Of a stretch of 64,000 bases of DNA, positions 1-64,000 are shown one piece after another. Every line of letters starts with the position of its first letter. Position 1 is the first letter of the stretch. The DNA lies in assembly GCA_965112155.1 (NCBI GenBank), contig OZ218106.1; one strand, 5' to 3'. A program made the position numbers and the translations under genes. The notes beneath the pieces are model-generated. The model was not told the DNA's origin, did no database searches, and saw only the letters and a list, made by a program, of their open reading frames with translations. Source of the DNA: Podarcis liolepis (Eukaryota).

Positions 1-1339
1 CAAAAATGTCTTGTATTAAGGAAAATGTACCAAAAATGTGTACATTAGGAGGAATTTGCACTAAAATGCTGATTTATATTTTTTATTTTAAAAAATGCAG
101 ACGGATGTGGAGAACTGAATTTAAGAGTGGAAAAAATGAAGAAACTGAAATTGACAGATTTGTCCATCCCTACTATCTGTTTGCCTGTCTGTCTATCTAT
201 TTTATTATATATACCGCCCTTCATCAAAATATCGTGGGGCAGTTCACAAATCTACTTTTTTAAAAAAATCTCTGCCGGAAACATTGATGTTACAGCAACG
301 TAGGCATAGCAAACACTCCTGTCCTGTATAAAGTATCAAACAACTCCGAAGGTAAATATAGTCCAGGTTTTGAGGAGTTCTGATATTATGGGACTCTCAA
401 GGAAATGAAAGATGTTCTGAGAGGTGATGCAACTAATCACATGTGAGGATTATCTCTACTTACTAATTATAAGCCTGGGAAACTACTTTAGCAATTACTG
501 TTCTGATTTGATTTGGCTGATGTGGGTGGAATTTTCCTATCCAAGTTTCATTTACTTTGACATAGAATAAGGGGTACCTAGAAGATTTAAGGAGCACTGC
601 TGTTTACACCACTGCCATTAGTCCAGTCAATGAGGCAGCATGTTCAGGAGTAAGAATAGCATTCAAGAAAAGGAGAGGGAAGGAAGAAGTGTCACAATTT
701 CTCACAAGCCCTCACTTGCTAACTTATAAATGGAATTCTCAGGTGCAGAATAGAATCAGCAGCAGACCGAGATGTTGGTGGTATCCCGGGGCAGAAGGCA
801 GAAATGGATCTACTCACATAGCCTAATTTAATGACAGAAGAGGCATTTTCTCTGTCTGCTTGTGTTCGTAAGATCTTGCAGCATATCAGTCATGATGAAA
901 TTTAAATTCTCAAAATAAAAATCCCCATGGCTTAATTTGAGCAGGGCTTGTTCACTGAAAGCTATAAGTCTGCCTATCATTCTTCTTCAACAGCAGCTGA
1001 AGAGGCGAAAGAGGCAATATTTGTTTCGGATGTTCTCTCTCTCTTTCTCAGTCTATGAAGGCTGAATGAGAAGCACATTTCCCATCTGCCTGGGCTCGTA
1101 CAACTGTTTCTCTTGGATGTAGATTGCAGCAGAGCCATCCATGTTTGCGACCTCCAACAGGGATTACCGTTCCAATATTCTGAACACTGAGCTACTGTTG
1201 AAGGTCACTTGGATGCTGCAGCTAGCACAGGATTTGATCACCCCATTTGCTCTAGGTTGCTACTTGGATAAAATATTTTGCTCCAATTACACAGTTACCA
1301 AGGAACTAACTATGAACTGGAGACAAACACAAGGCCCTG

Positions 1340-1515
1340 TACCAAGTCCTGGGAGGGTCGTGGGCTGGATGAGAGTCAACAAACTGACCCTGAATCCTGG
1401 CAAGACAAATGTGCTATGGGTTGGTGGTTCTGAAGTCCAGGTAATTGGTCAATTGCCTCCTGAAGGAACAAGTTTGAATTTTTGGTCCTCCTGGATACCT
1501 TAGTCACTAAAGGAC
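1340..1515 (+). mobile_element. L2 LINE fragment
   Basis: WMRVNKLTLNPGKT motif of L2 RT. Confidence 0.7.
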
Positions 1516-2445
1516 ACACACTTACAAACCTGGTGACAGCAAGCCAGCAAGGATTAGCAAGTGCTAGTAACTCTGCCTTAGAATTTCTCTTTCTCCCCAC
1601 AATAGGATGTAATGTAACTTGTTTAAAAGAAGCTGTGAGTTACAATTAGTGCGACAAAATAAGCAGACAGCTGAATATTCACAGTAAGAAGGAAAGGCAA
1701 ACTAGCTACCCCTTCTTATAAACATATACAAGTTATGGAAAAGCTGGGTAAGTTAATATTTATCTATATCATAAGAGATCACACAAGTATCTTTTTAAAA
1801 AGCTCTTCCACTGATGCAAGTGTTTGGAAGTCAACCACTGGAATTTCCAGCACAAATGTGTCCAAACACATCTTCCTACAGCACCTCCTCTTTTGCAAAA
1901 GAAGCAGGCAAACTGGAAACACATCTCACTCCTGATTCCTGTTTCATGCAAAAACACAAAAAAGGAAGATTTTTGACAAGGTATGCTTTCAGGTACCACT
2001 GTCTATTCTCATAGCTGCTCTCCATCTCTCCAGTGCCTAATTGCCTCCTTCTGTGTCTGGAAACAATGCAAGGGCAACACAGAGATAACAGCTTCATCAT
2101 GAGTTATCCAAGCAATCGCAAATCAATGGGCCAGATTCACTGTTCCAGTGGGCCCAGGGCCAGCCCAAGAGATTTTGCTGCCTGAAGCAGAAATACAGGA
2201 AAACCCCCAGTCAAAGTCATAATACCCAAACCTAGCCAAATTATTATTGGCACCTAAAACAGAAAATCCTGCAAGAGTCTCTGTGTGGGAGTAAACACGC
2301 TACAGTAATAAATTAAATAGTAATTTGCAGCCCTTTCATGACACCCAAAATCACTTGTCTGAGGCATTCACCTCACTCGCCCTACTTTGGATCCTTGATT
2401 CCAATTAATTAAAGGTTTTGATTAGGCCTGGAAATGGACAAGGAG

Positions 2446-3163
2446 TAGGAATGGAAGAATCTGTCAGTATCATTTTTTCCAATCTCAAGTGCAGTTTGCC
2501 ACATTTCAGCATTAGTTTGTGAATTTCTTTATTTTTAAGTCCTTAAGGAGAGGAAATTAGCATTTTTGTGTGCATTTTTCCTAATATAAACACTTTTGTA
2601 TTTTACCCAATGCACAAGTGGTAGCAAGGAATTATCCTAATACAATGCATTTTAATGTCATTTTCACAATTAAGTGCAATTTTATTTCACCTAATATAAG
2701 TAAAAAGGAAAAGGACCGACCCCTGGAAGGTTAAGTCCAGTCAAAGCCGACTATGGGATTGTGGCGCTCATCTCGCTTTCAGGCTGAGGGAGCTGGCATT
2801 TGTCCACAGACAGTTTTCCGGGTCATGTGGCCAACATGACTAAACCGCTTCTGGCACAATGGAACACCATGACGGAGACCAGAGTGCACGGAAATGCCGT
2901 TTACCTTCCCACTGCAGTCGTACCTATTTATCTACTTGCACTGGTATGCTTTCGAACTGCTAGGTTGGCAGGAGCTGGGACAGAGCAATGGGAGCTCACC
3001 CCTAATATATACATTTTGAGGTTGGAAAACTACACCACAAAATTCAGAGAAGTGCAAATTCTGAAGGATATGTGCATCTCAGTTCACCTAGTATCTCAGA
3101 AATTGTGAATTGTGTAAGTTTGCTATAAAATGTGGGCTGAACCAAATTCCTCCCCCATCCCTA
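2446..3163. mobile_element. hAT (Ac-like TAGGGATG) MITE family
   Basis: TAGGAATG..CATCCCTA ends, AT-rich body. Partial copies at 1-172, ~15160-15457 and ~18030-18385. Confidence 0.65.
2699..3000 (-). mobile_element. Sauria SINE (Squam1), 5'-truncated, nested in a hAT MITE
   Basis: Matches the other Sauria SINE copies; TSD CCTAATATA at 2690-2698 and 3001-3009. Confidence 0.9.
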
Positions 3164-4044
3164 ACTGGGAATCAGTACAGAGAATAAAACACTGGTGTCA
3201 TCCATTCAAACCATGCAGTCCCCCATTAATAATCTTGTTGTCCTCTACTGGACCAGCTGAAGTTTCTGGGCAATGTTTAAAAGCAGCCCAACATGCAGTC
3301 CATTGCAATGATCCAAATGAGTTCATTGTGCTCCTATGAGACACACCCCTGTAATGTCAGTTCTGTAGGCATTTCTTTTCATGTCATATGTCTCCCATCT
3401 GATCCCGGGGCTGTGGGAAGATGCATCCAATTTGCACAGCACCAAAATAGAATAATCGGTACAACCAAAGCCCTGTAAGCAATCCACAGTGACAGCTGCC
3501 TTTCTGCCAAGATCCTATCATCTTCCCCAAAAGTTTTCATTCAGATACAGATCTTGATTATGCCCAAGCTTAAAAATAATGGGACGTGTTTCAACAAATA
3601 CACATAGTTTGAGCCTACTTTGACAGCTTATTTGCATAGACTTCTCTGAGCCTCCTAATTCTCAGTTGCCAGAAGTTCCATTACACTTAAAACACAGCTA
3701 GATAAGTGCAATAAACAAGATCACGTCCCCTGTGGATTCACTGGGAGCCTTCGGCGGGCCAGGCAGACAGATTCAACCATCTGCTCAATGGTATGTATGC
3801 ATTTCCTTACAGCCCATAATTTGCAAATTTCACTGGTATTTATATTAACTGGAGGCTGGTTAAATAGTCACACTCTTTCTCCAGGTTATGCAAGGAGCTG
3901 GAGTAGCTCTGCGAAGGGAGCTGGAGATCTCTGTTAGAGATCTCTGTCAGAGAATCAGCATTCTCACCAAACTTTCGTTCCCATGATTCTTTAGGGAAAG
4001 CCCCATGAGGTGCTCTTGATCTGTAGTACTTCCAATCCACCACT

Positions 4045-4255
4045 GGGGAAGGGCAGTAACTAAGTGGTAGTATACCTGCTTTGCATGCAGAAGGTTCCAG
4101 GTTCAATCCCTGGCATCTCCAGGTAGGTGTGGGAGAGACCCATGTCTGAAACCCTGGAGAGCTACCATCATTCCATGTAGACAATACTGAACTTGATGGA
4201 CCAACAGCCTGGCATGGTATCTCTTTGGCATGGCCATGGTATGCTCTTATGTCCT
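4045..4255 (+). mobile_element. tRNA(Ala)-like SINE (LF-SINE/Anolis-SINE2-related family)
   Basis: tRNA head (tttgcatgcagaagg..ggttcaatccctggcatctcca). Related copies at ~6982-7080(-), 10250-10420(+), 11645-11845(+), 48581-48732(-), 59890-60075(+). Confidence 0.7.
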
Positions 4256-5921
4256 TAAACTTTCTGCACAGTTCACCCTACTGAATAAGTACCTCTGACT
4301 GCTCCCAAGCTATTTCCTACAGCTTTCCTACATGGTTGTAAAAGCATGGATGTGATCTCAGAAGCAACCTTTGTCAAAGAAGACAACTGTAGGCAGCAAG
4401 ATGGAGCACATGTTGATCAAACTGGAGAATGCCATGTTAGTCAAAGCCATTATTGGATTCAGCTTCCTGCTAAAGATCCAGCTTTATTAATGACAGTTCC
4501 TAGATGGGCTCTAAGGCCCACTTTGTCAGTATCACATAACTTAACACATGACTCTATGTGTTAGTAGACACCCAGAGAATGGGATTTCACAGTCCTGAGG
4601 TAACCGAAATGGTCTTTTTCAGGGATCTTAACCTTGAGCTAGCAATTATTGCTCTTCAAGGAACAAGACGTTTGGTGCAGCTGTTTACTATTTACACAAA
4701 AGAGCTGACATATGAGCCTCACACCCCAGTCCCATTCATCATTCATTTTGTTTGACCATGTGAACAACTTTGTTTGAAGAAATAGTCTTTAGATGTAAAA
4801 AAAAAAAAAAAATGCAGAGCAAGCTGTCTTCAGCTGTTGCCAGTGAACTCTCTTAAAGTCGTGCTTATTTTCAGATATCATATTAATTATTCTGTTTATT
4901 TCCTTGCAGGTTTATTGTTGAGAGCACAGCCATGAAAAATGAATGCTGGACAAATGATTAACCACGAAGCAGAAGTCTGAAAGCAAAGGGGTTGGGTTTA
5001 CGTTAAAAAGCTCTCCTTTTTATGAGGATAATATATTATTTGAGAATGAGTTATTTATTAGAGCCATGTGGAATAGGAAAAAGGGATGGTTATTAAAGTG
5101 TAGCCATATGAGGAATCTATGTGTGCATTTGTGAACTTGACAACTCAAGAGGGAAACATTTTTATCACTTTCATCAAATACATATACAACTTCCATTTAC
5201 TTTGATTTTACGTATATCTGTGCACTACCATGAACCAAACCTCTTCTTATCTGTAGCAATCTGTAGAAATTTCCAATAGTTTAAGTTGCATACACTCAGG
5301 AAAAACTAGAGCTCACCCTCAGTAGGAAAAGAAAAATGGTTTTTGTCTACAGAAGGTAAAATCATTTTTAAAATTAGGAAAACTTTCCAGATTGTGGGAG
5401 CAAGTCATCAGAGGAACGAATTACAAAAAGAAGTAACTTCCATGGAAATTTCCAACGAATGCATAAAGAGGTATGTGCCAGCAACAATGCTGTTTTAGGA
5501 AAGATGTTGGATTTATTTATTTAAATAATTTTAAGCCCCTTCTCAGAGCTACATCCTCACAAAGTGTGTGTGATCTATTGATCCCTTCTAATTATACTAT
5601 TCATTTTACTGCATTTATTAACTATGTTTCTATACTGTCCAATAATCAAATTACTCTGGGTAGCAATCCATAAAAACTATTAAAATGAAATGCAAATACA
5701 GCTACAAAATAGCACACACCACAGCAGAAATAAAATCAATAAAAGCAAGCACAGCTGGCTCTTTAAAACCAGAACCTTAAAATCTATTAAAAGAACAGGG
5801 TTCCTAAGATGTTGGGGGGAAGGAAAGAAAGGTCTTGACTTTGCCTAGCATCATAAAGAATCCAAAGAAGGCATCAGATGAGCTTAGAAAAAATACCTTA
5901 CCTTCTACAATCATAGTTATA

Positions 5922-6247
5922 CAGTGGTGCCTTGCAAGACGAAAATAATCCGTTCCGCGAGTCTCTTCGTCTAGCGGTTTTTTCGTCTTGCGAAGCAACC
6001 CTATTAGCGGATTAGCGGATTAGCGCTATTAGCGGTTTAGCGGCTTAGCGGCTAAAAGGCTATTAGCGCCTTAGCGGCTTAGAAAAGGGGGGGGAGCGAA
6101 AAAAATCACAAGACTCGCAAGACGTTTTCGTCTTGCAAAGCAAGCCCATAGGGAAATTCGTCTTGCGAAGCGCATCGAAAAACAGAAAACCCTTTCGTCT
6201 AGCGGGTTTTTCGTCTTGCGAGGCATTCATCTTGCGGGGCACCACTG
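5922..6247. mobile_element. Tc1/mariner (Tigger/pogo-like) MITE with internal TTAGCG array
   Basis: TIRs CAGTGGTGCC..GCAAGA / TCTTGC..GGCACCACTG; TA on both sides. Confidence 0.88.
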
Positions 6248-6501
6248 TATTCCTAGCTGTCATTAGAATACCCATACTCCAACCTGAAGATTGTTTAAAT
6301 GTGTGATAGGGCATTGTTGTTGCTGTGTTCTGGTAAAAATGTCTTTGGTTATAGATCTAATTAAATAGGAACCTTGCTGTTTAGGGGAAAGTTGGGGCAA
6401 GTGGAAGAGGTCATTGGGTGCAGGGCCAGTGTGCTCCCTCATGTGTCCCCTTTAGGAAGGCTTCACACATCCTTGGAACACCTAGAAAGGGCTCCTGTGT
6501 A

Positions 6502-6714
6502 CAGTGGTACCTCAGGTTACAAACCGACTCCGCTAACCCAGAAGTAGTACCTCAGGTTAAGAACTTTACCTCAGGATGAGAACAAAAATCGTGCAGTAGT
6601 AGTGCAGCGACAGCAGGAGGCCCAGTAGCTAAAGTGGTACCTCAGGTTAAGAACGGTTTCAGGTTAAGAACGGACCTCCAGAACAAATTAAGTTCATAAC
6701 CAGAGGTACCACTG
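6502..6714. mobile_element. Tc1/mariner MITE
   Basis: TIRs CAGTGGTACCTC / GAGGTACCACTG; TA TSD. Confidence 0.88.
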
Positions 6715-9696
6715 TATTCTGTATTTGAAACTGGACTATTCCCACATAGGGCTTGCCCACATTTCCACTTGCGCCATGCCTAGAAAGCATGGGTCCAAGC
6801 AGTTTTCCACTAGTCCAAATGGTTTTCCCCATGCCCCACACCTTTCCAAGGGAAAACCTGCTCTATAGTAATAGATCAGAACAAATGGCAATGAGGACGG
6901 ACGGACCCCGAAGCAGTTTCCCCTGGGGAAAAGCAGCGGGACGAGGAAGTGTGTATAAGCCCATATAGTTGGATTTCGTGGAACATAAGAAGCTGCCTTA
7001 TACTGAGTCAGGCCATTGGTCCATCTAGCTCAAAACTGTCTATACTGACCAGCAGTGGCTTTCCATGTTTGAGACAGGGAGTTTCTGTGTACTGTTGTTG
7101 TTATTATGCAGAACCTTTCGCTTTTTATTGAGCTGATTGGTCACATCATGGACATCATCCTCTTTTAGATCTAGCCTAAATTTTCAGTGCATCCTATGTT
7201 TGCTCAGAAGTAAGTCCTACTAGTAAGTGTGTTTAGAATTGCAGGCTCTTGTTGCATTTTGATGCCTGCCATATAACACCTGGACATAACCACCATATAT
7301 ATTGCTGATCCAGATCTCTCTCTTAAATTAATAGGTACAGTCTGTAAATCTGTTCAGAAGACAGAGTGGGATTAAATGGCTTTTAAATGTAATTACCCAT
7401 CTTCACTAATTTGTGGATCAACCCGTTCTGTGTCTTTCTGGAAAGAATAGTGGAGACGTATTTTGAAATCAAAGCACTTATGCTTGTGGCTATCAGGTTG
7501 AAGTGATCCAAGATTGCACAATTATTAGGCAACCTAGTTCTGAGAGTGAAATTATACGGAAAGTAATTTTATACCTCTCCTTATACACAGATTGTCCAGA
7601 GGAAAGGGCTTGGAAAACAGACCAATCATGGATTTACAGGGGATTTGGAAAGTCAAACACAAGAACCTATGCTTTACCTTTTGGTTTAAAAATAATACTA
7701 TCCTTAACCTTTGTAGCACCAGTGTTATTTCAAGCAACTCTGGTTTATAGAAACTATCCTGTGGGAAATGATTTATATATTGGTTTTTCTTTAGGCAAAA
7801 CATACAGATATAATAAACAAATCTGACGTTTATGGCCCAATTAATTTTTTGCCAAACCTAGAAGCCATATTTTGTGTCCTCCGTGTGGTTTGTGCAAAAT
7901 TTCAACATGGAAATTTTATTGGGGAAAGATGGAAGCATTTAATTCCTGAAACATGCAATAAATGTCATTCAGAAATATAGCATGAGATTGCATTTTCTCA
8001 GTGACAAAATCTCATGTTTTGAGACCACTAAAAGTGATATTCCTGCAAAAGATGCAGAACCCTGAGCACTGTGCAGATGGTGCAGAACAAATGGCAAACA
8101 GATGTCCTTCTTTGCAAACAAAAATGTGATATGGAAAGATCCAGAGTTTAAGCTATATTCCAGTATATCCCTAAAGAGCAGAACCAGATATATCTGGAAA
8201 AGGTGTCAGCAGGAGACACTCCAATGCAAAGACACAAATATTCTACTTAATAAAAGACTGAAGGATGAACATAGCTTACAGGTTCTGAAGGGGAAGGTTA
8301 GGGGGGCTTCCAGCCTGCTGTTTTCAGGGGGAAATTTAGCCACATACCAGCCAATTCCAGATGCACAATAAAAACTGATGTGGAGCTCTTGCACAACAAA
8401 TCCACTACCACTATCCCCAAAAACGTTGTTGTTGGTGGTGGTGGTGGTGGTGGTGTTTGCAATAAGGAAAGTGATGGGGAAGATGCACTGGGAAGTGAGA
8501 TAACATGTGCTTGATGTGATGTCTTTTAGCCTTCCCACAGATGAATCAGAATGAATGGTCGATAAATAGCATTCCTGGGTTATCTAACCTGCCCACAAAT
8601 TGTGTAAAAACTCACCATGTTGAATGGTCAATAAGCAGGTTGTCTGGAAATTACGTAGACAACATTCTGTCTCGTGTTTATTCTTTAGACTACTTGTTCA
8701 CTTTGTAGGACCTATCTATGAAATCCCAGTTGGTATAACCATATATTTAATATTTTCAACATGTATAAGGAATTAGAGTACACTGATCCAAGGCTATAAT
8801 GTGCTATTTAGTGTTAAAACACAACCCAGGCAAAATTTATTTTCTATCACCAGTATCTTGAATTATTGCTACTAACATCCTATGCAGATCTCTTCTTCTT
8901 ACACTCATTCTTCTTCAGCACTTCTTGGCTTTCATTCAACCTGTAGTTCAAAAAATGCCATCCAGAAAAGTCAATGTGCTCTGCCAGAAGTCTGGTTTTA
9001 CTTTGACGAAAGTGGATCCCCATTCCCTGAGTCTGATCAAATTTTGACCTTTTAAATTACTGTTTAAAAACATATATTAAGAACTTCCCTGCAAACTGCC
9101 TAGACTCCATATACAGTACTGTAGTTCTTCCAGAATTAATTTAATTAAATCTCACATAAGATATCCTTTTCATATCTTTGTGTTATTTCCACTTGGGGCG
9201 ATACTAACTCCCCCCCCCCCGCGCGCCCTCTTGACTTGGGTCAATTCACTGTGGTCAAAATTGAAAACTCCTATCATGCAATATTTATGAATTATTATGT
9301 ACAGAAGCTCTTCTTTGGGCACTTAGCAGAGCACACCATTTGGAATATATGCTCATGTATATAGATTTAATAAATTGTTTATGATTTTTTAAAAGAAAAA
9401 GAAAGAAAAATCTAGTTGTATTGATTGGATTTATTTTTAGCCAACTTTCAATATAAAGTTTTCCAAATAACTACAAAAATCAAACCATAAAATTTTATAA
9501 AAACAGTGCAAACTAGGCAAAAGATATCAGATATGGGGTGTAGAAAAGCATGTTAGCAGACTTATGAAAACCCAAGAAGGACTTGGCAGGCCTCAAGAAG
9601 CATAACAGAGAAGGAGGAATTTGGTGAAGTCTCATTAGTAGATTGTAAGTACCAAGGGGGCTTGTTAGAAGAGAGATCATTAAATTGACAGGTAGG

Positions 9697-10212
9697 GAAT
9701 CATAGAATTGTAAAGTTGAAAGGGTCATCTAGTCCAACCCCCTGCAATGCAGAAATCTCAACTAAAGCATCCATGACAACTGGCCATCCAACCTCTGTTT
9801 GTTAAAACCTCTAAGGAAGGAGAGTCCACAACTTCCTGAGGTAGACCATTCCACTGTTGAACAGTTCTTACTGTCAGAACGTTCTTCCTGATATTTAGTC
9901 GGAATCTCCTTTCTTGTAACTGGAATCTACTGGTTCAGGTCCTACCCTCTGGAGCAGGAGAAAATAAGCTTGCTCCATCCTCCGTGTGACAGCCTTTAGA
10001 TATTTGAAGGCAGCCATCTTATCTCCTCTCAGTCTCTTCTCTTCTAGGCTAAACATACCCAGCTCCCTCAACTGTTCTTCATAAGGCTTGTTTTCAAGCC
10101 CCTTGGTCATCTTGGTCACCCTTGTCTGCACATGCTCCAGCTTGTGAATATCCTTCTTCAATTGCGGCACCCAGAACTGGACACAGGTGTAGTCTGACCA
10201 AGGCAGAATAGA
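9697..10212 (-). mobile_element. CR1 LINE 3' end
   Basis: ORF2 C-terminus [38 protein letters not shown]; ATTCTATGATT tail. Confidence 0.92.
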
Positions 10213-12751
10213 TTTATATCATGGCATTACACTGCTTCAGCAATTTGTGAGGAAGAAGGACTATGGCTCAGTGAGAGTCCTGGCTTCAATTCTTGACGTC
10301 TCCAAGTTCAGCTGATAAAATCTCCCCTCAGCAGCCCTAGTAAGCCAAAGTCACTCAGTAAAAGCAATGCATCAATTAGATGGGTCAATGGCTTCCTTGG
10401 CCCAAACCAGAATCCCATGTCCTACAGAACACCGTGTTTTGCAGAAAGACTGCAAAGAACACCAAACTCTTCTCCAGTAGGTCTGCTGTAACACATCCTC
10501 AGCTATTGAGCATTTTCAAGAATTTCCCTATTTATTTTTTCACCGTATGCCATTCAGTAATTGTAAGGGTGTACAGTTTAGGTTGTGTTTTTCTTTCTGC
10601 TGACAAGATCTCTTGTTGTCAGAACAAGCACTGGCAGCCTCAGGCCTGAGTAGTTTAGATACAGAGAGCTTTATCTCTGTAGTTATCGGTGAGAAGTTGT
10701 TCCGTGTTCAGTTTAGTAGAAGTTGAAAGATGGCATACCAGAGTTGCAATTTACGGGTACTGAAAGTTAGAGTATACAACTTCTTTGCCAAATTGCGAGA
10801 GCATTAGGTACTTTTTTAGGGCAGGTATTGGCCACTAATTGACCCAGCAGATGGCTGCCATCCAAGACTGATCTCATTTAGTGGGTTTACACGCATTTTA
10901 TTGTTGCCTTTCATTGCTGCTCTGCTTTATTGGCTTGCATTTAAGGAATGTACCATCATCTTCCTTTAAGAGAGAACTTGAAGTTGCTACAGCATGTAAA
11001 GCAACAGCAAAAGACAAAACAGCAACAAAATGAAATAATACAAGAATGTAAAATGCTGTGAGATTGGGAAAACAGCCCCCCAAAACCTTGCCCAATCTTA
11101 GCAGAAGTAGGAACTCCCCATCAGCACCAAATCCAACACTCACACAAACCTCCTCAAAGAGTCGTATATTTACCAGATGCTGGAAGGCATATAGTGAAAG
11201 GCCCCAGGGGACCAGTCCAGAACACTGGCACCATGACTGAGAAGACTTGCTTCCCTTACCCACCTCCAGGAGAACATGGAGCAGCACCTCAGATGCCGCA
11301 TCTTGGATGCTGAGCAGCACCTTGGACACTGAACGAAGTACCCATATGGGAAAGATTCTCCTTAATGTACATCTGGGCAGATAGAAAGGTGCTGATCAGT
11401 GGCTAAAAATCATGGTCTCCTGGAATGCTACCTGCAGCTCACCTTGTGTACAGTCTATCCTAGAACCAGTGCTGCAAAATATAACATATGCACAAGTGTT
11501 AAATAGAAGTCAATTGGCATATTAGTATCTGGTGATGTGTGGGTGGTGAGCTTCAGAATTTGCAGGTATTCCCTCTGTATCAGCATGCTGTGACACAGAG
11601 CCAACATGAAGACAAGCCCAACCAATTATAAATGTATGACGGGGGGGGCAATATAATTCAGTAACAGAGTGTATGCTTTGTGTGCAAAAGATGATGGGTT
11701 CAGACTAGGCATCTCCAGATCTCAAGTGCTAGGACTGGGAAATGCAGCTCTCTCTGAGACCTTGATGAGCCAACATCAGTCAGAGGAGACAATATTGGGC
11801 TCAATATGCTAATGGTCTGACTCGGTGCACGGCAACTTCCTTTGAAAACACGGTTTGCATCTTACAACCTTTGTCCCCTGTTCTCCAGTGTCATCTTGTA
11901 CAAAGGAGCAAAACAGATAATTTTTCAGACATTTTTCTAGGCTAGGTGTGCTATTCAAATGTCATTGGACTCCATCTCCCAATAACCCTAGCCAGCATAG
12001 TCAATGATTGAGATGATGGGAATTGTAGTTTAGTGATATCTGGAGAGCATGTTGATTATATTCCTGTCCTAGGCAGTCAATGAGTAAATGTGGGAAATGC
12101 CAAGTTTCTATTGTCCAGATAAACCAGAAGGACAGAGGCAGAAAACAGTGGCATTCTGGTTGTGCCATGTGATCTGTTGAACTGATATTTTGGATTCACC
12201 TTGAGGCTTCAGTATGTTATGTCATTTTGAAAGAAAGTGTCTAAGGGCCTGCCTGATGTTTGCTCCACCTTAAGACAGAGACTTGCAAATTTTCTGGCTT
12301 TGAGTCATGTTCTCAGACTCACAGGCAGGACTGTCAGGGCTGAGAAAATTGTAGTCCGTTCAGCATCCAGAGGGAGTGCCTTATGTCAGTGGTCATGCCA
12401 GCCAGTTTTACAGTAATCTCTACAGCTTTAGCCAAACCTCCTTGTCAGGTTGAAATGCATGGTCTATAGAGATATAGGGATTAGAGCAGAGAAAGAAAAA
12501 GATAGAGGTCCTCCAATTTCTGGAAGGGAGCAAGCTAGGGTGGTTTTGGTAACAAATTACAAGAGGAGGGTTGAGGTTCCAAATTATCAAAGTAAGCAAA
12601 AAATCCACGTTATCTTTCCCATTCCAGTTCATAACACAACAGACCTTTTCAGCTTGTAAATCACCTTGTGCATAGTAATATAGAAAGGCGGTATACAAAT
12701 TAAAAGTGAAGTGAAATGAAATGAGATTGCAAGAACCAACATCTGAGTTGG

Positions 12752-13010
12752 AGTGATGGCACTAACTTGGATGGCTTTGAGAGAGGATTATACAAATTAA
12801 TGGAGTAGAAGTCTATCAATGGCTACTAGTCATGCTGCCTATATATTGCATCCCGTATCACAGGTATTTGTTGGGGAACAACAGTGGGAAGGCTATTACA
12901 TCCATTCCCTGCTTATGGGCTTCCCATAGGCATCTAGTTGGCCATTGTGGGAACAGAATGCTGGATGAAATAGACTTTTCATATGATCCAGCAGCACTCC
13001 TCTCTTGCTC
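12752..13010 (+). mobile_element. Older CR1-type 3' end
   Basis: tggctttgagagagga..ggccattgtggga..tgatccagcag tail. Shorter related pieces at ~41625-41735 and ~63690-63775. Confidence 0.65.
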
Positions 13011-13768
13011 ACAGGGACACTGTGTACATCTCTTGCAGTGAAGGGATATTCCCATTTGACAGAGCTCTTCCGCTTCTGAAGAATCAAGGGGCTTGGAAGC
13101 ATAGAACCAGGCAGAACTTCATACAATGGAGGAAAATGTGGTAGACTCTAAGGGATGAATCCACATTTAGGATCTCCATCTCAATGAGAGACATCTGAGA
13201 TGTATAGCACTGGTGCTTATTTGTGGAGTCTTCTCATGTGATAAAAGTCACCCCCTGCCCTTGATTGCTGACACTCATGGGATTTAAGCAGTGTAATATT
13301 CCATTAAGAGAAGGGGAAGAACAGCTTCTGTCCATGATTGATAAGGTGCTATCCATTATGCTCATTATGGTATGAGACACTTCTATGAGGTAGTGCCAAA
13401 TTTCTCAACACATCATACATGGGAGAGCATGTCTTAGGCTGAAGTCAAATACATTGGATCCCTGGGGGGTGGGAGTGGGGAGGGAGGATAGTGATCTATG
13501 CTTCCAACAGGAAATATATTTCCCAGTCCTTTTTAAAAATACCTACAGCTTTTGAAAAAAAATCAGATATAGAGAACAACAAACATGACTTAATCTAGAA
13601 CTCAGTAGTAAGAATGATCTGCTCTTAGATAGGGCCAGGGCGTATCAGGTCAAATAATAGTTTAGCTGGCATGTACAAGCGCCGCAGGGAAAACAGCAGA
13701 ACACCTGTGTAATACTTTTGCTCTTTAACAGGGCCTATTGTCTCACCCGTCAATTATCTCAGCAGAGT

Positions 13769-13769
<1 letters not shown>

Positions 13770-13807
<38 letters not shown>
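13770..13807. repeat. (CT)n microsatellite
   Basis: Direct inspection. Confidence 0.95.
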
Positions 13808-13810
<3 letters not shown>

Positions 13811-14219
13811 ATCGGAACAGAACCAGTTTTATGAACAAATATACCAATGTTAAAAGACGCAATTTTCAGTTAACAAAGCATAAATTGGGTGCTAGTTCAG
13901 TTGAAGGTTTATCCCCACAAATCTTTAATTATTTAACTAGGAGTAAAGATGGTTCCTGAGATTTCTTAACAGAAGACCACATGAAAACAGTTTGCTATAA
14001 AACCAAAATAAATTAATATCATTTACGTTCTTTTAAAACTCGTTTGAATTCAATGCTTCTCCAGATATTTCTTTCTTTCCAATATCCCTTTCCTAAGGTA
14101 ACCCATATATAGAAGAGAGAGTCTAGGTTACACATGCTCTGCTTACATCCAGACTAGACTACCATAATGTACTCAGCATGGGTCTGTCTTTAAAGACAGT
14201 TCAGAAACTTCAGCTTGTA

Positions 14220-14746
14220 TGGTAAAAGAGTATTGGGAAATGATTTCTAATGAATTGGGGGGGTGTTTAAAATTACTTTCCCCCCCAAAAAAATCCTTTC
14301 TGTTGGGGATAATTCCCAGGTGTCAGAAAAGGTTATTTATGTATGCAACAACTGCGGCCCATGTTTTGTTAGCCCCAAAATGGAAAATGAGTGAGTTCCC
14401 AACCAAAGAAGATTGGCAACTTAAGTTGACAAAATATGCACAACTTGCAGGCTTCACATATAGAATAAGAGAACAAGAAGAAGATACGTTTAAAGAAGAT
14501 TGGAAAACGTTTATTGAATATGTGAAAAATATTTGTGTATAGCTGAAAATGCTGGCAGCATTAAGATAAATTCAACAGTGTAAGTAGGTTTTGATTGATG
14601 TAATAATGGAAAACCGATTGGTATAGTTTTTGTAAAATATGCAGGGATATAAAATATGTAAAATGAACCATGGAAAGAGAAGAAGGGAAGTCACTGATAT
14701 CTGAAGTATGTAAAATGTTTATCTGAAATTTAAACAAAATCATATT
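14220..14746 (+). mobile_element. L1-clade LINE 3' end (ORF2 C-terminus and 3' UTR)
   Basis: YWEMISNEL..FLLGI..LFMYATTAA.VLLA.KWK..P...W..F.EDW..F..Y pattern; followed by an (AG)n tract at 14747-14794. Confidence 0.75.
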
Positions 14747-14747
14747 A

Positions 14748-14781
<34 letters not shown>

Positions 14782-15994
14782 GGAGAGGGAGAGAAACAAA
14801 ATGGGATGCTGGACTTCATAGGCCATCAGCTTGCTCCAGCAGGCTCTTGTTATGTCCTGATGTCTGTTGCATGCCTCATCCAATTGTTTCACTACCACAT
14901 GTCCTTCAGTAGAACAGATACAGTAATAATGACCTTCTCTAAAATATGTTTTGAGAGCTACAATGGGAAAGTCTACTTAGTCTCCAAGAGTATTTCTACC
15001 AAATGTCATTTAACTGTATTGCCACTGGGAATCCCCATCCTGGATGGTGGGGCCTCCATCCAGCCTGGAAACGGGAGACTTGGCCAACCTGGCACAAGAG
15101 ACAACACAATGAGTGCACTGAAACACAGCCATTCTTTGAAATTCACAGTTATCTCAATTTGGCAACGCAGTTCTCCAGGCAAATATTGCATGCAAAAATA
15201 CATATGCAAGGGTAAAATGTGCAGATGTAAATGATGTGCAGATATAAAGAGACATGCAAAAATGCAGCATATCAGGGAAACTCGCTTTCCAAAAATTGCA
15301 CAAAAACGTATGTATTTGGGGGGAAATGACACTAAAATGCTAGTGAATTTTGATGTGGACATTTTTAAAAAAAATAAATTACAAACTAATGTAGAGAACT
15401 GAACTTGACTGGAAAAATAAGAAACTAAGAGAAAAGTAACAGAATTTCCCATCCCTACTTATATCTGCTATTAAGATCTAAAAAGAAGTGCCCAATTTCA
15501 AGCACCAGTTTTAACCTTTAAAAAGCTCTCAAGGGCGTAAAATTAGCTTAACTCGGGGGATGGAGGGGTACGCATACCCCTAAATATTTGTGAATCTTTG
15601 TACTTTTGTCCCTTTACTGCATTTACTTTTCCTGATTTGAACTATAAAATGCTGGTTTTCTTGAGTCAAAATGAGAGTACCCCTAAACATTTTTTAAAAA
15701 GAAAAATGCACTGCATATGCCTAACTGAAACTTAAGTTCCACTTCAGAGGCTTTGCTCCAGGTGCCCCTGCAACTGAACTGAGGTGGGTAGCTAACAAGT
15801 ATCTATTTCTCCTTTGGGACTCAGCCTACACCATGCTGCCTCCCCCTGAGGCCATCCCTCAGAGCCCTTCTCAAGTGCTTTTGCCTGGCTGAAATGTGTC
15901 CTTAAATTGTGACGAACACTCTTGCTTGCCTGACCAGAGGATGGATAATGTTTGCATGGCTGGAATGTAGCCTACTGTTCAAAGGTAAGAGTTA

Positions 15995-16239
15995 CAGTGG
16001 TACCTCGGGTTACAGAGGCTTCAGGTTATGTGTTTAAGGGTTGCGCACCGCGCCGAACCCGGAAGTACCGGAACGGGTTACTTCCGGGTTTCAGCGCTCG
16101 TGCATGAGCAGAAGCACTAAATCGTGCTTTGCACATGCGCAGAAGCACCGAATTGCGACCCACACGTGCGCAGGTGTGATGCTGCAGGTTGCGAACGTGC
16201 CTCCCGCACAGATCACGTTCGCAACACGAGGTTCCACTG
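15995..16239. mobile_element. Tc1/mariner MITE, CpG-rich
   Basis: TIRs CAGTGGTACCTCG / CGAGGTTCCACTG; TA TSD. Confidence 0.88.
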
Positions 16240-17605
16240 TATTTGCATTGCTGGACTCCCGAGTACCACCTGCTTTTCTCTCCAGCCTACCCAACATGGC
16301 ATGAGGACCATGGAAGGTTGACCATTCTTCACATGGAAAAAAGTTACCCACCAGCTGTCTGGCTCAGTCAAAGGCAGCTTCTGACCTTCCATAAACACAT
16401 CTAAGACCAAAACTAAGGAGGATGGGCAGGACTACGTGGCACTTCTCATGCTGGTCCTCAGGCCAGGGAGAAGATTAAAGAAGATGTCATGCTGCATGAG
16501 CCAAAAGCATGCTAGAATGACTGCTGTGTCTTTTAGACCTTGGAAAGGTCTACGAAACAACAGCCACGGACCCATTGTCTTTGAAAGAGTTGAGCAAGTG
16601 CTTGGAGGAAAACTTGGATGCCTTTCACACACATTTGGAGACACCCCCTGTACTTTTTTGCTCTTTTTCTGCTTTTTCCGGTATTCCTTTGCATGATGTC
16701 TGACTTTCATATAGAAATGTTTCCAACGGTCTTCCAAAACTGGGGCACGCCATGGAAAATAACGCTGCAGATGATTGATTATGAAAACGGGAGACACAAC
16801 CGAATCGCATGCCAAAATGAGAGCACAGACGACATTGCTCAGTTTCCATTTCAAACAAATAAGACAGTGGAACAATCAGGAATCTGCCAAGGTAAATTAA
16901 TCCAGCATGTACAGAACACCAGCAGAATGGAGGCAGATTCGTAGATGGTCGCTGTGATATGTAACCATGGCAGTGATGAAAGATACCATTCTCCTGCTTC
17001 GTGTTTTCCTTGAGGCTGGCCAGATTTTGCTCTTCTAATTTTACAGCAATTCCAGTCGAGGAGGTCTAATGCTATACAGTATTATAATTGGGAATCAGAA
17101 TATAGCCCAGTGCAGGTGATAATTCTAGCTACTACCAAGGGGCAGGGAGGGAACCCACTCAAAGATTTCTTCCTTCTAGAAAAGTTGACACTTGATTGAC
17201 TGTTCTTCATTGTCCCCTCACCTCTCATTATGAAGATAAACAGAAACAGAAAAAGACTTGTTCAACCGAGGAGAGAAACAGTGACAGGCACAAAAGTAAG
17301 CTATTGTCCGTGAAAATATAACAGGCTTCAAGGTCATGTCAGTTAAATTCTTTCATCTGCCACCTGCAGTGAGTGCTGGAATCAGAACACAGAAAACGGG
17401 TCAGACTTGTCCAGCTGCATGTCTGTGTGTCACAGAACACTAAACCTATGCTTTATTTGGCACTGTCATTCTATGGGTCTGACACAGGCTGAACTCCACA
17501 TGAGGTGAATTTGATTGCTAGTGCTTCACAAAGCTGTTTCCATGAACATCAATTTAGAATCACACAACACAATTTAAAAGTTGACAGATCTTCATGGTAT
17601 TGCTA

Positions 17606-17639
<34 letters not shown>
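17606..17639. repeat. (TGT)n microsatellite
   Basis: Direct inspection. Confidence 0.95.
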
Positions 17640-19309
17640 ATTTCAGGTACTTGTATACCATTTAATATTCAGAGTTTCTAAGCAGTGTGCATAAAATATT
17701 TTAAACCATAAAAAAGAATTGAAATTCAGCATAAAACAGAAAATACTTTAGTGTGATCTGCTAATGTTTACATGATGTGAATTATCTATGCAAAATATTG
17801 TTTGAAAATTGTGATAATTTCATCAATAAGGTATAGTATGAATGAACGAACGAACGAATGAATGAATGTTTATTATTACGGCTAAACAGTCAGCATATAG
17901 TATAGTAGGCAGAGATCAAAATGAGAATAGGTGAATGTAGATTTACAGCTTTAATTCCCCAGTAAATAATATACAATACCTGTGGCCTCTTTTCCCTGTG
18001 AACACTGTTGCTTCAGTTTCTTTTCTTGTGTTGGAGAAGACTGCCCATTTTGGTTCTCCCAGTTTCTCATTTTTCCAATCTTAAATTCAGTTCTCTACAT
18101 TTCTTCAAAAATTCACACATTTCTTCTTTAAAAAATCCTCAGGAAAATTCTTCAGTATTTTAGTGCACATTTCTTCTCATAAACACATTTTTATATAGCT
18201 TTGACTATATACACACTTTTGCAAGCAATCTCTCATTATATAATGCATTTTTGTATGCTATTTTCACTAACCATGTTGATATTTGTTTGTTTGTTTGTTT
18301 GTTTGTTTGCATACTTTTCCCTATATATGCATTATTGTAAACATTCTTTGGCTTGAGAACTGCATCACAAAATTCAAATATCTGTACCTGGGAATAAGCC
18401 CCACTATTCAACAGGACTTACTTCTGGGTAGACATGTCTAGGATTGCATTGTTGGGCAGTTTTATGGCTGTGACAGGCTTCTCTAGAAAGCCTGTTAGTC
18501 ACTGATCCATCCTTCATATCTGTTTTATTTGGAGCATGATATTTTCTTGACATTAGCGGGCAGCTGAAAAAGCACATGGTCTAATGCCCATTAACATCAG
18601 GTTCCCTTTAATGCCTTGTAAATGTCTAACGCTTACACTGAGATCGTGTTTGCTTAATGAATTCATAGTAAGCTTGAAGATGCTGGTCTGCTTTCATTTA
18701 ATTGGGTCCCTTCATAAATAATAATTTTTAAAGCTTCCTTCATGTTATTCTTCAGAGTTCCGATCCCCCATTCATCTTCCAGCAGCTACACAACAGATGG
18801 ACTTGACTTTGGCATGAATGATGTTGAGTATCCATCTACCAGTAGCTGAAGCCAATAGCCTCCTTCATTCTTTGGCATGGAAATATTGAGTTTCACATAG
18901 AAATGGGGAAAATGCCTTTATAGTCATCTCTACGTGAAATACAATATATTTGCTTGATAAGCCTAGGCCTTCATATTAATCATAAATCAATTATGCTTAT
19001 CCTTAACCTCAGAAATGCTGCTTTCGCTTCCTTTCTTCCGTATGAAATCCAAGAGGATATTCACAGCAATTATGTTGCCTTTTATACAAATCATAAGCTC
19101 ATATTGTAATCATTAGTGCTATAGCCAATTCATTTTCTGCTTTACAGCAGTTCGGGTGGCTGTTCCATTTACTTGCAGGAGAATTTCTTCCCCAGCCCCT
19201 GTTACTGAACTAGACCCTTTTACTAAATGTTTTCCCCCAATTTGTTCATATTTTGCTCTTTTGTAGGTTGGAAACCAACAAGTTTCTTGTGTTTAAGAAA
19301 AGGGATCAG

Positions 19310-19450
19310 ACATTTCAATCCTACCTTCCTTCTGTCATGGAACCCAAAGCAACCGCATGGGTGTCCCAGGCAGTATCCTGCCCAGGCACAGATCGAATTG
19401 AGACCTGCTTAGCTTCAGTAAGGTAGTGGCCTTGTGTGCCTTCGGACCAT
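19310..19450 (-). mobile_element. Degenerate 5S-rRNA-derived SINE fragment
   Basis: Minus strand reads gaagctaagcagg...gtgcctgggcaggatactgcctggga, resembling the 5S internal promoter boxes A and C. Confidence 0.5.
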
Positions 19451-19508
19451 ATCAGGTATGCAGTGCTGTTTTTCTAGAAAAAGATGTGCCAGAACTCACC
19501 AGTGTGGT

Positions 19509-19771
19509 GAGAGCCAGTGTGGTGTAGTGGTTAAGAGCAGTAGTCTCGTAATCTGGGGAACCAGGTTCGTGTCTCCGCTCCTCCACATGCAGCTGCTGGG
19601 TGACCTTGGGCCAGTCACACTTCTCTGAAGTCTCTCAGCCTCACTCACCTCACAGAGTGTTTGTTGTGGGGGAGGACGGGAAAGGAGAATGTTAGCCACT
19701 TTGAGACACCTCCTGGTAGTGATAAAGCAGGATATCAAATCCAAACTCCTCCTCCTCCTCCTCTTCTTCTT
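19509..19771 (+). mobile_element. tRNA-derived CORE SINE (Squam3-like), nested in a hAT-type MITE (19461-19861)
   Basis: A box tggtgtagtgg, B box ggttcg, CORE gctgggtgaccttgggccagtcac, (CCT/CTT)n tail. Confidence 0.82.
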
Positions 19772-20129
19772 CCCCATGAACATTTCCCTCATTTTCTTAG
19801 AATGGCAATAGCACCCACCTGATAGGTGCCAGAACTCAGTTCTGGCTGGAAAAAAGTCCTGTGATATAGAAATCCAGGTATTACCTGATATGCCACTCTG
19901 GCCATGTCAAAAAGGAATAAAATCACAGTCATCCTACTATATTCTTGGGTTTCTTAGCATTCCTGAGCACATTTAGAACATTTGTGGGTCCTGTGGGTGC
20001 CCTGGCAACCTGAGGGATTGCTCAGCCAGTGTAGCATGCAGTGGCATGCGGTGAAATGTTTCATAAGGGAAGAGTTTGGGAAATAGCTTGCAAGGGGTGG
20101 GGTGGGGGTCGATATATTGTGTTTGACCT

Positions 20130-20955
20130 TGTGATGTCCTGACATCACACACATGAGCACTGCACCTCCCTAAGCCAGGCAGAAGCTTCCCGGACTTTGA
20201 GAAGCAGGTGCCAGGACTCTGACAGGATGCTAAGGCCCTCCTGCTTTCTTCCAAAAACCTGGGAGGTTTGAGAAGATGACAGAACGGATCTTGAACCCAT
20301 CGGAGCCTCGTGTCTTCCTCCCTAACCCGGGCATAAGCTTCCTGGGCTTTCAGAATGAGACACCAGGGGAACATTTAGGGGACTAGCCTAGTCCCCTTAG
20401 TCCAATGACCACACGCCGCTGAAAGCATAAGACTTTTAATCTCAAGGCGTGGCAATCACACAGGGTCCCTGGACGTTTAACGGTCTATTGATCCCTGTGC
20501 CACCGCTGTGCTCACTTCCCCGCTGCCACCAACCAGTTACTCTCTGGTAAAACACTGAGTCCAGTCAGTTGTTAAAAGTGAACCAAAAAAACAAGTTTAT
20601 TTTACAAACATTATCAAGTTTATGGTTTCTCAGATAATATTCCTGTCAGTTTCTTAAGTTTCTTTAGTTTCTTTACCAGCCTGTACCTTCCTAATACCTT
20701 CTGGCTGATTATCTCAACTGTTTGACTGACTCCTCTTAACAAAGTCTCTCACTCTCTCACACCAGATTAGCCCAACCCACAGACTTATCTTCTCTGACTC
20801 TTCTAACTCCAGACTGTCTTCTCAACAACTCTAACTCCCTAAAAAAACCTCTGTGCTTAAAACTTATACACAGTTAACTCTGCCCCCGAGTTCCCATTGG
20901 TTAGTCATTTTACAATTAGTTAACCCTTTCCCTATGAACCCAGTATGATGTCACA
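20130..20955 (-). mobile_element. Solo LTR-like element (Gypsy-like)
   Basis: TGTGA..TCACA ends. Minus-strand CCAAT (~20896-20900), TATA (~20863-20869) and AATAAA (~20596-20601) in the expected order. No clean TSD. Confidence 0.55.
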
Positions 20956-20976
20956 CACATAGGAGGGCCAACTCCA

Positions 20977-21079
20977 CTCAGGGCCATGAGTTTCAAGCTC
21001 CACATTGGGTGAAAGATTCTTGTATTGCAGGGAGCTGGACTGGATTATCCTTGTGGTCCCTTCCAACTCTATGATCCTA
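20977..21079 (+). mobile_element. 3' part of a tRNA(Lys)-derived SINE with CR1-type tail (Squam2-like)
   Basis: 3' half of tRNA-Lys followed by ggactgga..ggtcccttccaactctatgat CR1 tail. Confidence 0.65.
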
Positions 21080-22965
21080 GAACCCACACAGAGCTCCTAC
21101 ATTTGAGCAAGAGCTCATGTATGGGATTTTCATTACAAATGTGATGTTGGGTGTGGCAGCTCCAAAACACAGCCCTATTCCTCATTCGACACACATATGC
21201 CCTACCTGCAAGAAACACATGGACAGCACATATGAAGCTGAATTTCCACATACAATGTCTTGCAGTATTTGAATCCTAGCTCTTGGCTTCCATACAGAGT
21301 CCAAAACATTAAAGGTGGAGAAGACACATCAGTAAACCATTTGGAGCTGAGACAGGATGTCTATGCATAATTTGCCTCTAAGATAAGCCAACATTTCATT
21401 TCTTGCTAAAAAACAAAAAATGTAGTTACAGCCAGATGCGTAAGGGCATCACAATTCTTCCTTTCTTTTTTGCCAAAGGTAATGAGAGGGCTGATGGCTT
21501 CCACTTGAGAATTGATGCCTTGCTGTCAAATCCCCAAAGTATTCCTTTATTCCATGAGCGCTATGAAAGAAGGTGTCATGAAATCATCTCTTCTGTCTAG
21601 CTCAGATATTCTGGAATCTAAACCATGGTCTTCCAATCACATCCCACTGCCCTTTCCATATTAAATACAGAACTGCCAAGAATGAGTGGAAACAGGTGTG
21701 TACAGCCAAAAAAAAGGAGAGATGATCACATCTTAAACCATTTGAGTAGGATCCCCGAGGCTTCGTGTGGAATCAAATCTGGCTGCAATCAACAAGCAAA
21801 CATTTTGGAGTTCTACCGTTAAGCTTCAGAGGAGACGAGAAAAATTAACCAGTGAGAGGGTGTTAGTAAAAGGGCATTGGGGGGGGGGATGCTCCTGTTA
21901 TGCTTCCAGAACAGTTTTATTCCATCACCATTTACAAAACCGCCTTTTCGTTCCTCGCAGCTTCAAATACAATCAGTGCCACAATTATCTCAAGCTCATT
22001 TGCCTCCTTTCATTGGAAAGCATCAGGTGAAAAGTGCAAAATTTTGAAATAATGCAAACATTTTGTGGTGGGGAAGAGGGAGGGAGCATAGTGCCTGCAA
22101 ATCAAAAGGTAGTAGCAGATGAAAAGGTATCACAGAGGTTATGATGTGGCTGTTCTAAAGGCACCACAGCATTCTTACAAACAGTGTATGGGGGAAGCTG
22201 TGACAACAATTGCCACATTTATAAGATACAAGCCTGCAGTCCTATATACACGTATGTCCCATTGAGCTCAACGGAACTTACTTCTGAGCAGAAAAAAAAG
22301 GATGCTGGAGAACAGCAAGGCTGTCACAAATCCTAGAAAATGGTGTAAACAGCTAGTCAATTCCGTGACCGTATTTATTTGCATGGAGAAACAGTGACAT
22401 CTGGTGGCCACCTAAATACATTTCAGACGGATGTTCTAAATGCAGAATTTCCTATAAATACATCTAGGTTTGATTTTGTTTTCAGAGTAAACAATTCCTT
22501 TTTTCAAATAAGAACTTGCCTTCTCTGTGGTACATTCTCAACAGATTTGATATACCAAAATTAAACAAAATGGTAAATTGTGTACAAATATTGTTTAGTA
22601 TGTTGTCCTGTAAATAGAACAAAGACATGACTTTAAATATATGCAAAGGCTGGACTTTATTTGAAAGTTGAAATATATTTGAAAATGTCACTTTGAAACT
22701 TTATTTGAAAGTGTGTTTATTAGGACTTCCAGATTTCTATCCAATTTTACTTAATTGACAGAAATGATTTTTAATGGCATTCAATTCTAAGCATTTAAAC
22801 TAAGCTTTGGCCCTGCACAGTAACAGTACTTACTGTGAATAATCACAGTGTCCCTGGTTTAATACTAAAGTTCAGAAATATGAATGTCATTCTTAAATAC
22901 TTTAAAATTATTGACTGTCAAAATTTGATAATGAAGCACGTGAACGTAAGCAGGTACTCGCTTGG

Positions 22966-23620
22966 TGTTAAATAAGGATCAGGCAGACTCAGCAATGGAG
23001 AATAAGAAGGTGAAGTTTATTGCCAGGCAATAAGGACCCAGTTTGGAATCTCTTCCAAAAGGAACTGGGACCCCGATTGACAGAAATCCAGAGGTCTTTA
23101 TACCTGAGCAGATCACAGCAAATCATAGATCATGAGACAACCATGAGGCAGTCACAATATCGCCAGCAAAAATTAGCCAATTAGCGAGCTTCTTGCCATG
23201 CTTCCAGCTCCTGGTCAAGCACGGAGTTCTAGTTCTGCTTTCCGCTGCTTGCAGTGACGCTCTGTCTAACCTCTCCCCTAGTTATGACAGGACAGGGAGT
23301 ATTGGAGATTTTGTGGTTTAGCTCTTCCTGTTCCAGTGGACTAATTTAGCCTGTATCTGAGGGGATTTTGTACCAGTATCTCTGATTCACGTCTTCCCCT
23401 TGTCCAGGGTACACGGATGTTTGTAGGGGAAAGGTCGGCTCCTAATTTTGCTGTTTCAAGCAATATGCAGATAGCTAAGGCACAGCTTCCCTTTGATTCA
23501 AAATGGATTATAAAATACTGTAAACCCTGATTATGTGTGAGCATATATGAATATATTGATTACTGATAACTGATTATATGAATAGCATTAAGGGTAGCCC
23601 TTCTTCCTTGCCTCAATAAC
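22966..23620 (-). mobile_element. ERV-like solo LTR (far end uncertain)
   Basis: TGTT end; minus-strand TATAAA (23097-23102) followed by a hairpin and AATAAA (23016-23021). Confidence 0.45.
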
Positions 23621-23799
23621 TGATAATAAAATGGATTATAATGTGATTATTTTTTTTGAAAAAATCTGCTCTTCTTTGTTAACAGACTGATGGTTTAAAT
23701 AAAGATGTCATTGTTCCACACACTGAGATCTTAGGCTAAAGGGTGGGCTGTAAATTACATGAAAGTGAACCCATAAAAAGAAGAAAAGGGGGGGGGGAA

Positions 23800-24690
23800 T
23801 ACGCTAGCAAAAGGCAGAGAAGCACACAATGACGGCTCCCCGCTTAAACGGGGGGCGCCCTTTGCGTGGACGCGTGCAGCCCCTAGATCTGGAGCGGCTC
23901 CTACAGCATAGGCTTGGCTTTGCCTTCCCTCAGGTGGGATACCTGGAGGTCTCCGCCTACCTCAGTCAGCTGTCCAATCCCACCTGGGGGAAGCGTTGCC
24001 AAGGAGACCAGGCCAGGTAGGGGAGGGATTACCTGCCCACACAATAGAGGGAGGATCTTACCTAGGAATCCTCACTTGGCTCCAGAGCTTCTCCCACCCT
24101 ACCCACCCTCAGTTAATGTCTTATTTTGCAGGTTAACTTTTCTTCACAGGTTTTGCAGGTTAACTTTTCTTCACAGGTATGCGGGCGCTGCTACGTTAAG
24201 GTCGCTGTTAAAGGGCCGGAAAGGAATTTCCCTGCATTGGCAGGTTTTGCCTTTCCCGTAGCAAAACGTCACAACTTTGGCGGTATCAGGCCTTGGGCGG
24301 AATCCTTTTGTCCATCTTCCTCTTGTGGCGGCAATACCAGGGTTCCCCGTTAAAGGGGTTTTATGAAGGGAGGCTTTGGCCGTACACCGAAAGGTCGTCA
24401 TTGCTCTCTCCTGCGGCGGCGGCGTTACGGGGGCGGCCATCTTTGCTTGAACATATGTTCTCCAGAGCTGGCCCATCCCCCACACACACACTGGATAACC
24501 CTGATGCTCCCTAGGTCCCCGGCCGGGGACCGGGGAGGGAGAACGCCCAATGCCTGAGCCAAGGTCTACCCACATTTGAAATTTAATAAAGTTGTGGCCA
24601 ATTTAATCCCATAGCACGTTGTCTTGAGTCGTTATTCCACGTGATGGGGGGACCGTGCAGGATCTGGGGACTCCGCCTGTCCACGCAAAT
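23800..24690 (+). mobile_element. CpG-rich terminal repeat, probably DIRS/Ngaro-type
   Basis: ~30-bp imperfect inverted repeats (TTTGCGTGGAC.. / ..GTCCACGCAAA), AATAAAGTTGTGGCC at 24585, no TG..CA ends, no clear TSD. Confidence 0.5.
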
Positions 24691-25344
24691 ACCACTTTAC
24701 CTTCATTGCCCAGCAAAGGGTTAGATACGGTTAATCCACCTTCAGTTGTTTCTCTCCCTCTCTGTCTCTCTAAGTCCTCGCCCTCACTGTTAGAACAGCA
24801 GCCTAATGTTTTCAAATCACTTTTCAAAAAGAACTGTCCTTACTCTGGCCAGGTAAATCCACAGGGTTTTTTGCAGGGGGGGGGGAGGAACAGTTTCCAA
24901 ATTCAGCAGCACTAATTATTTCATTGAACTCACTGATGCTGCAAACAATACCATCTTTTAATGCAGGTGCCAATTTTCAGGGCAGTGGAGATCTGAGTTT
25001 TAGCAAAAAGGGTTTTAGATCTGACATAGCTTCCAAGGAGCCGGTGCAGGACAAACTTTGTTGCTTCTTAGCCTTGTGTGCCCCTTTATTTAGTATTAAC
25101 TAATGGGCAATTCCCATTGCAATATGTATCACATCTACACCACCTAAATGATAACCAGCAGGCTTCTGCATCAGATTTGAAACTTAGTAGGACATCATAG
25201 AAACGTCTTTTCTCCAAGACAGGAGGCCCTGTTGGTTTTCCACTGCCCTCAGAAGTTCATTGGTGGCCTGGAAGAGGCCATTTCCTGTGGCAGTCCCAGC
25301 TTGTGGAACACCCTCCCCAAAAATATGCACTTGGCACCTTCATT

Positions 25345-25544
25345 NNNNNNNNNNNNNNNNNNNNNNNNNNNNNNNNNNNNNNNNNNNNNNNNNNNNNNNN
25401 NNNNNNNNNNNNNNNNNNNNNNNNNNNNNNNNNNNNNNNNNNNNNNNNNNNNNNNNNNNNNNNNNNNNNNNNNNNNNNNNNNNNNNNNNNNNNNNNNNNN
25501 NNNNNNNNNNNNNNNNNNNNNNNNNNNNNNNNNNNNNNNNNNNN
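25345..25544. other. Assembly gap (200 N)
   Basis: Run of N; falls within an L2 3' fragment. Confidence 0.99.
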
Positions 25545-27395
25545 ATAAGAGTTGTGTACAGTTTAAGAAGCAGGAAAATCCACCAGCCGCCCCTGAGAAT
25601 ATGATGGTGTCAATAAATTAAGAAAAAAAAGGAGTTGCCTCAGAGGACAAAGCTGACATTGCACCCACTTGATGCTGAAATGTTTATGCAATATGATCCA
25701 ATAGTCACAAAGATAGATAATCCAAAACACGGGTTTTAGACACATTCAAAGAGATTAGGGCCATTTTTTTGCAAATAGCTGCGGTTGTTAAATAGAACTG
25801 CCTTGACGTGAGGCAGCAGCTTTCTGAAGCCGATATTTAGGGATACACCAAAATGGCCACCCGTACTTTGCAAATTCAGTGATGTTTCATGGGTTGTGGT
25901 TCCTCTCCTGCAACACTTTTAGGGAGCGGAAGATAAATAAATGTGTTTATGATTGGAATATGAGCTGAAATGTTAACTGTTTTACTTAATTTGGGGCCAA
26001 ATTAAAAATGTGAGCCATTACACAGGCTGCAAGATAAGATTCTGGATTTGGACTCCCTGTGAATTAATATAAAATATAAAGTTGTCAACGATTAGCCAAT
26101 AAATGAGTAACGCTGACACTGTATCTGAAATATATGCTGATTATGTGAACTGCAGGTACTCATTTTTAAAAGGTGAACTCTCTCAGTTTGCTAATTTTGG
26201 CAGTGACAGCCTGATTAAATTATTTTTAATATTGAATAGTGGAGGTAGGCCACTGGGGAAATAATTGGCGCCAAAGTCCTATTTCTGACAAATGATGAAG
26301 AATATGCTTTGTGAAACAAATTATCCGTTCTCTTTGATTCCTTTGAATACGCTATGCATCAACAACTTGAGCCATTTTTCTTGTAGCTAAGTGACTGCTA
26401 ATCATGGATTCATGGATACTGAGGCAGCTCTGTGAAGTATCAGTGTTCTACATGGCATTAGACATCTTACAAATTACGTTTAGGGTTTTTGCTTTTTAAC
26501 TGCCAAGAAAGGGCTTCTTTTCTTTTAGATCAGCAGAGCAGGAAGGGAAAATACCCTGTGGAGAAACCTTGCAGAAGAATCACTAAAAATAAATTTTCAG
26601 CCAGAAAGCAAAGCACATGACATTTGGAAAGGAGCAGCTTATGGCTATGGGGCTGGCTGGGAATGAACAGATTTCAGGACAATATAAGCCCTGTTCTCAA
26701 TATAAAGTTTGAACTCTCCATTGCTGACTTCCACACATAGAGCTAGGAGATCTGAAGGGGGCTTCTAAATGCATTTGTCTGAACACACTTGGTAGTCTCC
26801 TCCCAATCTGGAACCCAGATAATGTACATTCAGTCAAACATGCTTTGAAGTTTCCTTCAGTGCTCAACAAAGATCGGGAGAAGATGATGGAGGCATAGTG
26901 GGCAGCACATAAAGCCATATGCCTTGGTGTTCCTTGCTCAAGCATAGTGTCTGAACATGGCTCAAGAATACAAGCAAGGGTCAGTTCAACCTTCCCCAAG
27001 CTGGTGCCCTCCAGATCTTGGGGGGGGGGACTCCCATCAGAACCAGCCAATATGGTTAATGGTCAGGGGGTGGCTGGAGGTGTAATCCAAAAACATTTGT
27101 AAGGCACCTGTTTGAGTGCATGAATGTGCACTAAAAATGATGTCTGCAGGACCCCCCCCCCCTCCCAAGATATGGTGATGACAACTATTGTATTTATTGC
27201 AATTGGTTTCAGTATTTCTGTTATGTTTCTAAGTCACTTTGGGTCATTTTTATGAGTAAAACAACTAATAAATCAATATTATTTTCTTTTTAACAACCAA
27301 AACATTCACATAATTAATAATTGTTTGACTAATTTCACATCTGCTTTCAGTCCGAAGATACTCAGTTTCAGAACTGACCAAAGCTATGGTGGTTA

Positions 27396-27760
27396 GCCAA
27401 AGAATTGATGCTTTTGAATTATGGTGCTGGAGGAGACTCTTGAGAGTCCCATGGACTGCAAGAAGATCAAATGTATCCATTCTTCAGGAAATCAGCCCTG
27501 AGTGCTCACTGGAAGGACAGATCCTGAAGCTGAGGCTCCAATACTTGAGAAGCTTCCCTGGAAAAGACCCTGATGTTGGGAAAGATGGAGGGCACAAGGA
27601 GAAGGGGACGACAGAGGACAAGATGGTTGGACAGTGTGCTCGAGGCTACAAACATGAGTCTGACCAAACTGCGGGAGGCAGTGGAAGACAGGCGTGCCTG
27701 GCGTGCTCTGGTCCATGGGGTCACGAAGAGTCGGACATGACTAAACGACTAAACAACAAA
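27396..27760 (+). mobile_element. BovB (RTE) LINE 3' end
   Basis: RIDAFELWCWRRLLRVPWTARRSN motif, ggtccatggggtcacgaagagtcggac tail, (CAA)n end, TSD ATGGTGGTTA at 27386-27395 and 27761-27770. Confidence 0.93.
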
Positions 27761-29435
27761 ATGGTGGTTAACAGACACTGATATCCCTTTTTTCATAAAA
27801 TGTATCTTGCTTTTATTCCATATAGATATTGTAAATTCCAAAGGGCGAGAAATGTTTGTGCTTTAAGGAAAGTTATAGACCAGCAATCTAGGTTAAATCT
27901 GCCTTAAAAGATAAGCAGGCATATGCAAGACATTTCAATTAATTCTCTTTAAGGGCTCTGTTCTGCAGTCTTTGTTTACACAGACACACCATAATTAATT
28001 ACAAAAATAATTGGCATTAATGTACGTGTTGCTTGGTGAAAGAGAGCAATCAGTACAGGGTTCATGTTATACAAAAAATTAGAACAAACTCCTTCAGATC
28101 TTTCAGTTAATCACTTCTATGTGGCAAATCATTGCTTATGAAGATATACATTCTATTTGATTCAATACGTTTCATTTAAAAACTTTTGGAAGGGGCAAAG
28201 ATTAATTCACATACACTGAAATTGCTCAGAGTTCCATTACATATCTTAAGGCTGAAATGCTGTACATATAGAATTAAGCCCCACTGAAGTCGATGGGACT
28301 TGTCTCTGAGTAGACATACCCAAAACATTCTGAAATTTCTAGAATGTAGTAGTTGAGCTTTCGTTAACCACTTTGTAATAATTAATTCTCACAGCAGTAA
28401 TATGTATCTTCGCTTTCCTCTCACATAGCTTTCCTAAAAATGAAGGGGGTGGTATTTAACCAAGCTTTTATTAAAATTAATATCCCTAACTTATTCATGT
28501 TCATTAATTTCACTGAACTTTACTATGAGTAAGACTTAGCTGAATACATCTGAAGTCTGTAGCCGCTATGGGGAAATCTCTACTTTTACAGCAGGCTTAC
28601 AAATCTAAGGATCTCAGACTGAATGTTTATGAAGAAGAACATGTGTGAATGTTTCAAATCTTTCCAGAAGTCCCATCTGTTACTGTTCCTGGCCTTCCTT
28701 TGATTTATTTATAGCAATAATTTTAGATTTATCAGGTTAACCTCTGGATAACCGCCTAAAACAACTCTTAAGTATGCAGCTTTTTAAAGTACTCTGTATA
28801 AAGATGCAATGGATTTAAATACTGTCATTTTCCTGATATGCCCTTTAAAATTCCTCTGCACCCCACAGACATAGGTAGGAAAACAGCTATAATTTTACAA
28901 AGAAAAAGAAAGCTCAGCCATCACCTTCATTCTTCGCAGGATGGCAAGATGCAATTTATTTTTAAAGGGGGAGACAATCTATTAATTCTCATTTAATTTT
29001 AACCTGGCATGTGTCTTAATTTACATACCAGAGCACACAGAGGAAGAAAGAATGGGGTTAGGAAAAGAGGGAAAGGGTTGCAGATAGAACAATCTATCAC
29101 AAGGTTACTTTTTTTAAAATGTCATATGTTTAACTCAAGGTATAAAGAAATTGTTTTAACTTTCTTGGAAAAGCCAAGCAAACAAGGCATAATTCAGGCC
29201 CACATTCTTATGAGAAATATAACCACTGAGTTCAGCACCACTGAGCCTATATTTACACTGCCGCTGCCTCTGAATTCAGTGCACTAAATACGACGTTGGT
29301 TACAATCCATATCTATCATGTAGCTATGTTCTTGTTTCTTACGAAATACTGCATTTTGGTGCATTTCTCCCCAAAACAGCTTCGATCTGACGGGGGGGGG
29401 GGAGAACAAGTTAGCTGCTTTTTAAGCCAGTAATG

Positions 29436-29642
29436 CAGAACGTTCCAAACTTTTCATGTTGTTGACACACTTTTTAGACATGCATCATTTCACAATGCAG
29501 TAATTCAGTTTTACTAAAAAAACCGGAGGTTAAACTAACCCCTTTCCAGCCCCACAAGGAGCACGGGGAGCATTAATGTGACACACTTACACACTGCAGC
29601 TGACACACTTACGTGTCGCAACACACAGTTTGGAAAGCTCTG
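29436..29642. mobile_element. hAT MITE
   Basis: TIRs CAGAACGTTCCAAAC / GTTTGGAAAGCTCTG; perfect 8-bp TSD CAGTAATG. Confidence 0.88.
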
Positions 29643-30239
29643 CAGTAATGTGTACATAGCTGGACTGTTATTACAAGCCACTGGAGGGCACTGAACCGAG
29701 CTGTGTCTGATTGGAGTCGGGAGTTTTCTGCTGCTGTTTTTTTCCCCAAGAGTTGATAAAATTCTTGTCTACTGACCCAAACCCTGCAATCATCACCTGA
29801 GGGGTTTTTTCATGTGCCTCCTCCAAGAGAGGTCCTGAGGGTGGCAACATAAGAACATGCCTTTTCTGTGGAGACTCCTCACTTGTGGAAGGCTCTCCCC
29901 AGGGAGATTCACCAGGTGAAAACATTTCTCTTTAACCAGGCCTTTGACTAACATTCTATGTCATTTTAAATGCGTTTTTGAGGGAGGAGTTATTAGTTTT
30001 GTTTTTATGATGTATTTTGTGTTTCCATTTTGTTTTGTTATGCCGTGAACTGCCCTATAATTTTGGGATGAAGGGCGGTACAGGCTGTGACCATTTGCAC
30101 AGGGGTTCTGCCCCTGGACCCCACACACGTCAGCAGAGCACATATAAGCATACCGTGTCCCCATTCCACTCCACCCCACACCCATTGCACCCCACATTCT
30201 GTCCCATCCCTCTGGATGGCAGGGCACAGATATAGCTCT

Positions 30240-30390
30240 TGCCAAGAAGCGGCTTAGTCATGCTGGCCACATGACCCGGAAGCTGTCTGTGGACAAACGC
30301 CGGCTCCCTCGGCCAATAAAGCGAGATGAGCGCCGCAACCCCCAAGTCGGTCACGACTGGACCTAATGGTCAGGGTCCCTTTACCTTTTA
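30240..30390 (+). mobile_element. Sauria SINE 3' fragment
   Basis: Reverse complement of the 3' half of the other copies, ending ccctttacctttt. Confidence 0.88.
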
Positions 30391-31155
30391 AGGGCATAAG
30401 GCAGCCTAGGTATGCCTCTGGTCATGCATTGGGTGCAAAGTTTTGTCGCACTTACCTTATATTCAAAGTGGTCACGGGGTGCTTGACAGTCTTCGATTCT
30501 GCAAATCAACTTTCTGGTGGTCTGCATTCTTCTCAAGTACCCATGTTTCTTGAAAACTCCTGTAATGTTCCTCGGCTAAGCTTTACAGTAAGTACAGGAA
30601 AGCAAGGAAACTGTCTGCTATATGCCTAACACCTCTTTTCTTTTTTTAGGCAAAGTGTTGTTGTTTTTTTTACTTTTAAAATAAATAGTGCAGAAAGTTT
30701 GTTGTTGTTTTTTAAGGTAGAAGAACCTCTTAAAAACAAAATCAGTGAGTTTTCATGTGCTTGATTGCTACTTTCTCTGCTTCCCACATTTAGGGAAAGC
30801 CATCAGGCGGTAACTCATTCCACAGGGTTTTCTCAGATGACTAAGCGAAGGCAGCCAGGGAGGCTGTGGAGTGCTGGTGAAATGTTTAATGGAAAGAAGA
30901 ACACATCACTCACAGAAACCTCACAAAGACAAAACAACCACAGCCCTGCATCCACTAGGGCAGGCGTTCCCTGTGGTCAGCAGTGTGATTGTGGCTTTGT
31001 TGTCAAAGGCAGGAGATGGCACATCCATCACACAGAACGTTCTTATTGATTTTTAATTGTATTTTTATTGCTTCCTTTATTTCATATATTGTATTTCATT
31101 GTATTATTTGAATTCTATGGAATTCTAGTGCTTGTCCACTAACTCAGTGTAGTTT

Positions 31156-31190
<35 letters not shown>

Positions 31191-31533
31191 CTATTTGAAA
31201 TACACCGAAGGTGGCCATGTAAACCATAGCTCCTAAATCGGGGGTGGGGGACCTGCAACAACAGGCCCTGGGGTCTCAAATTTCAGTGGTGAAGGATGTG
31301 TGGGGTGTCCCATTTGTGTAGTGGTGGTGGTAATGCTATTGGGGGGGGGGATTGCATTGTCAATGAAAGATGAATTCAATGCAGCTTTGAGAGACCAGGG
31401 TTGGGGAACATTTTTCTGTCGGGGGGGGGAGGGTAATCTGTCAGGTGTTGCATGCATGTGATAGATGACAGCAAAGTCAGAAGGGGGTCGGAGGCATCAC
31501 CCCCGTTTTCTTCTTTCTGACGTCTGGATCATT

Positions 31534-32030
31534 TCAATGCGCTCTACATGGAGTTGCCTTGAAGACAACTTGGAAACCTCCATTAGTCCAAAACGCAGCA
31601 GCCAGATTACTGGCTAGGGTTCCATTTAGAACCAATATACAGTCATACCTTGGATCCTGAACGCCTTGTGACTCTAATGTTTTGCTTCCTAAACACCACA
31701 AACCCAGAAGTGAGTGTTCTGGTTTGTGAAGGTTATCTGGAAGCCGAACATCCGGCGCGGCTTCTGATTGAGTGCAGGAAGTTCCTGCAGCCAATCGAAA
31801 GCTGCACCTTGGTTGTCGAACGTTTTCGGAAGTCGAATGGACTTCCAGAACAGGTTCTGTTCAACAACCAAGGTATGACCGTATCATCTTTTTTTAAAGC
31901 AGCTGCACAGGTTCAGGGCTCAATTCAAGGTGCTAAGGTTAGTGTTTAAAACCCTAAATGACTTAGGCCCAAAATGTCTGAAAGTCCACCTCCCTCCCTA
32001 CAGACTCTCTCAGGTGTTAAGATCATAGTT
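31534..32030 (+). mobile_element. L2 LINE 3' fragment interrupted by a Tc1/mariner MITE
   Basis: NALYM.LP.KTTWK..LVQNAAARLL motif; resumes after 31883. Other L2 pieces at ~14150-14219 and ~25265-25344. Confidence 0.75.
31640..31881. mobile_element. Tc1/mariner MITE
   Basis: TIRs CAGTCATACCTTGG / CCAAGGTATGACCG; TA TSD. Confidence 0.85.
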
Positions 32031-33042
32031 CTTATTTCAAATTTCACTGTTCTCGGGAATTAAAGAATTATAAGGAAAGATTGCATCACACAACACTTGC
32101 AACCAGAAATGTTCTTTTTAAAAATTTTCTGAACGAGCATGGGGAAAGCTTTAAAAGGCAATGCTGAGAAGCCACTGTTGCACCAAAATAAAAATAAGCT
32201 ACCCTTTCCCACCCCCCAATCCCAGTGATAAGAGTCTCATATTTTGGCAATATTAATGCAAAAGCATTTTGGCTGACAAATCTGTTACCTAATACTGTTA
32301 AATAATTTATGCATTTGGGAAATCATTTGTCCTTACAGTAAATTTGCAAAATAAAATATTAATCAAGTATATGATTCATTTTGACTCAGCTCTGACAATT
32401 TTAAAATGTATCAAATATCCCACTAAATTGTTTTGTTTCAAACAGGTTTGAATTTATTTTTTCATTTATTTTTTCATTTTTGTTAAAAAGGGAAACAAAG
32501 ATGTCTCAGCAGTTTAAACCTTGCACACGGAGGATTTTCAGACTATTTTTATCAGAAAAACGAAAATATTTTTAGAACAAGCAAGTAACAGCTTTCCCAA
32601 TCTAACACAAAACTACACAGAAAAGCAACAGACACTATACATGTAATAATGTTATTGAGGTAGACATGTAGCAAATGTATGTGTATATTGCTGACCTTGG
32701 AAGCAGAAAGAAAGCAGCCTGTTTATGATCACAAATGTTTTGACTGGATCCAAATGGCTCCTTCCCACCCTCCCCATAGCCCCATTATCCTGTTCTGCTC
32801 AGTCAGATGATTTGATTTAGAACATTACTAGAGAACCTGATACCAGATGTTCTCCCAGTTCTTTCAAATCAATATGTGTCATTCAGTTCTATCTCTTCCC
32901 TTGGTTTTCTTGCTCCTTTGACTCGCTGGTTCACACACCCGTACACTTCTTATGCCAGTTTGATCACTTGACCTGTCTTTTCACCAACAATGTATAGGCC
33001 CTTCTGTGTGTAGCTTTTCGACATTTCAGTCATAGAATCATC

Positions 33043-33292
33043 GGGATACAAGATGACCTTAACAGACTGGAGAACTGGGCAAAAACCAAACAAAATGCAT
33101 TTCAATAGGGGCAAATCTAAGCTTCTACACTTAGGTAGGAATAACCACAGGCACAAATATAAGATGGGGGACACCTAGATTGCCAGTAGTACATGTGAAA
33201 AGGATCTTGGGGTCTTAGTTGACCCCAAGCTTAATATGTGTCAATAGTGTGATGCAGCCGCAAAAAAAGCCAGTGCTATTCTAGACTGCACC
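33043..33292 (+). mobile_element. CR1 RT fragment
   Basis: IQDDLNRLENWA..MHFNRGKSKLLHLG..EKDLGVLVD motifs. Confidence 0.88.
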
Positions 33293-34210
33293 AATTATTA
33301 TTATTATAACAATACAATACAAATACCTTTATCGGCATTACAAGTTAAGACATTTCAAATCTGTGGGATAAATTTAAACGGGACAGGAGTGTGGCTGTCG
33401 AGGGTAACAAGGCACTCGATTGTTCTGCTTCACCCTGTCTATTCCCTATTGCTTAGTAAGGTTATGAACATAAGCTGTGCAATTCAGTGAGAGGAAAGGC
33501 ATAGTGAACTCCAGGCATCTGTACACTGGGAATGAGGGAAATACATGCCTAGTTTGTCTTCTGTTGACACAGGAGATGGAATACTTGCAGCCAGAATCTT
33601 CTTCCTATTCCTTAGAAACTATAAGTACAGTAGTAAATGTGCACTTAGTAACCTGAAAACCCATCCACTGAGACTCACTAGAGCCATCTTGTGAGAATGA
33701 CAGCAATTTTTCTACTTGGGTAGCTGAAGGCTCAATGAATCTCAAATAATAATTTGTGGGCAACTAAATGTTTCAACAAGTGCTGGTTTAAGAAATCTGT
33801 TGGTTGGCATCCATCTGCATCAAGAAACAATGGAGAGCACCTTTGAGGGTGAAGTCAAACTGTTGGAAGGTCACAGCACCTGATGTGGCTGCTGTATGAA
33901 ATACGTAGATAGTCTCATTGCATGATCTGTATTCAAGCATTATCACCTAAGTTTTCCCTCGACTGAATTGCTACCTGGATGCTTCCCTTTTCTTATCGGA
34001 CTTCCCTTTTCTTATCGGAATGAGACAATAAAATTCTTGCTAGCTTTCAGAATCCAAAGCCTTTTGGGACATTTGCTTTAAATAGCAGCTGGACATATTT
34101 GTGTGATAAGGGTGCATTTTTTTAAAAAAAGAAAAAGCTCACCTGACTTGTATTAATAGTATATTATTACCTGCCCTTCACCCTAAGGTCCCATTAAAAA
34201 ACAACATTAG

Positions 34211-34552
34211 GTAAAGGTAAAGGGACCCCTGACCATTAGGTCCAGTTGTGGCCGACTCTGGGGTTGCGGCGCTCATCTCGCTTTATTGGCCGAGGGAGCC
34301 GGTGTACAGCTATGTAGCCAACATGACTAAGCTGCTTCTGGCGAACCAGAGCAGCGCACGGAAACACCATTTACCTTCCCGCTGGAGAAGGTATTTATCT
34401 ACTTGCAATTTGACATGCTTTCAAACTGCTAGGTTGGCAGGAGCAGGGACCGAGCAACGGGAGCTAACCCTGTCGCGGGGGTTCAAACTGCCAACCTTCT
34501 GATCGGCAAGCCCTAGGCTCTGTGGTTTAACCCACAGCACCACCCGCGTCCC
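34211..34552 (-). mobile_element. Sauria SINE, near full length
   Basis: tRNA-like head, (ACCTTT)n tail, flanking AACATTAG duplication. Confidence 0.92.
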
Positions 34553-34802
34553 TTAACATTAGAAACACTTTAAAACAACTCACAGGCCTGATCCTGACTA
34601 TCTCCTTGCCTGCTTAGAAATATAATTTGCAGACTATGAGGAGGGAGGGAGCTAAACTCTGAAGAAGGGTGTTGCACTGCTAGCAATTCTCATTCATATC
34701 AGTGTAACATGTAGCTCATTAAATACTTAACAGGGCTCCTCTTCTAGAAATGGAGGGAACCTGGTATAATCACATGGAGCAGAATAATACAGTGCCATAA
34801 TA

Positions 34803-35126
34803 CAGTGGTTCCCAACTGGTGGTCCACAGACCCCAGGGGGTCCGTGTAACCTACCCAGGGGGTCCATGGCACATCCTTGTCATCTGTCTGGGACATCCAA
34901 AGAGAACGGTGTCTAAAAATGCACAAAATTGCAACTGGGTGTGCGTCTCGCACAAAATTGTAGCACCCCAAAAGGCACTGGGACATGTTGGAGGGTATGG
35001 TGGTAACATTCATGCAAAAATAACAAAAACCACAGAGATGTCAACATTTTCAAAAGTAGGGGGTTCATTGCTTGGCTTTTGAAAAGCAGGGGGTCCACAC
35101 AGTACTTAACTAATTGGGAACCACTG
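34803..35126. mobile_element. hAT (Charlie-like) MITE
   Basis: TIRs CAGTGGTTCCCAA / TTGGGAACCACTG; TSD CCATAATA/CCATAATG. Confidence 0.88.
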
Positions 35127-35419
35127 CCATAATGCATTTCTTAACATTTCAGTGTCCCCCAGACTACTGCTTTTTTCTTTTCTTTTCTTTTTTGCTAACA
35201 CCCGTTTACCTTTTTAACAAGGCCCCCTATCCTACCAAACAACTCCTAGGAAGCAAAGTGGGGGGAGAGGAGTGTGTGGTTTAGCAGGGCCAGGTGACAA
35301 AAAAGGGGAACTGCCCGTGGCAAGCAGGAGCTGTTGTATTATGTGTTTGATTGGGTGTGTCCTTATGTATATGTGTGTGTGTGTGTGTACACACACACAC
35401 GTGTGTATGTGCATACATC

Positions 35420-35574
35420 CAGTGCTTTTTTTCGGGGGGGGGGCGCATTTTGTGAACCTTTGTACTTTTGTCCATTTACTGTGTTTATTTCCCCCGATTT
35501 TAACTATAAAATGGTGATTTTCTTGAGTCAAAATGAGAGTGCCCCTAAACATTTTTAAGGTGGGGGAAGCACTG
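35420..35574. mobile_element. hAT-type MITE
   Basis: CAGTGCTT / AAGCACTG ends with degenerate 8-bp TSD; related copy at ~15545-15713. Confidence 0.72.
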
Positions 35575-35949
35575 CATGTATCTATATGTGCAGCTACATA
35601 CCCAGTGCCCGCTAAACAAGCTATAGCTTAGGGCACCACTCTCTTGCCCCCCCCCCCATTTTTCACTATTACAGTAATATACTTCTTCCTACCTGTATTT
35701 CAGTTCAACAATTACTTTGATGAAATACGTGTTTCGTTATGTGCAAATGGCTTTAGATACCTGTTAGGCCCATAAATTACCATATAGCATATATTCAACA
35801 CAAAAAACCAGCGACAATTTGTTGTTGACAAAGGTCAGCTGGACATATAAAGGGCCCCATTACCTTCAGCAGCTTAGGGCCTCATCAAACCTAAATCCGT
35901 CCTGTGCATACCGCATGCACTGTGGGAGGGTGAGCACACAAATATGAAG

Positions 35950-36960
35950 CGTGCATGTGCGTGGAACCGCATTTCCAGCTCTGCCTCACGAGCAAAGGCG
36001 GGCTATAGACACGCACCGTTTCTGTCACACGCGCTCACCGACACTCGCTCTCTCACGCACAACACACACACACACACACCCCGCCCCTTTTCCTTCTAGC
36101 GCCGGCACAACCCTCGCCCCCTTCCTCCTCCTCCTCCTGCAAACCCCGTGACGCCTCTCGAGACCCGCCCTGCGAGGCGGCAGAGGCGGCCGCCGAGGCA
36201 ACAGAAGAAGCGGCAGCGTGACAGACCGCCGCCGGGTCGCTAGTCGTGCCCGCCCAGCGCCCGTTGGCGGGAGCTGCCCTCTCACCAGCCTGGAGGAAGG
36301 CGCTCCCGCACCCCGCGACGAAGGGGAGGGATGGGCTCGACCGAGGAGCTGCTGCTCCCGCCGCCCGAATACGCCTTCGAGAGGGACTGGGAGCCAGCGC
36401 CATCGTTGGCGTCTCCGGGCGGGAGGGCAGTCGCCCGGCACAGGCGGAGGAGGCAGCACCGGGAGCAGCAGCAGCAGCCGCCGCCTAGGGAAGAAGAGGA
36501 AGAGGGCGAGGAGGAACAACTGCAGGTGAGCGGCTGCATCTCCGGGCGGCCAGGTGCGGGTTGTAAAACGCCTCTTCCCTCTTTTTTGAACCTCGACCAG
36601 GCAGGATCCGCCCCACCAGTTGCCCGGGAGAACGGTTGGGGCCGTTGCCTTCCGGGGGCTTCTTGCAGAAGCGTCTGGTTTAGCCGATTGTCGTTTGCAG
36701 GATCGTGCAAGAAACCACACACACACCTTTTGGGTCCGATGCAGCCCGTGGCTCTTCTTGGGTCCTGGGAGCCAAGCCTGGTGCTGGGACTGGGACGTGG
36801 TTTTGTAAGGGGTGGGGCGCCGCACCTGTGCAGCGCTGGCAAAAGCCGGACTGTGCACGCGCAAAACGCGCGCACGAGAATAAGCGGGGGGGGGGGAGCC
36901 CCCCTTCCCTCCTTGCACTGTCTATAATATCGTGCCTGTGGCGCTTGCGCTCTGAAAATA
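35950..36960. promoter_or_regulatory. CpG island / promoter and 5' UTR of FAM241A
   Basis: Sharp rise in GC and CpG content around exon 1; GC box (ccccgcccc) near 36079. Confidence 0.85.
36331..36525 (+). CDS. FAM241A: FAM241A (C4orf32) coding exon 1, 65 codons, phase 0
   Basis: ATG in good context (gggATGG) inside a CpG island; ends CAG|GTGAG donor. Splices in frame to the unambiguous exon 2. MGSTEELL resembles the human start (MCSAGELL, from memory). Confidence 0.85.
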
Positions 36961-37654
36961 AAATTTAAAAAGCGTGGCTGCTGTTGTGAAAGGAAGGAAT
37001 CCATGCTAGGGTATCTTTGCTTCCCCCCATCGGATAAGTTTGGAGGGTGGTGATCGTTAGGGAGGAAAAGAGACTGAACTTCCTGGAAGTGGGGGGGGGG
37101 TGGAGTTCTGCTAACCCCCTTGCAAGTTTTCCTGATGATGTATTGGGAAAATACACCCCACAGCTATGTTTATGTGGTTATGCAAACTTTCCACACGAGT
37201 GTGATTCCTCCCCAATTACTTGGGGGGGGGGATAAGAACCCTATATTAATTTTCCTATGCCACATCCCCATATATTTAAAGCACATAGTTTCCCCCAAAG
37301 AATCTTGGGAACTGTAGTTTGTGGCTCACAGAGCTACAATTCCCAACATGCTTAACACATCACAGTTTCCAGGATTCTTTAGGGAAAGTCATGCACTTCA
37401 GATGTATGGTGTGGCTGTGAATGTGGTGAGGCAGGTTTTGTTGACTGGGCTTTAATACTAACATGGTTTGTGATAGTTTGTGGGTCTTTCAGGTTGCTTT
37501 CCCTGAACTAGCAAAGGTGTCTGAACCCATGCACACAAATCACTCTCCTATAAACACAATCTTTGTGACTATAGAGCACTAAATAGTTAAATCCTCCATA
37601 TTTTCAAAGAATGTGTGGAGTTACAACAATCATTGAGTTTGCAAGAATGGAGTT

Positions 37655-37896
37655 AAGAAGAAGAGGAGGAGGAGTTTGGGTTTGATATCTCGCTTTATCA
37701 CTACCAGGAGGAGTCTCAAAGCGGCTAACATTCTCCTTTCCCTTCCTCCCCCACAACAAACACTCTGTGAGGTGAGTGGGGCTGAGAGACTTCAGAGAAG
37801 TGTGACTAGCCCAAGGTCACCCAGCAGCTGCACGTGGAGGAGCGGGGACACGAACCCGGCTTACCAGATTACGAGTCCACCACTCTTAACCACTAC
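37655..37896 (-). mobile_element. Squam3-like SINE
   Basis: Reverse complement of the 19509-19771 element with high identity. Confidence 0.82.
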
Positions 37897-38171
37897 GGGG
37901 TGGTAGTTTAATCTGAATTTATTGAAATGGAATAGTAGGGTGTGGTCCAGTTTTTCTGTCTCCTTTTATGCCTGCACAGGTGTACACATAGACATAGTAG
38001 TTGCAATACTGCACCCAGTGCACTGCAATTTACCCAGTCTGGAAATACCTGAAGGATCACATAGCAGTGGAATAATTATAGGCCAGTATGCTATCCTTTG
38101 TTTATGTTTAGAGACTCTAGTCACAGATGCACCTCATAGCATCATTCAGATTTCTTGGAAGAAAGGCAATA

Positions 38172-38374
38172 CAGGGGTACCTCGGGTTACATACGCTTCA
38201 CTAACCCAGAAGTTAGTGGAGTCGGGTTAAGAACTTTGCTTCAGGATGAGAACAGATATCACCTGGTGGCAGCAGGAGGTCCCATTAGCTAAAGTGGTGC
38301 TTCAGGTTAAGAACAGTTTCAGGTTAAGAACGGACCTCCGGAACAAATTAAGTACTTAACCCGAGGTACCACTG
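38172..38374. mobile_element. Tc1/mariner MITE, same family as 6502-6714
   Basis: Shared internal sequence, TIRs and TA TSD. Confidence 0.88.
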
Positions 38375-40524
38375 TACAAGATTCCAGGGAAAGAGTCTAC
38401 AATGATGTTTGTCTTGTTCAGAGGAATTGCGTTTGTTGATTGACATAAACCCGCTTTGCATGTTAAGCTTCTCTGCATGTCTCTTGAAGCACACATCTGC
38501 AATATGTGTCCAAGTGTATGTGCATAGGATGAACTCCACATAATCAGGAGCCCTGATCAGATGAGTCCTTTCTTACATGTGTAAGGTTGTAGTTATGGGC
38601 ACATGTAGCAGATATTTCAACATGATAATGGGTGTGGACAGAGTCTGCCACTTCCCTGTTTTCATTGTACGTGCAGAGAAGAGCCCTAATGCATGAAGAG
38701 GGCTGTTCTTATGGAGGAACGAGAGATTCAAATTACAGTTCTGGTCAAAGCAGTCGTTTGGAAACAAACTACTGTTTTGGAAACAAACTAAATTTAAAAT
38801 TTGTTTCTAAATGCATGGGTATGTTGTAGCTGGCATAAACTTAAAGGCATTCTTCATCACTGTGTAAGCAAAAACAGGAGATGCCTGTTTAAAAATGGTG
38901 GCTTTTTACAAAGAGTAATTTTTGTAAGTACTTTTATAATCCTATTTTTATCATGCCTGTCATCTTTCACTTTACTAGCTTTTCTTTGTGTACCATTGTG
39001 TCCAAAGCATGAGCTCACAGTTCTTTCTAAACAGATAAAATGAGCACCTCTGGCTTGGAAGAACCTGTTCATTATAGAGACCTGCCAACATTCTACAAAG
39101 AGGTGTGCTCAATCACAAATTAACTGGAGTTTTGCAGGTTCACTGTGCCATGGTATTGTTCATAAAATTTCCTTTGCTGAAAAACTTTTTGCAGAATTAA
39201 TCAGCCCCACTTTACTAGAGCCCTTAGCCTTTTTACCTAAATTTATGTACAGTATTTATTCTATCTGAAATATTTACTTGCTACCTTTCTGCCTCCAAGG
39301 TGGCTGCCAATAAATGAAAATTAACAAAAGGCAGCAAACAATGGCCATTGCATATGAATTGTAGCCCTATTCAGGCATCTGGTTCTTATTCACATGTTGG
39401 AAATCCTATACACCTAAAAGACTGACCGCTTCAGACTGAACTGATCACACATTGGCCTGGGAACATGGCTGGCATGCGCATAAGTATCAAGGCTAGGGCT
39501 AGCCCCATACATTCTCATTAGCCAGTGCAGCTAGTGTAAACTAATTTGTTATTTATTGTGACTTGCTCTGGGAAAGTACCTAACTTCAAGGCTGTTTCTG
39601 AAACACCATCTCCATTTCAAACCATATGAGAATTGAAGATGCTTCTTGCAGCTATGCAAAAGATATGGTGAACACATTTCTTCTCCCCATCTTGATTTGA
39701 AGCCAAAGCCTTGGGGAGCCAATACACTTTTTTAAAAATCTGAATAAATTCTGGCTTGGGAAATTTGTCCTTTATTGTCATTGTGAGAATCTTCTAGGCT
39801 TTTTTGGGGGCTCCCCAGATTTGAGCTGCTGGAGCTAGTCTATGAAGCAAGGCTATCTTGGTCCACATAGAAGGACACTACTTGTCAGTTTGCATGTGAG
39901 ATGGCACAGCAGGTGGCTTGATAGTTGATATATGGAGGCATGTGGCATCAGCACATTTTTCCTAAAGTGTTTGAAGGGATGCCCCCTTACCATGCTGCAG
40001 GAAAAGGAAGTATAGACGCTTGCAAATAATAATGAGAGTTGATCTTTGATCAAAATATAGCTGTGGTGGCTCAGTATCACTCCAGGTTTCGCTTTGTTTG
40101 GATCTTTGTGCCAGGAACAAGAGTTCCCAAAATATACTGATGGAAAAGAGAACATGCAACATCTCAGAGAGAACCTGGAGCCGAAGGGCTTCAAATTATT
40201 GTCAACCCAATGATGTGATGCAATATCCAGTTTTTAAGAAGCTTCTCAAGAGCTTGCAGTGCTGAAAAACATTAATTTAAAAACTTAGGAAATTGGTGGT
40301 TCAGAACATAAAACTAGTTCAGGAGCACCTCCTTCATGTCACAACTGATGTGGGATGTTTATGTAAACATTAAGGGTGTTTGTTACACCTTTTGTTATAA
40401 CTTTAGCTCTGAAAAGATCTTGCCATGCTGATCAAAAGGCTGGAGAGCTTACCCTCAAGCTCTTCTGCTCCTAATGGGTTATATTCAGTGAAAATGTAAA
40501 GGTTCCTGAGACTTGCTTTTTGTA

Positions 40525-40870
40525 AAAGGTAAAGCGACCCCTGACCATTAGGTCCAGTCGCAGACGACTCTGGGGTTGCAGCACTCATCTCGCTTTATTG
40601 GCCGAGGGAGCCGGCGTATAGTTTCCGGGTCATGTGGCCAGCATGACTAAGCCGCTTCTGGCAAACCAGAGCAGCACATGGAAACGGCATTTACCTTCCT
40701 GCCGGAGCGGTACCTATTTATCTACTTGCACTTTGATGTGCTTTCAAACTGCTAGGTTGGCAGGAGCAGGGGCCGAGCGACGGGAACTCACCCTGTCACG
40801 GGGATTCGAATCGCCAACCTTCCGATCGGCAAGCCCTAGGCTCTGTGGTTTAGACCGCAGTGCCCATCCA
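40525..40870 (-). mobile_element. Sauria SINE in FAM241A intron
   Basis: Homologous to the other copies; TSD CTTTTTGTA at 40516-40524 and 40871-40879. Confidence 0.92.
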
Positions 40871-42074
40871 CTTTTTGTACTCTGCAACTAAATATTGGAA
40901 AGTAGCTTCTTTACAAATTCTAAATTTACTAAATATTGGTAAGTTGCTTCTTTACAAAAAGAAGTTGTCTACTGTTGGCTAACTTTTGCAATACTTGCAA
41001 CCAAGGCCTCATCTGTGGAATCAACCGTGAGATTTTCTGCTGTTCAGGAACAAGCTGTTGACAGTTAACATGCTTTCCTTTTTGTTCTCTCTTCCTGTCT
41101 TAGTGGGATGGTGGGACCCGCATTGTGTTCTAAAAGGGGAAACAAAACTTCTCTGTGTTTGCAGTTTTCTAGCAACTGAGAATAAGGTTATATTTTCAGG
41201 AGTGCTATATACCTAATGAAATACTCCTAATCATCTTCAGAGTCGCAAGTGTTAGGGACAGACTTGTAGTGATATAAATTCAAATTGTGATAACATTTCA
41301 AGAACAGCAGTTGTCCATGAAAGTAGAGATTGAGAATCAGCACCAACCTTGTGAGAATGCAACTGAAATTTCACAGATGCTTTCCAGTAATAATTGTTAA
41401 TTTAGGCATAACAAAAAATACAGCATCTGTAAGTCTATTTGGGATTAGCATAAATTTAATAGACAAAATTGTGGCCCACAGGCGAGTTTTAAGTTAAGAG
41501 GCCATTTTTGTAAGATCTGCTTGTTCTTTGGATACTTTTACTATAGAGCTCTCTATCCCCTGGTCATGAAACCAAGTCTTTCACATACTTTTATATATCA
41601 CTTGTAGGCTTTAGTGATATAGTTAGGTTCCTGTTTTGTGGGCTTCCCATAGGCACGTAGTTGGACTCTGTGAGAAGATGTTGGACGAAATGGATCTCTG
41701 GCCGGATCCAGCAGGGCTCTTCTTGTATTCTTAAATAGTTATACAGTATGTTGACTTCAGTGTGTAAGGGAAGTGTGGAACTTCAGAACATTGTTCATGA
41801 GAGCCTACTGAGAATTTGCTGAGCTTTTGTGAAGAGGGCGGCCTTTCCTCCTCACAACATCTGGTGACCACTTGGATTTCAGCATCTGACTCAGCTTCCT
41901 ACTCAGCTGAAGATTTTCCCCACACTCAGCAGAAACTAGGATAACACCTGCAATTCCACTGGCTGCTTTGCAAGGGCAAGGCAACCGTAGCTTCTTTTAC
42001 ATCTGTGTTCTGAGCTACTTTAGGGCAAAAAAAAAAAAAAGCGGGAAGAGAATAAAGGGTGGTTAAAAATAATG

Positions 42075-42257
42075 AGGACATAAGAAGCTGCCTTAGTATA
42101 AAACCATTAATCCATCTAGCTCAGTATTGTCTACACACTGGCTGATAGTGGCTCTGCAGGGTTTCAGACAAGGAAAATTCTCAGTCCTTCCTGGAGATTG
42201 AATCTGGGATCTTGGGTGTGCCAAGCAAGTGGTCTACCTCTGAGCTACAGCCCTTCC
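42075..42257 (-). mobile_element. tRNA(Ala)-like SINE, same family as 4045-4255
   Basis: Reverse-complement similarity along the head, body and tail. Confidence 0.7.
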
Positions 42258-43139
42258 TCCAAATGAAGGCTTAATATCCAAATCTCTGAATTGAATTTTG
42301 TTAATGTGTGAAGAAGCCTGCCATAAGAGTTTCATAAGCTTACTCTTCAAACGCTTTAAAAGCTGACAAAGAGAGCGCCATTTATATAAAGTGGGTTCCA
42401 CAAAGTGCCTTGTACTACTGGAATGCACATTTCTGCTGATTCTCCTTCAGCTGCAGCCCTCCACACCACATCCGTGACCCTAAGGAGTGGTTTGGGAGGG
42501 GAGGGTATAAAGGAATACAGCCAGAAGAAGGAGAATACAGGAAAGCTCCATTGCGTGAATGGAACTCTGTAATTCTTTGGATCTGTGCCATAGTTATTCA
42601 GCTCTTTCCAAGCATATTAACTATATATATTCAAGTAAGGATTTTTAGATTATATTCCTAGCCGTTCCTCTCTTTTTCCTTTCCTTTAAAAAAACAACAA
42701 CTAGAAATCTTGTTATCTTCCTTAGCGGAAGTGTATGCTTATAAGCTTATTATTATAGTATTCTCAATGAGGAATGAATAATATGAATTATAGTTTATGG
42801 TTGATATTTATAGTAAATACTGCAAGCCCAGAGTTTTGCACATTTTGGCTGATGAGGGAAGCAGAAAAGGATACCATTTTCATACCTGTTGTACGCTTAA
42901 TAAATGTTTTGTATTGTTTATATTGCATTTTTATTGTGCACTTTCATAGGTTTAGCAAACTGTAAAGCAAAATAAATGAAACTTGCTTGTGTTCCAAAGT
43001 ATTTATTATGTGATTTTTTTAAATTACAAGTTCACAGACTGGGTGTTTGTACTTCCCATACTATTTCAGCATTAGGTCATTCATTTAGATCTTTAAAAAT
43101 TGTGGATATCGGCAATAAATGTACTTAGTAGTACCCCTA

Positions 43140-43498
43140 AAGGTAAAGGTACCCCTGACCGTTAGGTCCAGTTGCGAACGACTCGGGGGTTGCGGCGCTC
43201 ATCTCGCTCTATAGGCCAAGAAGCTGGCATTTGTCCGCAGACGGCTTCTGGGTCATGTGGCCAGCATGACTAAGCCGCTTCTGGTGAACCAGAGCAGCGC
43301 ACGGAAAAGCCATTTACCTTCCCGCCAGAGTGATACCTATTTATCTACTTGCACTTTGATGTGCTTTCGAACTGCTAGGTTGGCAGGAGCAGGGACCGAA
43401 CAACGGGAGCTCACCCCATCATGGGGATTCGAACTGCCGACCTTCTGATCGACAAGCCCTAGGCTCTGTGGTTTAGACCACAGCGCCACCCACATCCC
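43140..43498 (-). mobile_element. Sauria SINE, full length, in FAM241A intron
   Basis: Complete head and ACCTTT tail; perfect 13-bp TSD AGTAGTACCCCTA at 43127-43139 and 43499-43511. Confidence 0.93.
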
Positions 43499-45009
43499 AG
43501 TAGTACCCCTACTAAGCATTTATCTCCTGATTGTACAGCTGCTAGGTTGCTACTTAATCCATGATGATGTTTTGGTTTCTTACACACTAATGACACAGCA
43601 TGAATATAGTGCTAGGGTTTTTTTTGGGGGGGGGGATAAGTCCAAATCTATTGGTCAGTGTTTGTACAGTTGACATTGGCATGGAAGAATGGTTGGTATA
43701 AGCAGTATTATTCAGGACAGTCCTGTCCCAACTCATGGCCATTCCGAATGTGGCAATTTGTTCTTGACATGGACTGTAGCACAGACGCGGGATGGATGTT
43801 GAGTACAAATAGTACAGATTGCATAGGTTTCATGAGTGCTAAATTGTGTTAGACCTGTTCAAGCCACATTGCTTTCTCTCTAATGTCAATTAATGTGAGC
43901 TGATGCAGCTTACAAGAGTATATGTTCCTGTTTCCTACAAAGTGTTTGGCACCATGGTTTTATTTTAGGAAACCACTTCACAAAGTTCTGGCTGGATTGG
44001 TATTTGCTCAGCTAGTATTTAAGTGTTCAGTTGCCATAACCAAATTCTTGAGCCCACCTTGGGGAAGCGGGGGGGAGCTATGACTGACATCATATGGTAA
44101 TAAAAAAAAAATCATATAACAGCTGAATAGGTTTTTGCATAGTGGTTGCTTTGCTTTTCATTGTTCATTTATTCCTTATCTCAGTTCAGCACGACCAGCT
44201 TAATCCTGTGCCTGCTCATGTTTTTCCTTCCCAAAAGAAATAAAATAAGCCATTTACTACCAGTTAAATGTCATTCCTGACTGTTCAAGCTTTGCTATCT
44301 TATTTTATTTTTACCTGAACATAAATATAAATCCATTGCTGTAACATTGTTCCTGGTATGTTACATTTTAAAATTTAAGAAACCAGTAAAACCTTTTGCT
44401 AACCCTCCTTCACATTGCAAAATTAAAATTTATGTTTTATTTTTCCCCCCAGAAAAATATACATTCTATATTTTGTGAAACACTACCAAATTTTTAGTGG
44501 AAACAGTAGTGGAAGAAAGTAGTGAGTTATCCCCTCTGAAAATGTTTATGATGTGGTATAGAAAGATCCTGTGCGAACACTTTTGGCTTCTATTCTACAG
44601 CAGTTGCGCTATCGCACATGTGATTGCATACATTCTAAAACCCTCTTGTGTACAATTATAATTTATTGCATTTCCTCTCATTGGCATATATTATTTCCTT
44701 CCTTGCTCCTCATTTAGCCTCACAACAACCCTGTGTTATTACGCTGTGAGATCAGAAGTTAGGCTGCAAGCTTCTTGGTGAAGTGGGGTTTTGTACAGTA
44801 CTTGTGTCTTTGACATCTAGTATACTAACCAGAGGGCAGCAAACGGATGATATGGGATTATGACTCCCATCGTCCCTCACCATTTCCCATGCTGGCAGGG
44901 GCTAATGGAAGCTGGGAGTCCCAACAATGTCTGAAGAACATTGGCTCTGCCTAGTGCTACAACACCCTATTCTCACAGCAAGAATCACTGCTTAATCCTC
45001 TTCCCAGTT

Positions 45010-46424
45010 ACTGGAATCTGTCTGTCTCAGCAGACAACGGAAGTGCGTACCTTAAGGGGGGGAAGCCAGATGGTTGAAGAGCTACAGCACCCGCTGTGGC
45101 TGTAGAGATTGATATGAGAGAGAAATGTTTTCTTGCAGTTGGGGCAGATGAAGGGTTCAGGTTTTGCTGCTACACGTGCAGAATGGCATTTCTCTCTGTG
45201 CTCCTCTCAGTGGTCATTTCAGTGGTTGGTGCTGTGGATATACAACTTGAGTGTCTTGTCTCCAGGCACTGCAGTCATCTGCAAGGTATTCCCATATGGC
45301 AGGGTTAATGTTACCAGACTCCATGTCATGTTTGCAGACATCTTTGTAACACAGAGTTAGACTGCCAAAAGGCCTAGGGCCTGAAGCCAGCTCCCCATAA
45401 AACACATCCTTGGGGGGTCCTGGTATTTTAAATTATGTGTGCATGACCAAGCCAGCATAGACATCACAGAGACAGAAGTGTGAACATGCTGGGAATGTGG
45501 CCTTGAGAGAGAGCGCATGCTTGTTCAAGACTCTGTCATGCCAAGTGCACAACTCGCTTCCACAACTCGCTTCCATAAAGCAGCATACTCAACACAAATC
45601 CTGGTAGACCTTCAACTTGGTATTTGGTCATTCTCCCAAACGCTCTCGGAAAGGCAAGTCATTGCTGTAGTTGCCTTGCCAATGCACCTGTCCAGCTCAG
45701 CATTGATGGGAAGGTTGCTGGTTATGGTGGATCCTAGGTAAACAAAATCGTCTACTGCCCTAACCATGTGTTGCGTGGAGTGCTGAAGGCTTGGGCAAAA
45801 TGGTTGATGAGTCTCTGTAGAGCTTCCTTGGAGTGCACTCTTAAGACTGTGTCATCTGAAAACAACATATCTCAGATTAAGAACCCACTACACTTTCGTC
45901 TTGGTGTGAAGATGTGCCAGGTTGTACAGATGCCCACCCCTCTTTGAATGGAAGTACATACCGTCATCAGTCAAGCTGAAGGCATGGGGAGAGCAAAGAG
46001 AATTGGAGCAAGAACACAGCCCTATTTCACACCGTTCTTTATAGGAAAGTGTCCATGGATGAACAGTCATACTGGACAGTGCCATGTATGTTCTCGCGGA
46101 AGGCACAACCATATTGTGGGCATCCTATCTTAGGTGAGAATCCTATCTTGTTGAAGAGTCCTTTTCAGCTGACCAGGTCAAAAGCCTTCGTCGGGTCTAT
46201 GAAGGCAATGTACAGGGGGCTTCTCTGCTCTCAGCATTTCTCCTGCAGCTGGCAAGTGAGGAAATCATGTTGACCACTGATCTGAGCTCTAAAGCCACAT
46301 TGTGACTCAGGATAGATCCTTTCAGTGAGTGTAATTTGTTGAGAATTACACAGACAAAGGCTTTCCCAACAGTAGCTAGCAGGGAAATTCCACAATAGTT
46401 AGCATGGCAGTCACCTTCCCACAA
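45010..46424 (-). mobile_element. Degenerate RTE-clade LINE (RT and 3' end) in FAM241A intron
   Basis: Frameshifted RT motifs (NYCGISLLATVGK; FYGELASGPRP..YKDVCKHDM..W). A related tail fragment lies at ~33800-33895. Confidence 0.85.
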
Positions 46425-47225
46425 TACATGTGGTTAAATTTCTTCACTATTTCTTGTATGTTATATTGATTATAACAGTCTCCTTTTTAAAAGAGAGAGA
46501 GATAATGAGAATATTTTAATAACTTTAATCAAAATGGATCTGGTTATAGAACAACTGTGATTCCAGACACATTCAGCAACATTTAGCTATATTTATACTT
46601 TTATTGTGGGGGTGGGAATAGAAGGGAATTTAAGCCATGCATAAGTCATTGTGTGTCCATGTGCATGCACCAAAGTCATGATGCATCTGCTTCCTCACCT
46701 AGAGATTCAACTTCCAGAGACCCAACATTTCTATAAAAGGCAAAAGCAGGAAAAGAGTGAATATTAAAGGGACAGTTTTGAAGTATATGCTTTGGGTGAT
46801 CTGCCAACTGAATCCCATACCTTGTTGCACATTTGGCATGCAACTGAAGTGCTGCATAGTGCAGATCTCGAGGGGGCAGTTACATTGTTCAAACCTTCCA
46901 CCTTTATTACTGCAGAAGTTGGGAGGGGGAAGAAATTACTAAACTCAAAGTTGGGTGCAAATTGCTGATTGGTTTGGGGGATGTGTGCATTTTTGTTTTG
47001 TTTTTGTCTGAAGAAACCACTTGAGTATAAAAAAGAGTAATACTTACAGCTTTTCCTTTCTAACTATCCATCTACTTTAAGGAGGTACACAGTAATTTTG
47101 CAAAATGTATTTAATATGTGTTAGTGAAAATATTGAACCACATAAAACTAGTTGATGTTTATGAAATGGGAGACTTCTGTGCACAACCATGGACACAAAC
47201 ATACTCTGCTAGATGATTCTGTATG

Positions 47226-47474
47226 TAAATTTATAAACATTCACTGGTGGCATAAACCAAAACTTATTGGTGATTAAACAAAATTTCTAAATAATATCTG
47301 AATAGACAAGTACAAAAGTCTATACTTACAGTCCATATGTTACATTCCTTCTTGCCTTAAGCTACAATATTTAATTTCTTTCTTCGGGAAATTCTCCCTC
47401 AAGATTTTGGTGTATTTACATACATTCACTCGTGATATAAACTGAAGAAGCCCGAGACTCTTCATGGGCGAAAC
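47226..47474. mobile_element. Short Penelope-like insertion with 15-bp TSD, ending in a hammerhead ribozyme core
   Basis: Exact direct repeat AGATGATTCTGTATG at 47211-47225 and 47475-47489. Insert ends CTGAAGA-A-GCCC..GGGC-GAAAC. Confidence 0.65.
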
Positions 47475-47488
47475 AGATGATTCTGTAT
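47442..47488 (+). ncRNA. Hammerhead ribozyme core motif (stem I incomplete)
   Basis: CUGAAGA 47442-47448; stem II GCCC/GGGC; GAAA 47470-47473; stem III ACAGA/UCUGU; GUA triplet 47485-47487. Confidence 0.5.
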
Positions 47489-49082
47489 GGCATGGGTCAC
47501 CAACATAGTGTTTGTGGGCTCACATGTGCCTACAGAGGCCTTCCTGGTGCCCATAGGGTCTCTTCCCCTGCTGAAATTGGGGCTTGAACAAAGCCTTATT
47601 TAGCTATTCAAAGGCTCGCTCCCCCCAACTCTAATTCTGTGTGGGCAATTGCAAAGGGGTTTCAGCTGGGAGGAAAGAATTGCGGCATGTGTGTGGTGCC
47701 CACAACAGTTCCTCTATTTCACAAATGTACCTATGAACCCAAAAAGGTTGGCAAACAATAGTGTACAGCATCAAAGGAGATCAGGGCTAAAATATGCCTC
47801 AGGGTGAATGATGTATGAATATTGCTCTTTATCTGGAAATAGCTTTCAGCATTTTATTATAATGAGTAAGGCAGCACTTTAACCCTTATGAATTCTACTA
47901 AACTAGAATTTTAATTTCTAATGGCACATACTTCCTGCACTTATTCATGTGTAATGTAATGTAAGTCTCATGGAGCTTAAGGGGGGTTACTCCATAGTAA
48001 GGGTACTTAGGATTACACTGCTTGTTATTGGGTTTTTTGGCCTGTTTTGCTACTCACTAGGGAAAAAATGCAAGCTGTATTATTCTTGCTGTTAGATATC
48101 TAATTAAAGCATCAGTGTAGGAAATGTTTTGGCTATAGAACTAGACTTAAAACAAACCTCTTCTCCAGAATTTTTTTTTATGATGGATATTTAATCACGA
48201 TAATTACAGTTTACAAGGCAAGCCTTGTGTTGCTAACAGTATTGACTTGTTGAGTAAAATATTTATGAGTAGCTTCTTGCTGAGCTTTGCTCGTCTTTAA
48301 TGGAAGCATTAGCAGTGCTGTGCATTGTGTACTTCATCATCTTAAAAGGTTGCTTTACATTACCCATCTCCATCAAAAGCCTGTCCACAGAAGCTTTGTG
48401 CAATATCTTTTTTATAAAGATGATAAGGAATTCAATACTTGGCTCTGCCGCTATTATTCAGTACTGTAGTACACTCCTATTATTAAGGGGGAGAGGTGAC
48501 AAGATGGAGCAGTGAATGAGGAAAAATGGTCTCTCCCCCATTCTCGCTTCTCATGGACCACGAGGCACAATTGAAGACACAGGAATCTGCCTTATACTGA
48601 GTCAAGATCAGTATTACCTACACTGGCTGGCAGCAGTTCTCTTCCTAGCCCCCCCCCCCCCCGAAATACCAAGGATTGAGTTTAGGACCTTCTTCATTCA
48701 AAGCAGATGGTCTACCCCTGAGCTCTGGTCCTTTGGGGTCGGAAAAGTAGTGTGATGGAAGAAATTACCAGTTTCTAAAATTAAAAAGGTGCAAGTAGCA
48801 GGGTGTTGGGGAAAAGGGAAACCTCCTGAGTATATTTACGCAAAGCCCTTTATGAAGATTTCAGGTAATGACAGGTTTGGGAAAGGGGCGTTTCTAGTAC
48901 AGCACCTTGTACATTGTAGGCATTAATAAAATACATTGCTTTTGGATGACAAAAGCCAATAATGCAAGCTATTGTTAGTTGTGGTAGGGGCCACTATAAA
49001 GCATTACAGTGCAGAAAGATGAAAAACACCAACATTTCTGCACAGGAGGGTGGGTGGGTGTTTTTTTTAATGGCAGCAGTAA

Positions 49083-49394
<312 letters not shown>

Positions 49395-50785
49395 AGCGCT
49401 ATAGATGGTGGTTGAACACTATGTAATCTCTTGGTGGATTTACATATTAAACCGAGCAAGAATAGTCTATTAATAGCTGGTGTGCTGAACATTATATTGC
49501 CACTAAAGTTATGCACTCTTTCTTTTTGAACTGTCCTTATCTTTGCAATTTAAAACAAAGCAAAAAATTATAAATGTGTTATGAACTGATGGGTTAAAGA
49601 AGACCTTAATACAGGACAATAGAAGCTAATTAATAGAAGATACTGAATCATTTTAGTTCCTGTGGGTTCCAGTCCTGGAAGGTCTTTTTGGTATGAAAAG
49701 AAACTTGCCCAAAAATTAGGTTAGCAGTGGTTTTATATTTGTTCTATGACAACTTTCCAACAGTCCTTTTTGTACTGCAAACTAAACTTTTTAAAATGCT
49801 GGTTTGTATGAGCTTTTATGCTTCATTATTTTGTATCATCCTGTAAATCTCTCTGCAAACTTCTTTAGCCTTGTGTGTATACATATTCAGTCTTAAGCAA
49901 GTATGCTTCTGTACGACTGGTGCCATTTAATGCTTTATATGTATATAAGAAAAATTAAGGGAGGAATTCAACGTCACACTCTTCTGATCGTTCTGTCAGT
50001 GCAAGCGTTTTCTGCTTGCCAGACAGAACAGTTCCCCCTCTCCTCTGCCTGCCTGTTTCTCCCAACCCTCCAGAGCGAATTTGAAGAAGGCGCAAGGTTT
50101 CCATGGGGCAGGGAGAGGGGAGCCCTTGCACTGGCTTCCACTAGCATGCCAGGATAGTTGAATCCAGCCCAACATATTTACTAGATAAGAGACTAATACT
50201 CTTGCAGTTTTTCGTCCATGTCACATTCTCATTGTGACAAAATATTCCTCTCTTTTTGTAATGGCTTTCTAACATCCTACATCCTGTATCTGAAACTTTT
50301 CTATGCACAAGCACAGTAGACTTTGATGCAAGACAAACAACACTAAAGATGGTGGCTACAATCTTTCATGTGTTCCTTTCTAGTGATAGGGGCATTGTTC
50401 CTTTTGGGGGGATTCCAAAAACAAATTCCCTAGGTTTGGATGTATAAAACCCATCCTGAATTAGGTCAGATTCCTTCAGAGTCTGAACCTGATTTGTAAT
50501 AACGCCAACTGTTCTTTTTGCCATTCTGTACCAAATGTACTCAGGAGTGTAAGAGCTCAGTACAAAGCCATCATTAGGCCCTAGTATATTGCTGAAAGTA
50601 TTGTGGTTCTTACGAGGTTGATTTGCAAAGTGAAAGATTCTTTGAATGAGAAACTAGAGAAATGTTAGAGAAAACCATATTGAATGACAGCCATATAAGC
50701 ATATTGCCTGCGCAATCTGTTGTAGCCAGTGACCCTTTTTTACAAAGAGTCCTTACCTTCACAGAGAGGCCTTTGATCAATGGAG

Positions 50786-51145
50786 GCAGAGCCGGCCTGC
50801 CCATGAGATGAGGTGAAGCACCCGCTTCAGGTGGCAGAAGTTCAAGAGATGGCGCTCGGCCCACCCCACCGCTTCCACCACTGAGAGGGAGGCCCATGGG
50901 CAAAGAAGCCAAACGGCAACACTTTGAGGAGTGCCTGGGCTCTCACAGAGTTCAGCAAGAGCCAGGGCATTCTTGGGCCACATTGCAAATCAGCTTAATT
51001 GGTAATGCTTTGATGAGCAGCACCCCAGCTCCCGCCAAGCTCAACAAGAGCCAGAGTGCAGTGGTGGCAGAAATGGGGAAGTGTAGGGGGACAGAAGGTG
51101 GCAATTCCTGTTTTGCCTCAGGTGGTGAAACAGGATGGGCTGCCC
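50786..51145. mobile_element. Degenerate GC-rich hAT-like MITE within the presumptive FAM241A 3' UTR
   Basis: cagagccggcc start, internal (g)cctcaggtgg repeats, GC-rich block in an AT-rich UTR. Confidence 0.45.
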
Positions 51146-52738
51146 CAAAGTGGAGACCTCTAGTGGAAGGGCAGGACATTTCGCTGATACCTCCTTTTCT
51201 GTGGAGCTCTAACACTGCCTTTAACGCTGTTCTGGATAGTCTCCCAACCTTCTCAAGCTATTTTTTGTGGGGTGCTAAGAGGAAGAAGGAATCATTGATA
51301 ACTTCATGCAACCTCATTGGTGGTTGCCTCCGCTGAATCAAAAGCTCTTTTGCAAACAAAAGTTTATTATTGGATACAATCAAACAGAATTATTTCTGCA
51401 GCTTTCGTTCTGTTCATACTCTATGGCCACATAAATATTTTTTTCTTGCAACATAGGTGTTACAACTATTCAGAAAAAGTTGGTTGATTTTGGATGCAAT
51501 TTATTATATGCTCAACATAGTAGCATATTTTTTCACTTTTAAATGAATTTCTGATCTCCATTTCATTTGCCAAATATGTTGTGTCCATAACATTAAAACA
51601 GCCGAACCAACCTTTTTCTCCTGTACACTTTGCTTCATGCAAACATTTAAAATGGAGAAGCATTTGACCTTGCTACCTTTTGTTGCTGTTGACTTGTAGC
51701 AACTATAAGTAATCTCTTGTGAGTACTATGGCTCTATGTACAGCTGAATCTCCTTCACTTGCAGTATATTTCCTATTCATTTCATGAGAGGAAGACAAAT
51801 CTGTACAAAGTGATTTCATCCATTGAAATGAATGAGGAAGGCCCATGCATACAGGGCCTCCATGTGAGCCAACACAGCCCAACTTGGGCTTGGGATCAAA
51901 GTTTGCATGATTGGGGCACATGTTTATAGCTACATATTATCAGAAGAAAAATATATAATTAGAATTTAAAAAATGAATTGGCAGAAATGTTTGATGTTTG
52001 AAAGATGAGGAATAGTCTCACAGGTTTTGTTTATAAAATGTATTACTCTTGTCTGTTGGCTACAAAGTTCAGTGCTATTCTGGTGCAAGCACTATTGAAA
52101 CAATAGGAAGTGTGTAGCAAGGAAGACAGTGTTAGGTTGCCATATAAATGTCCATTGTGAAGAACAGTAACCCAACTCTTTACTTTGTATATATGTATAT
52201 TTATTTATGTGAAGATATTTAAGGTAAATTACCACTTGGGCTATTGGTATTAAAATTGTTTGGGGAGCATAATATATAAATCCATGTGTGGGGATATTTC
52301 CACCTTAATTGATTTAATGACTCAGAGTTGTATGTGTGTGTGTATATGTGTATATATATGTTGTTTGAATTATCCAGCTGTACAAGAAACTTGGCAGGAT
52401 CCAAAGGACCATGCATGATGTTTCATTTACAGACACCTCTTCTTGCTCCAACTCTTTTGCGCCAAAATACCATATCCAAGGGTTGGTTAAACCCTTCAGA
52501 GCTGCACATAACACGATGCAGGTGAATGTACTCGGGCGTAGAAACTGAAGGTCTCCCATCCATGTGTGGAAAAGCTTTATGGTGAAGCACAGGGGCTTTG
52601 GGAACACAAGACTATTAATAGACTGTTGGACTCTCACTTGCACTGAAAAGCTGCCACACACAAACTGACAAGGTTAAATTATTTACTTAGATACGTTTCT
52701 ATAAAAGTGTACTTTGAGAACACTTCGTTACGTTTTCT

Positions 52739-52744
52739 AATAAA
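52739..52744 (+). terminator. Candidate FAM241A polyadenylation signal
   Basis: AATAAA in U-rich context ~3.3 kb after the stop codon. Alternatives at 52856 and 54292. Confidence 0.4.
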
Positions 52745-55700
52745 ATGCTTTCTCATTACTCATTGTCCCTGCCTGATCATTTTTCATGAGGAATACATGG
52801 GAACATCAAAAAGCACAGCTGTATTCTGTTGAGCTTGTGATTCAGTAGGACCTGCAATAAACCAAGAAATCATTGTACAACACTAAACAGTGCTGCATCC
52901 ATGAAGAGCGAAAAAAATCACTTTAGTAACTGATGGTTTAGGATTTAAGAGAAACCGGTATGTTGGTAAAGTGCTATTATTTGCAGATGACATCCACTGC
53001 AATACTAGATTTAAGCATGGATTCAAGGGGCCAGTGGGGAGTTTCTGTTTGGTGGGACCTTCTAAGCATTCCTCATTGAAAACTAGTCGCGTATGCCCAG
53101 TCAGTTGCTCCCCAAACGCAAGGGAATTTGGGAAGCAATTTAATACTAGAAGTAGAAGTAGTTTGGGGCATGGAAGGGAACTCAGAAGCCTGCCCATTTG
53201 AAGCTTTCAGAATACTGTTCTTACTGTGTGGTGGGCTTTCCATATGTGAGCTACCCTCCTACCCTAAAAAAAATATTAATTGGTCAATAACTCCAGATCC
53301 TAAATGGCTAATCCAGTCATTTCCCCTTAGCTGAACATTTCTGTGACAGCCCAGCTGTGTGAGAAGCCCTCTGATTCAAGGCAGCATCAGCTAACTTGCA
53401 AAGAAAAAGAGTGATTTGGCCCTGGAAGGAGGAAGAGCTGAAATGAACTAGACTGGGAAAGAGTTTTGACAATGGAAATCTCCAAGATATGTGATCAAGA
53501 GATGATAAGAAACTAGCATGTGAGCAGCTCTTTCATTTTCCTAACACATCAAAGGGTTTGGAGCAGGCATGCTGCTGTTTTTGATGAATGGAAGCGAGAC
53601 CAGAGTGGTGGTGTGTGTACAGATGGGAGCAAATAGCTTAATTTTCCTTGGCTGTAAGTTGATCCTCAGGCTCCTTGCTTTGTATGGGATGTCTTTTCAT
53701 CAATACCTTGTGTCTATGAATGTTTTGGTAATATGGAAGCTAACTTTACACCCACAAAAAGCAAGAATCTGATACTATTAAAACCACCTATTTGGAGATG
53801 CCTATCTTAGCTACAGTGAAGCAGTGGTTTGTCTAGTGTGCTATCTTGTTACATGTTAAAAATTGATTTCCCAGTGTTTATTTTTCCCATCACCTTGTGG
53901 ATGCAATATGCTGTAAAATGCTTAACTAGAACTGACATCAGCCAAGCACCTGCTTTCCTCCGGCATTTCATTCTGTAAACCTTAGACTGTTGGGATCACG
54001 CTATCTTTCACAAGCAGCTGAGCTCCACAAACTAGGCTCTACTGAGGAGTCAGCATATTATGCAGCCATTACATTTCTGTTGCTGGCCTGAACAGATACT
54101 GGGGGTTTTTCTTCCACCTCTCTGGCAAATTTTTATCAGCTGGGTGCTTAACATTCTGATTCCTTGTGTTAACAAGAACTGCTTGTGCAGCATCTTCCTG
54201 ATATATTGCTGTTGACATGTATACTGTTCAGTTTGGTTCCAAATTTATGTAGGAAGAAATGTGTTTTTAAAAATAATTTTCTTGTGTTCTCAATAAAGTG
54301 CTCACTCAACTATTAAAAGGAACAATGAACGTACTGGGCTGGGAATGTTTGCAAATTGTTGCAGTCTGCACTTTTGATGTAGTTTGTACTGATAAACCTC
54401 TGTGTAAGGATTTCATATTCCTTTATACACCATTGCCACTTTTACATTCCATTCTGCAGCCTGGTCAAGTCCTTGAATTCCATCTACACTGCCTTTCCCT
54501 CCCAAGTACCCTTGTTCCTACTGTGCAAACACTCTTAAGCAGCAGATGGAGAAAAAGGCAGTTTTATCTTTGGTGACCGTGTTTCATATTACAGTACACT
54601 TATATTAAAGGCACAGGGTCAGCAGTCTGTTTCTCCTGACCAGTTGACAAGCCTACATCAGGCGGGTGGGGCTGAGAAAGTGATGCTACAAAGGCCAGAT
54701 AGTGAACGCCATGGCTATTAGAGGATTTGAATCTACATCTTCTCAGTCCAAGTCAAACCTTGTACCATAGGTGAGAATATTATTTACCAGAGCACATCAT
54801 GTACTACAATGCATTATGGCAATGTTCTGCCAGTATTACCTATGGTGACTGTGAGAGTAAATATCCCTTCAAAATATCCATGACACAAGAGAGAAAGTTT
54901 GCTTTTCCTGCTCAGTTCCTGTTTGCACTGGTTCAGCTACGTTCAATATACCCCTTAAATATACACACATATAATTTGATAGCAAGATTGGACCCACACC
55001 CTCCCATCCACTCTGAACAGATGAGAGGTGCAAAGAACTTCAGGTGCCTTTTCCCCATTGATGGAACAACTGATTGTTTGGGAGGAGAATGCCTGCATCA
55101 TTTTTGTGGCCTGCGCTTTTAGATGTGGCAGCCATTTTGTGTTATACCCACCCCACCCAGCAGCCTTTTTTTTGTGTGATGCCTTCACCGGAGCAATTTT
55201 GTGACTTGCACCCAGGGCACTTTCTCAAAATTCCAGATATGCCCACACATCCAAAAAAGTTGGCAGCCTTGCACTACAATTAAAAGAGTAACATTCATGT
55301 TAACTTACACGATGGTAATTCCCCCAGATGATATTTAGTTAACAGATATGTGGTGGGTGGTGAAAGTTTTGTGTATTATTTACTATATCTTATAGTTCTG
55401 TTATATCTTGTAGTTATATAATATTATAGTGAGTGCCAGGAGATAAGAAAGAGAAAGAGCCATGTAAGCAGTTAGGTGGCTAAGTCTCTCCTGCCTCCAT
55501 TTCATGGCTTTTGTGGACTTAAGGCAAGATTTGTGAACAGCAATACCGATAGTTTAGTGGCATTTCTGCACACTTAAGCAGGTGTATTTTACTAGTGCCC
55601 AGTCCCTGAGGCTGGCTTAAAGTTTCATAGGTATGAGCTCTAGTGTTTTATCCACTTCAGGGTCTTGACCTACTTTCCAAATACTCTGAGGCATAATTTT

Positions 55701-56225
55701 TAGTCCCACGCACAAGGAAGTGATCATTTACAGCAATTTTTTTGCAGGAAAAAGTTTTACAGGATTTAAGAAAATGTGGGCTCTAGCAGTGGAAAGCATG
55801 TCGGGATTAAATAATTTTCTCTAGCTCTGGCCAAAAAAATAATGAATGTATCCTTTGGCCAAGTTTTAAATTCTCCAGTTGATGTGCATGAAAGTCTGGC
55901 GGTGTCTGTGGACTTGGTGATAAATGTATTTCCAAATCTGCTTTGACTGAAGAAAATTCTGCTCTTTGGTACTGAAGCTTCAAGCATAGACTGTCATTTG
56001 AGCTCATAATTAACTTGCTGTAGGTCACTGCCCTCTTGGAAGGCTAATGTACAAGAATGGGAGGGTGATTATAGCTTGGGTGGCATTAAATACTTAATTT
56101 CAAGAGTAAGAAGAGCCAGGTGTTCAAGAATGCCAGGAAATCCATCCCATCCCCATCTGGTCCTCCTGAGAGAAACCAGGAATGGCCTCTGACTTGGATT
56201 CCCCTCTCCTCCAGAAAGAACCCAG

Positions 56226-56271
<46 letters not shown>
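56226..56271. repeat. Compound (CA)n(GA)n microsatellite
   Basis: Direct inspection; a similar tract at 31157-31191 and (TG)n at 56417-56448. Confidence 0.95.
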
Positions 56272-56273
<2 letters not shown>

Positions 56274-56410
56274 TCCAGTATGCCAATGGTGAGACAAAAT
56301 TACTTTGTTTTTGCTTTTTAATTAATTAATTAATTGTATCATATAGAGTAAGGCTTGGCATTGAAATTAGGCTGAAAATTATTTAGCCTCAGTATGAACA
56401 TATGAAGCAT

Positions 56411-56454
<44 letters not shown>

Positions 56455-57392
56455 CCTAGTACACATTAAGCAAGTTGATCTGAAGAAATGCCAGTGGATT
56501 TTTAGAAGTTAGCAGGTATGTAATACTGGTGGGTGTTATCAAAGCCCATTATGAACAGTTGTGACCGTTTTTTGTGGCTTTGTGGTAAGCAAGCACATAA
56601 TCCTGTTTCCCCCTGTTTCCCCTCATGCAGGCAACTCCCTTACTCTCTTTTTTTTTTTAACTCTCTTCCGGTATTTATTCTGTATGTGAGGGGCAAACGA
56701 TGAAGAAGTTTAAAGAACCACTCACCAGACTGAAACCATTTTATATGCATTTTACTTTGAAGCAGATTTTAGTTGTATCCAGTTCACATTAAAGTTGTAG
56801 AACTGGACCCAATGCTCAGTTCTCATTTTTGTCAGTTTAAAACAGTAACAAAGCTGCTTGTGTTTAGATCTTTGAAGCTATGAGGTCAAGTACTCCTTGC
56901 ATTAGCCTTCCTGTAAAATGCATTAGTGTGTCCCCGTGGAAAATCAAAACTCTTATGGACATAAGGTTTATAATGCTTCTAGTAGCATCTAAGCCCAGCA
57001 ATTAGGATCATTATCTCTGCACAGTTCTTGTTTCACTGACTTCATTATGAGCTAAGGCTAGCTGAACAATTCTTAAATGACACATTATAGATATTTAATA
57101 TTTATATTACTGCTGTGAAACAAAACAAATATTGATGTGTTTTCACCATAGATGAATCCAGCTTTTTCAAATCTTCGCAGTACCCCCCACTAGAAACAGA
57201 AAATGTTACATGAAGCTGTAAAATGTATATTCTGAAGTGCATATTGTACATTCCTTTTTCTATATATTTCCTTTATGCATAAGTTACATTTCAATTATTC
57301 TAGCAAGGGTTATAGAGGAACACACTATAAAAGCAAATGTTAACTACACACATATGTGGTAAGTTAATCATACATAGTTATAATTCTCTACC

Positions 57393-57990
57393 TGTCTTGT
57401 CTTGGCCAGAGGAATCTTCAGCAGAGGATGACCAAGAGGCCTTCGAATCAAGCCCTGGGTCACCTTCCATTCAGAGATGGGGAGCCAGGATTCTGCGACA
57501 AGCATGAGGAGGGTCTATCTGCACCCAGAGCGAGTTCTGACATCAAGAATGAATGTGCCCCAAGCCCCAAAAAGAGGTGATGCCTCAAACACTAAAAGCG
57601 AACCCAGCCCAACCCAACCAGGGAAGTGTCTGACTTCAAGCAAGGGTTCTTTAGGAGTAAAGGTTTCCTCAGAAATAAGACCCTCTACTTAAGAATACCT
57701 CTCTGGATAGAATGGATGGGAGTTAGCGGAGATTGTAGTCTGGTTCCAGCAGCTCCAGCTAAAAACCACAAGTGCCAGGGTGGAAACGCTGCTGGTACAA
57801 TGTCTATGTATCAGTACTGTGCGCTGCCTGCTAGCTTGATGTCCTGCCTACTCTAAATCGGAGCAAGAACTGCCCCTGACTTGCCTCTTGGCTTGGCTTT
57901 GCCCATGAACCAATTGGACCCTGACCTTGAACTGCTTTGACTTTATAGTCATGACTTGCTTGGTTAATCCTCTTTTCGTGAAGAACTTCA
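57393..57990 (+). mobile_element. Possible decayed Gypsy-type LTR
   Basis: TGTC start, purine-rich segment, TTAAG box, then repeated gactt/gacct motifs. Boundaries uncertain. Confidence 0.3.
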
Positions 57991-58054
57991 GCTGACTTGC
58001 CATCAAGGAAAATTCATGAAAAAAATGTTTATGGCATGCATGTTTGCTTTCTCC

Positions 58055-58147
58055 AAAGAAGGAAAGCCCACAACCTCCCGAGGAAGTCCATTCCATTGTC
58101 AGAACGTTCTTCCTGATGTTCAGTCTGAATCTTCTTTCTTGTAACAT
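58055..58147 (-). mobile_element. CR1 fragment
   Basis: [13 protein letters not shown] motif; matches 9860-9920. Confidence 0.75.
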
Positions 58148-61100
58148 GTTTGCTCAACTACAAGTGAAAGATTCAGGGTTATCTCTTTAAGGGGAAAGTT
58201 CAAAAATGAACCTAAGAGCAAAGTGCTTTTCCGTATTGCAGTGTGTCTTTCCATTCTGAAGGGAAGACTTCCTCATCTTTCTGGACACTGTGAAATCTAG
58301 TGTCATGTGTTTCACTCTTACTTCACTGCCTGGCATGCCAATGGCTCCCTAGAGGCTGTGCATCCTAAGAAATAGACTGGAGCATCATTTCCCAATCTGG
58401 CTGTGCTGGCTGGAGCTGATTGTTGTTATAGTCCAAAATATTTGAGGGTACCAGGTTGGGAAAAATTGGCCTGGAGCAATCTGGCAGCCATTCAGCGGAG
58501 AGGAAGAGGTTTGTGTTCAACTCTGCTCTTACTGGTTTGTCTGAACTCAGTAAGAAGACCAATACTGTACATACATGCTGTTAGACTAAATGCATCCTAC
58601 AAAATGGTACCAGCTGCCTTTATGTTTCTTTTATTAAGAATAAAGATAAATATGACTGCACTCAGAAGTTTCACAATGCACACATATGTCTTGGAACCCA
58701 AAGATTTTTAAAAAATAAAAATACACCTAAATGGCTATTAGTATTGTGTAGAAGACAATAAAGGGAGGGTGACACAGATGAACTTAATTATTATCTAAGA
58801 TTTGAGGTGTGGAATGTAAGATTTCTCAGTGTATTTTTTCTTCTTCATTCATTTGGCTCAGAACACTTACTTTACACAAAATAATAATTTTAAGTAGAAC
58901 ACTGAAGCACTGTAAATCTCAGTTCACAAAGTCTCTGCTCATTTTGAAACATTAGTGAACCAGAAACGAGAGACATATTTTAAAGCACAGACTAGGGAAT
59001 GGGGGGGGGGGGGTGGCAAGCCAACTTAAAATCTAAAATGAAGTACTTTAGATCCGCATAATAGAATTCCTTGTGATTTATGTGCAATGACTCTAAATTA
59101 ATGAAGTGTTACTTGCTCCAACATTGCTACAAGCTACCTGTTTGACCTCCCTCAGATAAGACATTCCTTTGAAACAATGGACTGTTAAGAAAAGTTGAGG
59201 GCATTCAGTGGAAATATCAGTTTGGCAGTCTAGGTCCTGCTAGTCAGGTGTCTTTTTCAAAATAACTTATTTATTTAGTATATTAATATCCTACCTTTCT
59301 TCTACCATGGAAGTCAACCTTTGTAGTTGTAGTCCAATCTATCTACCGAAAATTCGGTTGACATCAAACTAATTGCAAAAGAAGCCAGATGTGTCTTGTT
59401 TAATTTATACAAGCTATGTACTAAGCAAATACAAAATAAAGAAAATTATAATTAGGGAAACATTTTCAAAATTGGGTATTTCAGATAGTCACTACTCTAA
59501 CATGACCTAGCACTGAATTAACATTTAGTAGGCACACTAGGAAAATAATGGGTAAAAAAAACGGGAAGCAGAGGGAAGGACTAGATGGACAATGGGGGGA
59601 AGTGTACAGTAATTCTTACAAAAGACTGTAGTGTAGAATCAGGAGCAAGTCAAAGAATGGAAGCCAAGTTTGCAGATTACATCAAATTAATCAAGCGATT
59701 TGGCTCCTTCCTGCACCACCTTGATATGTCCCTATTCCAGCTGGTCGTTTTAAGATCAATTTATTTTTAATATGAGAGTTAAGGGACTAACCATTTCAGG
59801 TGTGCTCCAAAAGCATGGAAACTGTGGGTTAAAATCCAGTGGAAAATGGCACAAGGAATGATTGCACCAGAGAAGACATTACTTTCTCCCATGCAGAGGG
59901 ATGAAAGCTCAGGGGCAGAGCACATTCTTTGTAAGCAGAAGGTTCTATTGAGCAAGCCTTGCCATCCACAGTTAAAAGGATTAGATAGCTGTTGATGTGG
60001 TTTCTCCATGACACCATGGAGAGCTCCTGCCAGTTATAGAAACTTGGGTAGACGGTCAAATAGTCTGGCCTGGTTCTATGTCCACTAGGATCTTTTTTGC
60101 ATGGAGAACTTTTGTGCATCTGAACCCAACATGTGTGACTTCTTCCTTTCTCCATGTTTCATTCTGAACATACAAAAGAGCAATCAGTGAGCTCCTGGTT
60201 CAAACACAAAGTAAGAGCATGCTGATTACAGTAAATAAAGAAAGGTCTTATACCGATATTGCCTGTGGAGAATCCTGGAAACGATGTGTTCTCTTAATCC
60301 AATTATGATCCTGAAGGAATGACTCAGGCATCTTATCTCAGCAACGAAATATGAAGCCAGGGGAATGTTAGTACTAACGGCAACAAAAACAAGACTTAGC
60401 AGTTAAGACATGCAAAATGGGCACCAACTGGATTAAGAATGTTCTCTCAACTTCACCTCACTCTAGGCAAATATATTATATTGCCAGTAAAATATCAAAC
60501 AAGCTTTAAGCTCTGATAAGGTATTCTGGCACCCACATGTATCATCCAATGCCACCTTTGCAAGGTACTGCCATAAGCAGCCTATCATGGTGTGCTTAGC
60601 AGTAAGACTGGACCTAGCATTTTATACTGTAAGTCTTTGTTCCCCACTCATAAACTGCAGACAAAATTCATTATTTTATGATAAATAAAATGTCACTCTG
60701 CCCACAAATGAGCATTACATTAAAAAAAAAAAAATGCTTTCTTTTGCAATATGCAGGGTACTAAGATTTATAACAAGGTGAGTGTTAGAAACTGTTCAAA
60801 ATAATTTATAATCTAACACCTGGCATTGTGAGGTCCTTTTTTTAAAAAAAGGCTATTCAGTAGAGAACGTATCTTTTTATCTAATACCAGCTAATTTTTG
60901 AATCAAGGTGTTGTTAGTTCAGATTTCTGTACTGCCATACAAAGCTGCCATGTTCTTAGCTGAAATGCTCAGTGGATATGTTGAATCAGAAAATAATACA
61001 AAATAAAGGCAGCAGTGCATGAAAGCAAACCCTGAAAACACCAGTGTTTTGACACATGCTAGGTAATGTATGATGGCATTCTCCCTTCAATTTTCTTTGG

Positions 61101-62076
61101 GGACTCCTTGGAATATATAGCATATGTCAGTTATGATTTGCTTCTATGCTGCCTCCTTGTAAACAAATGTGTTCATGTGTTATTGAAGTGTAAATTCCAA
61201 CGCAAATTATCATGGGAGGAAATTCCACTATGTAATTCTCTTTGAACTTTATTTCTACACTTTTTCATTATTATTAAATTTGTTTTTCACTTTATCTTGC
61301 CCAGGCAACCAAAAAGATTTACAACCAAACAGACAGACAGCTCCACAGACAAGACACATGCTCTGCTCATGCCTGGTGGAGGGAAAACAAGCCTTGAAAA
61401 TAGTGTTCTAGGCTGGGTTGCCAGGTCACATGACCAAGATGACTAGTCTTGGGATCCTGGTTATGGCCCTCCTCTCTGGTCGGGCCCGTACTATGCCTGC
61501 AGAACAGCCCTTCTTGAAACTTACCTTGGCCTCAGCTCAGCCACTTACACTGTGCCAGGACTGATGGCTTCATGCTGGCTGAGCCCAACTGAATCAGGAA
61601 TCAGCCAACTGAGTCAGAGGTCCACTGCTTTCTAAGCTACTCATACCAATGGATTTTGCCATAGGATTGCCTCTTGAAGTTACCAATAAAAATCAGAAGT
61701 TAAAAAATGAGTTGCCCTTTACAGAACAATAGAATAACATAAGCAAAAAAAGAAAAGAGACTGCCCTGCTGTCACTCATTCGCTATAGCCTTCATGTGCT
61801 ACAGTCTGGTATGATTCAGAAAATGTCAAACCATGGTTTCCCTTTCTGTACACAAACTGGCACAAACCATGGGCTTAAGAGCTATCTCATTCTCCCTTTA
61901 CATTCCACAATTTCTTAACTTACTTCTGGGTTCTTGGCAAATAGTTTACTGTTTCATCTGAACCCACCAACTATTAAGTTGAAACTTCAAACTATGGTTT
62001 AGCTGTGGCTAAGCCAGTACAGGACTGTAATGAAGCATTTGTGGTGTCTTAGCTACATTTAACTGAATGCCTTGTA

Positions 62077-62296
62077 CAGTGGAACCTTGGTTTTCAAACG
62101 TAATCCGTTCTGGAAGACTATTCAACTTCCGAAACGTTCGAAAAGCGAAAATCAAAGGGCTGCCAACAATTTCAATGGGGAAAAAAGAGAAACGCGCCTC
62201 GAAAGACTTTTGAGTTCCAAAAAACGTTTGAAAACCGGAACACTTACTTCTGGGTTTTCAGCGTTCGGGAGCCAAAACGTTCCAAAACAGAGGCGT
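62077..62296. mobile_element. Truncated Tc1/mariner MITE
   Basis: TA-CAGTGGAACCTTGG left TIR; right TIR missing. Confidence 0.7.
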
Positions 62297-62315
62297 ATTT
62301 GCTTTTTCATCTTTT

Positions 62316-62373
62316 GTTACTCATTCCAACGCTAAGGTGTTACTCATTCCAAACCTTGCGTTACTCATTCCAA
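62316..62373. repeat. Three copies of GTTACTCATTCCAA with short spacers
   Basis: Units at 62316-62329, 62339-62352 and 62360-62373. Confidence 0.95.
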
Positions 62374-62639
62374 AACTACAGAAATGGGCAAGGAAGACAG
62401 TGAAGCAGCAAAAACAAAAGCAGCGAGAGGCGCCTAAGTAAAGGTCCAGCTTTGGACCTAACTTTGCAAACAGCAGCCTACTGGACCTCTGAGGCTATTA
62501 GCTAATGCACAATTCAACACGGGCTAGAGAAACCACCATCGCCATCATCACCATTACCGCATCCAGAATAGAGTTGCTAAATTGGGGTGGGTGCTGAATG
62601 CATAAAAATACTGGGCTGACCACTGTCCCTCCCTGGAAA

Positions 62640-63700
62640 TACATTCGGGGTCTGACTGAGCCATCTTCTAGGCACGGCCGTGAAGAGCAGCCGCTTTGCT
62701 CAAACGTTTCCCGGAACCGCTATCCCCGCTGAGCTCATTGCCACGGTAACATTCCCACCCGACTCGCATTAGTCACTATTCCTCCCACCTTTGGCTCGGC
62801 GCGTAAAAGCGCACGGATAGACAGCCGAGTCAGGAGGCGCACCCCCCCCCCATCTGCGCATGCTCTCATCTGCCTCCTCGCTCCCGGTCATGAATGAGGA
62901 GGGCGGGGCCTGAGAGGGGCCAGGGGGCGGGGCCCGAGGCTGCCTGCGACGGCCGACCTGGCAAGCACAGCGTGTGAGGGGGCCGGCGAAGGCGGGCGGA
63001 GCAGAGCGGAGTCTCCGCGCGGAAGGGGGAGGGGGCGCTTTCCGTTTTTAATTCGTGGTCGCGCGACAGTGTGGCTCCACATAAACAAAAGAGAGGGGGG
63101 GTCCCGTCGCCGTGCCGTTTCTTTACCTAGCTCGCGGCGGCCGTTGGGCGGCGGCGCCGTTGCCGAGGGACCGCCGTCATAGTCGTTTGGCGCTGCTGCG
63201 GCGGTTGGTGACTTAACGGACGCTGGTGGCCCTCGCGCGCGTGCGCACACGCGCCCACCCCTCAGCATGCCATGGGGAACAGCTGGGCGGCGCAGTGGTG
63301 CTGCTGGCTCTTCCCGAGGCGGGAAGCGGGACGGATCCAGCGAGGAGGAGGGTAAGCACGGGACGTGGAAGAGGAGGCGGGACGGGCAGGGCTGGCTGGC
63401 TGGCTGTGACTCCACCTTTTCGAGGTGGAGGGGGGGTGTTTAGGCAGTGCCCAGGTGGGATTGTAGGGCGAGTTGCCTCGCGGTTCAGCGGCGGAGTCTC
63501 GCGTCCCTTCAGGCTGACACTCAAGACGTGGCAGCTGCCTCAGGTGTTAATGGAGGGAGGAGGAATGCGAGTCTAGCGACGGCCATCACTCCACATTGCA
63601 TGTTCAGAGGCAGGGTATCTCTGAATGCTGCCGGGGAAGCAACAGCGGGGTGAGGGCTCTTTAGTTTGTGCGGCTCCCCCCCCCCCCCCCGGAAGCATTT
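62640..63700. promoter_or_regulatory. CpG island / promoter of AP1AR
   Basis: CpG-dense. GC boxes near 62901 and 62925, NRF1-like TGCGCATG near 62856, X-box-like 62737-62750, GAS palindrome 62708-62716. Confidence 0.85.
63272..63351 (+). CDS. AP1AR: AP1AR (Gadkin/gamma-BAR) coding exon 1; gene continues beyond the window
   Basis: gccATGG Kozak. MGNSWAAQWCCWLFPRREAGRIQRGG-G|gtaagc donor (phase 2) aligns with human MGNCCWTQCFGLLRKEAGRLQRVGGGG. Sits downstream of FAM241A as in mammals. Not in the supplied ORF track because it is short. Confidence 0.9.
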
Positions 63701-64000
63701 GATCGGTCTCTATGAGGAAACAGGATGCTCACGAGATGGACCTTCGGTGTGATCCAGCAGGCCTCTCATGCTCTCCTGCCTAATGTAATGCGAGATTATA
63801 GCAACAGGAATCTGTCGCAAAAGTTATAGGTGCCGTTTTTGCAGCTTAACCCAGTTCTTGGAGAGGGTGGAATGGTAGTGGGGAGTCGGCTGTGTGGCTG
63901 TTTTTCAAAAGTATATGGTTAGTCACGGGAAAACGCAGCGCCAGAATAGATTCACCTCCAGGCTGATGGGCTGTTTACCCCTCCCCCATAGGAAGGATTC

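Follow-up and report, generated by a model that had tools for sequence, protein, structure and literature searches.

Conserved intronic hammerhead ribozymes are known from amniotes, where they have been named HH9 and HH10. They are described as complete, highly conserved and located in the sense strand of a host intron (PMC7761336). For the hammerheads of Penelope-like elements, Cervera and de la Pena (2014, PMC4209133) describe minimal, dimer-type motifs in animals, motifs with a long stem III that could fold as monomers in fungal and protist elements, and an extra base after A9 as a conserved feature. A tail, inverted pLTRs and intron retention are hallmarks of Penelope-like elements (PMC8557442, PMC3846280), and internal initiation at two adjacent sites and on both strands was found in vitro for the Poseidon element of the anole (PMC11167929).

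The window, that is the whole stretch of 64,000 nucleotides of Podarcis liolepis DNA analysed here (contig OZ218106.1), contains a 249-bp insert that is flanked by perfect 15-bp direct repeats (47211-47225 and 47475-47489) and carries a hammerhead motif. We are fairly confident in reading the insert as a truncated, partly inverted leader copy of a repeat family that is likely Penelope-like (Neptune-type), with a hammerhead remnant that is likely non-cleaving. Like the conserved amniote hammerheads, the motif lies in the sense strand of a host intron; in contrast to them, the window copy is young and incomplete, a piece of an element in which no constraint is evident. The family to which it belongs is low-copy, contains two introns and carries an unusually complete monomer-type hammerhead. 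With its long stem III, the native motif could form a monomeric fold of the kind described for the fungal and protist elements, and not the minimal dimer type described for animals (PMC4209133), and the window copy further differs from the metazoan Penelope-like hammerheads in having lost stem I. The reptile motifs in the supplementary figures of PMC4209133 may already include the window family.

The match of its second coding exon to PF15378 places the host gene in the FAM241 family. The two coding exons are as follows.

36331-36525, plus strand: FAM241-family coding exon 1, in a CpG island; its open frame ends at a GT donor and RNA reads link it to exon 2.
49149-49394, plus strand: FAM241-family coding exon 2, with the PF15378 match.

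The gene is probably FAM241A rather than FAM241B; the Atlas ranking places FAM241A slightly higher, a weak separation (0.89 against 0.87). Stranded reads from two bulk RNA runs (14 and 5 reads) join exon 1 to exon 2 on the plus strand, and the hammerhead motif therefore lies on the transcribed strand of the 12.6-kb intron (36526-49148), with the acceptor 1.66 kb downstream. Further repeats with raised depth and loose ends in contigs and reads are found near the insert at 47500-47760 and 48608-48724. A second CpG island at 62001-64000 is probably the start of a neighbouring gene.

The insert and its flanks are composed of the following features, in part overlapping.

47211-47225, plus strand: left copy of the target-site duplication, an exact repeat.
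47226-47442, minus strand: inverted arm, an antisense copy of the leader part that precedes the hammerhead; identity to the nine best other copies is 88-94%.
47244-47329, minus strand: retained leader intron 2, GT-AG, 86 nt, precisely absent in 19 of 38 core-bearing copies.
47330-47428, minus strand: leader exon, 99 nt, exactly the stretch matched by spliced copies.
47429-47442, minus strand: 3' end of retained leader intron 1.
47441-47476, plus strand: sense arm with core C3-A9 and an extra A, stem II, G12-A14 and four stem III bases.
47473-47487, plus strand: chimeric stem III of 5 bp with a 4-nt loop and a GUA triplet, predicted pair probability 0.73-0.99.
47475-47489, plus strand: right copy of the target-site duplication, whose first six bases agree with the element continuation at 5/6.
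47428-47434 with 47491-47497, plus strand: predicted distal 7-bp helix; a 6x2 internal loop lies between it and the one pair next to the core.

In the nine best other copies, the sequence of the inverted arm lies on the same strand as the core, 22 nt upstream of it. The inverted arm of the window copy begins about 22 nt before the core and thereby skips the native 5' strand of stem I; its first 3-4 bases have no clean match to other copies. The last two bases of the sense arm are common to element and duplication. In the leader exon, the stem I/core region is repeated upstream in degenerate form (a 185-nt internal repeat), and the family model gives a partial 21-bit match at 47305-47413 on the minus strand. 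The window copy itself scores 40.5 bits; six copies kept out of model training reach 72-110 bits. The window copy lacks a tail and neither of its arms begins at the tail, unlike most copies. Three independent copies (the window copy at 47441, L057 and L075) have an arm end no more than 1-2 nt from the first core base, a possible reverse-transcription stop site.

Contigs with four organism labels cross one or both insert junctions, and together with an arm identity to other copies of 89-95% this indicates that the insertion is older than those lineages. No joint skipping the insert was found in four other runs, where contigs show its presence and the left contig of run X1 ends inside the left repeat; this outcome does not bear on the mobile origin in either direction. 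Contigs from three organisms differ at 0, 8 and 5 of about 550 bases and have no differences at 47447-47495; at a divergence this low, zero changes in 49 bases do not indicate constraint. The preliminary description, made from the window alone, had given the 249-bp insert, its perfect repeats, the core, stem II and stem III at coordinates that are borne out by the sequence, and its placement of the motif on the sense strand of the host intron agrees with the stranded reads. Its proposal of a mobile origin is supported by a multi-copy family with target-site duplications, and that of a Penelope-like element with an inverted arm by head-to-head arms, a tail and retained introns at other loci.

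The family is dispersed, with at least 80 matches in the genome. An exact pattern search with stem II gave 26 matches genome-wide against 0 for the reversed control, so the motif is not a chance occurrence. Native copies carry a complete type I hammerhead with all three stems: stem I has 3 + 5 pairs around a 3-nt bulge and stem III has 5 + 2 pairs, a 14-nt loop and a GUC triplet. Among 30 copies, 96.2% of 656 cells in the native stems are paired, and both flanking arms of the core are kept in 34 of 38 distinct core copies. Covariation among 30 copies is weak: 3 pairs have changes in both partners (6 of 500 shuffles). This fits copies in decay, and covariation is not counted as evidence here. 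Arms on both strands, arranged head-to-head as in the window copy, are present at 39 of 57 distinct loci, and exact 14-17-bp flanking repeats at 18 of 57, with 15 bp as the commonest length (12 of 57). Roughly 70 of 95 outer 3' ends fall into two clusters at +380-394 and +415-432 from the core, about 35 nt apart, a share inflated by the 30 of 57 loci that were fetched with the tail as query. Of 19 outer 5' ends, 8 extend to -344 to -347, where the reference copy begins. Both leader introns are of the GT-AG type, and copies either contain them or lack them precisely; among the 38 core-bearing copies, 19 have intron 2 spliced out, 11 retain it and 8 could not be scored. Precise intron loss in some copies indicates an RNA step. 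Arms of a single insertion with differing splice states, which would prove two RNA templates, were not seen in 37 loci with junction matches. Other copies with an arm starting inside the hammerhead are L075 and L014, and L012 seemingly lacks both tails. A more distant relative, L150 (G000:C4:96851709), is 75% identical over 61 nt and scores 41 bits with the family model; the long stem III is shared, whereas stem II is longer.

These properties closely resemble those of the inverted-pLTR-plus-tail insertions of endonuclease-positive Penelope-like elements. The latter share with the window family head-to-head arms, two 3' clusters about 35 nt apart, a duplication, a hammerhead in the leader and retained spliceosomal introns. 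The window family differs in that no coding frame was found, that it has two leader introns and that spliced copies outnumber unspliced ones, and the window copy differs in starting both arms away from the tail. No reverse transcriptase or GIY-YIG endonuclease frame of the family was detected in 57 loci, the GIY-YIG search having scored 150 of 2956 candidates; its matches were rejected as the enzyme of the family because they belong to another, minimal-hammerhead family or to non-Penelope sequence. No copies extending more than about 13 nt past the tail were found, and no direct pLTR-frame-pLTR tandem was seen for the family in the loci analysed. A candidate full element on C8, two same-strand pieces 6.7 kb apart, looks like one interrupted copy. 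The family is thus assigned to the Penelope-like elements by its anatomy and not by an enzyme.

A sister family found in the same genome with a looser hammerhead pattern is of the Neptune type and autonomous (L151-L153). Its 746-aa frames match reverse transcriptase and GIY-YIG and contain the cysteine-rich linker of the Neptune type, and tandem hammerhead cores lie 3.6-3.9 kb apart in a pLTR-frame-pLTR arrangement. At each of the three loci, a frame of about 270 aa precedes the 746-aa reverse transcriptase-endonuclease frame, and this split coding region suggests a frameshift or an intron. The sister element resembles the window family in having the core with an extra A, both stem III arms, a GUC triplet, two GT-AG leader introns with spliced and unspliced copies, and 3' ends about 400-440 nt past the cleavage site. 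It differs in its 2-nt loop III, in its stem II and in an intron that ends directly at the core, and a comparison of the two leaders with blastn gave no similarity. Its second leader intron ends at the base preceding the core (L121-L148, L151-L153). Spliced copies make up 28 of 62 and unspliced copies 33 of 62, and the stem I strands differ between the two states; splice-dependent stem I strands have also been reported for Penelope of Drosophila virilis (PMC4209133). Two sister-family copies, L167 and L174, have an identical 123-nt deletion spanning 92 to 216 from the core, possibly derived from a deleted parent or representing a further intron.

We hypothesize that the window copy arose from two nicks, 15 bases apart, that the element endonuclease made in the host DNA, and that reverse transcription within an unspliced leader RNA was primed from both free ends. 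The first of these would have annealed by short homology just inside stem III and been copied back to the start of the core, and the other would have primed 22 nt upstream of the core and been extended by a further 217 nt. With the two products joined head to head, the copy would lack the original 5' strand of stem I as well as all sequence 3' of the fourth stem III base. The host duplication would then provide a replacement for the 3' arm of stem III and a triplet that can be cleaved, but no usable stem I. The insert would then most likely be a dead stump that matters little in itself, while the family preserves a record of Penelope-type copying that includes sense templates in both splice states, two start sites, priming by microhomology and cuts staggered by 15 bp.

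Junction sequences bear on the first of these steps. The first two bases of the duplication are identical to the next two of the element, and the native sequence after C15.2 agrees with the first six duplication bases at 5/6, where the one differing base would form a G-T wobble with the primer. At 28 tail ends, microhomology averages 1.68 nt against 0.41 nt in shuffles, none of 10,000 of which reach 1.68; the set comprises 16 loci picked for clear duplications, with 4 ends excluded as not being tail ends. The downstream arm of stem III and the triplet are host sequence, as the preliminary description had claimed in letting the duplication supply stem III. Its attribution of the upstream arm to the host has to be corrected, given that four of the five bases are the element's own, two of them being the junction microhomology. 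The accompanying view that the chimera had rebuilt most of a ribozyme is reversed, since the family hammerhead is complete and the window copy has lost most of it. The comparison with genomic copies that had been proposed, including what normally follows the core, returned a multi-copy family whose native copies continue after the core into a full stem III and GUC.

How readily a host site restores stem III can be estimated from the window. Among 8638 sites starting with AG, 227 (2.6%) would give at least 5 stem III pairs and an NUH triplet, 779 (9.0%) at least 4 pairs, and 65 (0.75%) at least 5 pairs together with a U at position 1.1. The host-made downstream arm is most likely due to chance, a coincidence of about 2-3%. 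A figure of 2.6% is unlikely at one locus, yet plausible for a post hoc pick from a large scan; it also leaves room for the alternative that the restored stem III is no accident. According to this alternative, which we consider unlikely, the template was the tail-less 5' product of self-cleavage and the primer paired with both stem III arms, looping out 12 nt, so that target choice fell on a site similar to both arms and stem III was restored automatically. Neither window arm begins at the tail, both beginning instead 5' of the cleavage site, and the duplication agrees with native RNA at 5/6 after the junction and again at 5/6 around the cleavage triplet, a second match expected by chance in about 1-3% of cases; two related families with deletions from the exact predicted cleavage site point the same way. 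However, this is a single case noticed post hoc, none of the 38 core copies of the window family ends or breaks at the cleavage site, and L012 also appears tail-less although it extends far past the hammerhead. In the anole element, moreover, the protein depends on the RNA that follows the hammerhead, and the template is mainly RNA that has not been cut (PMC11167929).

The window chimera retains the conserved core nucleotides and the G10.1-C11.1 pair of stem II. Core positions C3-A9 with one extra A occupy 47442-47449, stem II is formed by 47450-47454 and 47465-47469 (predicted pair probability 0.94-0.95), and G12-A14 lie at 47470-47472. In stem III, 47473-47477 pair with 47482-47486, A15.1-U16.1 is present, and the GUA triplet, which conforms to NUH, ends at 47487, after which the cut is predicted. 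Pairing of stem I next to the cleavage site has been lost: a single A-U pair is followed by two A/G mismatches, compared with 3 + 5 pairs in native copies. The preliminary description was right about the one core-adjacent pair, and its distal 4-bp pairing gives way to the predicted 7-bp helix (47428-47434/47491-47497), which is not a canonical stem I. Three helix I pairs are reportedly sufficient for hammerheads, according to the title of ref. B120 in PMC1995221, and the window copy has one. Cleavage is most sensitive to mismatches in the innermost pairs of stems I and III (PMC8495972). The overall folding energy is no better than that of shuffles (z -0.1 to -1.2), and enforcing the active-like fold would cost about 5 kcal/mol, compared with about 2.5 kcal/mol in the best native copy. 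The predicted ensemble share of this fold is 3e-5 to 1e-4 in the chimera and 2e-6 to 4e-3 in five native copies, a sixth (L049) having been left out owing to a core change and misparsing; as these shares overlap, folding alone gives no verdict on cleavage. Rfam hammerhead models at E<=10 gave no match in the window, and a complete native copy was missed as well, which makes this search uninformative. Intron RNA depth near the insert is about 2 or less in four RNA runs, with no pile of read ends, and is too shallow to inform on cleavage. On the basis of the modelled structure, with native stem I deleted and one pair and two mismatches at the cut site, the remnant probably does not cut, in line with the earlier expectation that it may well be inactive.

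It is improbable, in our estimate, that the chimera is instead a genuine, if weak, ribozyme with the host pre-mRNA as its substrate, aided in cutting by the distal helix and tandem A/G pairs or by a protein. Core, stem II, stem III and triplet are intact on the transcribed strand, positions 47447-47495 are free of differences in the contigs of three organisms, and precedents exist in that an anole Penelope hammerhead needs protein for cleavage (PMC11167929) and domesticated intronic hammerheads are known in amniotes (PMC7761336). If the chimera did cut, a single insertion could create an intronic ribozyme from element and host sequence together. The native bulged stem I is gone, however, the fold would have to be enforced at about twice the energy of the best native copy with a single pair at the cut site, the 49 unchanged bases are expected at the divergence of the contigs, and a G>A change at 47496 in run X3 breaks one pair of the distal helix. 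Least probable, and largely refuted, is the suggestion also raised in the preliminary description that the repeat is a retrozyme-like unit, i.e. tandem non-coding monomers circulating as circular RNA. The family does lack a detected coding frame, part of the core recurs in its leader within a degenerate 185-nt repeat, and animal retrozymes have been proposed to come from pLTRs (10.64898/2026.07.22.740005). Against this, there is one core per arm and the upstream repeat has neither stem II nor stem III, so that no tandem of complete hammerheads exists, and copies are dispersed, tailed, head-to-head, intron-bearing and flanked by duplications. We retain the reading of the insert as a leader fragment that is probably inactive.

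Related families carry deletions at the predicted cleavage site. Among 62 sister-family arms chosen on the core, L122 (G000:C1:38843322) and both arms of L141 (L141/L142, G000:C3:1958687-1958901) show blunt deletions whose first missing base directly follows C17. The sequence resumes about 290-300 nt downstream, at a different point in each locus, and the two L141 arms have the identical deletion junction. About 11 large breakpoints precede the tail in this family, and two exact matches to C17 among about 370 positions give p ~4e-4, calculated by hand; both cases were noticed within the first 30 loci and later loci added none. L163-minus was rejected as a further case, having a 3-nt overlap and ending 2 nt short. 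A genome-wide pattern requiring a non-C base after the triplet gave 8 matches, namely 3 sister-family arms and 5 loci of a third family. In this third family (98 matches), four of the five loci (L158-L161, L155) join the triplet to four staggered downstream points of one shared sequence, indicating that at least 3 deletions start at C17; as these loci were selected by the pattern itself, this is not an unbiased count over the 98 matches. Our literature search, with most subscription journals outside its coverage, found no obvious report of cleavage-site deletions.

The C17 deletions in two related families are possible fossils of in vivo hammerhead cleavage. We lean slightly towards the view that these families record RNAs that were cut in vivo and reverse-transcribed, leaving deletions from the exact cleavage site, and trimming with religation or template switching might produce the varied downstream rejoining points. 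The link to the window copy is much weaker, and it is doubtful that the whole account, in which Penelope hammerheads cut in vivo and cut RNAs are reverse-transcribed, extends to a window copy made from a tail-less 5' product. Any genome that contains elements of this kind allows a count of breakpoints at the cleavage base, and such breakpoints bear on an open question. Intact 926-aa Penelope-like frames are arranged as an inverted tandem at L106-L107 (G000:C3:23276000-23295999); they belong to a different family, whose leader carries a minimal hammerhead.
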